DNA of 63,979 bases, the filler included, from Reticulomyxa filosa (lineage: Eukaryota; Protista; Foraminifera): NCBI GenBank assembly GCA_000512085.1. It is 24 parts of 24 records of this genome, joined end to end, with 100 filler letters (N's around TTAATTAATTAA, not from the genome) between each part and the next. Parts side by side here need not be neighbours in the genome. Positions count along the whole stretch, not along the records: positions 6,987 to 8,594 come from ASPP01016960.1; 23 more parts are not named here. One strand, given 5' to 3'. Every line of letters starts with the position of its first letter. The first letter of the stretch is position 1. This document shows positions 1-63,979 of the stretch, in pieces. A program made the translations under genes and the position numbers. The notes below the pieces were generated by a model. The model searched no databases and had not been told where the DNA came from. It worked only from the letters and a program-made list of their open reading frames with translations.

Positions 1-1062
1 GGATAGTTTGTTCAATTGCAACTTTTGTACCTAAAAAAAAAAATCTTTTTGTGGTACTCTTTGCACCTGATTTACACTTTTTTTTTAAAAAAATTTCTGT
101 GTCAAAGTTTCCAATGAAAAAGCAAAAAAAAAAAAGTGCTTCTTTAAATATTCAGTCGGGGTATTATTGTCCAGTTTTACATATTTTTTTTTAGGAGTGA
201 AAGGAATGCAATGGCTGGAAATAGTCTTACACTTTTTTTTTGTGGGAGATTGCCATATTATTGCACTTTGGAGTTGCTTGGTTGGGAAGTTTATGAGTGG
301 TCACGCATTGGTAGGAAATGAAATAAGTAAGGTTAAAGGATTAGGGTAGATGTCAATCCGTGGCAAATGAAAATAATTTGTTGAATAATGATAAGGCTAA
401 GACGGAGTTAATTGGAAAAGAGTTGATAATTAATACTTTACCTTCTCTCCTTCTACAAGTCTCTCTCTGCTCTTTCATCATGAAAAGACCCAATTTCACA
501 AATGCGCTGTGTCCTAAACAAGTACATATTGACAACAAGAAAGCTCCAGAACTACTGTATTGCGGTCTTCAACCAAATCCGTTTGGGGGGCTAATTTTCA
601 TTGTTGCTCAATGTCATGTTTATCTATTCAAACAACATCTTGCACTTCCATTCCAAACACTGTTGCTTTGTTCTTGATCAATATTGATCCAATGAACAAT
701 TTTTTTTTGAGACTAACGTGTTCCCTCTTTTTTAAAAGGCAAAAACAACGGTATTTTAAATTATTCAAAAATTCAGGCAAATGCAAAATTTTGCTTTGTT
801 TTTGGTTATTGTGCGAATTTGCGTGACTATAATATTATTTACTAGCAATCAAAAGACGGGTTTTCTTCTCTACAATGTCAGTCTTTTTGTAAAAAAACAT
901 TTAACAAAAGTTCAATTTCAAGGGTCTATTAATTATAACGAGAATTAAAATCCTGAATAACTACTGCAACTATTTCATTGAATCTATACCGTCTTCGTAG
1001 AAACTGAGAGAGGTCGAAATCGTTACTATTGTGATTTTGAAAGGTCCAGACTTTGTGGAAGA

Positions 1063-2262
1063 ATGCAGACAAATGAAAAAGAGTGTACGAAGATCAACAC
1101 AACTGTAGCCTATTTGGTAGGCATCATCTGTTATGTCTTTTTCTTTTGTTATCATAACAGACGAGAAGGGCCTCACAAACAACAATATCTAACTCAAAAA
1201 AAAAAAAAAAGAACGGAGAAGAAATCAAAGTGATATTAGAATATTGGCTCCGGTCATTAGCAATTAAATTAGGATGGATCAACGATTTTAACGAATTGGT
1301 AATACAATATATGGAGGTAAGTCTAACTTGTTGCGAGTTTCCATGTTTAATTTGAAAAAATAAAATATGAAAAGTTGAAATCTTTCAATCGATTGAAATC
1401 GATCCAAGGACATCTGCAAGGTGTGAAAAGTGTAAGATTTTCTCCAGATGGCACTACAATTGTGTCATCGTCATTAGATCAGAAAATTCGATTGTGGGAT
1501 TTGGCACAAGAAAAATTACTCAAGATATTTGCAGGACATTCAAGCTGGGTTGAGACAGCGCAATTTTCACCGAATGGAGATATGATTGTATCGTGTTCAT
1601 CTGATCAAACAATCTGTATTTGGAATATGCTATTGGAAAATAAGATGATGCAATTGAAAGGACATTCAAGAACAGTGACGGCAGTGCAATTTTCTCCCGA
1701 TGGTCAAACCATTGTGTCATGTTCAAATGATAAAACAATTCGATTGTGGGATGTAAAAACAAAACGACAAATAAAACAAATGGAAGGACATACAGAAGAT
1801 ATCAGAGATGTGAGCTTTTCATTTGATGGTCGAAAACTTGTTTCCGCTTCTGATGATAAAACTATTCGCATTTGGGATGTCACTTTAGGAAGTTGCGTGA
1901 TGGAATTAGCCAATGGACATTCCAAAAGTATATTGAGCGCAAAATTTTCACCTGATGATCGTTATATTGTCTCTTCTTCTAAAGACAAAATCATTCGAAT
2001 ATGGAGTGTAGCCTCGGGAAAATATATTAAAACTTTGGAGGGACATACAGATTGGATAAGGGATGCAAAGTTTTCTTCAGATGGTCGAAGAATTCTGTCG
2101 TGCTCTGATGATAAAACCATTCGATTATGGGATTCAAAGTCTGGGCGGCAATTACAAATGTTGGAAGGACATTATGACAATATAACAGGTGTGGATTTAT
2201 CGCCAGATGGACAAACTATTGTGTCATGCTCTAATGATTGTACTATACTCTTGTGGGGATAA
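1063..2262 (+). CDS. WD40-repeat beta-propeller protein (3 exons: 1063-1116, 1212-1316, 1375-2262)
   Basis: Seven GH...FSPDG..IVS.S.D..IRLWD repeats. Phase-0 GT..AG introns at 1117-1211 and 1317-1374 join MQTNEK.. and a EEIKVILEYWLRSLAIKLGWINDFNELVIQY leader in frame. Confidence 0.9.
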
Positions 2263-2508
2263 TTTCAAAATAAAATAAAAAAGTCTTCTTGTATCGTTGA
2301 AATTAAAAGGAAACAATTTATGTCTTTTTTTTTTTTATGTCTTTCATTTTCCATTGTGAACATCCACAAGACACGAAATATCATTTCCTTGCATTTTGGG
2401 TTTGAACTTATATCAGATATTGCATTGATTATTCAGAAAAATATATAAATTTGTTTATTCATGTTTTGAACAAATAATTTAAAAAAATTATCTCTAAAAC
2501 AAATATAT

Positions 2509-2990
2509 TACAAATTTTTTAATTTTGATATCACTTCTTTTGAATCTTGGTGATATTCACCTAATTTTTGAATAAAAATCGACAACGTATTTTCATAACA
2601 TTTTTTTGCTTCGTTCCCTCCCCTTTTTTACAATAGATATCTACTAAAATCTTATATGATATGCCAACATCTGATGATTAAAATCCAATTTATTCAATCT
2701 CAATTCCAATGATTTGTTTCCAAATTCCATTACTTTATCATATTCTTGTTTATTATCCCAAATTTTTGTACGAAAAAGCAACATCAGGGTGATCACGCCC
2801 TAATTTATTCAACAAAATTTCCAATGATTTTTCATGGTATCCTATTGCTTTATCATGCACTCTAAACAATTCCAAAATTATTGCATGAAGCAGCAACCTC
2901 GGGATGATCATTCCCCAATCTACCTAATCTGATTTTCAATGACTCTTTATGGTATTCAATTGATTTTTGTTATAATATGCTTTGTCTAAC
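2509..2990 (-). pseudogene. Degraded kinesin-light-chain-like TPR repeat gene
   Basis: The minus strand reads KSIEYHKESLKIRLGRLGNDHPEVAASCNNFG / HDKAIGYHEKSLEILLNKLGRDHPDVAFSYKNLG / YDKVMEFGNKSLELRLNKL, interrupted by deletions, stops and frameshifts. Confidence 0.8.
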
Positions 2991-3335
2991 CAATAATAAA
3001 ATTCTACAACATCAACGTAATGTTTGAAATCTAATATAAAGTACAAAACAAAATAACTCAATTGCTTCATTAATCATTGTTATTGGAAATATGTTAAATC
3101 AATCCAGCATATAATGTACTTTACGCACCATAATAACTAATTCAACAAAAAATGATAAAGCAACTCAAATCGAAAGCAATCTTATTTTATTTCTTCATCA
3201 AAAGAAATGTATGATGAATCAGACAAACTTCAAAAAGAAATCTCCTTTTTTTAATGAAAAAAAACAAAGTCATGCATTCCTCTGTCAACACTCATGATAG
3301 AATCAAAGGAGAATGTCAAAGATAGACATTTCCTT

Positions 3336-3435
3336 NNNNNNNNNNNNNNNNNNNNNNNNNNNNNNNNNNNNNNNNNNNNTTAATTAATTAANNNNNNNNN
3401 NNNNNNNNNNNNNNNNNNNNNNNNNNNNNNNNNNN
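3336..3435. other. Artificial contig linker (N44-TTAATTAATTAA-N44), first of 23
   Basis: Identical 100-bp spacers with stops in all six frames start at 3336, 4436, 6887, 8595, 16925, 20360, 22707, 23894, 25407, 30865, 32507, 36668, 38589, 39986, 41561, 43045, 44199, 49964, 51833, 52951, 54379, 61298 and 62753. Confidence 0.99.
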
Positions 3436-4194
3436 AAAAGGTTATAACAATATCACTACAAATTCGTAGTTAGCATTTTTGATTACAATACTTTTTGCTG
3501 TTATCATTTGTTTAGAAAATGTATCTCTGTATCACAGTAGCTCATCTTTTCGATTGCTTACTAAATATTTGCGTTTTACACATAAAAAAACTCGCGTTCA
3601 ATGAATACGGCGCCTCTTTCAAAAAAAGTGTCATATTAGATCGGGTGATGCAGTTTGTAATTTTTTCTCTCGAAGAGAAGCATTTCTTCAAAAATCTTTT
3701 CTTTTTTCTCGTCTTTGGAGCTTACTTCGAAATTTAATGCTGCATCGACTCTGTATGAAGATTCTGCATTACACACAATTTCATTCGAAGTGGTGTTGCA
3801 ATTAACATAAAAACATACCTACAAATTTTTTATCAATTATTTGGCTTAGAATTTTGCATTAAAAAATTTGTTGTAATTGGTAGAAACAAACCACGTGTTG
3901 ATGCGTCTTCACACGGGAAACCAATTTACAGCGACTCATCAAAGGAAAAAATACAATGAAAAAAAAGTCAAACAAACCCAACACAAAAAATAATAGCTGC
4001 ACTACACATTTCATGTCTGGCGGTTCTTGAACTCCAAAAAAAAAAGAAGAAAGAAAGAATCACCAAAAAAAAAGGAGAAATAAAAGATAAATGAGGGAAA
4101 AGAAAAAATCCTTTGACAAACAATGGTCTCTTTTTTTTTCATTTTTGTCACGAAACAAATGATGAAATGAAAAATGGACAGTTAAAATAATGAA

Positions 4195-4435
4195 TTATGT
4201 CTTCGGCTGCAATGGCACATCTTCAATTTCTAATGCGCTTTGCTGGGACTCAGTTCTGTCATGAATATTTGGTTTCTTAGAATTAGCTGGATTAATAACC
4301 ATGGGCTGACGCAGCACAAAGGCAACAGGTTCGTGCGAAACTGACGGACTGGATGCATCTGCTCGGTCAAACTTGGGAGTGTTTTCCGCATCCGTCGAAT
4401 ATTGCACATAATGAGTGCCCAAAGCAGACACCACA
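4195..4435 (-). CDS. 3' end of unknown protein (partial)
   Basis: Open frame from the contig edge to a stop, higher GC than flanks, no recognisable motif. Confidence 0.45.
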
Positions 4436-5450
4436 NNNNNNNNNNNNNNNNNNNNNNNNNNNNNNNNNNNNNNNNNNNNTTAATTAATTAANNNNNNNNN
4501 NNNNNNNNNNNNNNNNNNNNNNNNNNNNNNNNNNNACAAACGTTAAAAATCTGTGGGCGTTGGAAAATATTCTGCGAAGCCAAAAGTATGACCAAGATAT
4601 GCTGCAAAAAAAAATTTGCAGTTTTTTAATATTTGCAACGAAATTTGTTCATATTAAAAGCAATTAAATAATTTTTGAGCTGTGTACACACGTTTGTAGT
4701 GCAACGCCCTACTAATTACAGTAGAAGCTTCATATGAACGAGGGAGCCCTTTTTTTCCTCAACAACCTTCACTGTCTTTCTTCTTTCTTGTCAGTGCGCT
4801 GTTTATCTTGATTATTAACTACTTTTGTTTGCTTTTTGAAAACACCTTTCATTAATTACTTTCTTATTACACTTGGTGCTACCTCAATCTTCCTACACTA
4901 GTGTATTATTAAAACATTTCACATTTTTCTATTTTGAACATAAGCGAATAAGCTGAATGTTCCCGTAATAAAAAACAATTTTAAAGTTTATATTGACATT
5001 TAGTGCAGCGTGGGAGACGCTATTTTACTTCGAAAATGAATTTAAGGCAACGGATGCAATTTGAAAAGATTTTTTATGTTTAGATCGAATAAAATTGGGG
5101 CTTTTTAAGAAAAAAGTAAAAAAAAGAAACAATGCGGAAAAGGAATTTGTACAAATGGAAAGAATACTAAAATGTGGCAGGTATTAAATGTTTCAGTGCT
5201 GGAAGTAGAACTGAAAAAAATGAATATTTTGTTTGAGTCAAGAAAATCTTGTCCCATGTTTGTCACTTGCTGGTGTCATTACTTTTGAATAATAAATTCA
5301 ATATTTTGGAACATAGTCGTCTCCTCCCTCATGGCCAAAAAAAACTTCTTCCAAAGTAATTGGACAGAAAGCAAGTGAATTCACAATGACAAAACTTTGT
5401 CCAAAGGCGCGAGGGAAAAAAAACAAACCCACACCACAGGAAAGCAAAAA

Positions 5451-5832
5451 TTAGAAGAATGGAGCAGCTTTTCCAAACCAAGGTTTTCTCCAAACCATTT
5501 TTGCATTTGGATGTGCTTTCTTGTATATTGCACGTGCTGAAAGTGTGCGATAGCCTTTGTAAGCAGTAAGTGCGACTGAAAATATTCCTACTGCTTTCCA
5601 GTATTGATTCCAGGCTGGCAAAGGGCGAACATCATGAATTGGACCTCGAATTCCTAGTTTTACATATTTGCCATTGTTCCTTATTTGCAGTTTTGTTTCT
5701 TGATTTTTTTTACCCCAATTTTTTGTAAACTATAATCGATAAGTGCTGTTACATACCGTCAGGTACAAGTTCATAAGGAATTTCAAATCCTCGTGCATCT
5801 AACACTTGTCTACAACCCCATCGACTTGACAT
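5451..5832 (-). CDS. Small 92-aa basic protein with one moderately hydrophobic segment (exons 5757-5832, 5451-5653)
   Basis: ATG at 5832 and a phase-1 GTATGT..CTAG intron at 5654-5756 give MSSRWGCRQVLDARGFEIPYELVPDGIRGPIHDVRPLPAWNQYWKAVGIFSVALTAYKGYRTLSARAIYKKAHPNAKMVWRKPWFGKAAPFF*. Confidence 0.7.
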
Positions 5833-6126
5833 GGTTTATTGTTTATCTTTTTGTTCGAAGGATTATATTTTTGTTTGAGGATCACCAAAATCAAAAATTA
5901 TTATAGGCTCAAAATTTCCTCACCCCTTTTCTTTTTGATCTTGAGGAATGAAAACTTTGAGAATGTCGTGACTTGCTTGCACATTTTACATTTTTCAAAA
6001 AAATTTTGCTTTTAATTAAATCACGCAGTGGTGAAAGAAAAAAACAATACAAACAAAATCAAAAATATCCTATTTTTTGATTCGTTACAAAAAAAAATAA
6101 AAATAAAAACCAATAAAAAGAAAGAT

Positions 6127-6841
6127 TCAAAGTCCAGACACTTTGACGGATTGCGAAATGAAAGGTCTGAAAAATCTGGAAAATAGAGTAACAATTCGTT
6201 TTCGAATGTCTTTGTTTTCCACTTCGACACATTTGACAACATTGTCATATAACTTTCTCAAGATTTGCATTCTCTGTACATTGTCTGTGATGCATTGATC
6301 ATTTAGCAACGAGTCCAGCAAAAGTAGGACAACCGCACTTTTCCAAGGAATGCTTTCATTTGTAGCCAAAGGAGTATCACTATTGCACTGTTGTGTGCAA
6401 TCAAAAACATAGTCTTTGAGGAGTTGATTACCGAATTGATAAAAGCGGTTCCAAATGTTGAGAGACCGGTGTTTTTCGAAAATGAGTGTTTTCAGTTCCC
6501 CATTGATTTCCGTGGCAAACGACGAGGGGACATACTGTGTGCACAGTGTCAAAAACACTTCCAATATCACGCCACTCGACTTTGCTTCTTGATAATACAA
6601 ATCGGGTAGATTTTTCTGGACCTCGACTGATCCCCCTTTTTTTTTTTTTTTAAATGTCCCCCTCCTTTTCCCTTGTTCCGTCAAAAAAAAACTTTTTTTT
6701 TTTTTTACCTTTGCTCCATATGTGGGTCCGCCAATCTATTGCTTGATTGAATTCCCGAGCAAATTGATGTGAGTCTTGGAAACAGGTGATCACCAAATGC
6801 ATTTGTTCAGCACTAATTTTGGTGGAATGTAATAGAACAAT
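6127..6841 (-). CDS. C-terminus of BIG/Sec7-type ARF guanine-nucleotide exchange factor (partial)
   Basis: Exon ITCFQDSHQFAREFNQAIDWRTHIWSKG followed by LPDLYYQEAKS resembles the BIG1/2 C-terminal segment (LDCLxESHxFAKxFN..RTxLWKAG..PNLLKQETSS). It ends DIRKRIVTLFSRF. Confidence 0.75.
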
Positions 6842-7101
6842 CTATATACATTTCCATTCATCAAAAAAAAAAAAAAAAAAAAAAAANNNNNNNNNNNNNN
6901 NNNNNNNNNNNNNNNNNNNNNNNNNNNNNNTTAATTAATTAANNNNNNNNNNNNNNNNNNNNNNNNNNNNNNNNNNNNNNNNNNNNGGGGGAGGGATAAC
7001 AACAACAAACAAACAAAAAAAATAAATAAATAAATAAATAAAAAATAAAAAATAAAAAAAATTTTAAAAAAATGTGTAATGCGTGTATGTGATATGAATA
7101 G

Positions 7102-7412
7102 GAACACAACTATTTGGCGGGACCGATATTTGGGATTCGCGAAGACTTTGAAGGATTTGGGATTTGCTTTGATACGTATGATAACGACGGCTCGCGAGAC
7201 AACCCGCGCATATTTGTGATAAAAAATGAACAGGGCAACATGACAAGCAAATGGGACCACGACCACGATTTTCAACAAAATCTCATCCGCGAAAAACCCG
7301 AAAAAGATTTGATGCACGATTGCACATGTGATTACCGACTCAAAGAACTTGTCAAAGCTATTTTCACTTATCGCAAAGGAATTGTTATGTATTACATTTT
7401 ATTAATATATAC

Positions 7413-7443
<31 letters not shown>

Positions 7444-8201
7444 TTTTGTCATTTTATTACTTGTTATTTTGTTTGTTAACACATGTGAATGGGGGGGAAC
7501 AGCTTCATGTGTACGTCGACACAGGGAAAGGATATAAGTCTTGCTTGACAATTCAAATTGGTATGAACACAAAGGGCATGCATTTCGCAGTGAGTGCATT
7601 GACTGGACAAGTGGCGGACACTCACGACATCTTTGTCATCACTTCACACTACTTAACCGACAAAGATGCCTACGTTGATGACAAAAGACTATCCCAATAT
7701 CGCGATAATACCGATTTCTCCTTTGCTCGCTTCTTCTTTTATTTTTGGCAGTTTTTGATTTGTTGCGTTTCATTGTATCCATTATATTCCGAATTCAGCT
7801 ACTTTCAACAGCTCAAATCCAATCAGGTATTTTTTTTTTTTTTTTTGCTGCTTTTCAAAGCGTATGAAATGCATGCAATGTAAATTGCACAATCCATAGA
7901 TACATCCCGCTTTGCTGTGTCAGTCTTTAAATCCGGTATTGATTGGTGGACATGCTCTTCATTTGTTCCAATTCATTTTACTTGTCATTGGATATCGATG
8001 GGGCTTGTTCATGCTTCATCTGCCAATCTGTTGTGGAGGGGATATCTTTTCATGACTGACACATATCGGCTGGAGCCTCTTCGAGTTAGGAAATCAGAAG
8101 CTACTCTCATTGACATTGGGGAGGTGCCTGGTTTGGTGTTTCGAACTATTGTCATTTGCATTACACTCTTCATTTCTTTGGGAAGAATGTTTTCCTTTTA
8201 G
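7102..8201 (+). CDS. L-type (VIP36/ERGIC-53-like) lectin with C-terminal cornichon-like membrane domain (5' partial)
   Basis: Lectin motifs GPIFG..DFEGFGICFDTYDND and FAVSALTGQVADTHDI. Exons 7102-7383, 7503-7826, 7900-8201, with a 1-nt frameshift near 8025. Confidence 0.8.
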
Positions 8202-9336
8202 AACGCGCACATAGCTAGTCTCCCTCCTTCTCCCTTCAAAAATAGTTTTTTATTTTTTTTGAAAATGATAATCACAAACAATCCATAACATGTCATTGGC
8301 TGTTTGAAATGGAGCTTGTTTCTTCATGCATCCCACTCTGTGTTAACACTTGATGCTGATTTTAATCTACGTACTGTTTTGACTTCATTATGGACTTTCA
8401 GTGTTCTGCATACTACAGACGAACACTCAGTTTCAATTTTAAAAAAAAAAAACTGTCATCCTTTTGATGTATGCATATGCTTATAAAGAAAAACCGTAAA
8501 AATACAAAAAAACAAGCGATCCATGCAATTTTGCCCCAAAAAATTTAAATACAAAAGTTGTTCGACCAACATTTCAAAAAAAAAAAAAAAAAAANNNNNN
8601 NNNNNNNNNNNNNNNNNNNNNNNNNNNNNNNNNNNNNNTTAATTAATTAANNNNNNNNNNNNNNNNNNNNNNNNNNNNNNNNNNNNNNNNNNNNGCTGTT
8701 ATAAGACTGCATTTCTCTGAAAAAGTTCGCGAACACTCAGTGGGGCACTGATCTTTTTTTAAAAAATATGCATTGAAACATAGTGTATTGAAATTTTCGC
8801 AGTTTTTTTATGTAAATTGCAATTCTCTCTTGTTTCTTTTGCAAAAACTTCCCTTTTTCATCAGAAGTAGATTATCATAAACTTTTTTAATTTCAATAGT
8901 AAAAAAAAATTAGAAGTCTACTCGAAAATGATTTTATGAGAGTCCGTATTTTGTTTTATTTGTTAATTTTGTATCAGACCATCTTTGAGCTATTTTTTTG
9001 CAATTTTCTTTTTAGTAGACACTAGTATTGTTGATTCAAATGCTTTTTTGTGGCTATCAGACAAAAAAAATTTCACGATCGATCAATTTATATTACTTTT
9101 TAAAAATGTGATATGTATTTTATATACAATTGCTCCTCTTTGATCGTATTTATAAACTCAAAAATGGGACATAATAACTGGGTATATAAATGAAAGACGC
9201 CACTTTCAAAAAGACATAAAAAAAAGTTTTGAGGTTAAAGATCCACAAATTACACCTTAAAACAAAAACATATTTCGTATCCAGTAAATAAGCAAACCAA
9301 GCAAATAATAATAATAAAAAATAATATAAGCGCTCA

Positions 9337-10130
9337 TTATTGTTTAAGCGATTTCAAATCTGTTTTAATCCTTTCTTCGATAGCATGATTAGGAATTAAC
9401 CATAATTGTCCATCAATAAATAGCGATGAGTTATTGGAGAGTTGATGAACACGATAGACAATAGAGGTACGATCATAAATTATTCCATTGTGTGGAATTG
9501 GGAGACGAGGACGAAGAGGAAGAAACAGATTTACTTGGATATTGATTGCAAATGTCAGAAAAATAATCCAAAAAAGAATACAAACATCCAAAAATATTTT
9601 CAATTCAAAAATATCCAATCTTTTTTGGACATTTTCAATCATGCTCTTGAATCAATGTTATTTTTTTTGATGATATTATACAAATGAGCCATTGGATTTT
9701 TATTTAATTTTAAAGTGAATCCAATGAAAATTGCAAAGGATCTCCTTCAGACCATTTCATTTGTAAATCTTTTCAACGACTCTCCCTCCATTCTTCGTCT
9801 TTTGTTTTCAATTGTTTTACGTCTTCATTTAACTGTGCGCAATATTTCAATAGCTCAACATTGCATTTTTTTATTCTATTGATTTTTGTCATTGACTGTT
9901 CACTTTGTAATTTCTCCACTTCTATTTGTGTCATTTTTCAAATATACTATTGAATGCCTCAATATTATTTGCAGGTTTTTTAATATTGTCTGTAGCTCTT
10001 TCTTTGATGCGTCCTTTCGCATCGCTTTTCATTCAACTCACATGCAATTTTTTCGTACTGCTTCAAGCTTTCTTCCAATTTTTGTGATATCATTGATATT
10101 CCCGTCTATGATAATAACATCAATAAGATA
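9337..10130 (-). pseudogene. Disrupted 3' portion (coiled-coil, SAM-like, half U-box) of the Kelch gene
   Basis: FAIFIGFTLKLNKN..IIKKNNIDSRA*LKMSKKDW (SAM-like) and NGIIYDRTSI..LIPNHAIEERI (U-box second half), with stops and frameshifts. Confidence 0.6.
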
Positions 10131-10147
10131 TATTTGTTTATTTTATT

Positions 10148-11629
10148 TTATGGTTTAATTTCTAAAGCAAATCTGAATATGTATGTATATAATATAACAT
10201 TGATAGTACTTTCCAAAATCAATAAGCGGGCAATAATAGAAAATATTTTTTCCATTTTAAGTAAATGATCATTGACAACCTTTTGAAAAAGTCCATCACA
10301 ACTCCAAATGTCGATATCATCCCATTTCACATCATTACAATTCATGATCTTATCTTTTTGTAATTCTTTCAATTTAATTTGCATGTCTTGCATTTCATTC
10401 ATCATATGCTTCCATTCTTTCGATGTGATTTTCGCTTTTTGATCGTGTTCCATGTCTTCCAATTCTTTTGGAAGAGCAAATGGCTGTTCCAATTTCATCT
10501 TCACGAGTTCAAATTTCAATGCTCGAATTTCCTCCGACTGTTCTTTGATCATTTGTAGCAATTCAGACTTTTCCAAAAACTCTTCCATTTTCACGGACAA
10601 ATGGAATCTTTGTTCTTCGCCTTCTTTATTCAGCCCACCGAGAAGATGAATCATGTAATTATCCTGATGATTTAAAATGGCAAAGGAGCAATTGATTTCC
10701 AGTGGCAAGCTAAGTTTGCACGGACTCCAAGTTTTGTCTCTCATGGTAAACTTCCACACACTCTTGGACCGTTCGTTGGTAATGCTATTTCTCCCTCCAA
10801 ACAAAAATAGCGTGTCATGACAATGGACATGAGAATAGCAGGTAAAATCCTGCAAAGCGGTGCAAATTGGTACTTTTTCATATTCAAATGCCTTTTTCTC
10901 CTCGTCGAATTTGATCAATAGCCCAGTGTTGTAACAAAACAATAAAAAATGATTGGCTATTTTTTCATTGTTCATTGTCCATGGTATAAAACAATGATAT
11001 CCAATTCCAAATTGATGCTCTTCTGTTGGCAGTATTTTATTTTTCAAATTGGTTATGTATTTCAGTGTCTTCAAATCCAATACTTCAATACTTTTTGGGA
11101 AGCATGTAATGAACAATAGATCATTGTTTATTCCACCAACCACTCCACGTGCTCCAATCATTATGTGTTCCAACTGTCCTATGTTCGAATGCTTCAGCAA
11201 TATCCATGTATTTACTGCTGACAAGTTTTTTTCTTTTGCTTCTGATTTGCATTCGTCTTCGCTCCAAACACTTTTGTATTTCATTTGAAATATCAAATTT
11301 TGCTCATTTTTACCTTGTCCTCCAAAGGATAATAAATACATCTCGTTCGTATTCGTTTGCTGGTGATTCCATTGCAGAACGCAATGTCCATTCAATTGGA
11401 TATTACTTGGATAAGAACAAATGTATTTATATTCTTTTTTCACTGTATGATAGGAATAACATTCATTGTTTCCGTCACCTCCACAGATCAGGATCTCGTC
11501 TTTAAACAAGATGCATTGAGTGTTTGTTAAGGTTTTTGGCAATTCTGGCAAGGTTTGAAAGCCATTTCGTCTTGACGACATAAACATGTTGCTCAAGAAC
11601 ATGTCAATTGAAGATGTTGCTGACATCAA
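10148..11629 (-). CDS. Kelch-type beta-propeller plus coiled-coil protein
   Basis: FQTLPELPKTL..QCILFKDEILICGG, LLSFGG, LFLFGG and IHLLGG Kelch blades followed by a heptad-rich segment. Confidence 0.85.
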   Translation of the reverse strand: MMSATSSIDMFLSNMFMSSRRNGFQTLPELPKTLTNTQCILFKDEILICGGDGNNECYSYHTVKKEYKYICSYPSNIQLNGHCVLQWNHQQTNTNEMYLLSFGGQGKNEQNLIFQMKYKSVWSEDECKSEAKEKNLSAVNTWILLKHSNIGQLEHIMIGARGVVGGINNDLLFITCFPKSIEVLDLKTLKYITNLKNKILPTEEHQFGIGYHCFIPWTMNNEKIANHFLLFCYNTGLLIKFDEEKKAFEYEKVPICTALQDFTCYSHVHCHDTLFLFGGRNSITNERSKSVWKFTMRDKTWSPCKLSLPLEINCSFAILNHQDNYMIHLLGGLNKEGEEQRFHLSVKMEEFLEKSELLQMIKEQSEEIRALKFELVKMKLEQPFALPKELEDMEHDQKAKITSKEWKHMMNEMQDMQIKLKELQKDKIMNCNDVKWDDIDIWSCDGLFQKVVNDHLLKMEKIFSIIARLLILESTINVILYTYIFRFALEIKP

Positions 11630-13117
11630 TCGTGATGAACACGATTGAAAATTTTTTTCTGAAAATATATCTCCTTTTTAAACCATTTTCTCGTTCATAA
11701 CACAAGTTTGTTATAAAATATGTCTGTTTTTAGTTTTCAAAATATGCAAATATCAGAATTTTTTAGCTTTAGTTGAAAATAGCTAGCATCAAATTCTAAA
11801 AAATTAGTAGCAGAACTTTTTTTTTATTATAGGAGCCACAAAAAGATTGCTCTAAAATGTCATGGTGAGAACACAAAAAAATCAAAAAGCAGCTTAGCCG
11901 AGCAAACTCAATAGTCAACAACAAGCGCGAAAATTCAACCGTACCTTTGAAGGATTCACAAAACAAACAAGACATTCCTTAACTCAAAACAAAAACAACG
12001 AAGTGACACAGCAGCTTGCTTTTGCGTGCGTCCTCGTTTCCTCTGTTGGATCCTAAATGTCGCACTGCACATCCCAACAAAACGGAAAAAAAAAAAAATC
12101 AAACAAAACAAAAAAAACAATTCATCATTTTTTGTGGAATTTTTTGGAAAAGCCTTTGTATTATCTTTGGTCTTTTCTCTTTTTCAGGTATTTCAATCAA
12201 ATAAGTGATCCACTTTGTATCAAGAATGTGCCCATATTTGTTGTAGTTGCTGTTCAGTGTGGTCCCCTTCATTCCAAAGTATTACAATAATTTGCCAACA
12301 ACTTCAAACCATAGCGTCTCCATCAAATTTTGTCATAACAAAGAGTTGTGTTTTTTAAATTAAGCCCAAATCTTCACACAAACAGAGCAAGAAAAACACA
12401 AAAAAATTAGTGATTCACACATGCTCATCTGACCAAACAACAAGGCAAAAAAACTTGACAAATAGGAATATGTAAAAGTAATAAAAATTGGAGACAAAAA
12501 AAAAACAAAAATATGTTTTTGTTTGCGGTTTGTGCAATACATCAATTAGATGATTTCACAAAAGAAACTTGCAAAACTAACAAACAAAGAAAAACACACA
12601 CAAATCGAATAAAAGTAAGGCAAAACAACAACCAAGTTAAAAGTGTGGAAAGAGGCAAGATTATATCCTCTTTGATAAAAACACAAGATTAAATCTATAA
12701 CTTTGACCAAAAACACAAAACAAAACAAAACAAAAAAATTTTAAAAAAAAAAATAAAATGAATTTCTTTTGCTTATTGAGAGAAAACAAACTTTTATTTT
12801 TTCTCCTGTTTAACGATAAAAATATAAAGTTTTGATGACGCTCTCTGTAGGCGATGTTTGTGAACACTGTTGTTCGTGTGTTGTGTGTATTTTTTTCATT
12901 TGTGTTTTGTATAATCACACGCTTCCAAGCAAGCTCTACTTTTGGTACTGACACACGTGTTTATCGTAGCGCTTTTTTTATTTTTTATTTTCCCTTTCTT
13001 ATCTTTCGTTTTTTTTCTTCACCCCTTATTTGGGGGTTTGTTGCTTCTTGTTATCGTTGCGAATTCTTATACATATATATGTGTATGTGCATATGATACA
13101 AAGCCAAAATTTCAACA

Positions 13118-16100
13118 TCAAATCTGAAATAAACATAAATATTCATTTGCCTTATTGTTAACTTTATCAAAGTTGGTATGATGATTGTTCTTCCAATTAC
13201 CATATTCCTGAGTTAAGCCATTCACGGTTAAATCGCCATCCATACCAAATGTATTGCCAAATGTGTTTGGAGTTTCAAATTGGGATTGGACAGCACTTGA
13301 GCGTTGAGCACGCATTTGAGCATTGGAATAGGCTTCCTTTTCGTCAATAGATCCGTGCATATTGGGTAAACTCATATTAATGTTATTATTGGATTCCTCC
13401 ATTCCAAGTTGCGACTGTGACTGAGATTGCGACTGCGACTGCGATTGGGATTGAGTGTGGGGTTGCGATTGGGAGTGCGACTGGCTATAGGTCATACCCA
13501 TATATCCTTGGTGTGACAAATCGCCATCGTCTTGCGTCAGTTGTTGTGTCAGCATGCCTCCCTGGTCCATTCCTTTGTGACCGTGTGCGTGCATTTGCGA
13601 TTGCGATGGAGCTTGTGATTCGTTTTCGTTTGTGTTTTCTCCTTTGTGTGTTCTTTGTCGATGAGTCGCGCTGCCGCCACTCTCTTTTTCACGTTCTCGC
13701 TCTTTTCGATCGTCGGGAATGAATCCAGGATATGCATAATTGAATGTTTGTTGCGATATGTCATTACGTTGTTGAGACATTGCAAAATGGCCTACTCAAA
13801 ACACGCATAAAAAATAAACAATTTGCAAAAGTTTTCTCTAATCTCTTCAAATATGATATATTTATATATGTATATATTTAATTCAACCTGGCGGACGAAT
13901 ACCACCAGAAGCCATCGATGCAGTATAGGAATGCAAAGATGCTCCACTTTCGCTTAATGTGCCCAGTTGTGACTGCGGAGCATTTCCTCCGCTGTTTGTT
14001 GCCAAAGTGTTATAGGCCAATGGCACAGCAGCGGCCCCAGCCCCTCCGTAATACATGCCAGAGAATTCATTTCTGTTGCCATAGCCTTGGACTCCGTGGG
14101 ATGTTAGATCGATGGCTTGTCCAGGTATTGGCGCACCATATGTTCGCGGCATCACTCGCATCAATTGCAAAGACTTACTGTAATACTTTCTGGGACGACT
14201 CAAAGCCATCATTGATTGCTTCAAATTCTCCAAAGTGCCTTCCACAAGCAACCCGTTTTGTTTAAAGTGATTCAACAAATTGTGCCAAAGAATTTGTCGT
14301 GATAAGACACTGGGATTGCCAATGATGACAATGCCAAATTTGGCACGTGTGAGAGCGACATTGAGCCTTCTCGGATCATTCAAAAACCCAATGCCCTGGT
14401 GGTTATTACTGCGGACACAAGATAAAATAATATAATCTTTTTCACGCCCTTGAAACGCGTCCACACTGGCGACTTCAATCATTTCGTACATGGACGACTT
14501 CAACGTTCCATTTCGCAACATGTAATTTACAATATATTGTCTTTGTCCTTCGTAAGGTGTAATAATACCAATTTGAGAAGGTTTGAGTCCGGCCTTCAAT
14601 ACTTTGGTAACCATTTTTTCAACATTTTGCGCTTCGACACGGTTTAGATACGAAGTACCACTCGATGCGAATTCCTCTCTTCCAACACTGCAATAGAAAA
14701 ACATTGGCATTTCTGGATTGGGCCAAAACTCTTTCAATGCTTCGCACGTTCGATCTTCTTTGGTCACTCCGTTTTGCAACGATCCTTCATAAAAACTGTT
14801 ACTGCTAAATACACTCAAACATGGATGCATTCGGTATTGCACTTGCAGTCGAATTGGTCGAATGTTGATCAAAATCAATCGCTCAAACAATGATCGCTGC
14901 AATCCTGCATTGGCTGCTTTTTTACACATGATGACAGGACCTAATTGGCAATGGTCTCCAACTAAAACCACTTGTTTGGCACCTCGAACAATTGGGATTA
15001 GACACTCTGGCTCTGTCGCTTGTGTGGATTCATCAATCAGTACCTGCTTGAATCGAAAGTCTCGCAATCGTCGATCTCCTGCACCAACGCATGTGCAGCA
15101 TATTACATCTGCGCTTTGCAACAACTTTATTTCCGTTTGTTCAATCAAGCGTCGATACGTCTTGCTATCTTTTTCACTCAGCTCTCCCATTTTCATTTTC
15201 AATTGGTGCCACTTCCAAAGTTCACTGTTTTCCAACTCCGCCACTTGAATCACCAAGTTATGCAGCGACAAAAAATCGACTGGACTGTTCACAGCCTCCC
15301 TTGACTTGGCACAAACTCGCACCACTTTCAGACCCGTCAAATGAATTGTCATTGTCAAATGATCCACTGCAATATTGCTCGGTGCAGCCACCAGCACTTG
15401 TCCTTGTCCTTGCTTTGCCAAGTGATACACAATCGTCGCAGATGTCACTGTCTTCCCAGTGCCAGGAGGTCCTTGGATCAACGATAAGGGCTGCTGCAAG
15501 CAATGTCGGACTGCTGCAATTTGAGATAAGTTCAGCTGCGGTAATCCAGGAGCAGTAAAATTTGTTGGCATCTCTGAAGAGGAAGAGGATCAGAACAAAC
15601 AAATAAATAAATAAGGACGTATAAAAAAAAAAAAAAGGAATAATAATAACAAAATAAAATGTTACCGCATTCGATTCTTTGTGGGACGACTTCATGGCCC
15701 ATGAGTAAATGATATAGATAAGCAGTAACGGAATATTCGTCAACAATTAGAGTTTTCATTGCTTTTTGCATTCGATCAAAGGACGTCGATTTCCACACAA
15801 ATTCCATTCGATAGCCTGTAGTGACGTCCGTAGGAGCGTCCACTAAGCTGTGCTCTCGCAACAGTAATGTAATTTCAGAGTTCAAATCGTCAATATGCGA
15901 CACCACGCCTGTGGCTTCCCAACGTTTCCGAACCATATCTCCGGGATATACCATTCGCAATTCATCCCCTGGCACTATGCGTAACTCAATGTCCATACGA
16001 CCACGAGGCAAAGCGAAATGGATCACTCGTTTTTTGCTCAAGTTGTAATCCCATCGCAAAGATATGCCGTCTTGTGCCTTTTCAAAGACAAAAAAAAAAC

Positions 16101-16924
16101 TCATTTATAATGAAATAAAATGATTTTCTTTGTTATTTTTTTAAAAAAATTCAATAAATAAATATCCCAACCTGTGATTCTTTCATTTTTTTATCGTAAT
16201 CTGCTTCTAACATGATAAGTGGCAAATAAACAGATTGAAAGTCTTGTGCGTCTTTGTACATAATTCGGACCACTTTAACTTCTTCCTCGACGTTGATGGG
16301 GGCTTGCAGATCTTCCAACTTGGCCTTTGAATTTTTTTTCCACAACTCTTCGAGTTTCATCATTTGCTCGGCAGTAACGCTCCTTGCCTTCAAAACTTCT
16401 TCTGGAGAAGGGATTTTGACAATCCAGTCCAACAACTGGCGATCTCGAATTAATGGTTGCCACGCGTCTGCGTCCCACTCCATTTCTTTTAGATTTGGGA
16501 TGCGCAAGCATTGCTCTCGACACAACAAAACCACAATCGATTCGCTCGTTGCCGGAACGAACCCCAATAAGAATATGTTGCGAATCCCACAATTGTAACA
16601 CTCCAAAGATGTCTCACCCACTTGTGAGTCTTTGTGTAGTGATATTTGCCGATGCTTCGAACGCACCAAATGATGGATTATATGTGCACCTGATCATTTC
16701 CAATGTGTGTATGTGTGTTTTTTTTTATATACTTCTTTTTTTTTTTTTTTTTTTTTTTAAAAAAAAGAAACATACATATAAATACATATACATATGTATT
16801 TATGTATATGTATATACATAAATATTTGTTATAAATGTATACACCCACATTCGACACACCTGAAGTCTTGCCTCTGGAATTACAAAACCATTTGTTGCAC
16901 ATGTCGCACTTGACAACACATTGT
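13118..16924 (-). CDS. UPF1: Regulator of nonsense transcripts 1, SF1 RNA helicase (multi-exon, 5' partial)
   Basis: CH domain [10 protein letters not shown] / LECYNCG, Walker [56 protein letters not shown], and an SQ-rich C-terminal exon. Confidence 0.98.
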
Positions 16925-17024
16925 NNNNNNNNNNNNNNNNNNNNNNNNNNNNNNNNNNNNNNNNNNNNTTAATTAATTAANNNNNNNNNNNNNNNNNNNN
17001 NNNNNNNNNNNNNNNNNNNNNNNN

Positions 17025-17115
17025 TTGTGTCTGGAAAATTTCCCATGGGCTCCACACTTGGAGCTGGAACAGGTGATGAACCTCTCAAGTCATTTAGCTC
17101 CACACTCGTATCCAT
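17025..17115 (-). CDS. 5' end of a gene, possibly the UPF1 N-terminus across the linker
   Basis: ATG at 17115 (MDTSVELNDLRGSSPVPAPSVEPMGNFPDT) runs to the contig edge in the same orientation as the 5'-truncated UPF1. Confidence 0.4.
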
Positions 17116-17579
17116 TTGGAAAATAAATGCGTCTTGTGAGACGTCCTGCTGGTTTTTCCTGTTTCTGTTTTTCAATCAAAAAATTAAACCTCAGTGACAA
17201 TTGTAAAAAAATGTACATAATTTTTTCATATAATCTTTATTTGTTTCAAGATTTAAAGATTGAGAACCAACTAGAATATAATATCACACAAAAGTAGTAA
17301 GTAATAAAAAAGCATTTTCAATTTTATTTAGACGCAATATTATGTAATTATAATGACAGTCGTTTTTGATACCCAATAATAAGATAAATCGAAAAACATA
17401 TTCAGTGATAATAACAAAGATTAGACACTACATAAAAAAAAATTTTTAACATAATCATATTCAAAAATATAAATGAAAATTTAGTAATAATCAAAATAAT
17501 TTAGAACATAAAAAATGTATATTATATGTTAATTTATTTGATGTAATAATTGTTATCATTTGACAATTATATCAACATA

Positions 17580-18205
17580 ATTATAAACAATATTATTGAA
17601 TGAAAACAATTCATAATTTTTTAATTGATATTATTATCAAATATACAGTATAATGCAAAATAAAGTTGGCACATAAAACGGCACCTTATAGAGATTATTG
17701 ATTTTCTTCCTGAAAAAACAACATTCAGACATAATTTTTTAAAAATATCTACAATCGTAGTTTTTAAATATAATTTTGGATTTAGTTTTTATTAAATATT
17801 TACTAATTGTTTAAAAAATTTTAATATTTTATTGATTTTTGAAAATTTTCAAGAAAAAGTTGACAATAATGCCTTTGTCGTAACAATAAAATTTGACAAC
17901 TTTTCTTTAGCATTTTCAGAAAGTGTTCAATGTGTAGATATTTGTAAAAAAATAATGACGAAGTGTTAAATAATTATGAAAGATATAATAAAAAACTAAA
18001 TTCAAAATGATATTTAAAAACTACACTATTTGTAGATATTTAAAAAAATTAAATCTGAATGTTGTTTTTTCATTAAAAAAAGCAATCATATATATAATTT
18101 ACCGTTTTATGTTTCAACTTTATTTTGCATTATACTGTATAATTGATAATTTAATAATAAATTTTTTAATTTATTTTATTATCAACTAATATGTAAATAT
18201 AATAA
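17580..18205. repeat. Long degenerate inverted repeat (palindrome) centred near 17880-17890
   Basis: 17642-17668 is the exact reverse complement of 18115-18141, and 17712-17729 of 18054-18071. Inner arms 17853-17866 / 17893-17905 also pair. Confidence 0.9.
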
Positions 18206-19480
18206 TACTGTAGTGATGAGTGATGTTAAAAAAGATAAATATTTGTATATAATTGCTAGCTTGCAAATGCAAAAGATAAATATGAAATATATTGTATATA
18301 TTATATAAATTTGATTTGTTCATTCTTTGACTACGTATTTGATATTATTGTTTCATTAGATGTTACATTGTATCATACAATCGACGACATGTTCGCATTA
18401 TTAATAGTTTTTTTTAAATTGATCTCTATTTCAAATATTAAACAACATTTATAAGTGTATAATATATTTATATAATTATGTATAAATATATCTGCAAACA
18501 AAAAACTTGAATTTTGCACTTGTGTTAGATTTTTCATTTAATATATTGACTTTATGACATGTATATTTGTTTGAACAACATATACGATATATAATTAATT
18601 TTTTTTTACAAAAGAAAGGTTTAAGTGTGAACACATATATACAAACCAGTTGAAGAACAAATATTGCAAAATTTGATTACTTCCAGATTATAAATTACAT
18701 ATAAATTAAATTGAATATAAAACTTGATTTGATGTTAATTTCCGTTGACAATTGTCAAAGCTTTTGTAAATTTCTGAAAACGTCTTCAATATCTTCAACA
18801 AAACGTCATTTATCTACGTATATTTATTTATAGTCAGCAATTATTTGTGTTGCACGAACACTGTTGATATTCCAAAAATTAGTACTAACATAAATGTTAT
18901 AATATCTTTTTTCAAAATCTTTTCATGGTTGCCCCTTTACTTTTTTTGAACCAAACCAAAGTTGTTGACATTATTTCTTTCCAAACTTTTCCTTTTTCTT
19001 CTGCCTTTGAGCACAACATTTAGATTTTAATAGCTTTGGGCAACAAACTCAATACAGACTGAATGTGTTTCAAAATAGGGAACAGCTGCAGATGCGCATG
19101 ATCTGAGTTTTTTGTACATCAGAATTTGACAAGTTACCAAATGGCGACAAAAGATTTGTTGTTGTGTGACTGAGATTTTTTTTTGGAATTGGACAACAAT
19201 AGTGCCGTTATTAAAAACAAACAAAAAAGACTGCCAATAATACAATAACAAACAACACAGACGCATTGTTTAATCTGAATCAGAATTTGGGAGATCAAGC
19301 AATCGAAAATAGAGTCAGCAAATGGTTACACAAACAAAGCGTGTATAAAATATCTAAATAATGCAATAATCAATCTCAAAGAATGACATTGTATTGAAGA
19401 AAATGCCAAAGGATAAAAGAAAAAGGAACAACAAGATAAAAACAGCAGCAAAAGCAATAGAAGAATATGTTACTATGCAG

Positions 19481-20309
19481 CTAATCAATATCTTCCATAT
19501 CATCATTTTCTTCTTCCTCTTCTTCTTTCGGATGCCTTTCACGTGCCAACATTTTGTCAACCTCATCATGGAGATCTTTACATTTATCTTGGAGCACAGC
19601 TATTGCTTCAGGAAGCAATTCCCTTACATCATATTGCCCAATAGATTCTATTGAAACTAAATTAAAAATCAAAATTTTTTTTTTTTTTTTTTAATTTGAA
19701 TAGTATAATTTTACATCAGAGATTATGTACACGTAATTGAAAAGCTAAACTATACTTTTGGTTTTTTTTTTTTTTTTTTTAAAAAAAAAACTTAACAATA
19801 AAATGATTTCGTTTTCTTCTCAATTTGATTTTGTCTTTCATTTCGGCCTTGCTGATACACTCACGACACATGGTACAATCTCTTGGCCTACTAACTTTTA
19901 GGCCATGCCCATTTTTTGCAATATCTTCAATATCAAAGACATTCATAGGGCAAACATTTTTTAAATACAAAGCGTCGTTATTCGTGAGCAATTCATCATC
20001 GATTACAATTTCGGGCAACAGTCGGTAAAAAGCCGTTCCAACTGGACTCCACTTCGAGTGTGTTTTTCCAACTCCTCGTTTAGCTTTCATCCAGCATTCG
20101 ATTGTTTGTCCCGGACGCAATTTCGCAACTATAATGTCATCATGGACCATTGGGATGGCCTTCGCCATGGCGGTCCACCACTCTGTACTTTTCGGTCCAT
20201 CAGTGTCTTCTAATTTCATCTCTGGTATTGAAATCTCTAGTTCCTTCATTCTGTCAATTTGTCCAGGCTGAGGAACCCATTCAATATCTCCGGAATACAC
20301 TATTTTCAT
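19481..20309 (-). CDS. POLR1C: RNA polymerase I/III subunit RPAC1 (RPC40), 5' partial
   Basis: DIIVAKLRPGQ, GVGKTHSKWSPVGTAFYRLLPEI, CPMNVFDIED, RPRDCTMCREC, NHFI|SIESIG. Confidence 0.95.
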
Positions 20310-20459
20310 TACAAAAAGATTTTTTTTTTTTTTCTCCCCCTTTTTTTTTTTTTTTTTTTNNNNNNNNNNNNNNNNNNNNNNNNNNNNNNNNNNNNNNNNN
20401 NNNTTAATTAATTAANNNNNNNNNNNNNNNNNNNNNNNNNNNNNNNNNNNNNNNNNNNN

Positions 20460-20497
<38 letters not shown>

Positions 20498-21024
20498 GTG
20501 ATAAGAAAGACAAGAGCGTTTGGTTATTAGCATGTGTGTGTGGCTTGTGTTTGAAAAGGTGTGTTTTTTTTTGTTGGTGTTGCTTCTTCCCTTTGCTGGT
20601 CTCTTGTGTACACTGCATATGTTTTGTCTACATTGCCGTTGTGTGTATTGGTGACTTTTTTTGTTCGTCAATGGAATGTACAGCGTTGTTTTTTAAGTGT
20701 TTCAGTTTCAAACGAAAAAAAACAACTGCATTCATAACCATCAATAATTTTTTGTTTCCATTTTTTACAATTGCGCATCTTTTCGTTCAAACCATTTTTT
20801 TAAGCAAAAAAAAAACGATGCAAGTATCAGACAACAAACCCGTTTTTTTATTTAAATAATAAACTATCATGTCTCAAATTATGCCCAAAAACAGACAAAG
20901 TACTTTGAAAAAATAATAGAAGAAAAAACACAATTAACAATCCATTCAATTTTCATACATTATCCATCAAGTAAAAAAATGTTGCAAAAATTGATGTTTT
21001 CGTTCACTTATTTTGTTTGATATT

Positions 21025-21770
21025 GGGATGGCCCCCTTTGAGTAATGGCCAAAATGAAGTGTTGCGGAAATTTTGAAGCGTCGCTACAGAAAATAAAAGA
21101 TAGCAAGGTTTTGGAGGTTCACGATTTTGAATATGAAGAAATCTTTGAAAGTTATTTCGACGACACTTTTCTGACTGTTACAAACGTCGATCGGTTTAAG
21201 AAGAACAATAAGAAAAGAAAAAATTGGTTAAGATACGAGAAATAGAATAATGAAGAAGAGAAAGTGTTTGTCAGTTTGTACAAACTACGCGCATGTGGGC
21301 AAAGTTTGGTGTCAAATGACATGTAAGAATGGTTGTGTGGAAAAAAAAAGTAAGTAAAACATTGTCGCTTAATTATGCAATCGTAATTACGTATGCAAGC
21401 AACGAAATGGGGACGAAATCTTGCCATTCTCGCGTTTTTCTCATGACATGAATCGGAGACATGATGAAAGAGAAGTTTAGTTTCAAGTTTTTTTTATTTC
21501 TTTTTTCGTGTGCAAAAACTTTTTTTTTACGTATATTAAAAAAAAAAAAATTATTTTTAGGATGAAATCATTGATTGCAGACTTCTTCAGGTTTTGCGTG
21601 TGGATTGAATAAAGTTCGTGGGAGACTTCGCATATACGGCAAGTGCACTGTCTCAAAACATTTGTAAAGTCATCGTTAAACGATAATAGTGACTGTCAAT
21701 GCAGAATTTCTTCTTTCACAGCACCATTCCCGGGAAAGCGCGCAAATTATAATGAGAGCTTTGATATTGC
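21025..21770 (+). pseudogene. Disrupted coding remnant, possibly pyridoxamine-5'-phosphate-oxidase-like FMN-binding
   Basis: Fragments LNKVRGRLRIYGKCTV and SFTAPFPGK, with multiple stops and frameshifts. Similarity is weak. Confidence 0.3.
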
Positions 21771-22986
21771 TAAAACATCAATTGGTGTATGAAGAAAAAA
21801 ACATAAACAAATCAAGTTGTTAAATTGCTTCAATTGCAATGTTATTTTTTTTTTTTGTTATTGTATTTGTAATTGTTGTTTCATCTTGTTGAGTTATTGA
21901 CTAATTCAATGACATTTTAATCTTTCAAAATCTGATACAGGACTTGCTGCTATTTTTGGATTCAGTCATAGTACTTGCAGAAGCATGTATTCGTTTGGCT
22001 TTTCTATTTTCTCTTACAGGGCAACTTGACAAGTCGTTGAATCTCTCTCGAAATATCCTTAAATATTTTTAAAAAATTAATTGGGAATATGGATGATTCC
22101 GTTGGTAAAAAAGCTTTGGCTTTAATATTTTTGTTTTAAAGAAAAAATGATTTGAAAGTGGCACTCACATATTCGGAAGAGTCATGGGGAATAGAGAGTC
22201 GAGTATCAGGAAAGTGGAATAAAGAAACACAGAAAAAATTAAAGCTTTGAGTGCAAATGTTGAACGAACAAGAAAAAACATTCTTTTTTTTGTACTGCAA
22301 AAGCTTATGAAAGTGATGTCACTGAATAAAATATCTCAGTCAAAGTCCTCTTTGTAAATAACAATTACAACTCGAATTTTGATTTTGACAAAGTACTTGT
22401 TCCACTTTTCAAAAGTTCAAGACCTGTTGTATTGGCTCAACGCACATTTGGACTGTTCAAAAACATCAGTCTTATTTTTGATTTGTTATTAAAATAATAA
22501 AGAGAATGCAAAAATTTTATTTTTTTCCTGCAATAACAATAAGTTATTTCAATTAGCGAGTTTGGAAACACTTTTGAAAAAAAAGAGAAAAACAATCAAA
22601 AATAATCAATAAATGCTATTGAAAGCAAAATATATCATTTCTACAAATTTTTTTGGTGATTGAACAAATAAACACTTTTGATAAGACTAAAGAGAAAATC
22701 GAAGTTNNNNNNNNNNNNNNNNNNNNNNNNNNNNNNNNNNNNNNNNNNNNTTAATTAATTAANNNNNNNNNNNNNNNNNNNNNNNNNNNNNNNNNNNNNN
22801 NNNNNNCACACACACACACACACACACATACATTTTGCATTTATTAACATAATATGTACATATATGTATATATGTATATGTAAATGTATGTACGCATTTC
22901 CATTTCCATGGAAACAAAGAGAAAAAAAGAATGAAAGGAAACTTCTGCCGCCAAAGTTCAATTTAAACTTTTTGCCAATTCGGAAG

Positions 22987-23478
22987 TGGGGAATACCACG
23001 AGTAGGCATTTTGGTAGGTTGCTGTGGAAGGCTGCGTGTTGGTACTTTGGCTGATGTTATGTCATTTACAATCCAATCTTCTCTCTCTCTCTCTCTTTTT
23101 TTTTTTTTTAAAAAAAAAAACAGAACTTGGCTTTCGAGTGGGATTAGGGGTGACAGGGTGTTGAGTGGGGAAGACAGTCGGGTGCGTTGGCATTTGCGTG
23201 GGATAGCGCGTTGGAACTTGCGTTGGCAGTGTTGGGACCTTTGTGGGCATGGCAGTGGGCAAAGTAGGAATTTTTGTGGGATGACGCGTTGGAGGGAGCG
23301 TAGGTGATCGAGAAGGTTTTGGCGTCGTTGGGGCACCAGTTGGAAAAGCTGTTGGCAGTGTGGGTAATTGAGTGGGTTTGTGCGTGGGCGGAACACTGGG
23401 TATTCGAGTCGGATGTTTTGTTGGAGTAGCTATTCACATATACATATATTATATATAAATAAATTATATATATATATA

Positions 23479-23509
<31 letters not shown>

Positions 23510-23860
23510 GTACATATATGTATATATTAGTGAAAAGTATTCAAAACTGGTCGGCTTTTGGTTGGATGAAGAGTGGGACTTTGGTAGGACGAGAAGTGGG
23601 TTGGAGGGTAGGAAGACCTGTAGGAGATTTGGTGGGTTGTTTTGTTGGAAATGCTGTAGGATGCTTAGTGGGGAGATGGGTTGGGGACATCGTGGGATAT
23701 CGCGTCGGCAGCGTCGGCAACTGCGTTGGATGCTTCGTTGGGTGTTTGGTCGGCCTTAGTGTCGGGTGTTTCGTGGGAAATTTTGTTGGCTGGTCCGTTG
23801 GATTTTTCGTTGGTCTTGCTGTTGGACTTGCTGTTGGCGCAGTCGAAGGCGACCACGCTG
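22987..23860 (-). CDS. Pro/Thr-rich (xxPT)n mucin-like protein, internal fragment
   Basis: The minus frame reads PTASPTARPTKNPTDQPTKFPTKHPT... across several exons separated by (AT)n and (GA)n introns. Confidence 0.8.
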
Positions 23861-23993
23861 TATTTTATAATCGAGTCAACACATATGTACATANNNNNNN
23901 NNNNNNNNNNNNNNNNNNNNNNNNNNNNNNNNNNNNNTTAATTAATTAANNNNNNNNNNNNNNNNNNNNNNNNNNNNNNNNNNNNNNNNNNNN

Positions 23994-24470
23994 ATTATTA
24001 TTATTATTATTATTATCATTATTATTATTATTATTATTAGCTAAAAGGTCATTCGAGTTTACATCTTTCATGGCTGCATCGCCATCTTTTGAATTGACTC
24101 GATTTGATTCGGCCTTTTGTTCTGGTGTGTTTATAAAAGCTCGTTGCAATTTTGTAGATGCCTTTCGACGCAACAGACTACTCAATGCACTGACTGTCCT
24201 TCGGTTCAAATCAAAGTCAGACTCTTTTGGCACCTCTTTCTTCAATGAGTAGCCCTTCCCCACCAAAGTGCGGATCTTCTTGGCCAGTGGCGACGTGTTG
24301 ACCTTCTTCGAATGGGTCGCTTTTGTCGTCTTCTTTTCTGTCTTGTGCTTCACTTTCAACTGATTTTGCTTTTTTCCTTTGTTCTTCGCATGCAGCGCTT
24401 TCATATTTTGCTTCACCGTTTTTTTCGGTGCTACTGCTGATTGGTTCTGTTGCTTTGGCTATCCCCCCCC
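23994..24470 (-). CDS. Lys/Asn-rich unknown protein (partial)
   Basis: Open frame of about 150 aa running into an (AAT)n tract at the contig edge. Confidence 0.5.
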
Positions 24471-24915
24471 CCCCCAGTTATTTGTTTGTTTTTTTTTTGT
24501 TACTGTTTGAAAAGTTAGTATAGAAGGGAGAGGCGACAGTGAATGTGGCAAAAATGATAAGTAATAATGCATTACCATTCTTTGGAGAAATTATGTTGGT
24601 GAAGGAATTAAAAAGTTCAAATACAATGATGCCTGATGGGAAAAAATTTTATTGAGTTTTACTTAGTAGCCTCCTCTGAACTTTGCTTCAAAATATGTTT
24701 ACTGACAATTTCGATTGAAGATTTTGGAATAATAAGGAAATTAGAAATCAAACATTCAATGGCCACAAACACCAAATCATATTTTCTCTTAGCAAAAATT
24801 GGATCAGAATAGTACTGAAAAAATGCCTACTTCTCTAATCGGGAACAAAATATGTAATTTGTTTTGTGTGACTCACAAGCAAACTTTTCAAAAAAAAAAA
24901 AAAGGGGGAAAAATC

Positions 24916-25365
24916 ATGTCTGCACAAAAACAGAACAATATCTTTTCCGGAGCCGACAGCAAGTTTAGAACCTTATATGAGGAGACGGCGAAAATATTGG
25001 AAGGGATATCAAACATAACAAAGAAAGAAAAAAGAAAGAAATTTGATAAATTTCTGGAGGAGTCGAGGGGCCAGTACAAAGAGAATGTGGTCTTCGAGCC
25101 GGAGATGCACGCTTGTATATTTGGAGTACTGGCATTTCAAGAATCAATGAAAAAAAAAGACAGGAAAAGCGAGAGAAAAAAGGGAAGCAAAAACAAAAGC
25201 CACAAAAGCAAAATTACTTGGAAATGTTTTGCGAGCACTTTGCAAAAATGGAAAAAGAACCTGTCTCTACGAATGGTGTTGACATGCGTATTTGCGAAGC
25301 ACTGAAAGCCTGCTTTACCGCATTTGACATAAAGTGGAAGGATGCAACGCTAATAGACGAGCAAG

Positions 25366-25366
<1 letters not shown>
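24916..25366 (+). CDS. Unknown protein, 5' part (frameshift in A-run near 25155)
   Basis: MSAQKQNNIFSG.. continues in a second frame as QNYLEMFCEHFAKMEK.. Confidence 0.5.
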
Positions 25367-25406
<40 letters not shown>

Positions 25407-25506
25407 NNNNNNNNNNNNNNNNNNNNNNNNNNNNNNNNNNNNNNNNNNNNTTAATTAATTAANNNNNNNNNNNNNNNNNNNNNNNNNNNNNNNNNNNNNN
25501 NNNNNN

Positions 25507-28469
25507 ATATAATTTTTTGTGCTGCATAATATTCTTGACATGATTTATGTGCAAATTGATATTTATTATGACCAATTCTTCTCAATACATATTTTGCAAT
25601 ACTGTCACCATTGAAATATTGATCCCAAATATCTTGTGTAGTATTAGATTCATTCTCTTTTATTTCTAATTTTTTATCTTCACTTTTGGTCTCTGTCTCT
25701 ATTATTATTGGATCTAATTTACTCCATATCTTATCTTTTTCATATTCTTTATAATCATTTTCTGTCACAACTTGATTTCCTTGTATAAACATTTCAAATC
25801 CTAAATCTTGACAATATAGATAAAATGCTGCTTTGATTTTTTTGGGATTTATTTGAATTCTTAATTGTGATAATATATGTACAATATTTGTTACATGAGT
25901 ATCAATCCATTGTTCATTGAATGCTTCATAAATTTGTGATTTTGATATTTTAGTTCCAATTGGGTGTTGTGTCATTAATGATGGCAATACAGTCAATATC
26001 ATTCGAAGTAAAAAAGGTTCTTCCATCATTTTATTTAAATTTGGATAATTTTCCAATGTTGTTTTATATTTTTGTACTGTCCAATTCAATTTTCTCTTTT
26101 TTTTTTATTCATGTCCACAAATATATCAATATGTCCATTCATTTTCACAAATTTGTCAATATATCCATTCATTTGTTTTTTTGAAAACGGCCACAAATAT
26201 ATCATTGATGTTGTTATTGAGTCCTTTGAACCAATTAAAACCTGTTCAATATCTTCATCATTTAATACATGACTTCGACAACTGACTATAATTTTTGCAT
26301 TCCATTCATTTAAACTAAATCGATTATAAAAATATCTTTCATTATTATTATGTTTATTGTATTTGTCAAATATTTCATCAAATCCATCCAAAATAAATAC
26401 AAATGAAATATTTTCACGAATAATATCAATTATCTCTTTACTAATTTGTTTTTGTAATGCTTGATAGATAATTTGTTTTTCATTTAATTCATTATAATAG
26501 TTTGGTAATGAAATATAAATAGGAATTGATATTGAAGTATCATTTGCATATAATCTCCATAATGTTTCTTCTAAATGACGACAAAATAAAGTTTTTCCTG
26601 ATCCTGATTTTCCTTTTAATATAATCACTTGTTGCTTTTGTTGATCATTTTTACTTTCTTCTTTTTGTTCAACTAATAAATTGATTATATGTTGATCACA
26701 ATCATATGAATCATTTTTTTCATTATCATCACCATCAGTATATGAATAATTATTTGCTTGTAATGGTACATATGTTTCAAGTGATTGCAATATAGTCATA
26801 TATTCCAATGTTTTTTTTCTTGATTCTTTTAATCTTGATATAACATCAGCACAACTTGCTGGATTCATAATGTATCTCTTAAAAAATTCAAATAAAGTCA
26901 CGTAAATAGCCTTGCCTTTCATTTCCTTAGGGTCAAATTTACAAAGTTGATCATAAACAAATTTAATTAATTTTAATAAAATATCGTTTTGAGAATTAAT
27001 TTGTTCTTCATTTATTCCTTTTAATTGTAGAGGTTTTAATATTCGAATTTCTGAATGTGATTTATATCGCTTTACAATTTTTTTAATTTCTTTTTCGTCA
27101 ATCCATTCACAAATTATATCATTAATTTTGGCCAATGTTTTATCACTTGCATATTTTAATTTTTCTTCCATTTGATTATTAGGTTTCCATGCTCGAATTT
27201 GTTCATAAAATAAATGACTTAATGTAGGATTTTCAATTATGGCATATCCTTCCAATGTTGTAAACTTCTTCAATGTTGCTTGCATTTCAATATATACATC
27301 ATGTTTTGGAACATATAATTTAATATTATGAAAACGATGATGTGTCTTTGATTGTTTATCAAAGAAATCTTTATCTTCAGACACAACCAAATTAAATTGT
27401 TCTGCTCTTTTCATAACTGTAACTGAAGTTTGCAATTTAATTGGATTATCACACAGAATAGTAAATCTGCCAATATCAAATACTTGATTAAAATCACCAT
27501 CATAATCTGCTTGAATCTTTTCTAATAATCTTTCATTTCCTTTTAAACTGGATGGTTTTACTACTATAATCTCATATTTCTCCAATTCTGTCACTAAATT
27601 CTTTATTTCAATACTATTCATTGCATTTTCACTTCTTTCTCTCAAATCTTTGATACTTTTTGCATGTTGTTTAATTTTATTTGCTTTTAATTCATAAGAT
27701 AACCCAGATTTAATTGAATATAAACATTGATAATTATTACTTGTTAAAGTTATTGAATCACCACTTGCACAAATGGAATGTTCGGAATTATATAACATTG
27801 CTTTCATAATGGATCTAACTGTTTCTTTTTTACAATCAGGACAATTAAAAGAAGTTTTATCTGAAATAAATGTAATATTATTAAATTCAATATTAATCCA
27901 TACTGGTAATTTTGCTTTTGATGCTAAACATATTTCATTAATGCAATATCCTTGCAAATTAATTCCTGGTTTTATTTCTCCAATTTCTGATTTTTCCATT
28001 TCTCTGTGTATACTTTTATTATTAATATCATCGAATATATTCACTACATTTTCTTGTTCTTGTTTTTGTTCTTGTTTCTATTCATCCATCACAAAAACAG
28101 AAGCGTAAAGAACAACAAAAAAAAAATATTATAAATAAATAAAATATTTTTATTGTTACTTGTTCAATTTTCTCCAATTCATTAATTTTTCTTTTATTCT
28201 ATTTAATATATATAAAAAAAAAAATCAATCGTGATAAAATAAGATGTTTTTTTATTATTGTTATAATATACCTCATTTTCAACAGACAATTGAACAAGTT
28301 CTTTTATCACCAATTCAATACTTCCATTGCTATTTATTATTTTCTCTTTCAGCTCTTCTTTATTAATTGAGTCACCGAATAATCGAACTAATATTTTTAT
28401 TTCCTTTTCATATTTGTCTTCTTCGTTTATTGCATTGGTATTGTTATTGTTACTGTTATTGTCTTGCAT
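25507..28469 (-). CDS. NACHT NTPase (NLR-like) with N-terminal CUE-like, Cys-rich and RelA/SpoT-like nucleotidyltransferase domains (3' partial)
   Basis: Exons 28272-28469, 28160-28198 and 28077 to the contig end. Walker A GKSGSGKT (26590-26613), Walker B FVFILDGFDE, sensor IIVSCR, PFLLRM, and winged-helix YQFAHKSCQEYYAA. Homopolymer frameshift near 26095. Confidence 0.9.
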
Positions 28470-30030
28470 TCCTCCTTTACACTTTACTTTATCTATTAAA
28501 ATAAAATTACACATTTCTTCATTGTTCATATAAATAAATAGATATATCATCAACTCTGATTTTGGAAACTTGTGTGCGGAAATACTTTAGGAAATATGCA
28601 ATTGTTATTTATTTTTGACCAAAGAACAAATTATTTTCTTTTTTTCCCTGTTTTCCAAAACACAAATAAAATCAGCCTCAAACCGTTTTATCTCGCTTTT
28701 TTTGTCGTAATTATTTAAAATTTTTTAATAAAAAAAATATAAGAAAGGACGCACTTTCGCAAGAAAAAAACTCTAGTTTTTTAGAATTATAGAGAAATTT
28801 TGTCCGACCCTAAATTCGTTTATTACCTATTTTATTAAAACTTCCTTTTATGTTTGGTTGTCTAAAAAAAAAAATTGTTCAAGAATAACTTACAAAGTAC
28901 AAAATTTTAAAGAAAGCTTTGTCACCACTTTTTTAGAAGTTCAAAAACGCAGTACCCACTGCCCATCATAAGGATTTAGTGCTTGTTTTGTAAAAACACA
29001 GAAATTGTATTTTTAAGCGTCCATATTAAAATTTCCTATCTTTAGGTCTCACGAATTGAATTAAATTAAATTGTTTTATAATCTTCTAGTAATACATATG
29101 ACGTAATTTTTCTTTGGGCTTTACAAACAAAAAAAATAAATAAAGCTGTATGTGAAAAAACACCATAATTCTTTCCTTTGGCCTTTTTTTTTTGTATTTG
29201 ATTTGCATAATTCTTTGCAACGAGTAAGAAAGATGCAAAAGTCATTATTTATGTTATATTTAACATTTACGAACATGTTAGCATCTCCAATAATTGATCA
29301 TTTATATTGTAGTGATACTTGGGTCATAACTGACTCCAGGGTTGTAATAACTCAACTCATAAAATAAGACACTCTTTGTTTTCTTTTTTATTTCAAATTC
29401 TCTTGAACGTTTTCGTTAGCTGAGCTCTCTTTCTTGCATCTCTCTACAATATCGTTACATTTTTAGATAATTTTTCCTCTTTCTATTTAGTGGCTTGATT
29501 GCATATACTGACATCATAAACTAAGAATTTGAATTCATTATAGATATAGTGCTAAAGCATGTTCGTAATATTCCAATATAATAAATTGTTCCAATGAAAG
29601 TCTTAGCAGTTCTGCTAATATTTCATAGTATATGTCAATGCAGTTATAGTGATATTTTCACTCTGGTTTGACTATTACTATACTGCAAACTGTTCTGAAA
29701 CTTTTCTTTACCTTTATAAAAAAAGTAAATGAAAAGTGTGCAGTTAAAAGATTAACATTTTTTCCTTGTTTTCATTGTTTATGTTCTGTAACTTTTCAAG
29801 TTACAGACTATATCCTCTCTTTAACTTCATTTAGGAAAAGTCAACTTCGGCTATCTTTTAAATGTCAGATTATAACTGCAGCATTTTCATGGCAAACAAA
29901 AGAAGCAAAGGCTATAATGGGAGTATCAAGCAAACCGTTCAATTGAAATAATTTTTTTTGCCTCGGGGTTGGACGAAAAGGAGAAAAGTTGATATTTTGA
30001 GCATTTTTTTTTCATCAATACAAAACAAGA

Positions 30031-30864
30031 ATGTTTCGGTTGGCACGCAATGTACATAACTCAAGCGATCATCTGCTCAGAACATGTCGAGCAACGACCT
30101 CAAGGCTTCAAAGTTGCGTTACATGTTTAAAAAAATTTACGTTTTAGTTTCGTGAGAGAGGGGGGGGGGGGAAGTAGGAGAAAAAAAAAAAGCAATTGCA
30201 TTTGTAAATGTATACGTACATCTGCAGACCGTTGGTTACAATTTCCCGAGTATCATCCAAAAGATTTGCGTTATTACTTTTTAACAGAAGAAGAGTTCTA
30301 TGCAATAAAAAAAACGGACAATTTGTCAGATGCGCCTTTTTCATTTGACAAATTGACCGGATTTTCGGGGGCACCATTGGCTGCTAAGGAATATTGGACA
30401 GACAAAGACGAAGTTGTGGACTACCTGTTGCAAAAAATCCAAGACCAAGAAGACCCCGGCCCGGCCTTTGACCCTTACGCACGCTTCAATAAAAAACCCG
30501 ACCCCGACACAGAATCCGACGCGGTAATTGTGGCCATCAATGGTGTGGTGGTCGACTTGAAGCTGCGACCAGATGTGCACTGCGCCATTTGGGACGCGTT
30601 TGAAGTGCGAGGAACGCAAGATCGAATCGTGATGGAAGTGGCTTGCTGGGAAGGAGAAAGCTTGGTCCGATGCATTACCATGGAGGACCCGTACGACCTG
30701 TTCCCGGGAATGGAGCTGACGTGGCTCAAAGGCCCCATCCAAGTGCCTGTGGGCAAAGCCGTGTTGGGTAGGGTCATGAACGTATTGGGTGACCCCGATG
30801 ACCAAAGAGGAGAAATCGATGGCCCACGTTGGGGTATTCATAGACCTGCGCCTGGCTTGTGGGA
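30031..30864 (+). CDS. ATP2: Mitochondrial F1 ATP synthase beta subunit, divergent, 3' partial
   Basis: Arg-rich presequence MFRLARN.. (exon 30031-30112, intron to 30227). IVAINGVVVD..IVMEVA..VRCITM..GPIQVPVGKAVLGRVMNVLGDP..IHRPAP matches the beta N-terminal barrel. Confidence 0.85.
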
Positions 30865-32652
30865 NNNNNNNNNNNNNNNNNNNNNNNNNNNNNNNNNNNN
30901 NNNNNNNNTTAATTAATTAANNNNNNNNNNNNNNNNNNNNNNNNNNNNNNNNNNNNNNNNNNNNAATTCATTTGCAATTTTATCAAATCTATCCATCCTT
31001 TGTATTTACAACAAGTTCTACATATACCTCTTTTGCTTCTTGTCTACCACCATAGAGCAACGAATAGTCCAGAATATATGACATTGTTAAATTTACATAC
31101 TTTTTTCTTGAATGAATTGAAAAAGGTTTGAAACTGCGTAAGATGCCACCATTAATGTTTTGTACAAACCAATGTTACTTTATCGATGTGTGTTTGACTC
31201 CAGTTCAAATACAAGTCAGAGAGGATTTACATCAAATTAGAAAAAGTTTATTGAGTATGAAAAAAGTTCATTTGAGATTAAGTTACAAGGATTTAACTGA
31301 AACAAATTATATGTGTATTTACTATGGTCAAGAATTACAATTTAGACAATAAAATTGTCAAATAGAATCAATTAAGGCTAATATCAATCAAAATATTACA
31401 ACTGAGAAAGAATATCAATATAATTATATTTCCAATTGTCCAATCTTTGTATCATATACAATGCCTTATATAAAACGAGTGGAATGTTTAATGAATGGAT
31501 ATATTCGAACATAAGCCTAGAAGGTGATTCCATGATCAACCTCCTTTTTAATACAGTTTATAATTTATACATGTATATACGTGGAGTCTGGAAAGACTTA
31601 GAAAAGGACTCGCGTATGCATATACTTACTTTGGATAAAGTAATTACCCCAAAAGAGACTAATGAAATAAAAACAAAGTTGAAAAGAGATAAATAGCAAC
31701 AAATTTTGAAATGTGCAAATGAACATATAGATTTATTTATTGCAATGCTGGACAAAGCACACAAATCGATATAAGAATTGATGATGATAAGTGTATTTAA
31801 CCGAATAATAGTTTTTCTAATACTTCTAAATTTAATAAATTTAAATCTGAAAATGTAAAAATCAGTAGCTTCTTCAATTTTATTAATGATGTAAAAGAGT
31901 TAATACCACAGTTAAAAATACTCAAAATTAAAAATTATCTATTGAACAATGTACACATATAATTGGAAACAATAAGATTTTTCTTAATCTTCTTTCTCTT
32001 ATTTCCAACAGCAAAAACAAGATATTTCTTATGAAAGTTATGTTTTTTTTAAAAAAAGTGTATTGAGATTTATTTTTTTTTGCAAAAGCCTTTTTTGGAA
32101 TCAGTGTAATTATTCATTTTGTTTATGAATACTGATTTTGATTTTTTTTTGTTAAATCTCATATGCAATATACTATTTTCTTTCTGCACTTAAGCAAAAT
32201 AATTTTTAATATCTGTTTTTGGAAAATAATACAAAAAAATATTATTTCAATGTTCTAAGACTTCTATATAGTATTAAAAACATTCTGCGCTTTTCAAAAT
32301 AGTCTTAATCATGCCATTGTGTAATACAATTTTTATTATGCTTTTCAATTTTTTAAAAAGATTGAACGCAGCTTTTTTAATTTTTTTTAAACAACAAAGT
32401 AAAGTAGAGCACATCTTGCATTCAACCAAAACAAGTTTAATACCAACTTACTTTTCTTTTACTCAAACTTTTCAAACAAAAACACTCATATTTCTTATTC
32501 AACAAANNNNNNNNNNNNNNNNNNNNNNNNNNNNNNNNNNNNNNNNNNNNTTAATTAATTAANNNNNNNNNNNNNNNNNNNNNNNNNNNNNNNNNNNNNN
32601 NNNNNNTAACAATAACAATAACAATAACAATAACAATAACAATAGTAATAGT

Positions 32653-34352
32653 ATGAATGCCAATGTGAATGGAGGGAACACTCTTGGAAATGCTTGCATC
32701 ATCGGGGCCCATCCAAGCGCAATGGATGATCGAGACAACAAGGACACGCATGGCAGAGATATGATGTTATTGCCAAGCAAGTATCAATCCCCGTTCACAC
32801 CTCCTCCAATTTTTATCCAAAGAGATCACCACTACCACCATCACAATGACGGGACCACCTTCAAAGGTATTGCCGCTTTAGCCAGTGCCAACGGTACCAC
32901 TTCTACTACTACTACTACTACTACTACTGCTGCCGCTGCTGCTGCTGCTACTAATGCCACCAATGATCAACTGGCATTTATTCAAACTTTATTACGCTAT
33001 TGTCAGAATAGCGATGTCTCCTCTTCTGCTTCATTAGCTTCATTATCGTCTTCTTCTTCATTGTCCTCGTCCTCCTCCTCCTCCTCCTCCTCCTCCTCTT
33101 CCTCAGCGTCTTCAGCCAATTCATTGTCGTCATCTTCCACCACTGCAACGAGAAACGACGTGGATATGCTTCCCCATAGCATGGGCAGTGACACCTTCAA
33201 TGGCTACATTTTGCACGGCGGTCAGACGCTGGACGCGACCAACGGACCGAGCGCGTCCAAGCTCTCCTTGGTCCCCTCCACTTCTGCTGGACGCTTCAGC
33301 GACTTCCATTCGGCCAATGGCAACGTCACCGAACTCAACTTTGTCAATGCCTCCAACGTCTCCTCCATCTTGGCCACCAATGCCTTCCACGCCTTTGATG
33401 GCCAATGGAACCAGTCCACACTCGATTTCGACTTGTGTCCCAACATTGTCCGCACCGTTATCAATGAGAGATTAGCTTGTCGAGTTATTCATAGATTGTT
33501 CCAACAATTTGAAGGTTCACACTTTTTTTTTTTTTTTTTTTTTGAAAAACACGAAAACACAAACAAACAAAAAATTGTGTGACATTACAAAAGGGGGGCA
33601 AATGACCCTTTTTTTTTTTTTTTTTTTTTTTTGGAGGAAACAAACAAACAAAAAAAAAAAGGCATGAAACAATGGTCTGCAAAAGTATTGGGGTTTTCGC
33701 CCGACGTTTTAACGAGCAATGAAGAAACAGCAGCCAGATTTTTGCTATGGTTCATGAAGAAATATCCTAACCGATTGCGACATATTGAAGAACTGTCGTT
33801 TCATATAATCGACGAGTTCCATAACAATGGACTGGAAACTCTTCGCCATTTTAATATTCCATTGTCTGTGTCAGTTCCAATCATCCCCTCATCCTCAGCT
33901 TCTTCGTCCGCATCGTCTTCATCCTCTTCGGCTTCCTCCGCCTCTGCGGCGCAAGACTTGAACTTCAATCTGTTTCAAACATTTCAGCCCAATGTTGCGA
34001 GCACTTCCTCCGTGACAGCCGGTATGGCGACAGACGCGGGCATTGGCATGGAGAACCTCTTGAACGGAGTGACGACGATGAACGGAGTCAGTCCCTTTCA
34101 GGACGTGTTTGGCACAACGCAGGGAAGCAATCACCTGATATCGCTGAAGACGGACCACTTGGACAATGGCGATGTCATCAATCTTTTCAACAATAGTCTA
34201 TTTGGCAATGGATATGTGTCCATCAGCAACGCGACTGCCAATCCAATTGGACAAAGATGGAATGAAGAAAAGGCCAGTTTCCAATTCCCGACAGAGGCAT
34301 TGTCTATCAAATGCGAGCCATCACTCAATCATTATAATCATTATAACAATGA

Positions 34353-34394
<42 letters not shown>

Positions 34395-34717
34395 TAATAA
34401 TAATAATACTTATAAAAATGAAAATATGCTTTCAATGCCAATATTAACGGAACAAGGTGGACCGTTAAATCTTCCTACCTCCGTTGGAGAACTGCTACAT
34501 ATGGCATCGACTTATCAGAAAAAAACACAACTTATGGATTGCGATGAAAAACAGGAGAAACAAAAAAACAAACCAAAAAAGAAAAAAATGAGCCGAGGAG
34601 TGGTTGGCGAAACCAATCGATCATTTATCAAAAAGATCAAAAACGGACCCAATTCATGGACCAAAGATGATCCGTGTTTGACAGAGCAACCATCACAAAG
34701 CATCTCTTGCAATAATG

Positions 34718-34749
<32 letters not shown>

Positions 34750-35512
34750 AACAAAACAATAAAAAAAAGAAAACGCAACACTCTTGTGGATGTCTTTTCC
34801 GCCTCTTCGTCAGCATCGATTCATCATATTTCGATGACACGCTCCAAACGATTAAGGTTGCGAAGGGGTACAAGCAATCAGCAGTACGCCACCGAAAACC
34901 AAGCAGAAATCTCTTACTTTGGCTGTCCAAACTGCGACAAAAAATACACAAGCAAAGGGGCCTTGCGAGAACACGTTCAAACTGTTCACGAAGGACATAC
35001 TCCACATGTGTGTGAATTTTGCAGAAAGAAATTTGGTCGCAAAAATTATCTTACCATTCATTGTTAGCATTTTCTTTGCTTTATTGTCAACATGCACATA
35101 TTAAGTCATATTTACATACAAATATATAAATATAAATATAAATATAAATATTTATATGTATTTTTTTTTTTCAAGAATTGAATGCCACATGACTCATACA
35201 CAATAGTGCGAATACACACCGGAGAAAGACCCTACCCCTGTCAACATTGTGATAAGTCATTCACGCAAAAAGGAGCACTGAAAAGACACTCACGTTTGCA
35301 TACTGGAGAGAAGCCCTTCAAATGCAATTTCATTGGATGTGGACGTGCATTTAGTGATTCTGGAAATATGCGCAAACATATGAAAGTTCACCAAAGGTAT
35401 CATACAAAACCTTGCTTTTCAAAAAATAAAAATAAAAAATAGAAAATAAATAATCCAAACGAACAATGAAAAACAATCACAAAACAGTGCTGACGAGGTA
35501 GACGCATCCTGA
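32653..35512 (+). CDS. C2H2 zinc-finger transcription factor with low-complexity tracts
   Basis: Four CxxC..HxxxH fingers with HTGE(K/R)P linkers. Introns at 33515-33661, 35063-35206 and 35397-35487. Poly-S/T/A/N tracts. The true 5' end may lie beyond the contig edge. Confidence 0.9.
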
Positions 35513-36361
35513 ATTGAAACGGTTCTGAACTTTTCTGTCACTCAAATACAAATGTTTATGTGTCAAATATTGTGTCTATTTTCTGTTTGTTTGCTTGTTT
35601 TTTTTTATTATTATTGATTGTTTGTGTGGATCACAAGTTTCTAGATATGTTTGATTTGATGTTGTGTTTTTTTTTTTTCTTTTTTTCTACCTCCCCCTTA
35701 TCTAAAATTATGGAATGGTAAATGATGCCCCTGAAGATGGGAATCGTTGTTACTGCTGCTCATTCAGAGTTTGTATTTGATTCTTTTGTTTGTTTTGTTT
35801 TGTTTTTTGTTATTGTTTGTGCTCCAAAAAACAAGCCAAACAATCAATTTTTTTTACAAAGTGGAATCAGATTTGGTTTCTATTTGCTTTGATTCATGTA
35901 TTTTTGGTCTTTTTGTTTTTTTTGTCCTTTTTTTCTGTTTTTTTTTTGTGACTTTTGTCACTTGGTTGTCAAAATAAACATTTCCGCAATGTCCATTTTT
36001 GGCGTCTTTAATCAAAGTGAATAATAATTGTTGTATTAATTTCTCTCCTCGTTTCCAAAAGTGTCTTTGTATAATTTGATTGAGGTTAGCACAAGAGCCT
36101 ATAATTCCTGGCATTTATGTCCGTGTTAAGTCAATAATTAAGGGTAATTTAAAATAATAGAATAACTATATTCAAAAGTATCTGCAAGAACACATTTATC
36201 GAATTGCAATGAAAATATGGTGGTTGGGGCCTTTAAGGAAAAGAATAAGCAGAAAAAATATTATCTTTTTTTTTAAAGATCCAAAACCACCAGTTACTTT
36301 CTGTTTTAAAAATAAAGACAATAAGAACGGGCAATAGTAGGCTACAAAACAGGACTGAGAA

Positions 36362-36591
36362 ATGTCAGAGGACCCGAGACCACCACGGCCAAATGGTGAC
36401 GAAGACACCGACGAAGACGAGGAAGAAGTGACAATTGAATTAACGTGGGAAGAGCAGGTATATGACAAATTTGGCCGTCCGACGGTGCGAAACTCCCACG
36501 CAGTGGCAAGTGATGCAGATAATCAAGCAGTATATCTGTTTGGTGGTCGATCAACAGGAGGTGCAAATAATCATTTAATTGGTTTTGAGCA
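36362..36591 (+). CDS. Kelch-repeat protein, first exon
   Basis: W..RPTVRNSHAVA..VYLFGGR is a canonical Kelch blade. Confidence 0.7.
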
Positions 36592-36857
36592 GTTCATTAT
36601 TTTTGCCAAAAAAAAAAAAGAAAAAAATTGATTAAAGGTACATTTTTGCACGATGTGCAAAAAAAAANNNNNNNNNNNNNNNNNNNNNNNNNNNNNNNNN
36701 NNNNNNNNNNNTTAATTAATTAANNNNNNNNNNNNNNNNNNNNNNNNNNNNNNNNNNNNNNNNNNNNTATATTGATATATTCATATATTTATATATGTAT
36801 ACATGTATATATGTATATATTTATTTTCACGTCATATATGCATATGCATGAAAATAG

Positions 36858-37214
36858 AAACAAATATCTCTGTTTCGTGGAGAGCTATTGGCATGGCTTG
36901 CAATTGGAGTAAAATTAACAATGGCATCGTTCGTCGCCACACCAGGTACGCCGAAATTGTTTAATAGTGGCGAAATTGTTGGAACTTGTATTTCCACAGT
37001 AATTTCTTGGTTTTGGGGGCTTTTCTTAATCCTCTTTTTCATATTTGCTCGCTTTTATTACACATGGACCTATTCCCAAGTTGATAATCATCGATCTGGT
37101 ATTATGCCTGAGAAAAGTCACTTCTTTTATTTGAGATTTGTTTGTTTCATGGCCATTGGATTTGTTGTGTCCGTCGCTGAAGTCTCCACAGTTTGGCAAT
37201 ACAAGTACAAGTAG
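36858..37214 (+). CDS. Multi-pass membrane protein, last exon
   Basis: Three hydrophobic segments after an AG acceptor. Family not recognised. Confidence 0.5.
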   Translation, partial: KQISLFRGELLAWLAIGVKLTMASFVATPGTPKLFNSGEIVGTCISTVISWFWGLFLILFFIFARFYYTWTYSQVDNHRSGIMPEKSHFFYLRFVCFMAIGFVVSVAEVSTVWQYKYK

Positions 37215-38039
37215 GTGTCGTTTGTTGTCGTTGTTTACTGCTATATCGTGTGCGCACCAAACTTATTGGTTTGTTTGGTTTTTTCAGAATTTGCCATTTA
37301 TCTATTTTTCTTTTGTTTGTTTTGTTCTGTTTTTTACTTTTTTTATTTTTTCTGTTAGAAACATACATTGTCATATCTTATCGTCTCAGCTTTGTTTTTC
37401 ACAACTATTGTGAATATTCGCCATGAGCATTTATGACAATAATGTTTTCCCCACTCCCTCCTGTTTTCTTCTCATTTTTTTTTTTTTTTGGTTTTCTGCC
37501 CACGCTTTCTTGAGAGGAAACGTAATTTTAATGGTTTTGTTGTAAAAAAAATAAAATAAAATTCAAAAAAAATAACAAGGATTTTTTGAAATCCTAGCAA
37601 ATATGCTAAAAAGCTCTTGTTTTTTTTTGACACTACGCTTGTTTGTATTAATGTGAAAATTGTTTCATTTTGCTTTGAATCTGTTACAAATAAAATGATG
37701 ACAGTAAAAGACACCACAATTGATTAAATTTTTGGGGTTGATTACAATTGTAGCAAAATTAATTTTGTCAATTAAATTAAATAATATAATCAAAAAATTG
37801 TGCACTCCAAAATTTGTTTACTCCATTTTAAATGTACTTTCCAGAACATCATAATTAAGATTGACACAACATATTACGAATTCTTTGTTTGGATCACACA
37901 AAAATAACAAAAGAAACAATCTTTAAAGCCGACAGTTTTCCTGGAGTGACACGAAGAGAACAAAAACGTCTAGAGGGAAAAAAGTTGATGAATTAAGCAA
38001 AATTTTTCAGTGTCATAATAGTAACTATTATTGAAAACA

Positions 38040-38549
38040 ATGAAACAAAATGTGGTTGGTGACTCTTTGTTGTTAAATGGAGAAAAACATGAAAAAAAGT
38101 TACGTGAAGAGAATGTAGAACGAGGAGAGCAGAAGCTCCATTCTGCTGGAGGGACGAAAATAGAATCGCCAGTAAAAACATCGTTGCCCAGTACTAAGTT
38201 ATATTTAAAGTACATCCCTCCAAATTTGCGTGAAAGAGTGTCCCAAGTGGTCGAAGCAGAAGTGTTGCGACGAGTAAATGAGCAAACGGACAAACAGTTT
38301 TGCGGAAGCTGTTTTTTTTTTTGTTTTGTTTTAAACGCTAACAAACATATAATAACAAGTTGAAATGGCCAAACATTGACAAAAGCATGAGAACAGTACG
38401 AAGTTACGTTCAAGAGATAGATGAACAATTGCGAGAAGCGCAAAAAACAATTCAGGAACTCCAAAAGAGCCATGACGAAGACTTTGCCACCATTTCGCAT
38501 CAAAAGTCATCGCTTCAAGTGATCCGTGCAAAGTGCAACCAATACAAAG
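38040..38549 (+). CDS. Coiled-coil protein, 5' part
   Basis: Two coding blocks (LRERVSQVVEAEVLRRV; VQEIDEQLREAQKTIQELQK) separated by a short T-rich/A-rich intron-like segment. Confidence 0.5.
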
Positions 38550-41500
38550 TTTTTTTTTTGAACCAAAAAAAAAAAAAAAAAAAAAAAANNNNNNNNNNNN
38601 NNNNNNNNNNNNNNNNNNNNNNNNNNNNNNNNTTAATTAATTAANNNNNNNNNNNNNNNNNNNNNNNNNNNNNNNNNNNNNNNNNNNNAATCTTGGCATA
38701 ACACAGAAGAATTGTTATTGAGATTGACAGAAACGTTGTTTGTTTCTGGTATCAGGCATTTCCAATGCCACCATGATGCCGGCATTGATGGAAGCTAGTT
38801 CTGCCAAAAACAAAAGACGGGTATTTGCCTCGAGATTGCCAATTTCCCGAAAGGCGTCGAACACCCTTAAGGCTAAGCTAGGATTGATACACAAGCCGCC
38901 CGTTGCCAGTAAAAGAGTTACTATATCAATTACCAGGAGTTTGCACATCGGTACATTTAAAGCAACTGAGATCAATATACGCGGTAGGTTTTAAAGAAAA
39001 ACGTTGCCAAATGGTGATTAAAAACTACACAATACTAATAATATCACAAAAATCCAACCACTATAAAAATTTTTTAATCAATAATTTTCGGACTTTGACT
39101 TGAGGATTTTTGTTGTGTTGAACCGACTTGACTTTTTCGACGATTTTGAGATATATCGATATATCTACTTATTCTTAGTTTATTTGAAGTGATCTCGATA
39201 TAATCTTGACGATTTTTCACTATGGTCGTTAATGATGATAATATAGATTTAATTTTTTTTTTAGAGCTGCTATACTAAGGCTTAGAAATACAGGCTCATA
39301 AAAGAATTTATGCTTTTATCAGACTGTATTTTGTGATTGAAAAAAAGGCAATCCGGAGCAATAAAACTTTTATTTGCAATTCAAAAAAGATGCAGCAAGC
39401 AAATGTTCAAATTTGTGATTGTAATTCCAATGTATTTAATGGGACAAGTCTAGAATAAAAGTAGATATGTTGAATGAGTTATTTGGAAATTCTGGTATTG
39501 ATATTAACAATTCTGAGATCACATTATCGCAACAACGGCAATCAGCAATGGATATTGATGGCAATCCAAACAAAGCAAAGAAATGGAAATTACCAGAAAA
39601 TGCCAAGAAGAGAACGAACAAACTTCACAAATGCAAGTGCAAGTCGCTGTGCGACCTGAAGTGGATGAGAAAAAGAAAGTAGATTACTTTCTCCAACATG
39701 TGGAAATTTTCGTCAAAAATTCGACACAATTTCCTATATTCCGCATCCCGACACTGGTGATTACACCAATTCAAGCCAAGTCAGCAACATCAGCGCTTAA
39801 TATCCCAGACGTCAAATTTAAAAAAAATTAATATCACATTCATCATCATTGGCTAACTAAAAAAGCCAACAGGGGCAAATGCCAAAGCGAAAGGGAGTGA
39901 CAAAAAATTCCAAAATACATCTTTCAGTCTCATTAACAAAAGTTTTCGGACTATGTGCCAAAAAAAAAAAAAAAAAAAAAACGGANNNNNNNNNNNNNNN
40001 NNNNNNNNNNNNNNNNNNNNNNNNNNNNNTTAATTAATTAANNNNNNNNNNNNNNNNNNNNNNNNNNNNNNNNNNNNNNNNNNNNTAAAAATATGTAATA
40101 CTTTTTCAAAATTGTTAACTAAAAAAAAACAAAAAGATTGTTTATTTATGTTGTAAACAGGTTTTAAACAGCGATTTTGCGAAAGAGAAAATAATAATTG
40201 TAAGGAATTCTTTATTTTAATACAGCAATAAAGGTGACATAATTTGCTTACACTATAATGGTAAATTGTGTCAAACGTGTTGCTAAAAGCAAATCTTAGA
40301 CTGAACACAAAATAAAAGAATCTCTAATATTCTTTTATAAATATTGCGGTCTTACAACGTGTTTTTTCCGTACAAACATAAAAATCATTGTAATCTTTCA
40401 AATAAATAGATGTCGTGATGCGCTGTACTTTTTAAATTCAATGTAAAAAAGTGTTTTCAATTGTTTTGATAATTGGGATCGGGGCGTGAATCTTTACATT
40501 AATAATTTTAATGGTTTTGTTGTTTGAAAAACATTTTGCAATTCCGATAACCATTTTTTTATGGATTGTACTTAAGTGAGGAAGTTGGATACGCATCAAA
40601 TATTCCAAGTTCGACAAATAAAAATAAATTTGAAAGTTTCGTACTTTGCTTAATCGTGTAAAGTTTACCAATTTTTTAAGTTGCAATTGAGTAAAGCGGA
40701 TTTAGAAAAAAGTAATACCAATTAACAATGATACACAAGACGGAAAAACAGTATCAAAGCAATAACAGACGACTTTTCATCACTTAAAAAAAGGAAGACA
40801 AAACACTAAAACATTCAAAAAACAGCTCCCCTTGCACAAGACAGTTTGTTCCTTTTCTTTCTGTATGCCAGTCTGGTCAGAGGCTTTATTTTTTTATTTT
40901 TTTGATAAAATGCGTGTAATAAACTTGCAACTCTACTTTTGTTCACTTGGCTTTCACTACAGAAACAAGCTAAGAAGAAAAAAAGATGAACTTGAATTGT
41001 TGCCTTATTTTGTCAGTTGTCACTGGCTAAAATAATTTTATGATCAATTATAAACAGACAAGCTCCCTTTTTGTTCTTGGCTGCTTTTTCAACAAAAAAA
41101 TTCCGATAAGCCAAAAACCAATGTGCTTTAGTACCATTCGAAAGCTAATATTCAATCATTAAAGAAAAGAAATTATTATATGCTGAACTTTTGAAAATAT
41201 TAATACTATAGTAATGCTTATCTCGGTAACATTCTAAAAGAATTTCTGGACGTTTTTACAAATTTGTCGATGATTTCAATGAACCTTTCTCTACTCTGTT
41301 TTCATGACTGCTTTCACTTTTTATAAAATTTGCTAGCAGATGTCTATCAAATGCATGTCCAAATAAGTTTTGGAAGATCATTTTTTTTGCAAAGAAGAAT
41401 AAGAAGTTTTCTGCTCAGAAAACTGTGCTCCATTTGAATTCAGTTGAGAATGTATAGCTCTAAATAAGTTATCAACTCTTTTTCGCGTGTTCGACTTGGT

Positions 41501-42622
41501 CCGTTGAAAGAATTATATCATTTATTAACAAGCAAAAAAAAAAACCCCAAAATGAACTGANNNNNNNNNNNNNNNNNNNNNNNNNNNNNNNNNNNNNNNN
41601 NNNNTTAATTAATTAANNNNNNNNNNNNNNNNNNNNNNNNNNNNNNNNNNNNNNNNNNNNTCTAACAAGGGCGAGCAGGCAGTAAATCTTTGTAGCTTGT
41701 TGTCAAGAGACAAACATTCTGTATCTTAAAAAAAACTAAACTACGCTTCCTTTTGTAACCCAATGTTTTAACTGACTTGATTGATTTAATAATAAAATAA
41801 TTCTATAAGCATAATTTCAAAATAAATAAATAAAGATATTTTTTAAATTGAAAATACAAAAACAAAATACGACGAGTTGAAGAGTTCCTTCAAAAGGGCC
41901 TAGTTCCAATTTTTTATTTTTTTATGCGTCATCATTCGTTTCATTACCTATTTTCAAAACCTAGAAAGGTAATATTCTCATTCCTGGATTTTTGGAGAAA
42001 CTTTGTGCATAAGAGTGGTTGAAATTGTTCAAATAGGTATCATGACGTTTTTTTTCACTTAAAAAAAATTTCTTTATTATATCCAAGTTATTTATATTAT
42101 TTAATCTATTATAATAAATTGAAAAATTATTAAATCTTTTGATACTATTGCAGCCAAAATTATTTTTTTTCATATTTGACTAAATAAAGAATATGGATAC
42201 GTGCTGACAATTATTAAAGAGACTACATCGTGATAAACATGTTGTTTACTTTTTATCAACTATCGCAACAAATAATAAAAGAAAATTAGAAAAATATAAA
42301 CGCTGTGCAAAACAGGGAATAGATAATAGGAAGAAGTAACTAAAAATCAATTCACTTCCAAGGATTTTTGAGATGAAATTTACTCTTTAAATAAGCAACT
42401 TTTCGATCTGCATTTCCTTTGATTCATTAGTTTTTGATTTCTTCGCAATCATTTTATATTAATCGCTTGGAGTAATCACATTATCTTTGGCTGCATATTA
42501 GTTAGTTTTGATTATTTAACCTTGCAACAAGATTATCACAAAAAACCTACAAATCTCTTTTTTGTAGTAGTTGGGGGGAGATCAATAAATTTGAGTATCT
42601 TCAGTTCACCAGCCAAATAAAA

Positions 42623-43017
42623 ATGTTGCATTTTTAAGTCCATTTATTTTTTTGTTCTTGTTTTAATTTTCCCCGTTGTTTGACACAAGTAATAAAACGA
42701 AAATCAAAGGGCTCAATTGGTACAGGTAGTGAACAGCCAAGCTTCAATCTATGCTTTGCAGGCCAGCCAATGGCAAGAACGAGGCCAGAGCGGTCAATTG
42801 ATGCTATATTACTACTCAACCTCACCACATGATTTATTGATACGTTGGTGGAAGGGTGATCAGTCTCTTGCCTACCAATTAGTCCATGGCAAGCTGAAAC
42901 CAAAAGGAGACAGATCATGGGTGTTGCGAGCATATGTATGCCTCAATACACACAATATCAAATATATTGTCATCTCCGATCCATACAACAACAAACCACA
43001 GCTTTTTGTTCGCTATG
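42623..43017 (+). CDS. RanBD/EVH1-like PH-fold protein, 5' part
   Basis: ASIY..QWQERG..GQLMLY and KLKPKGDRSWVL resemble the RanBP1 motifs WKERG and KP..SDRAWVW. Confidence 0.55.
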
Positions 43018-43159
43018 GTTCTTTTTTTTTTTTTTTTTTACATGNNNNNNNNNNNNNNNNNNNNNNNNNNNNNNNNNNNNNNNNNNNNTTAATTAATTAA
43101 NNNNNNNNNNNNNNNNNNNNNNNNNNNNNNNNNNNNNNNNNNNNAAAAAAAAAAGAAGA

Positions 43160-44152
43160 ACTCATTTTGTTGCTTGGCAAAGCCGAAATCAACTAATTTG
43201 CAATATCCATTGGAGCCAAGTAATAAATTTTCTGGTTTCAAATCTCGAAAAATGAGGTTTTTGCTATGGACATGTTCAAGCGCACAAACAACGCAGCTGG
43301 CGTAAAAACGTGCAACCGGTTCTTCGAATCTCTTGTTGTAGCGTAGCAAATAAAACAACTCTCCCCCCAAAACGCATTCCATCAGCAAATAGACATTGAG
43401 TTCGTCTTGGTACGTGGCATACATTCGCACGCAAAAATCATTTTGCAAACTTGCAAGTATTTGTCTCTCATTTTGAATATGCATCTGTTGTCCCGTGTCG
43501 ACAACTTTGTTCTTGCGGATTTTTTTCAACGCGTACGTTTGTTTGGTCTTGGGGTCTTCCACCAATGATACCACTCCAAATGCACCAGCACCTAACACTG
43601 TCAAGCGAGTAAAATCTTGCAGTTTGCAGTCCACACGATTGACAAACTTTTTGTTGTTATTGCTGTTGTTGTTGCTGTTGTTGTTGCTTGTTGTTGTTGA
43701 TTTCGGGTTTGCTTTTTCGATCGGAAGACGTAGTCCTCTCTTTAATTAAGCCTTTGTCGCTATTTTGATCTTCTTTTTGCTCTTCTGCATCTTCCATGTC
43801 AGAAACGCAAATGTCTGGTTTGGAGTCCAGCTCTTCCATCACTCGACGAAACATATGTGCTGGCAATGCATAGCATTTCAACACTTTGGATGTCACGCGG
43901 ATTGTCAATTCATGTGCTTGCTTGTGTTGTATTTCTTTGTCCCCAAAAAAGATGGGCGTACTCTTGCTCCCTTCGAATGTTTTGACTAGCACTTGCTTGC
44001 AATCCTTTGAATCGTATTTCATGCCCTCGGCTGTACCACTCACAATTATTTGAAAAAATGGTGCGCACTCGCCTTCTATCGTTACTTGTTCTCCGCGATG
44101 ATAGGTAACAGGTTGCAAGTTGTCACAAATTGTTATCAGTTGATCACCTGTG
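43160..44152 (-). CDS. cGMP-dependent protein kinase-like (cNMP-binding plus AGC kinase), internal fragment
   Basis: IIVSG..FFGD cNMP fold, then [39 protein letters not shown]. 1-nt frameshift in the CAA tract near 43688. Confidence 0.9.
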
Positions 44153-44155
44153 CAG

Positions 44156-44198
<43 letters not shown>

Positions 44199-44395
44199 NN
44201 NNNNNNNNNNNNNNNNNNNNNNNNNNNNNNNNNNNNNNNNNNTTAATTAATTAANNNNNNNNNNNNNNNNNNNNNNNNNNNNNNNNNNNNNNNNNNNNTA
44301 TTTACAAGCAACAAAAAAAAAAAAAAAAAAAGTTGGAGCCGCTCGAAATAAGAAAACGAGCCAGTATGAATAAATAACAAACGACAGATGGCCGC

Positions 44396-45174
44396 CCAAT
44401 TGTGAAATATCCCTAAATACAAAGAAACAGTGCTTTGAAGTGAAAACATTGGAAGAGATCCAGCCAAACGAAGAGCTATACATATGTTACGAGGAATCCA
44501 TGATTCCCAATATCATTTTGTTTTTGAAATATGGGTTCATTCTTGACAACCATTGGCACGACAGCTATATCAATGACCAACTCTGTTCTGAACATTCCAC
44601 AAAGACACTATTGCCCTCGTTAATCCAATTTTGTGAAGCCCTTTTAGCCAACTATCATGACAATAACAATAATAATAATCAACATGTGAATAAACAAGAC
44701 TATGACACATTGATAGAAGCATTGGAACAACATGGTCACACATTATATTGGATTCAGCCCAGTTTTGCACAATGATCAATTCTTACCTTTGTCATTCACG
44801 CCTTACATATTTACCTCGTCTCACAGACGAAGGTCCATGAGATATGCACTTTTTTTATTTCTTTGTTTGTTGTTGGATGTAATACTGCTTCTTTATCAGA
44901 GTACAGTAAAGAGGATGTGAATGTCAATGATCCCAAAATTCTGGAGGTCTGGAATGACTATATTTTGAAAAAAATGCAAGTGTTGAGTGACGCTTTTATT
45001 CAGGTACAAGAATTGACATTGGACGAAAAAGACACCGTGCGTAAACAATCACCTACTGAATTTGAATTGGACAAACAAATTCTTTGCCATCTTATTACCT
45101 ATTGGCAACAAAAATTTCTTCGGCTCTCTCTCGTTGTTCAGACCTTACAAGATTTTACGTCTCGAACTAAATGA
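44396..45174 (+). CDS. SET-domain (Rubisco LSMT/SETD3-like) protein, C-terminal part, with one in-frame TGA
   Basis: IQPNEELYICYE..NIILFLKYGFI SET signature. The frame stays open after TGA 44773-44775 through to 45174. Confidence 0.7.
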
Positions 45175-45813
45175 TTTGGCTTTGTTTCTTGTACGTTGAT
45201 TTATCCCCTTAGTATTTACTTTTTCCAAGCTCCAATATCCATCCTACAGCTAGTTCCCAATACATAATAATAATCAAAATCCTTCTCTTGTGTCTAAATA
45301 TCGAATTGATCCCAACCACTTTCTTTCTGAAGAAAGAAAGACGGGGCAACGAATAAAATGTGTTGCCTGACTTTGCTTGGAATTTCCAATTACATAATAT
45401 TTTTTAACCTCTTCTATCACAGCTGTAATTGTCGAAAATTTTTCAATCATTTTAAAAGTAATTTTACATAATCGACAACACACAAGGAAATCTATTGCAT
45501 CAATTAAGTAGTTTCCGCAAAATTATTTGACAAGATCTCATCAAAGTTGCAGTAGTTCGATGTTTATACCTTGTACAGTGTGAAGTTCTGCCCTGCTGTC
45601 CTTCTCTAACGAAGGCATTCTGGGCTCGAAAGAAGTACATGTAGTTACAAAAAAAAACAAGTATAATTTGATTCACAATGGCAAATGCGTAATTAACCCA
45701 TTTGTGCTGGAAAAAAAAACACACTGGCAGACAAGTTATGCACACATATAATGACCCGATTTCACTTTTTGGGATCTTTTCTTGATTTTTTTCTTGTTGG
45801 TACTCTTGCTGTC

Positions 45814-47335
45814 TTATTCCTTCCTGTCGTACAATTTTTTTTTAACACGTAAGAAAAAGTAACTTTTGCAATTTTTTTCTGCCCTTAACTGTTGATTTTT
45901 GATGATACCATAGGAATCATGTTTACTTGACGTATCAGTTGCTAACGATCCTTCTTCCCATTTGCTTTGGACACCACTGTGTCTATCCGTTCCTTTAACC
46001 TTTACAATGCCATAGCTGTCATGTTGGCTGGAGGTGTCTGTTCGCAATGCACCTTGTTCCCATTTGCTTTGAGCACCACTGTGTTTGTCCATTCCTTTTA
46101 CTTTTACAATACCATAGCTGTCGTGTTGGCTCGAGGTATCATTCTGCAGCGCGCCCTGCTCCCATTTGCTTTGAGCTCCACTATGCTTATCCATTCCTTT
46201 TACTTTTACAATGCCATAGGTGTCGTGTTGGCTGGAGGTATCATTCTGCACCGCGCCCTGCTCCCATTTGCTTTGAGCACCACTATGCTTGTCCATATCC
46301 TTGCTGTAATTTTTATGTTGTTTCATTTTAGTGCAGTGTTTTTTGCAAAAAAACCCAAATATCAAATTAAAAACCTTCCTCAAACTTATATCACTTACCC
46401 TTTAACGATTCCGTAAGCATCAATATTCTCTGTTTTATTCTCTTTGTCTCCTTGGCTCCACAATGGAACGGCGCTTTTGCCCTTCGCCAAAACCTTCAGA
46501 AAGCCATACATTCAAAAAAATTATATACAAAAAAATACTTTCCATAATTTTCTTAAAAAAAAAAATCTTTAAAAGTTCAGTTTGTTTACCTCCTCGGAGA
46601 AATTTCTTTCATTTTTCTCCGCGTATTTGACACCAATGTAAGGACCAGGAAAAGAAGGGATCTTTCTTGAGGCTGCGCTCAATGCGAAAATGTTGTCAAT
46701 AACCTTTTTTTTTACGCGTTCCCCGGCGTTTAAAATTTTTTTTAATACTTTCCCTCCCCTTTGGTCAAAAAAAAAAATATCAAAACTGCTTTTGGGCGTT
46801 GTCCATCATACAAATCTCTGTACAACAACACAAACAATGATTGGTTTACAATAAGAGAGCGAAAATTAAAAAAAAGGTAATGTAGAAACAGAGATTTTAA
46901 CCTGCTTTCAAAACGATCGGTTTTTGGGACGCCAAGCTTTTCACATCCGTTCAAATAGATTTCAATGTTTTCACGGCAAGCAAAAGCAACCTTTGGCTGG
47001 GACTTGTACTTGCTATACGGCGAGGATTTTGCGTTTAATTATGATCACGTTCCCCCCCCCCCCCAAGACCTTGATCATCATGTTAATAGGGTAGACTTGT
47101 TAGTGTTTCAAAACAAACTATCTTACCTGCAAGTACCAGGTTGAATTGCATTTGCCAAATTACACAACACCACTCCATCTTTCAGCACTTCCATCAAACT
47201 GCCTGCGAATTTCTGGTTCAATACTTTTTGTTTTTACGTTGTCGTTTTATGAAGTTTTTTTTGAACGTATATAAACAACACACCAGTTTCAATCCATTTC
47301 TTGGCTTCTTGTTCTCTGTCAGTATCGGCTGCCAT
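45814..47335 (-). CDS. Calponin/transgelin-like CH-domain protein with 34-aa C-terminal repeats
   Basis: Spliced: EAKKWIE..LKDGVVLCNLANAIQPG..ENIEIYLNGCEKLGVP..F..DLYD..VIDNIFALS..GPYIGVKYAEKNERNFSEE, then tandem repeats. The 3' end is uncertain. Confidence 0.9.
45899..46296 (-). repeat. About four 102-bp coding tandem repeats
   Basis: Unit MDKHSGAQSKWEQGA(V/L)xxDTSSQHD(T/S)YGIVKVKG. Confidence 0.95.
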
Positions 47336-48065
47336 AGTTTCTAGAGATAAATTATCTTCTCTTACAAAAGAACTAACAATGGAAAAGTCACAATGACAAA
47401 TGAATAGGTTTCTCTTGATGTATCCTTTTTAAAGATGAACCTTTTTTTATTTTCTATTTCCTTTGCTAAGGAAAGAAAACAAAAAATATCAGTGCAATGT
47501 TATATGGTGTGATATTTAATAAATTTTCCGTTATGTAATTCTGATAAGGCACTATACTTGCGGTCACAAACAATAAAAAAGTATAGTATAGGAACAATAT
47601 ATTTGTTTCTGTTATTTCGATGCTTCTCACCGCTCAATCCATTGAGAAAAGCTTTTTTTTTAATTGGTCATATCATTCTTGTATTTGTTAGTTGTCCAGC
47701 TTTCATTTTAATAAAAGTGAATCTATTGTCTTGTATTCCTTTAGTTTTCTTGGGCAAATTTTATTTTATTCTGTTATTTTTAGATGTTTAAAAAGATGAA
47801 TAGTTGAATGAGTATAAAAACAATTCGTACATTAGACGCATTATTTTAACGCAAAAAAAGAAATCGTTGATTAGTGCAAGCAAAACAGTAGTACAGTATT
47901 TAAGGAATGTTTACCGTGACGTCAACTCAAAAGGCCATTTAAAACTGTCATTTTCCTAAATAAACTGTAAAAAGTTTTTCTATTTTAGAAAGATTAAAAA
48001 AAAAAGAAAGAACGTGAATAATTTGCCAAAAATGAATTATTATTATCATTTATTTATTAATTCTG

Positions 48066-49928
48066 CTAGACAATTTTGTCTTCCAAAAACTCTCGCATGC
48101 GCTTAGCATAAAAGTCAGGGGGCACAGCACTGATCGTTTTGGGATCATGTTTCAGTGAAACAGTGAAGTGTTCAAGTTTTTTTCTGCGATTATATTTTTG
48201 CAAAATGTCGATTAAGCCACAAAAATAGATTTCATTGCCTTTGTTACCATGTTCATCCTCCCAGCACATACCACCATATTCACTAGTGAATGGGTTTTGT
48301 GATTGCAATTCCTTCTCTTCCATTTCCTCTTCGCCAAGCTCTTGGCTCAGAGACTGTACAATAGATTTCTCCGTGTTGTCCCCATTCGTTTCTGTACTAT
48401 TACGCGAGTGTGATTCAAATCGACTCTCGGTCTTTGCATTAGTTGTGCTAGTGCTGTTGTCGATGATTGTGCGTACTCCATTATCCGCATTTTCGCGGTT
48501 GTCTGAAGCCGCATTATTATTATTGGCGTCCCCTGTGGCATTATTGGGTTCATTTGCGGCTTTGTTCGAGCCAATTCCCGACAGCAGCTGCAGCCCAAAC
48601 TCGGAAGGGGTGGTCTTTTTATACAATTTTGGTCGTTTCACTTTGACAAAACTAGTAGGTCCATTAGTGTTATTGGAAGCATTACCGTTGACTTCGTCTT
48701 TGTCCGCTATCAATCCTCCACCTCCGCCGTCCACGACCTCCTCGTTTTCGGGGATGGTCCTGATGTCAGATGGATGAAAGTACTCATCCGGATCATCTGG
48801 CGGATATTGGTTTTTTTCATTGTCTTCATCAGCTGCTTCTTTTTTTGTCTCCGCTTCCAATGTACCGTCTTCTTTTGGTAATGACTTAGTATTGTCTTTG
48901 GCCAAGTTGTCCGTTGGCACTTCTTTTTCTTTGTCCTTTTCTTTTTCTTTTTCCTTTTCCTTTTTCTTTTTCTTTTTCCTTTTCTTTTTTCGGCTTCTTC
49001 ATTCTCCAACAAATCTCGACGGCAAATGCCCACTAACAACGAGTAATCCATTATTTTCATTTGTCGTAAGAACTTTTTTTTAATTTGTTTGTTTTATTTA
49101 TTTTACATTAAAAAAAAAAAAATTAATTGATTGGTGATGAATAGGAAATGAAAATCAACTTCAGTATCTCTCCGCAATTGCTCTTTGAACAACTTGGCTT
49201 TAATAGGTCCGACTTGTATTAATTGCCCGTTATCAAGAAAGTCCAAATCTTTCAAAATTGCACCGACTTCTTTATCTTTTACTGTTGCTTTTCTGCCTTT
49301 TGTTGAGCCCTTTGTTTTTTTTTTGTTTTTTGTTTTGCTAAATTCAACCACTTCAGACAACAATATGTCAGTATACGTGTACACACCCACATGGCAATTT
49401 TTTTTTTAAACCCCCCTTTTTTTTTTAATTAAAAAAAAAAATATATACAATAACTTTAAGATCATATTGTACATGGATAGGCAATTTGGTATAAAAAACA
49501 GACCCCATGATGAGAATGTAGATGGGAGATCTTCCATGAACGGTAATACGATGCATGCCAAAAAATTTGGTGACTAAAGTGTGGGGTTGTCTGGACACAT
49601 ATTTGAAGTAATGTGGCAAGATTTTCGGAGAAATAAAGACTCGCTGTGTGTCATCGTTTTGATTAAAAATTGCTTGTTGTGACTAAAGAAAAAAAATTGT
49701 CCTGATTTGCTATTGCTCAAGAATTCTAAGAAGTTGAAATCACCTGTGACCGTCACTAAATACTCTGCTGCATTGATCCCAAACCACTCACGCAACTGGC
49801 GAAATATCTCCGGGCAATAGTCCTTAAATCGAAAGTCACGCATTGCATGGGCTGGTGTATGCTCTGTTCCTTTGTGAGGAAACGTAAACTTTAATGCTCT
49901 TTGAAAGTCTGATTCCAACTCTTCGTCG

Positions 49929-49930
<2 letters not shown>
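48066..49930 (-). CDS. Phosphatidylinositol-phosphate 5-kinase family (5' partial)
   Basis: FRFKDYCPEIFRQLREWFGI, SKSGQFFFFS, FLIKT, YDLKGSTKGR, LKDLDF, IMDYSLLVGI, GLIDILQKY, ISAVPP.FYAKR. Confidence 0.95.
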
Positions 49931-49963
<33 letters not shown>

Positions 49964-50064
49964 NNNNNNNNNNNNNNNNNNNNNNNNNNNNNNNNNNNNN
50001 NNNNNNNTTAATTAATTAANNNNNNNNNNNNNNNNNNNNNNNNNNNNNNNNNNNNNNNNNNNNG

Positions 50065-50148
50065 ATCGCGCGCATCGCCCCGGTCAGCGAGCAGCTCATC
50101 CTGTGCTACGTCGCCGAAAGGGTGCTGGGACTGCCGAAGAGCTACTGA
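50065..50148 (+). CDS. Acyl-CoA dehydrogenase, C-terminal end
   Basis: IARIAPVSEQLILCYVAERVLGLPKSY* is a typical ACAD C-terminus. Confidence 0.85.
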   Translation: MARIAPVSEQLILCYVAERVLGLPKSY

Positions 50149-50617
50149 GCGCCGGGCGGCAACTCCTGCACCCGCTTGCCGCGCATGACTCCGGCACGCC
50201 CCTCCACGTCGCGCTTCGAGAAGGCCGCGCAGTTGGGCACCCAGCGACCGGGCACGGCATGGATCTGCGCAAACACCTGTGCACCGTTTGCAACCGCGAC
50301 GCGCGCGCTCGAGCTGTGTCCGGCGTCCCCTCCCTCGCAGCGAACCGTGTAGTTGCCGGCGGCAGGTTCAACAGGAACCAGGTATCGTCATCGAGGATGC
50401 CGAGTTTCCGGGTCTCGCCCCTGTCGTTCACCAGCATCACGCGGAATCGCGACGTACGGTCCAGCGGGCTGTCACCTGTGCGGAAGATATAGAGAGCGCC
50501 GAGACCTGCGGGCGGCGTCTCGAACCGCTTACCAGCGGCATCGCTTTGCGGATCGGCCATCGGCAACGCACAAGCCGCCACCACCAGACATCCAAGGAGG
50601 CCCCAAATCCCCCGCAT
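50142..50617 (-). CDS. DUF2846-like lipoprotein (1-nt frameshift near 50355)
   Basis: Lipobox LVVAAC, then ADPQSDAAGKRF..PP..GALYIFR and LNLPPG-NYTVRC; ends GRAGVMRGKRV. Confidence 0.65.
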
Positions 50618-50828
50618 AGGCGTCTCCAGCATTTCCAAGACCAGCTGCCTTCGGTCGCAGAACTCCGGCACTCATGCAACTGCAGAAGTCGGCCATTTCT
50701 GCTGAGTGGGAAATTCAGGCGAAATTCGGGCAAGCCGAGGCGATTGTATCCTTTGTATTAGCAACCCATTGGCGATTCAGGACGTTTGTCCAGTAGCTGA
50801 TCGCAACCAATTCACCGGGGCCGTCCAA

Positions 50829-51212
50829 ATGACTCGCAACCAGCTGAATGCCGGTCTCGCGCTGGGTAGCGTGTTTCTCATGGCAGGCATCGTGGTCCTC
50901 GCGCCGCCAGTTCCGCCGGCTTCGGCCCAGAGCCAGGCCGACCGGATTTGCCGCGAGCAGGGCATTACCGCGAAAACCGAAGGCTACGAATATTGCCTAT
51001 CCCAGGCCACGCGCGCGATTGAATGGGGCAAGCCGGAGATCGCCTACACGATGGCGCGGGTAACCGCCGACGCTCGCGATTCCTGCCTTGAATCCGGCCT
51101 GTCTCCGGCCACGTCCGGCTACAAGAACTGCATGGAACGCGAGACGCACGCCCGCAGTCTGCTCGTGTTCACCGACGAGCCGCAATACGACCGGGACATC
51201 GCTCGGCAGTAG
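50829..51212 (+). CDS. Secreted hypothetical protein with duplicated CxxxG..GYxxC motif
   Basis: Signal peptide ending ASA; ICREQG..EGYEYCL and SCLESG..SGYKNCM. Confidence 0.75.
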   Translation: MTRNQLNAGLALGSVFLMAGIVVLAPPVPPASAQSQADRICREQGITAKTEGYEYCLSQATRAIEWGKPEIAYTMARVTADARDSCLESGLSPATSGYKNCMERETHARSLLVFTDEPQYDRDIARQ

Positions 51213-51215
51213 GCG

Positions 51216-51759
51216 TCACCGGTCGTCCTGCGGATAAAGCGCCTCGTACTCGCCTTCGATATCTCCGAACACCGTCCAGAAAGCGGGCGGCGTTCGCCCA
51301 TGGGCGCGCTCGACGAGAATAGCGAGATGAGTGTGCCACCCGCCTGAGGTCATGATCATTGCCGCACGGTCGGGAAGACGACGGTGAGTCAGGATGAGGC
51401 GCACCTTCTCGCCCTCCGCAAACAGTTCGAACGTCACGTCCGAGTCACCCCAGGAGATCGAGAGCAAGCGCGGCGGGTCGATCCGCAGCACGCGCTCGTG
51501 CGCGATATGGCCCTTTTCGTCCATGTCCCTGAATCGCTCCGGCGGCGGCGCCTTGTCGGGCGACAGGTCGCGATGCCGGAAGCGTAGTTCGACCGCGCCG
51601 CCGGGCTCCAACGCCAGGGGTCCGCTGGCGAGCCATTGGCCGCGTTTTCGGAATCGACGAGGAATTCCCACACCGTTTCGATCGGCCGGGAAGCAGCCGC
51701 TCGAAGCGAACTTCGGCGGGAGCCACGAGGCGGCCGTGGTTCTTGCCCGCGGTGGTCAT
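51216..51759 (-). CDS. SRPBCC/AHSA1-family protein (frameshifted near 51680-51695)
   Basis: VRFERLLPG-PIETVWEFL..WLA.G..RVLRIDPPRLLSISW..VTFEL..LILTHRRL..GGWHTHL. Confidence 0.85.
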
Positions 51760-51832
51760 GGGGACTTCCTCTTCCTTCGGGTCTGACGCAGCAGCGCCGC
51801 CTCGAGAGCATCGAGGCGAGTTGTCCAGAAGT
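51756..51832 (-). CDS. ArsR-family regulator, C-terminal end
   Basis: FWTTRLDALEAAL..; its TGA overlaps the SRPBCC ATG (ATGA), the common ArsR-SRPBCC pair. Confidence 0.75.
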
Positions 51833-51932
51833 NNNNNNNNNNNNNNNNNNNNNNNNNNNNNNNNNNNNNNNNNNNNTTAATTAATTAANNNNNNNNNNNN
51901 NNNNNNNNNNNNNNNNNNNNNNNNNNNNNNNN

Positions 51933-52087
<155 letters not shown>

Positions 52088-53050
52088 TGAGAAGTAGTCT
52101 TTATTCTTGCGTTTTTGAATTTGAATGTATCCCGCCTTAAAAAAAACGATTGAATTCGTAACTTATGCACCCTGACAACAACACCTTTCAAAATAGGCCC
52201 AGACTTGCTACTATTAATTGTTTCTCCCACCCAAAAAGACGAGAAATAAATCCAGTATAGGGACCTGCCTACAAATTATTCATTAAACTTTTGGAGAATT
52301 CAATTTATTCAATCACATCCCAAAATTTTCTTTTCGAATTCTATCACTTTGTCATTATATGCTTTACCATCATTGATACAAATAATTCAATTGCCTTATT
52401 TAAATTGAATTTATTATATTCATTATTTTGATATTTCTTTTCAATAAAACAAATTTCATGTTGAATCAAAGGTTTAGGTCTCATAAAAATATTTCAAACT
52501 GTGATATTTTTTACTTCATTGAAATAACTTCATCCCAAAAATATAACGAAAGAACAAGCAGCCCCTATTTTTATTATTAAAAGTAATTCAAATATTTGAA
52601 AGATTCTTATCTTTGAACATGATTGTAACATTGATTTTTTGATAATGTGAAAGAATACACTTTTAGACAAGTAATTGGCTTTTGTCTCGTTATTATCATC
52701 ATTGTACCCACAAATTGATGAAAAATGTTATTAAAAAACAAATACAATATGTTCGCTTTCTTACTACTAACTTATATTCTTTGCTTAAAATTAAATAAAA
52801 TAAAATTTGTATGACGGAAAAAAAAGAAAAATTATCCTTTTACTGAACTTTTGAAAATATTAAAATAATAAATAAAATACAGAAAAGGTGTGTAATGCAA
52901 TAACAAAGTACTTTCTTTGGCTTTCTAAATAATTGGTAAATTTATAATTTNNNNNNNNNNNNNNNNNNNNNNNNNNNNNNNNNNNNNNNNNNNNTTAATT
53001 AATTAANNNNNNNNNNNNNNNNNNNNNNNNNNNNNNNNNNNNNNNNNNNN

Positions 53051-53082
<32 letters not shown>

Positions 53083-54378
53083 GCTATTACTATTGTTTCG
53101 TTCATTATTACTTACATTGCTGTTATTGCTATTGTATTTGTCTTTGTTTACATTTTCATTTTTAACGTTTGAACTTGACAGCTCTTTGATCGGATACGAA
53201 TTGGAAGAGTATACCCAATCCATTTTCTCCTTGTTGTTGGCTTGTTTCGTTTCGTTTCCGGTGCTGACAGACGCAGATGCAATGGAAGAAGAGGCCGATA
53301 TTGGTTGATTGTCCACAAAGGGTACACCCTGTCGAGTGAACTCTTCGAAAGGCGTGTACAACTCCCATCCCTCGTCATACACTGTTGCTTCATACGCTTT
53401 AGTCTTTGCTTTCTGTTGTGTGCGCACTTGACCATGCTGCTGCGACGGCTGACGTTGCTGCTTAAATGCAAAAGTGTCGACAACGGATATCCGCTTCAAC
53501 TGGTTGCATAGCCATTGCTTCCACTCACTCATTCGAGATGCACTAATGTCGAATATCCAATCCATCTTCCTCACGTCTTTGCAGCTGATTTGAAACAGGT
53601 ATTGATAATTGCGATGCAACAAGGCCTGACGAATGGAATCGGCATTGTCTTTGGCCGAACAATTGTCTTGAGGAACACGTCTCACTGTCATTACACTTTG
53701 GCGTTGATCACTTGTTATGCGTTGTGACGGATAGGTCGAAACAATATTATCATTATCATTATCATTCTCATTACCATTACCATTACCATTATCATTATCA
53801 TTGCCATTACCATGATTGTCATTTGTGTTATTATAATCATGCAGCTGTTGTGCATAACTGCTACCTAAGCCTCCTACTCGCGATTCATTGCTGCGCACAT
53901 GTTCATTGGACCGATCACTTTTACCTTCTTTTTTTTTTTCCATTTGCGCTTTATAGTGCTGCTGCAATCGTCGAATAGGCATTTGCCCCGAATCCGTGGA
54001 CTCGAGTAATGCCACCGATATCCCGTCCTTCACAATCGTGGTCAATGGAATCTCAAAATACGAGCGGATTCGATGAGTCAAGAATTGCTTGTCACAAGGA
54101 TGAAATATCAGACGATAATTAGTGAGGATGGGCATCCCTTCGATAGGTGGGAGTCCTGGTACTCGTAACGCAACGGAGTCGGTGTCTCGAAAAGCAGTCG
54201 GGCCTCGGCCACTTCAATTTCTCCGTGAAATAACGCATAGTCCAACGATGGGAACTTGGGTTGACGCACCCCAATTGCATTGCGAAATGGATTGAAATGG
54301 CTGCTCGACTCCGTATGTAACGTTGGCTTGGCACTGACATTGACATTAGCATTGGAATTGGAATTGGAATTGGAATTG
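53051..54378 (-). CDS. Myotubularin-related protein, PH-GRAM region (fragment)
   Basis: LFHGE.., ILTNYRLIF..EIPLTTI, QISCKDVRK, TFAF, GWELYTPFEEFTRQGV; long Asn-rich inserts. Confidence 0.8.
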
Positions 54379-54478
54379 NNNNNNNNNNNNNNNNNNNNNN
54401 NNNNNNNNNNNNNNNNNNNNNNTTAATTAATTAANNNNNNNNNNNNNNNNNNNNNNNNNNNNNNNNNNNNNNNNNNNN

Positions 54479-54517
<39 letters not shown>

Positions 54518-57295
54518 CCATCATCATCATCGACAGCAATAGCAACGGCAATGACCGCTCAGATACATGACACTTTGTCCTCGTCAGCAAATGTCGGCGG
54601 AGAACGGGAACGGGAACAGAAACAGGACATACAAGCACAGACCGCTACGAGCGACGGGCAACAAAAGAAAGACGAAGCTATCTTTGAAACCACAGTGAAG
54701 AAATTGTTGCCAGAAGACACTTGTTTTGTTTTGTTTTGTTTTGTTTAGTTTAATTAATCCTATCTTTTTTCTTTTTTTCGCATCTTTTTTTAAAAATAAA
54801 AAATAAAAAATAAAAAAAAGGGAAATACCTAACCCCAGTAATGTATATGACGTTTTGGGAGTTGGAAACGGAAGACATATTTGTGCCGAGCAGGGCGTAT
54901 GAAACGCAAAAAGAACGACTCGAAACTGAAATAAAAAGCACGGCTGGCCGAGTGGACGTGCTCGAAAAACAAAAGAAGGCGCTCGGCCGACTCGACTATC
55001 GCAGTCGCAAAGAGAAAGAAAAGCTGGACGAGGAACTCAAACAACACGAGAGGATGAACACGGAAATGGACGAAGAGAAAGACAAACAAGAAATACGCGT
55101 CGCCAAAGTCAAGAAATTGTTGCGGAGCAGGGCCGCGTGCGATCAGTGGTTCCCCGATACGTGCCAATTTGAACAGCAGTGTCGCACCCTACTCTTCCGA
55201 TGCTTGCTGCCAAGGATTTGGCTTTCCGACATTGACGCCATCTTTTGTGGCAAGTTTGTCGAGTTAATGGTCGATGAGAAATGGGAGCGCTTTTATCCTC
55301 ACCATTTGGGGGTTGCAGTTAAAAAATTACATTGAGGAAAAAAAAAGAGAAAAAATAAAAATTAACGCAAAAAAAAATCTGCTTTGTTATTTCTTTAGAA
55401 AATTAATTAATTTAATAATAATAATAATAACAACAATAATAATAAGGTTGTTCGAAATGTAAATCAAATCTTATCCTCTTCCACAACGGATGAGGCACGT
55501 CGCTTTGGACGCTTTATGAAAGAGTACTTGCTGTTGGCGGAAAGATATCGCGTGAATAAGAATATGCCGTTTTCCGTGAAGAAGCACTGGAGGTCGGTGA
55601 AGGACATGTTGGAAAATGGCATTGACGACACTTGCGACCGTGAGGACAGTAGCAGGACACCGCCAGTGGTGGCCATAACTGAGACACAAAAGCAAGAGTG
55701 GCTGAAGGCGAGGTCGCAGAACGGACGAAAGGATGACATGATATTGACGGGCATGAATCACATGGATTGGTGCACACACTTCCGGCAAATGCACCGCGAT
55801 CTGACCATATTCCTGGTCAACCTCATGCGTCGTAAAAATGTCTTGTGTCAGCGAAATGCTGTCGTCTTTTTGTTCGAAGTCAGAGAAGTTTATCCTAAAG
55901 TATTGTCTCATGCCAAACATTTGCACGGGTAAATTCATATGTATTTTTATTATTATTATTTCTACCATACGTATACATCTTCATAATGGACAAGGGAGAG
56001 GAGGGGGGGGGGGGGGTGGGGGAAAAAAAATAATAATAATAACGTATACATTTTGCAAATAGAAAAGTAACGACGATATGGAAACAAACAGAAAATCATT
56101 CGTCATTGCGTATGCAGTGTGAACGTGTGAAAAACTTTTTGGAAGCTAATATGGCCTACAGCACGGAAACAGGCGGGAACGGCGGACATTCTTCGACGTC
56201 TGGTGATGGTAATGCGGATGGCGGTAGTGGCGGAACCAGTGGTGTGAAGCGACAATTGTATATTGAAGAGACCAAGTTTGGCGGACGCAATTTAGTCCCT
56301 CCCAGAGGTGACACTTCGAATGTCAATAGCAGCTCCAATATCGCCCTGAATGCCGGCACTCCTCAAATACCTGCTTCTGCTGCAACTGCTTCGTCCTCCG
56401 CTCCCTTTCAAGCCAGTAATGCCAATGCAACCACAAGCACATCAAGTAGCACTGGCAACAACAATAACACGAGTAATAACAGTAACAATGGCAGTAACAA
56501 TAACAGTGGCAATAACACTGTCAATCCAAGTGGCAATCAAATGGCCGAATTACGTCGAAAGGCATTAGAGAGCAGCCGTCAAAAAAGAAAGTTGTCCCAA
56601 GTCTCTGGGGTCGAACGTGGATCTCCTTTGGAACCTCCACCCAAAAAACATGCGACTTCCTCTGATCGAGAAACCAAAAAGCCCAAAGAAAAGTTGGTAT
56701 ATGTTGTTGGTTGATAGCATTGGCAAATTTGGTCTGAATCTGTTGCATTATCAAAGTTGCTTGCTTTTGGCTTGTTTGCTTATACAGTGTCGATGCATCT
56801 ATATCTGAAAGTGATAATAGATCTCCTTCAAGAGATAAAGCACAAGGCCAAAGACTACGTGACAAGGAAAAAGATAAAGATAAAGATAAAGAAAAAGAAA
56901 AAGACACTGAAAAAGATAGACGTTCACGCTCGCAATCCCATCCTCATGGACGACGTCCTGAAAAGGACAAAGATAAAGAAACTGAGAAAGAAAAAGACAA
57001 AGACAACGAAAAAGAAAACGAAAAAGAAAAAGAAAAAACGAAAGATAAAGGAAAAGAAACAAGCACAGACAATTTGACGGTTTCTGTTCGGGTTACGCAA
57101 TCTGATGACAACAAACGAGCTGTCGTCACAAAAGATGCCAAGAAAAATGACGATAAACGAACAAAAGACAAAGAATATTCCTCCAAAGAGAGCCCGCCAG
57201 TTCGAGAACTTACGAAAGACAAGACAGAGAGAGATAACAAAAAAAACAAAAGAAAACGACTAGAAAATAATTTTTTCTCTTTTGTTTTGAGTTAA
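54479..57295 (+). CDS. THOC2: THO complex subunit 2, C-terminal part
   Basis: WKYLTPVMYMTFWELETEDIFVP..YE, CLLPRIWLSDIDAIFCGKFV, TTDEARRFGRF, RNAVVFL..VYP, and a K/D/E/R-rich tail. Confidence 0.9.
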
Positions 57296-57738
57296 AACAA
57301 ATGCTGTTTTTTTATTATTAGATTATATCTGTATGGTTTCTGTCTACTGTGTAATGCGTTCTCTCGTCCCCAATCTTTTTTAAATTCATCAAAGTTAACT
57401 TTTCCATATTCAAAACATTTTTTGTTAAAAACACGTTATTTGAGTAAGAGATAATTACTTTCATTTGATTAATCTACTTCTGCAAATTTTCTGTAAAAAA
57501 AACAAAATATTCATGTTTATGTAAACCTTCGATCATTAAGACTACCACACGAATAGCCAAACACAAACAATTAGCATTTTCACTTAAAAAAATAGAAATG
57601 ACACAGATCAAAAATTAAACGAGAAAAAGCCTTTCTAACACTGGTTGTGGTTCATCAAAATCAAACTTTTATGACAAACATTCTCGATTGGATTTAATTA
57701 AAGCCAAATGTTCGTCGTACTTTTTGTTTAAGAGTATC

Positions 57739-59463
57739 TTAGAACATTTTTTGATTGTACATATTTGCTGCAAGTTCGTCGTCTCTTTGTCGTGATCTAT
57801 GTTTCTTTTTTTCTTGTTTGGAGTGATGGACTTGCTTCTCTTTAATTTCCGTGTGTTGTTTTCTCTGCATTAAGGAATCAATGCTCATATTATGTTCCAC
57901 ATAGCTCACCGTTGACTGAGCTTGGGCTTCATTTACAGCATTGCGATTCATCCATAATGCATTACCGTAAATATTGGCTTTATCACACATACACCCCCGT
58001 AGGAAAACAAACACAAAAAAGTAGAGAAAAACACTGAATACCTCGTGCGGCTTCATAATCACCTATTCAATATATTGTGTATTCCAATCAAAGGAAAGTG
58101 TAATAATCAATCAAGTAAAAAAAAAAACAAAAACAAACACCCACAAATAAATAAACAAAGAAATGATAAAAGACCATGTAGATACCTTCTTCACACAGCC
58201 GTGCAGCTTTTCTAGACGCATTTGCTGTGTTATAACAATTCAATCAAAATAGAATTAAAGTGATGCATAAAGACAAAAAGAAAAAAAAACAATGACAAAC
58301 CAGCAATCACGTCCATGTTCAAATTTTTAATTACTTCCTCTTTGCTTCTTGTGATTGGTTTCTGTTGCGTGATAACACGTAGCATCTTGGCTATTTCATT
58401 GTTTTGTCCGTGTAAAATGTGTGAATTTCATTTCAATTGGTCTCAAACCAAAAAAAAAAAAAAAAAAAAGAAAAGCAGTAGGTATACCTCCATCAGGTCG
58501 AACGTATTGGATTTGCACTTGGAAGATGAGATGCTTTAGATTTTTATATTGATCTTGTTTCAAGAGTTGTTTTCGGAACACATACTCGAAATACACTCTG
58601 GAATCTTGAAACACATTGCCAATATCTTGGACTTGGCGACTAATTTCGATTTGCGACATGGCGCTTTCATCCGTCTTTGACTCGGTTTTTTCTTCCAAGC
58701 TTTTGGAGTCTGTGACATCCGTTGACGAACTGGTCTCTTTTTTTGAGATTGTCGTGGTGGTCGTGTTTTGTTTGTCTTCCTCGTTGCTTTGTTTTTTGCT
58801 GTTGACAATGATGTTGCGCTGAGCCTGACCTGGTTGTGAAAGCTCCGACCCTTGGTCTTCATCATCCGACTTGAAGCGAATAACAGGATGCAATAAAATG
58901 GTGGCTTGCACATTGGTTGCCAGCACTTTTTTTTGTAAAATGCCTTTGAAATTGGTCGTCAATTGCAACGGATTGATGCGTTGGACTTTGCCTTGTGTGA
59001 TGTCGCATACTTTGCCCAAATTTTCCAACTTGCATTGACTATCGGTTATCGATATGACATTCACCACGACGCCTTTTTCCAAAGCCCAGTTTGCAACTTG
59101 CTCGTACCATTGCTCCACGGTATCCAATTCGGTATCGTCGCCTTCAAACACTTCCAACGTGCCCAGTCCAATGTTTGCCAAACCGTCGGTACATAATATC
59201 ACTTGCGAACCCGCTCGCTGCGATGCCAATGCAACCGAAGCCACCAGCGCAGGACCCAACGCAGTCTGTCCTTTTTCCGTTAAACCCCACAGTTTGTCCG
59301 ACAGCGCTTTCGATGATTCCTTTACGTTCTTTTCGAATTTGTATTTGCTTCCAATCTCCTTCAATACGTCCATTTTCTGCAATTTATCGCCCGCAATAAA
59401 CTCAGGATCATTGATTCCATCGCCGATGATTGTCACTTCATTTGAAAAGGTTACCAGTCCCAC

Positions 59464-59507
<44 letters not shown>

Positions 59508-61247
59508 GTTTAGCATTTAAATACATTACTCAAAAAAAAAAAAAAAAATGAAAATGATTATTCTAACCTTTGCAATTGGGTTTTTCTTTAGCCAATCCAG
59601 TAATTTGATCATCTACTGCAGCTTGAACACTTTGCAATCGAGAAACCCTTTTGTTTAAATGAAATGACATGATTTGAATATGTTGTTGCAAACATGCATA
59701 TATACATATGTACATAAACGTATATGTATATGTACATAGAAGAGAAGATGCAATAAATAAAACCATGTAGTGTCTCTTTTTTGTCCGGGGAAAATTGGTC
59801 GGCTCTGTCTTCATTGAAGGCACTGATATCGGACATGTCTCGAGCACCGCGCAGCTGTATCTTTCCTTCCATCTCTTGCGTCACGCACTATCCAAAAGCA
59901 TGATTCAAGTTGTGTATTGAAATGTGGATTAGCGTCGAGCATGGAGCAAAGCAAAGAAAAGAAAAGAAAAGAAAATGAAAATGAAAAGTACACACCATTG
60001 AGCCGGAAATGTCAACACAAAATCTGTTTATCAAAACAAAATCAGTTAATGTTGAAAGAACGAATAAATGATTTTTATTTTTATTGTTTTTTAAAGATTT
60101 GAAACAACAACAATTAATAAATAATAAATAATAAATAATATAAAATGCAAGTAACATGACGTTATAATCGTCAGTCGATTTTTCATCGGAAGGTGGTTCA
60201 AGAATGTAATCAACACTTTCGCCTTGGGGAACTTCGTCTTGTTCAATGTCGACAGTGTTGACTTGGCCGCACAGCTGACAGTGCCAAGTTTGGTCGTGTT
60301 CGTCCGTGGTGGCCAGCTTGTCAATTGCGGACAGTATCGCCTTGCATTTCGTATTGTTGCACGTGTAGGCATCTCCCGTCGCTATTGCATTTGCTTTGTT
60401 GCCCAATGTGCCCAAGTCCAGCGCGACCACATTTGTGTTGATTTTTTGTTTTCGTACGACTTTACGCGATTCATGTGTTTTCTTTTATATATGCATATAC
60501 ATATATGTACATAGGACCAAGTTTTTTTTTTTTTTTTTTAAAAAAAAAAAACAAAACAAACATTGTTCTTGTCCATGATTGAGATAGCTTTAGTCACATT
60601 GTTTTTACGATAGTCTTGATGGCGTCCATCATTGACACTAGACTGGCTAATGGCTTGCGATCTTTTTACAGATCCTAAAGTATCGCTAGACGAAAGTGTG
60701 CTGCTTGAGAAGGGATTACTTGCATTTATATTTCCACTTCTATGTTCATTTGCATTTCCTCCTCCTCCTCCTCCTCCTACCATTCCCATTCCCATTCCCA
60801 TCCCTGCTCCCATCCAAATGCTTTGAGGGAAAAATGGCGTAGGGTGTAATGACGGTTGCACCGATGCACGCCATGGGGCGAGAGGGACTTCTTCAGATAC
60901 AGAGACGTCCTGTGTCGACGTGCCAGTCAAGCCGTATGGTTCTGACAAAAACACGTGATTCGCTAATGAGGTTTGTTCGACTTGTCTTGGCAACGGTAAC
61001 GGTGCTTGACCCAGTACCGGTGCTTGACCTACCAATGGCGCTGATCCTGGCAGTGGTGCCTGACCTGGCAATGGAGCTGATCCTGATCCTTGATAATGCG
61101 AGGATGACGGTAAGAACGATGAAGGCACAATCACAGATGGGGTTGCCAATGAAAACAACACTGGTGGAGGCATTGGTGCCAATGGTACTGTACTTGGCAA
61201 TGGAGCAATTTGCGATGGTTGATTCGACTGTTGCACTTGCTCTCTTT
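57739..61247 (-). CDS. Sec23/24-like Zn finger plus vWA protein (Cpras1-like family), multi-exon
   Basis: ATGDAYTC..CKAILS..WHCQLCG, FCVDISGSM (MIDAS), SRLQSVQAAV, GLVTFSNEV, TALGPAL, ILCTDGLANIGLG. Pro-rich N-terminus with 18-bp G(S/Q)AP repeats. Confidence 0.85.
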
Positions 61248-61437
61248 TTTAAATATAAACAAAAATTTTTTTTTTTTTTTTTAGGTTTTTTTTTTTTNNN
61301 NNNNNNNNNNNNNNNNNNNNNNNNNNNNNNNNNNNNNNNNNTTAATTAATTAANNNNNNNNNNNNNNNNNNNNNNNNNNNNNNNNNNNNNNNNNNNNAAA
61401 AAAAACACTTAAAAAAAAAAAAAAAAAAAAAAAAAAG

Positions 61438-62706
61438 TTCGAAAAATAATTGCGTTCGGAGGAGACGTGGTAAAATTCGCAGGAGACGCGCTGTTATGCG
61501 TATGGCCACCAGATCCGACCCTACACAATGATATGGAAAAGCAAAAAAAAGACTTGGAGCAACTGACGCATTTGGCAACAAAGTGGCATTAGAAATCCAA
61601 ACGGAACTGGGTGTGATGAAATTGGCTGGAGCAAAGGTCACCGAAAACTGGAGACGAAAAAGTGCGCCCGATGATCCAGTGTTGCGAATCAAGCTTGGGA
61701 TTGGCGCTGGGAAATGTTCACTGTTAATTGTGGGTGGAATTTTAGGTCGATGTGAATACTTGGTTTGTGGAGATGCTTTGATGCAAGCATTTCGTTGTGA
61801 AGTTTAATTACATACAAAAAATAAATATAAATTTTATATTTTATGTGTGTGTGTGTGTGTGCCATTCTCGTTTTTTTTTTTTTATTACAACCATGGTTTT
61901 TTTTTTTTTTTGTAGTATACGTGTGCAAGTACTTTACAAAAACGTACCTTTTTCTAAACGTACACATATATACCCCCCTCCTCCCCCCAAAAAAAAAAAA
62001 AGGCGGATTGCCAGCCACAACAAGTAGTGATAAGCAAAGAGGCACGCGAAGTATTAGGAGACTTGTGCGAATGCAAAGATATCACAGGCAGCAAAGTGGG
62101 GAACATGCTGGTGACGTCAGCGAATCCAGTCCGACGAGGACATTTCGAGAAGCTGAACGTGACTCCGCAGTTGGCCGAGAGGATCAAAGGCTACATCCCC
62201 TTGGCCGTTCGTCCTCACTTGGAAATGCCATCGACGTTGTGGACGGGTGAATTGCGTGAGGTGACAGTGCTGTTCATCAGCCTCCCGTTCGACGCCAAGC
62301 GACTGGTGCACTTGGACGAAGGAACGAGTTCGAGTGGCAATGCCCTGACCACAGTCCAAAAGAACATCAAAGTGTTGCAAGATGTGATCTACAAGTATCA
62401 AGGATCATTGAACAAATTCCTCGTCGATGACAAAGGGTCCACCGTCATGGCTGTGTTTGGCTTGCCGCCAGTGGCTCATAGCAACGACCCTTCTCGAGGC
62501 GTGTTGGCAGCGCTCGAGCTGCAAAAGAGACTCACCAGGATGACCAAGTTCTCCACCGCGGCCCTGGGTCTGGCCAGTGGCGTTGTGTTCACCGGCCTCA
62601 TCGGAGGCACTATCGGCTCTCGCAGAGAATATACCATTTTGGGCAACCAAGTCAATTTGGCTGCACGTTTGATGGGGCTAGACCAAAAAAAATTCCGTGC
62701 GGCTTG
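61438..62706 (+). CDS. Soluble (ADCY10-like) class III adenylyl cyclase, C1+C2 domains (fragment)
   Basis: C1 GGDVVKFAGDALL and LRIKLGIGAG..VGG..R.EY. C2 ELREVTVLF, NKFLVDDKG, VFGLPP.AH.ND, REYTILGNQVNLAARLM. Confidence 0.9.
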
Positions 62707-62852
62707 GTAGGGTTTTTTTTTTTTTTACGTATACGTATACGTATACGTATATNNNNNNNNNNNNNNNNNNNNNNNNNNNNNNNNNNNNNNNNNNNNTTAA
62801 TTAATTAANNNNNNNNNNNNNNNNNNNNNNNNNNNNNNNNNNNNNNNNNNNN

Positions 62853-63979
62853 TCGCTTTGTTCAAGCAGTGTAAGTATAACCTTTGCCAAATCATAGATC
62901 GATTGAAAGTCCATGTCCCAGATTTTTGCTTTCATATTTTGATTGACTTCGCGTAATGTAGCCGCCAAATGGCGAAACTTTTCATTTTGGGAATCATCCA
63001 TTCTTTGCATTGCAAATTCAAATTGTGATTGATCCGCAAAAATTTCATTGGTTGCCAAATCTTGGATTTTTTGTTGATTTTTGCAAATGGATTCCAACAC
63101 ATCTTTTTTATGTGAAATATTGTCAAGATAATGTTGGCATTCTAAATACCATTCAGATACCTCTGTAATGGTTGCTTCTTGTTTGGTTTTTTCTGATTGA
63201 TCAATAATTTTTACAAAATCTTGCCATTTCTCGTCTGTATTTTGCTGTTTTTCGTAGTTTGCGGCATTTACAATTGTTTTATTTTTATGGGCAGTTTGAA
63301 TTATCGTGGTTGCTTTTTTTAAGAGGTGCCAATGCGCTTCTGTTTGTAAAAAGCAAAAGGCATTTTTGATGTTTTGCAAATACGGCATTATATTTTCCTC
63401 CTGGAGTTTGGGGTCGGAAAATAAAATGTTTATCTCTTTCGGTTTGATATTCGTGTATATCTTTAAATAGTCATATCGCAATGTATTGTTCTTAATTTTG
63501 GTAATCAAATAATCCCATTCAAAATTTGCCTGTTTAAATACACCTATGATATCAGCAATGGTGGAAATTGGATTGAGCATGTGTCTTTTCCATATGCTAT
63601 GAAACAAGCCATTGTTGACTTGATCCGCCAACCATTGAAATTCCTTACTAAAGTCATTCAACACATTTTTTTCTTTTTCGAATTTGGCTTCCATATCCAA
63701 AATGTACTGATCGTCCAACTTTCTACAAAACTCATAAAATGCATTTAATTCAGTAGGAATTGTCGATAGATATCTCTGTAAAACTATTATGAAATTATCT
63801 GCCAATTTTTTATATTCCACAAATTTCTTCATTTCGAGATCCAACTTTGGCAAATCGATTATATCTTCATCCAATTCACGAATACGCGCTTCATTTTCAT
63901 CCTTTTTTAAAACATCACAAAGTGAAAAAGTGAGTTTATTGGCTTTAATAACACCATTTAATACTTTCAAAGTCTTTTG
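62853..63979 (-). CDS. Large alpha-helical unknown protein (internal fragment)
   Basis: Uninterrupted frame of about 375 codons spanning the contig, no recognisable motif. Confidence 0.75.

Follow-up and report, generated by a model that had tools for sequence, protein, structure and literature searches.

Receptors that read glycans (ERGIC-53/VIP36) and receptors that read membrane helices (Erv14/cornichon) are treated as separate routes of export from the endoplasmic reticulum (ER); both parent families are described as ER export receptors in PMC5166505. On the lectin side, the mannose and calcium contacts of ERGIC-53 are placed at D121, F/Y154, N156 and G251-G252-L253 and in loops 155-161 and 176-185 in PMC3912170, which also assigns the tolerance of terminal glucose to the position occupied by Gly252 in ERGIC-53 and by Asp261 in VIP36. 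On the cornichon side, Erv14 is presented in PMC13640594 as a protein with four transmembrane segments (TM) and both termini in the lumen, the lumenal C-terminus being given also in a further source (PMC10022740). Yeast and animals keep the two receptors separate; in many Rhizaria, a single chain likely merges them. We describe here such a chain from Reticulomyxa filosa, a monothalamid foraminiferan belonging to Rhizaria, encoded within a window of 63,979 nucleotides, filler included.

Judged by its sequence, the fusion is a new architecture built from two families and conforms to the full definition of neither parent. With ERGIC-53/LMAN1, VIP36/LMAN2 and VIPL (Emp46/47 in yeast), the fused proteins share the L-type lectin fold on the lumenal side (Z=30.1 and 29.1), the calcium loop, the mannose-contact residues and, probably, a hydrophobic leader at the N-terminus. 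Unlike these lectins, they lack the single membrane helix, the coiled-coil stalk and the cytosolic KKxx/FF tail; in their place, a short, acidic linker leads to a cornichon domain of four helices, the end of which is predicted to lie on the lumenal side, and their lectins form a branch of their own. With Erv14, cornichon and CNIH1-4, they share the four-helix fold, sequence homology over the whole domain and the core NP..LC..LN, H55, W68, N74 and P76. They differ from Erv14/CNIH in carrying a lectin of ~250 residues on the lumenal N-terminus, in the absence of conservation at F18, acidic site 1 and IFRTL, and in a TM3-TM4 loop that is longer and basic.

Gene structure of the Reticulomyxa filosa locus

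The three exons listed in Table 1 encode the C-terminal 302 residues of the protein, in which an ERGIC-53/VIP36-type lectin runs straight into a four-helix cornichon domain. The contig (6987-8594; 1608 bases) does not reach the signal-peptide exon(s) at the 5′ end of the gene or the first ~90 positions of the lectin profile; ahead of 7102, contigs of a close relative show 188-255+ differing letters. The first-pass annotation had proposed a lectin-cornichon fusion at this locus, and the proposal is upheld by the spliced contigs of the relative, dozens of two-domain homologues, sequence matches to Erv14 and CNIH1, and fold matches. The reading frames it quoted are present as given (translation and Pfam scan of the pieces); its layout stands at the 7826/7900 junction and is amended by a further, upstream intron, which makes three exons, and the gap it left between LEPLRV and FRTIV is the TM3-TM4 loop. 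An intron between these two strings is ruled out, as the relative's contig over 7952-8212 has a single gap and the alignment with the Elphidium protein is continuous.

Table 1. Features of the lectin-cornichon locus and the spacers of the window
Feature	Position	Strand	Description
Spacers N44-TTAATTAATTAA-N44 (22 in window)	e.g. 6887-6986, 8595-8694		join short contigs that are not genomic neighbours
Upstream intron, 3′ end	6987-7101	+	spacer Ns end at 6986; AG at 7100-7101
Exon A, 94 codons	7102-7383	+	middle of L-type lectin domain; calcium/sugar loops FDTYDNDGSRDNP and WDHDHDF
Intron, GT..AG, phase 0	7384-7502	+	joint to 7503 in the relative's runs X3 and X5
Exon B, 108 codons	7503-7826	+	lectin end, linker, cornichon TM1, TM1-TM2 loop
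Intron, GT..AG, phase 0	7827-7899	+	GT at 7827, AG at 7899; joint between Q and I
Exon C, first part	7900-8028	+	TM2 about 7906-7992; start of TM3 with conserved proline (LHLP)
One-base deficit	8028-8029	+	frame broken in the assembly; unshifted reading stops at 8053-8055
Exon C, second part	8031-8201	+	rest of TM3, basic TM3-TM4 loop, TM4 about 8124-8192, stop TAG at 8199-8201

Exon A matches the Pfam family Lectin_leg-like (PF03388) with E=5.3e-10 and 39.5 bits (cut-off 24), and ERGIC-53 with E=1.7e-8. Exon B is one open frame that holds the end of the lectin with TGQVAD, to about 7649, then an acidic linker and TM1 (about 7722-7814), with no Met past the lectin; it matches Lectin_leg-like at profile positions 185-226 (E=6.2e-4), and its frame stays open into FFYFWQFLICCV...KSNQ. 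Six pieces of the window were scanned against Pfam, one of which matched Cornichon: the piece 7900-8052 alone reaches E=1.2e-4 and 22.8 bits, below the gathering score of 29.2 because only 43 residues can be scanned in one frame. The first part of exon C has Erv14 as its best PDB match (E=0.086) and scores 25.6 bits on the family profile; the tail alone (8025-8198) gives no Pfam match, and the second part of exon C scores 19.1 bits on the family's cornichon profile and ends without a KKxx tail. By hydropathy, four hydrophobic stretches are found in the 302-residue model (exons joined by their coordinates, with an X at the break), in line with the earlier remark that no single TM with a KK tail follows the lectin.

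The only near-identical protein in the databases is the deposited Reticulomyxa filosa 'lectin, partial', of 208 residues; in word-index protein searches with single exons, this model alone matched (1 of 27 and 1 of 15 candidates). It uses an acceptor at 7538, later than 7503, and so loses 12 residues that the family profile fills; further on, it reads into the second intron and stops at 7881-7883, which leaves it without the cornichon exon. Homologous models P0002, P0073, P0017, P0213 and P0007 also end after cornichon TM1, and two of them, P0002 and P0073, enter a T-rich intron at the codon position matching 7827 of the window, which suggests a conserved intron and a common annotation error behind the ends of these two sequences. 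Several deposited gene models, that of Reticulomyxa filosa included, are cut at the same intron, and the cornichon domain is hidden in them.

Continuity of the chain and the break at position 8028

Five of six sequencing runs were compared with the window; none of the six is recorded as RNA, and none contains half of the sampled words. Runs X3 and X5 include contigs of a close relative that are 90-95% alike to the window, and the first intron is removed in both. A contig of X3 joins 7826 to 7900: its record 4 matches 7695-7819 and 7898-7946, aligned in such a way that the 73 bases of the intron, no more and no fewer, drop out (record position 134 corresponding to 7826). A 1402-base contig of X4 contains all of exon B ungapped, with 685 bases before it and 393 after; the 393 bases of X4 and the 403 bases of X5 lying beyond exon B are consistent with exon C in length only. 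Runs X1 and X2, labelled synthetic, copy the splice of the deposited model exactly and were excluded as non-independent.

The deposited model ends after one helix, as do P0213, P0002, P0017 and P0073, a pattern that also fits two adjacent genes, or an assembly chimera, mimicking a fusion. This explanation is extremely improbable, as neither a stop nor a Met lies between lectin and cornichon, the X4 contig spans exon B and its flanks on both sides, full-length fusions are found in transcriptomes and genomes of 12 named organisms, and the cluster of P0213 includes a fused form of 447 residues (P0237). The first-pass annotation had allowed for there being no cornichon match or for a lectin ending before the exon at 7900; neither is the case.

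It had also called for one base to be restored at about 8025. A change of frame is indeed needed there, and the relative places its site a little further on: over 7952-8212, the X3 contig differs from the window by 15 letters and by one extra base behind 8028, and the family profile also switches frame at 8028. The evidence for this restoring base is a single contig of X3, at a depth of 4.3, from a relative with about 93% identity, and not reads of Reticulomyxa filosa itself; past the break, 4 of the 8 listed differences to the relative replace a residue (read by hand). On the family profile, the window model with an X at the break scores 292.5 bits in one domain (profile 125-430), versus 265.9 for the unshifted reading and 176.3 for the deposited model; against the Elphidium protein, it is 40% identical across 283 residues, and the alignment passes through the break ungapped. 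Third codon positions account for 15 of 23 listed differences to the relative in exon A and for 24 of 33 in exon B; ahead of the break in exon C they account for 3 of 3, and beyond it for 3 of 8. Read by hand, the linker and TM1 show 2 altered codons against 12 synonymous changes.

The break at 8028 is likely an assembly or sequencing error. Alternatively, with the family being real, the copy in Reticulomyxa filosa might be a pseudogene or broken allele, with a frame that closes at 8053-8055 ahead of TM4, in keeping with the base missing near 8028 in the assembly. Such a loss is improbable: the tail is free of stops for 56 codons, ends where the other family members end and shows no further break in the alignment, 4 of its 8 listed differences to the relative are silent (read by hand), and the frame would be restored just as well by doubling a base next to the break, a kind of error common in assemblies.

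The fused family and its origin

A phmmer search with the deposited model against 1.84 billion representatives returned 301 matches at E<=0.001, of which the best 150 were used. Among these best 150 of 301, both Pfam domains are present in 37 of 149 homologues, the Cornichon domain following the lectin domain in 34 of the first 74 (E<=0.05; 24 above the cut-off) and in 3 of the next 75 (E<=0.001; 2 above the cut-off); 26 of the 149 exceed the Cornichon gathering score, intact homologues reaching 85.2 bits. A profile of 38 fused members retrieved 88 proteins, 66 of which carry both domains in precomputed annotation, a share biased towards fusions by construction since the profile was made from fused members. 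Full-length fused members measure 420-489 residues (n=56), and a hydrophobic N-terminal stretch is found in 52 of the 56 by a crude 10-mer test. In the ESM Atlas (clusters of 50 or more), the search gave lectin clusters only.

Of 30 proteins queried for their source, 14 have an organism label. Fused members are found in the foraminifera Nonionella stella (two proteins), Ammonia sp., Bolivina argentea and Elphidium margaritaceum, and further in Cercozoa sp. M6MM, Lapot gusevi, Leptophrys vorax, Plasmodiophora brassicae (cluster member P0237), Bigelowiella natans, Amorphochlora amoebiformis, Paulinella micropora and Ploeotia vitrea; a lectin fragment of Rosalina clusters with a full-length fusion. 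The named members thus come from four groups, namely foraminifera, Endomyxa, Aquavolonida and Cercozoa, with a single record from a euglenid in addition. All named members are Rhizaria except the euglenid, Ploeotia; no radiolarian is among the named members. One record, P0131, joins a zinc-dehydrogenase fragment to a lectin tail and cornichon and is probably a chimeric assembly.

In a tree of the lectin domain, all 91 fused rows fall on one side of a branch with a support of 100, and 51 of 52 unfused rows fall on the other; the remaining 'unfused' row inside the fused branch, P0007, is a model cut shortly after TM1. This tree derives from 185 length-filtered rows, with 42 short or cut rows left out and 10 near-duplicates or copies of the deposited model skipped beforehand, and its outgroup consists of the lectins that the query found. 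Two smaller trees, of 61 lectin rows and 41 membrane-part rows, were made from hand-picked subsets with SH-aLRT support. The 61-row IQ-TREE shows the same split between fused and unfused lectins; in it, the lectin of the window falls among foraminifera (86), Plasmodiophora pairs with Leptophrys (96) and Paulinella joins the chlorarachniophytes (98). Ploeotia lies within the Paulinella/chlorarachniophyte group, a placement that suggests contamination or transfer behind this record. In the 41-row membrane-part tree, the foraminiferan, Plasmodiophora-Leptophrys and chlorarachniophyte groups reappear, less well supported and with warnings of long branches, and Ploeotia has no clear position. Two labelled proteins sit away from their expected place, the second Nonionella-labelled protein (P0013) outside the foraminiferan group and the Ploeotia-labelled P0028 inside the cercozoan group; they may be prey or contaminant transcripts, or else a paralogue and a transfer.

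The placement of the fused lectins on one branch with a support of 100 points to one old fusion, which likely arose once, early in Rhizaria. A broader proposal is held tentatively, at less than even odds: a single fusion at the base of Rhizaria would have produced a two-sensor export receptor, capable of reading at once the N-glycan of a client in the lumen and its TM helices in the bilayer, and would be a synapomorphy of the entire supergroup with no counterpart elsewhere. The fusion is a candidate rare genomic character for Rhizaria, where such markers are few; an insertion in polyubiquitin is a known one.

The first-pass annotation knew of no described example of the fusion and missed a family spread across Rhizaria. 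No description was found in the literature searched (titles and abstract openings, with subscription papers and supplements outside its reach). The domain pair is visible in databases through one automatic JGI name, 'Legume-like lectin family/Cornichon protein'; apart from it, database records of the family are named only 'hypothetical' or 'L-type lectin-like domain-containing protein'. The same two-domain chain is present in Plasmodiophora (A0A3P3XZ52), Bigelowiella, Amorphochlora and Paulinella and in foraminiferan transcriptome proteins.

The two halves and a proposed role in export

The family profile matches ERGIC-53 with 2e-43 and VIP36 with 1.4e-40 on the lectin side, and CNIH1 with 1.9e-18 and Erv14 with 4.1e-14 on the membrane side; a single homologous chain, P0015, matches both ERGIC-53 (E=3e-23) and Erv14 (E=1.5e-13). 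The AlphaFold2 model of P0003 (pLDDT 88.5, pTM 0.76) consists of a lectin sandwich followed by helices 296-329, 333-361, 364-382 and 405-427. It aligns with ERGIC-53 (Z=30.1) and with CNIH1 (Z=13.6, rmsd 2.1 over 132 of 142 residues), a designed helical bundle coming close to the latter (12.8). When the membrane-part model is submitted to Foldseek, the nine best rows are all CNIH chains, with a TM-score by target of 0.66-0.82 and E of 2.5e-3 to 0.16, none of them at E<=0.001. The spliced window model scores 73 bits on the family's membrane-part profile.

In the lectin half, equivalents of D152, D155, N156 and D181 are present in 91 of 91 fused members, G251 in 90 of 91 and D121 in 76 of 80; a Tyr stands at 154 in 88 of 91 and a Gln at 252 in 65 of 91. 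The window itself carries D152, Y154, D155, N156, D157, H178, D181, G251, Q252 and V253, with D121 lying outside it. The fused lectins share with VIP36 the Tyr at 154 and mostly hold a Gln where VIP36 has Asp261 and ERGIC-53 has Gly252. Because a Tyr and a side-chain-bearing residue (mostly Gln) occupy the two specificity positions, glycan specificity is probably VIP36-like. A KKxx/KxKxx C-terminal end is found in 0 of 91 fused members versus 18 of 52 unfused lectins.

In the cornichon half, the core is kept (C41 in 66, N45 in 83, H55 in 62 and P76, the proline of the TM3 kink, in 87 of 91 fused members). The sites through which Erv14 contacts clients and coat are not conserved: the column of F18, its anchor for clients, holds G24/A18/Y11/F9 of 91, with a Tyr in the window, and variable or basic residues replace acidic site 1 (D29, E31, D33, Y34, E39), both having been mapped through an ungapped Erv14 alignment whose TM1 register could be a few residues off. 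The acidic DL..DY motif that the first-pass annotation had cited for cornichon is likewise absent from the window protein. The Sec24-binding IFRTL of the TM3-TM4 loop falls in variable columns, with VRKSE in the window; an I[FY]xxL string occurs somewhere in the membrane part of 14 of 91 members, at unmapped positions, and by alignment CNIH1 also lacks IFRTL in this loop. The predicted cytosolic loops are basic (K/R 2.7 and 5.3 versus D/E 1.5 and 1.6) and the linker is acidic, a charge pattern from which the sidedness of the four helices, with both termini in the lumen, is predicted.

With a probability of roughly 0.6, the fused protein would be a cargo receptor for glycoproteins cycling between ER and Golgi. 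The hydrophobic leader would put the lectin in the ER lumen, where it would bind high-mannose N-glycans in a calcium-dependent manner, and cornichon TM1 would serve as the first membrane anchor; as both termini of Erv14 are lumenal, a lumenal lectin can be joined to TM1 with the topology unchanged. The cornichon bundle would take the place of the single helix with its cytosolic tail and may, in addition, pack against membrane helices of the client, its two basic cytosolic loops would recruit the coat through a signal other than IFRTL, and cargo would be released in the Golgi as calcium and pH drop. Since the KKxx-type tail is gone and the C-terminus is predicted to be lumenal, a coat signal would have to be carried by the cornichon loops or supplied by a partner. 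With IFRTL and the other sites unconserved, the link to COPII is one that we infer, and coupling to COPII export is plausible; as CNIH1 also lacks IFRTL, the export model is lowered, not removed. The fusion thereby frames the question of whether a cornichon bundle without IFRTL can drive the export of a lectin.

It is also possible, if rather unlikely, that the cornichon part no longer acts as an adaptor and serves only as a membrane anchor, a thickness sensor or an oligomerisation module, in which case the protein would be a resident quality-control lectin of the ER/Golgi, similar to VIP36/VIPL, or would depend on a separate cornichon or another partner for the coat. The unconserved F18, acidic site 1 and IFRTL, the VIP36-like specificity positions and the faster evolution of the membrane part (median end branch 0.77 versus 0.41 for the lectin) all fit this reading; however, four helices and the core residues are kept beyond the needs of an anchor, the TM3-TM4 loop of CNIH1 does without IFRTL as well, and single electrostatic sites of Erv14 are dispensable according to PMC13640594. 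Quite improbable is a role as an escort or auxiliary subunit that would stay attached to a glycosylated transporter or channel all the way to the cell surface, in the manner of CNIH2/3 with AMPA receptors; its lectin would then sit on the glycan of the partner or face outward as a surface lectin. The missing KKxx retrieval signal (0/91) would suit it, an auxiliary role of cornichons is noted in PMC13640594, and the best fold matches are CNIH chains bound to AMPA receptors, but these matches reflect which structures have been solved, the sequence is closer to Erv14/CNIH1 than to CNIH2/3, and the lectin is of the early-secretory-pathway type.

Returning to the cargo receptor, retention of the fusion in foraminifera, Endomyxa and Cercozoa suggests that both receptor types can act on the same cargo or vesicle; if the two-sensor reading is true, it hints that L-type lectins and cornichons cooperate also where they are separate.

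Elsewhere in the window, a 509-residue open frame at 10148-11677 (minus strand) holds what we take to be kelch-like repeats followed by a coiled-coil-like stretch, and an open frame at 49574-49963 (minus strand) with an FRFKDYCP...SKSG motif presumably resembles a fragment of a phosphatidylinositol-phosphate kinase. The contig at 50064-51832 has a GC content of about 0.58 versus about 0.33 elsewhere, carries intron-free, bacterial-looking open reading frames (50706-51212, plus strand; 51216-51755, minus strand) and is probably derived from a contaminant or an associated bacterium.
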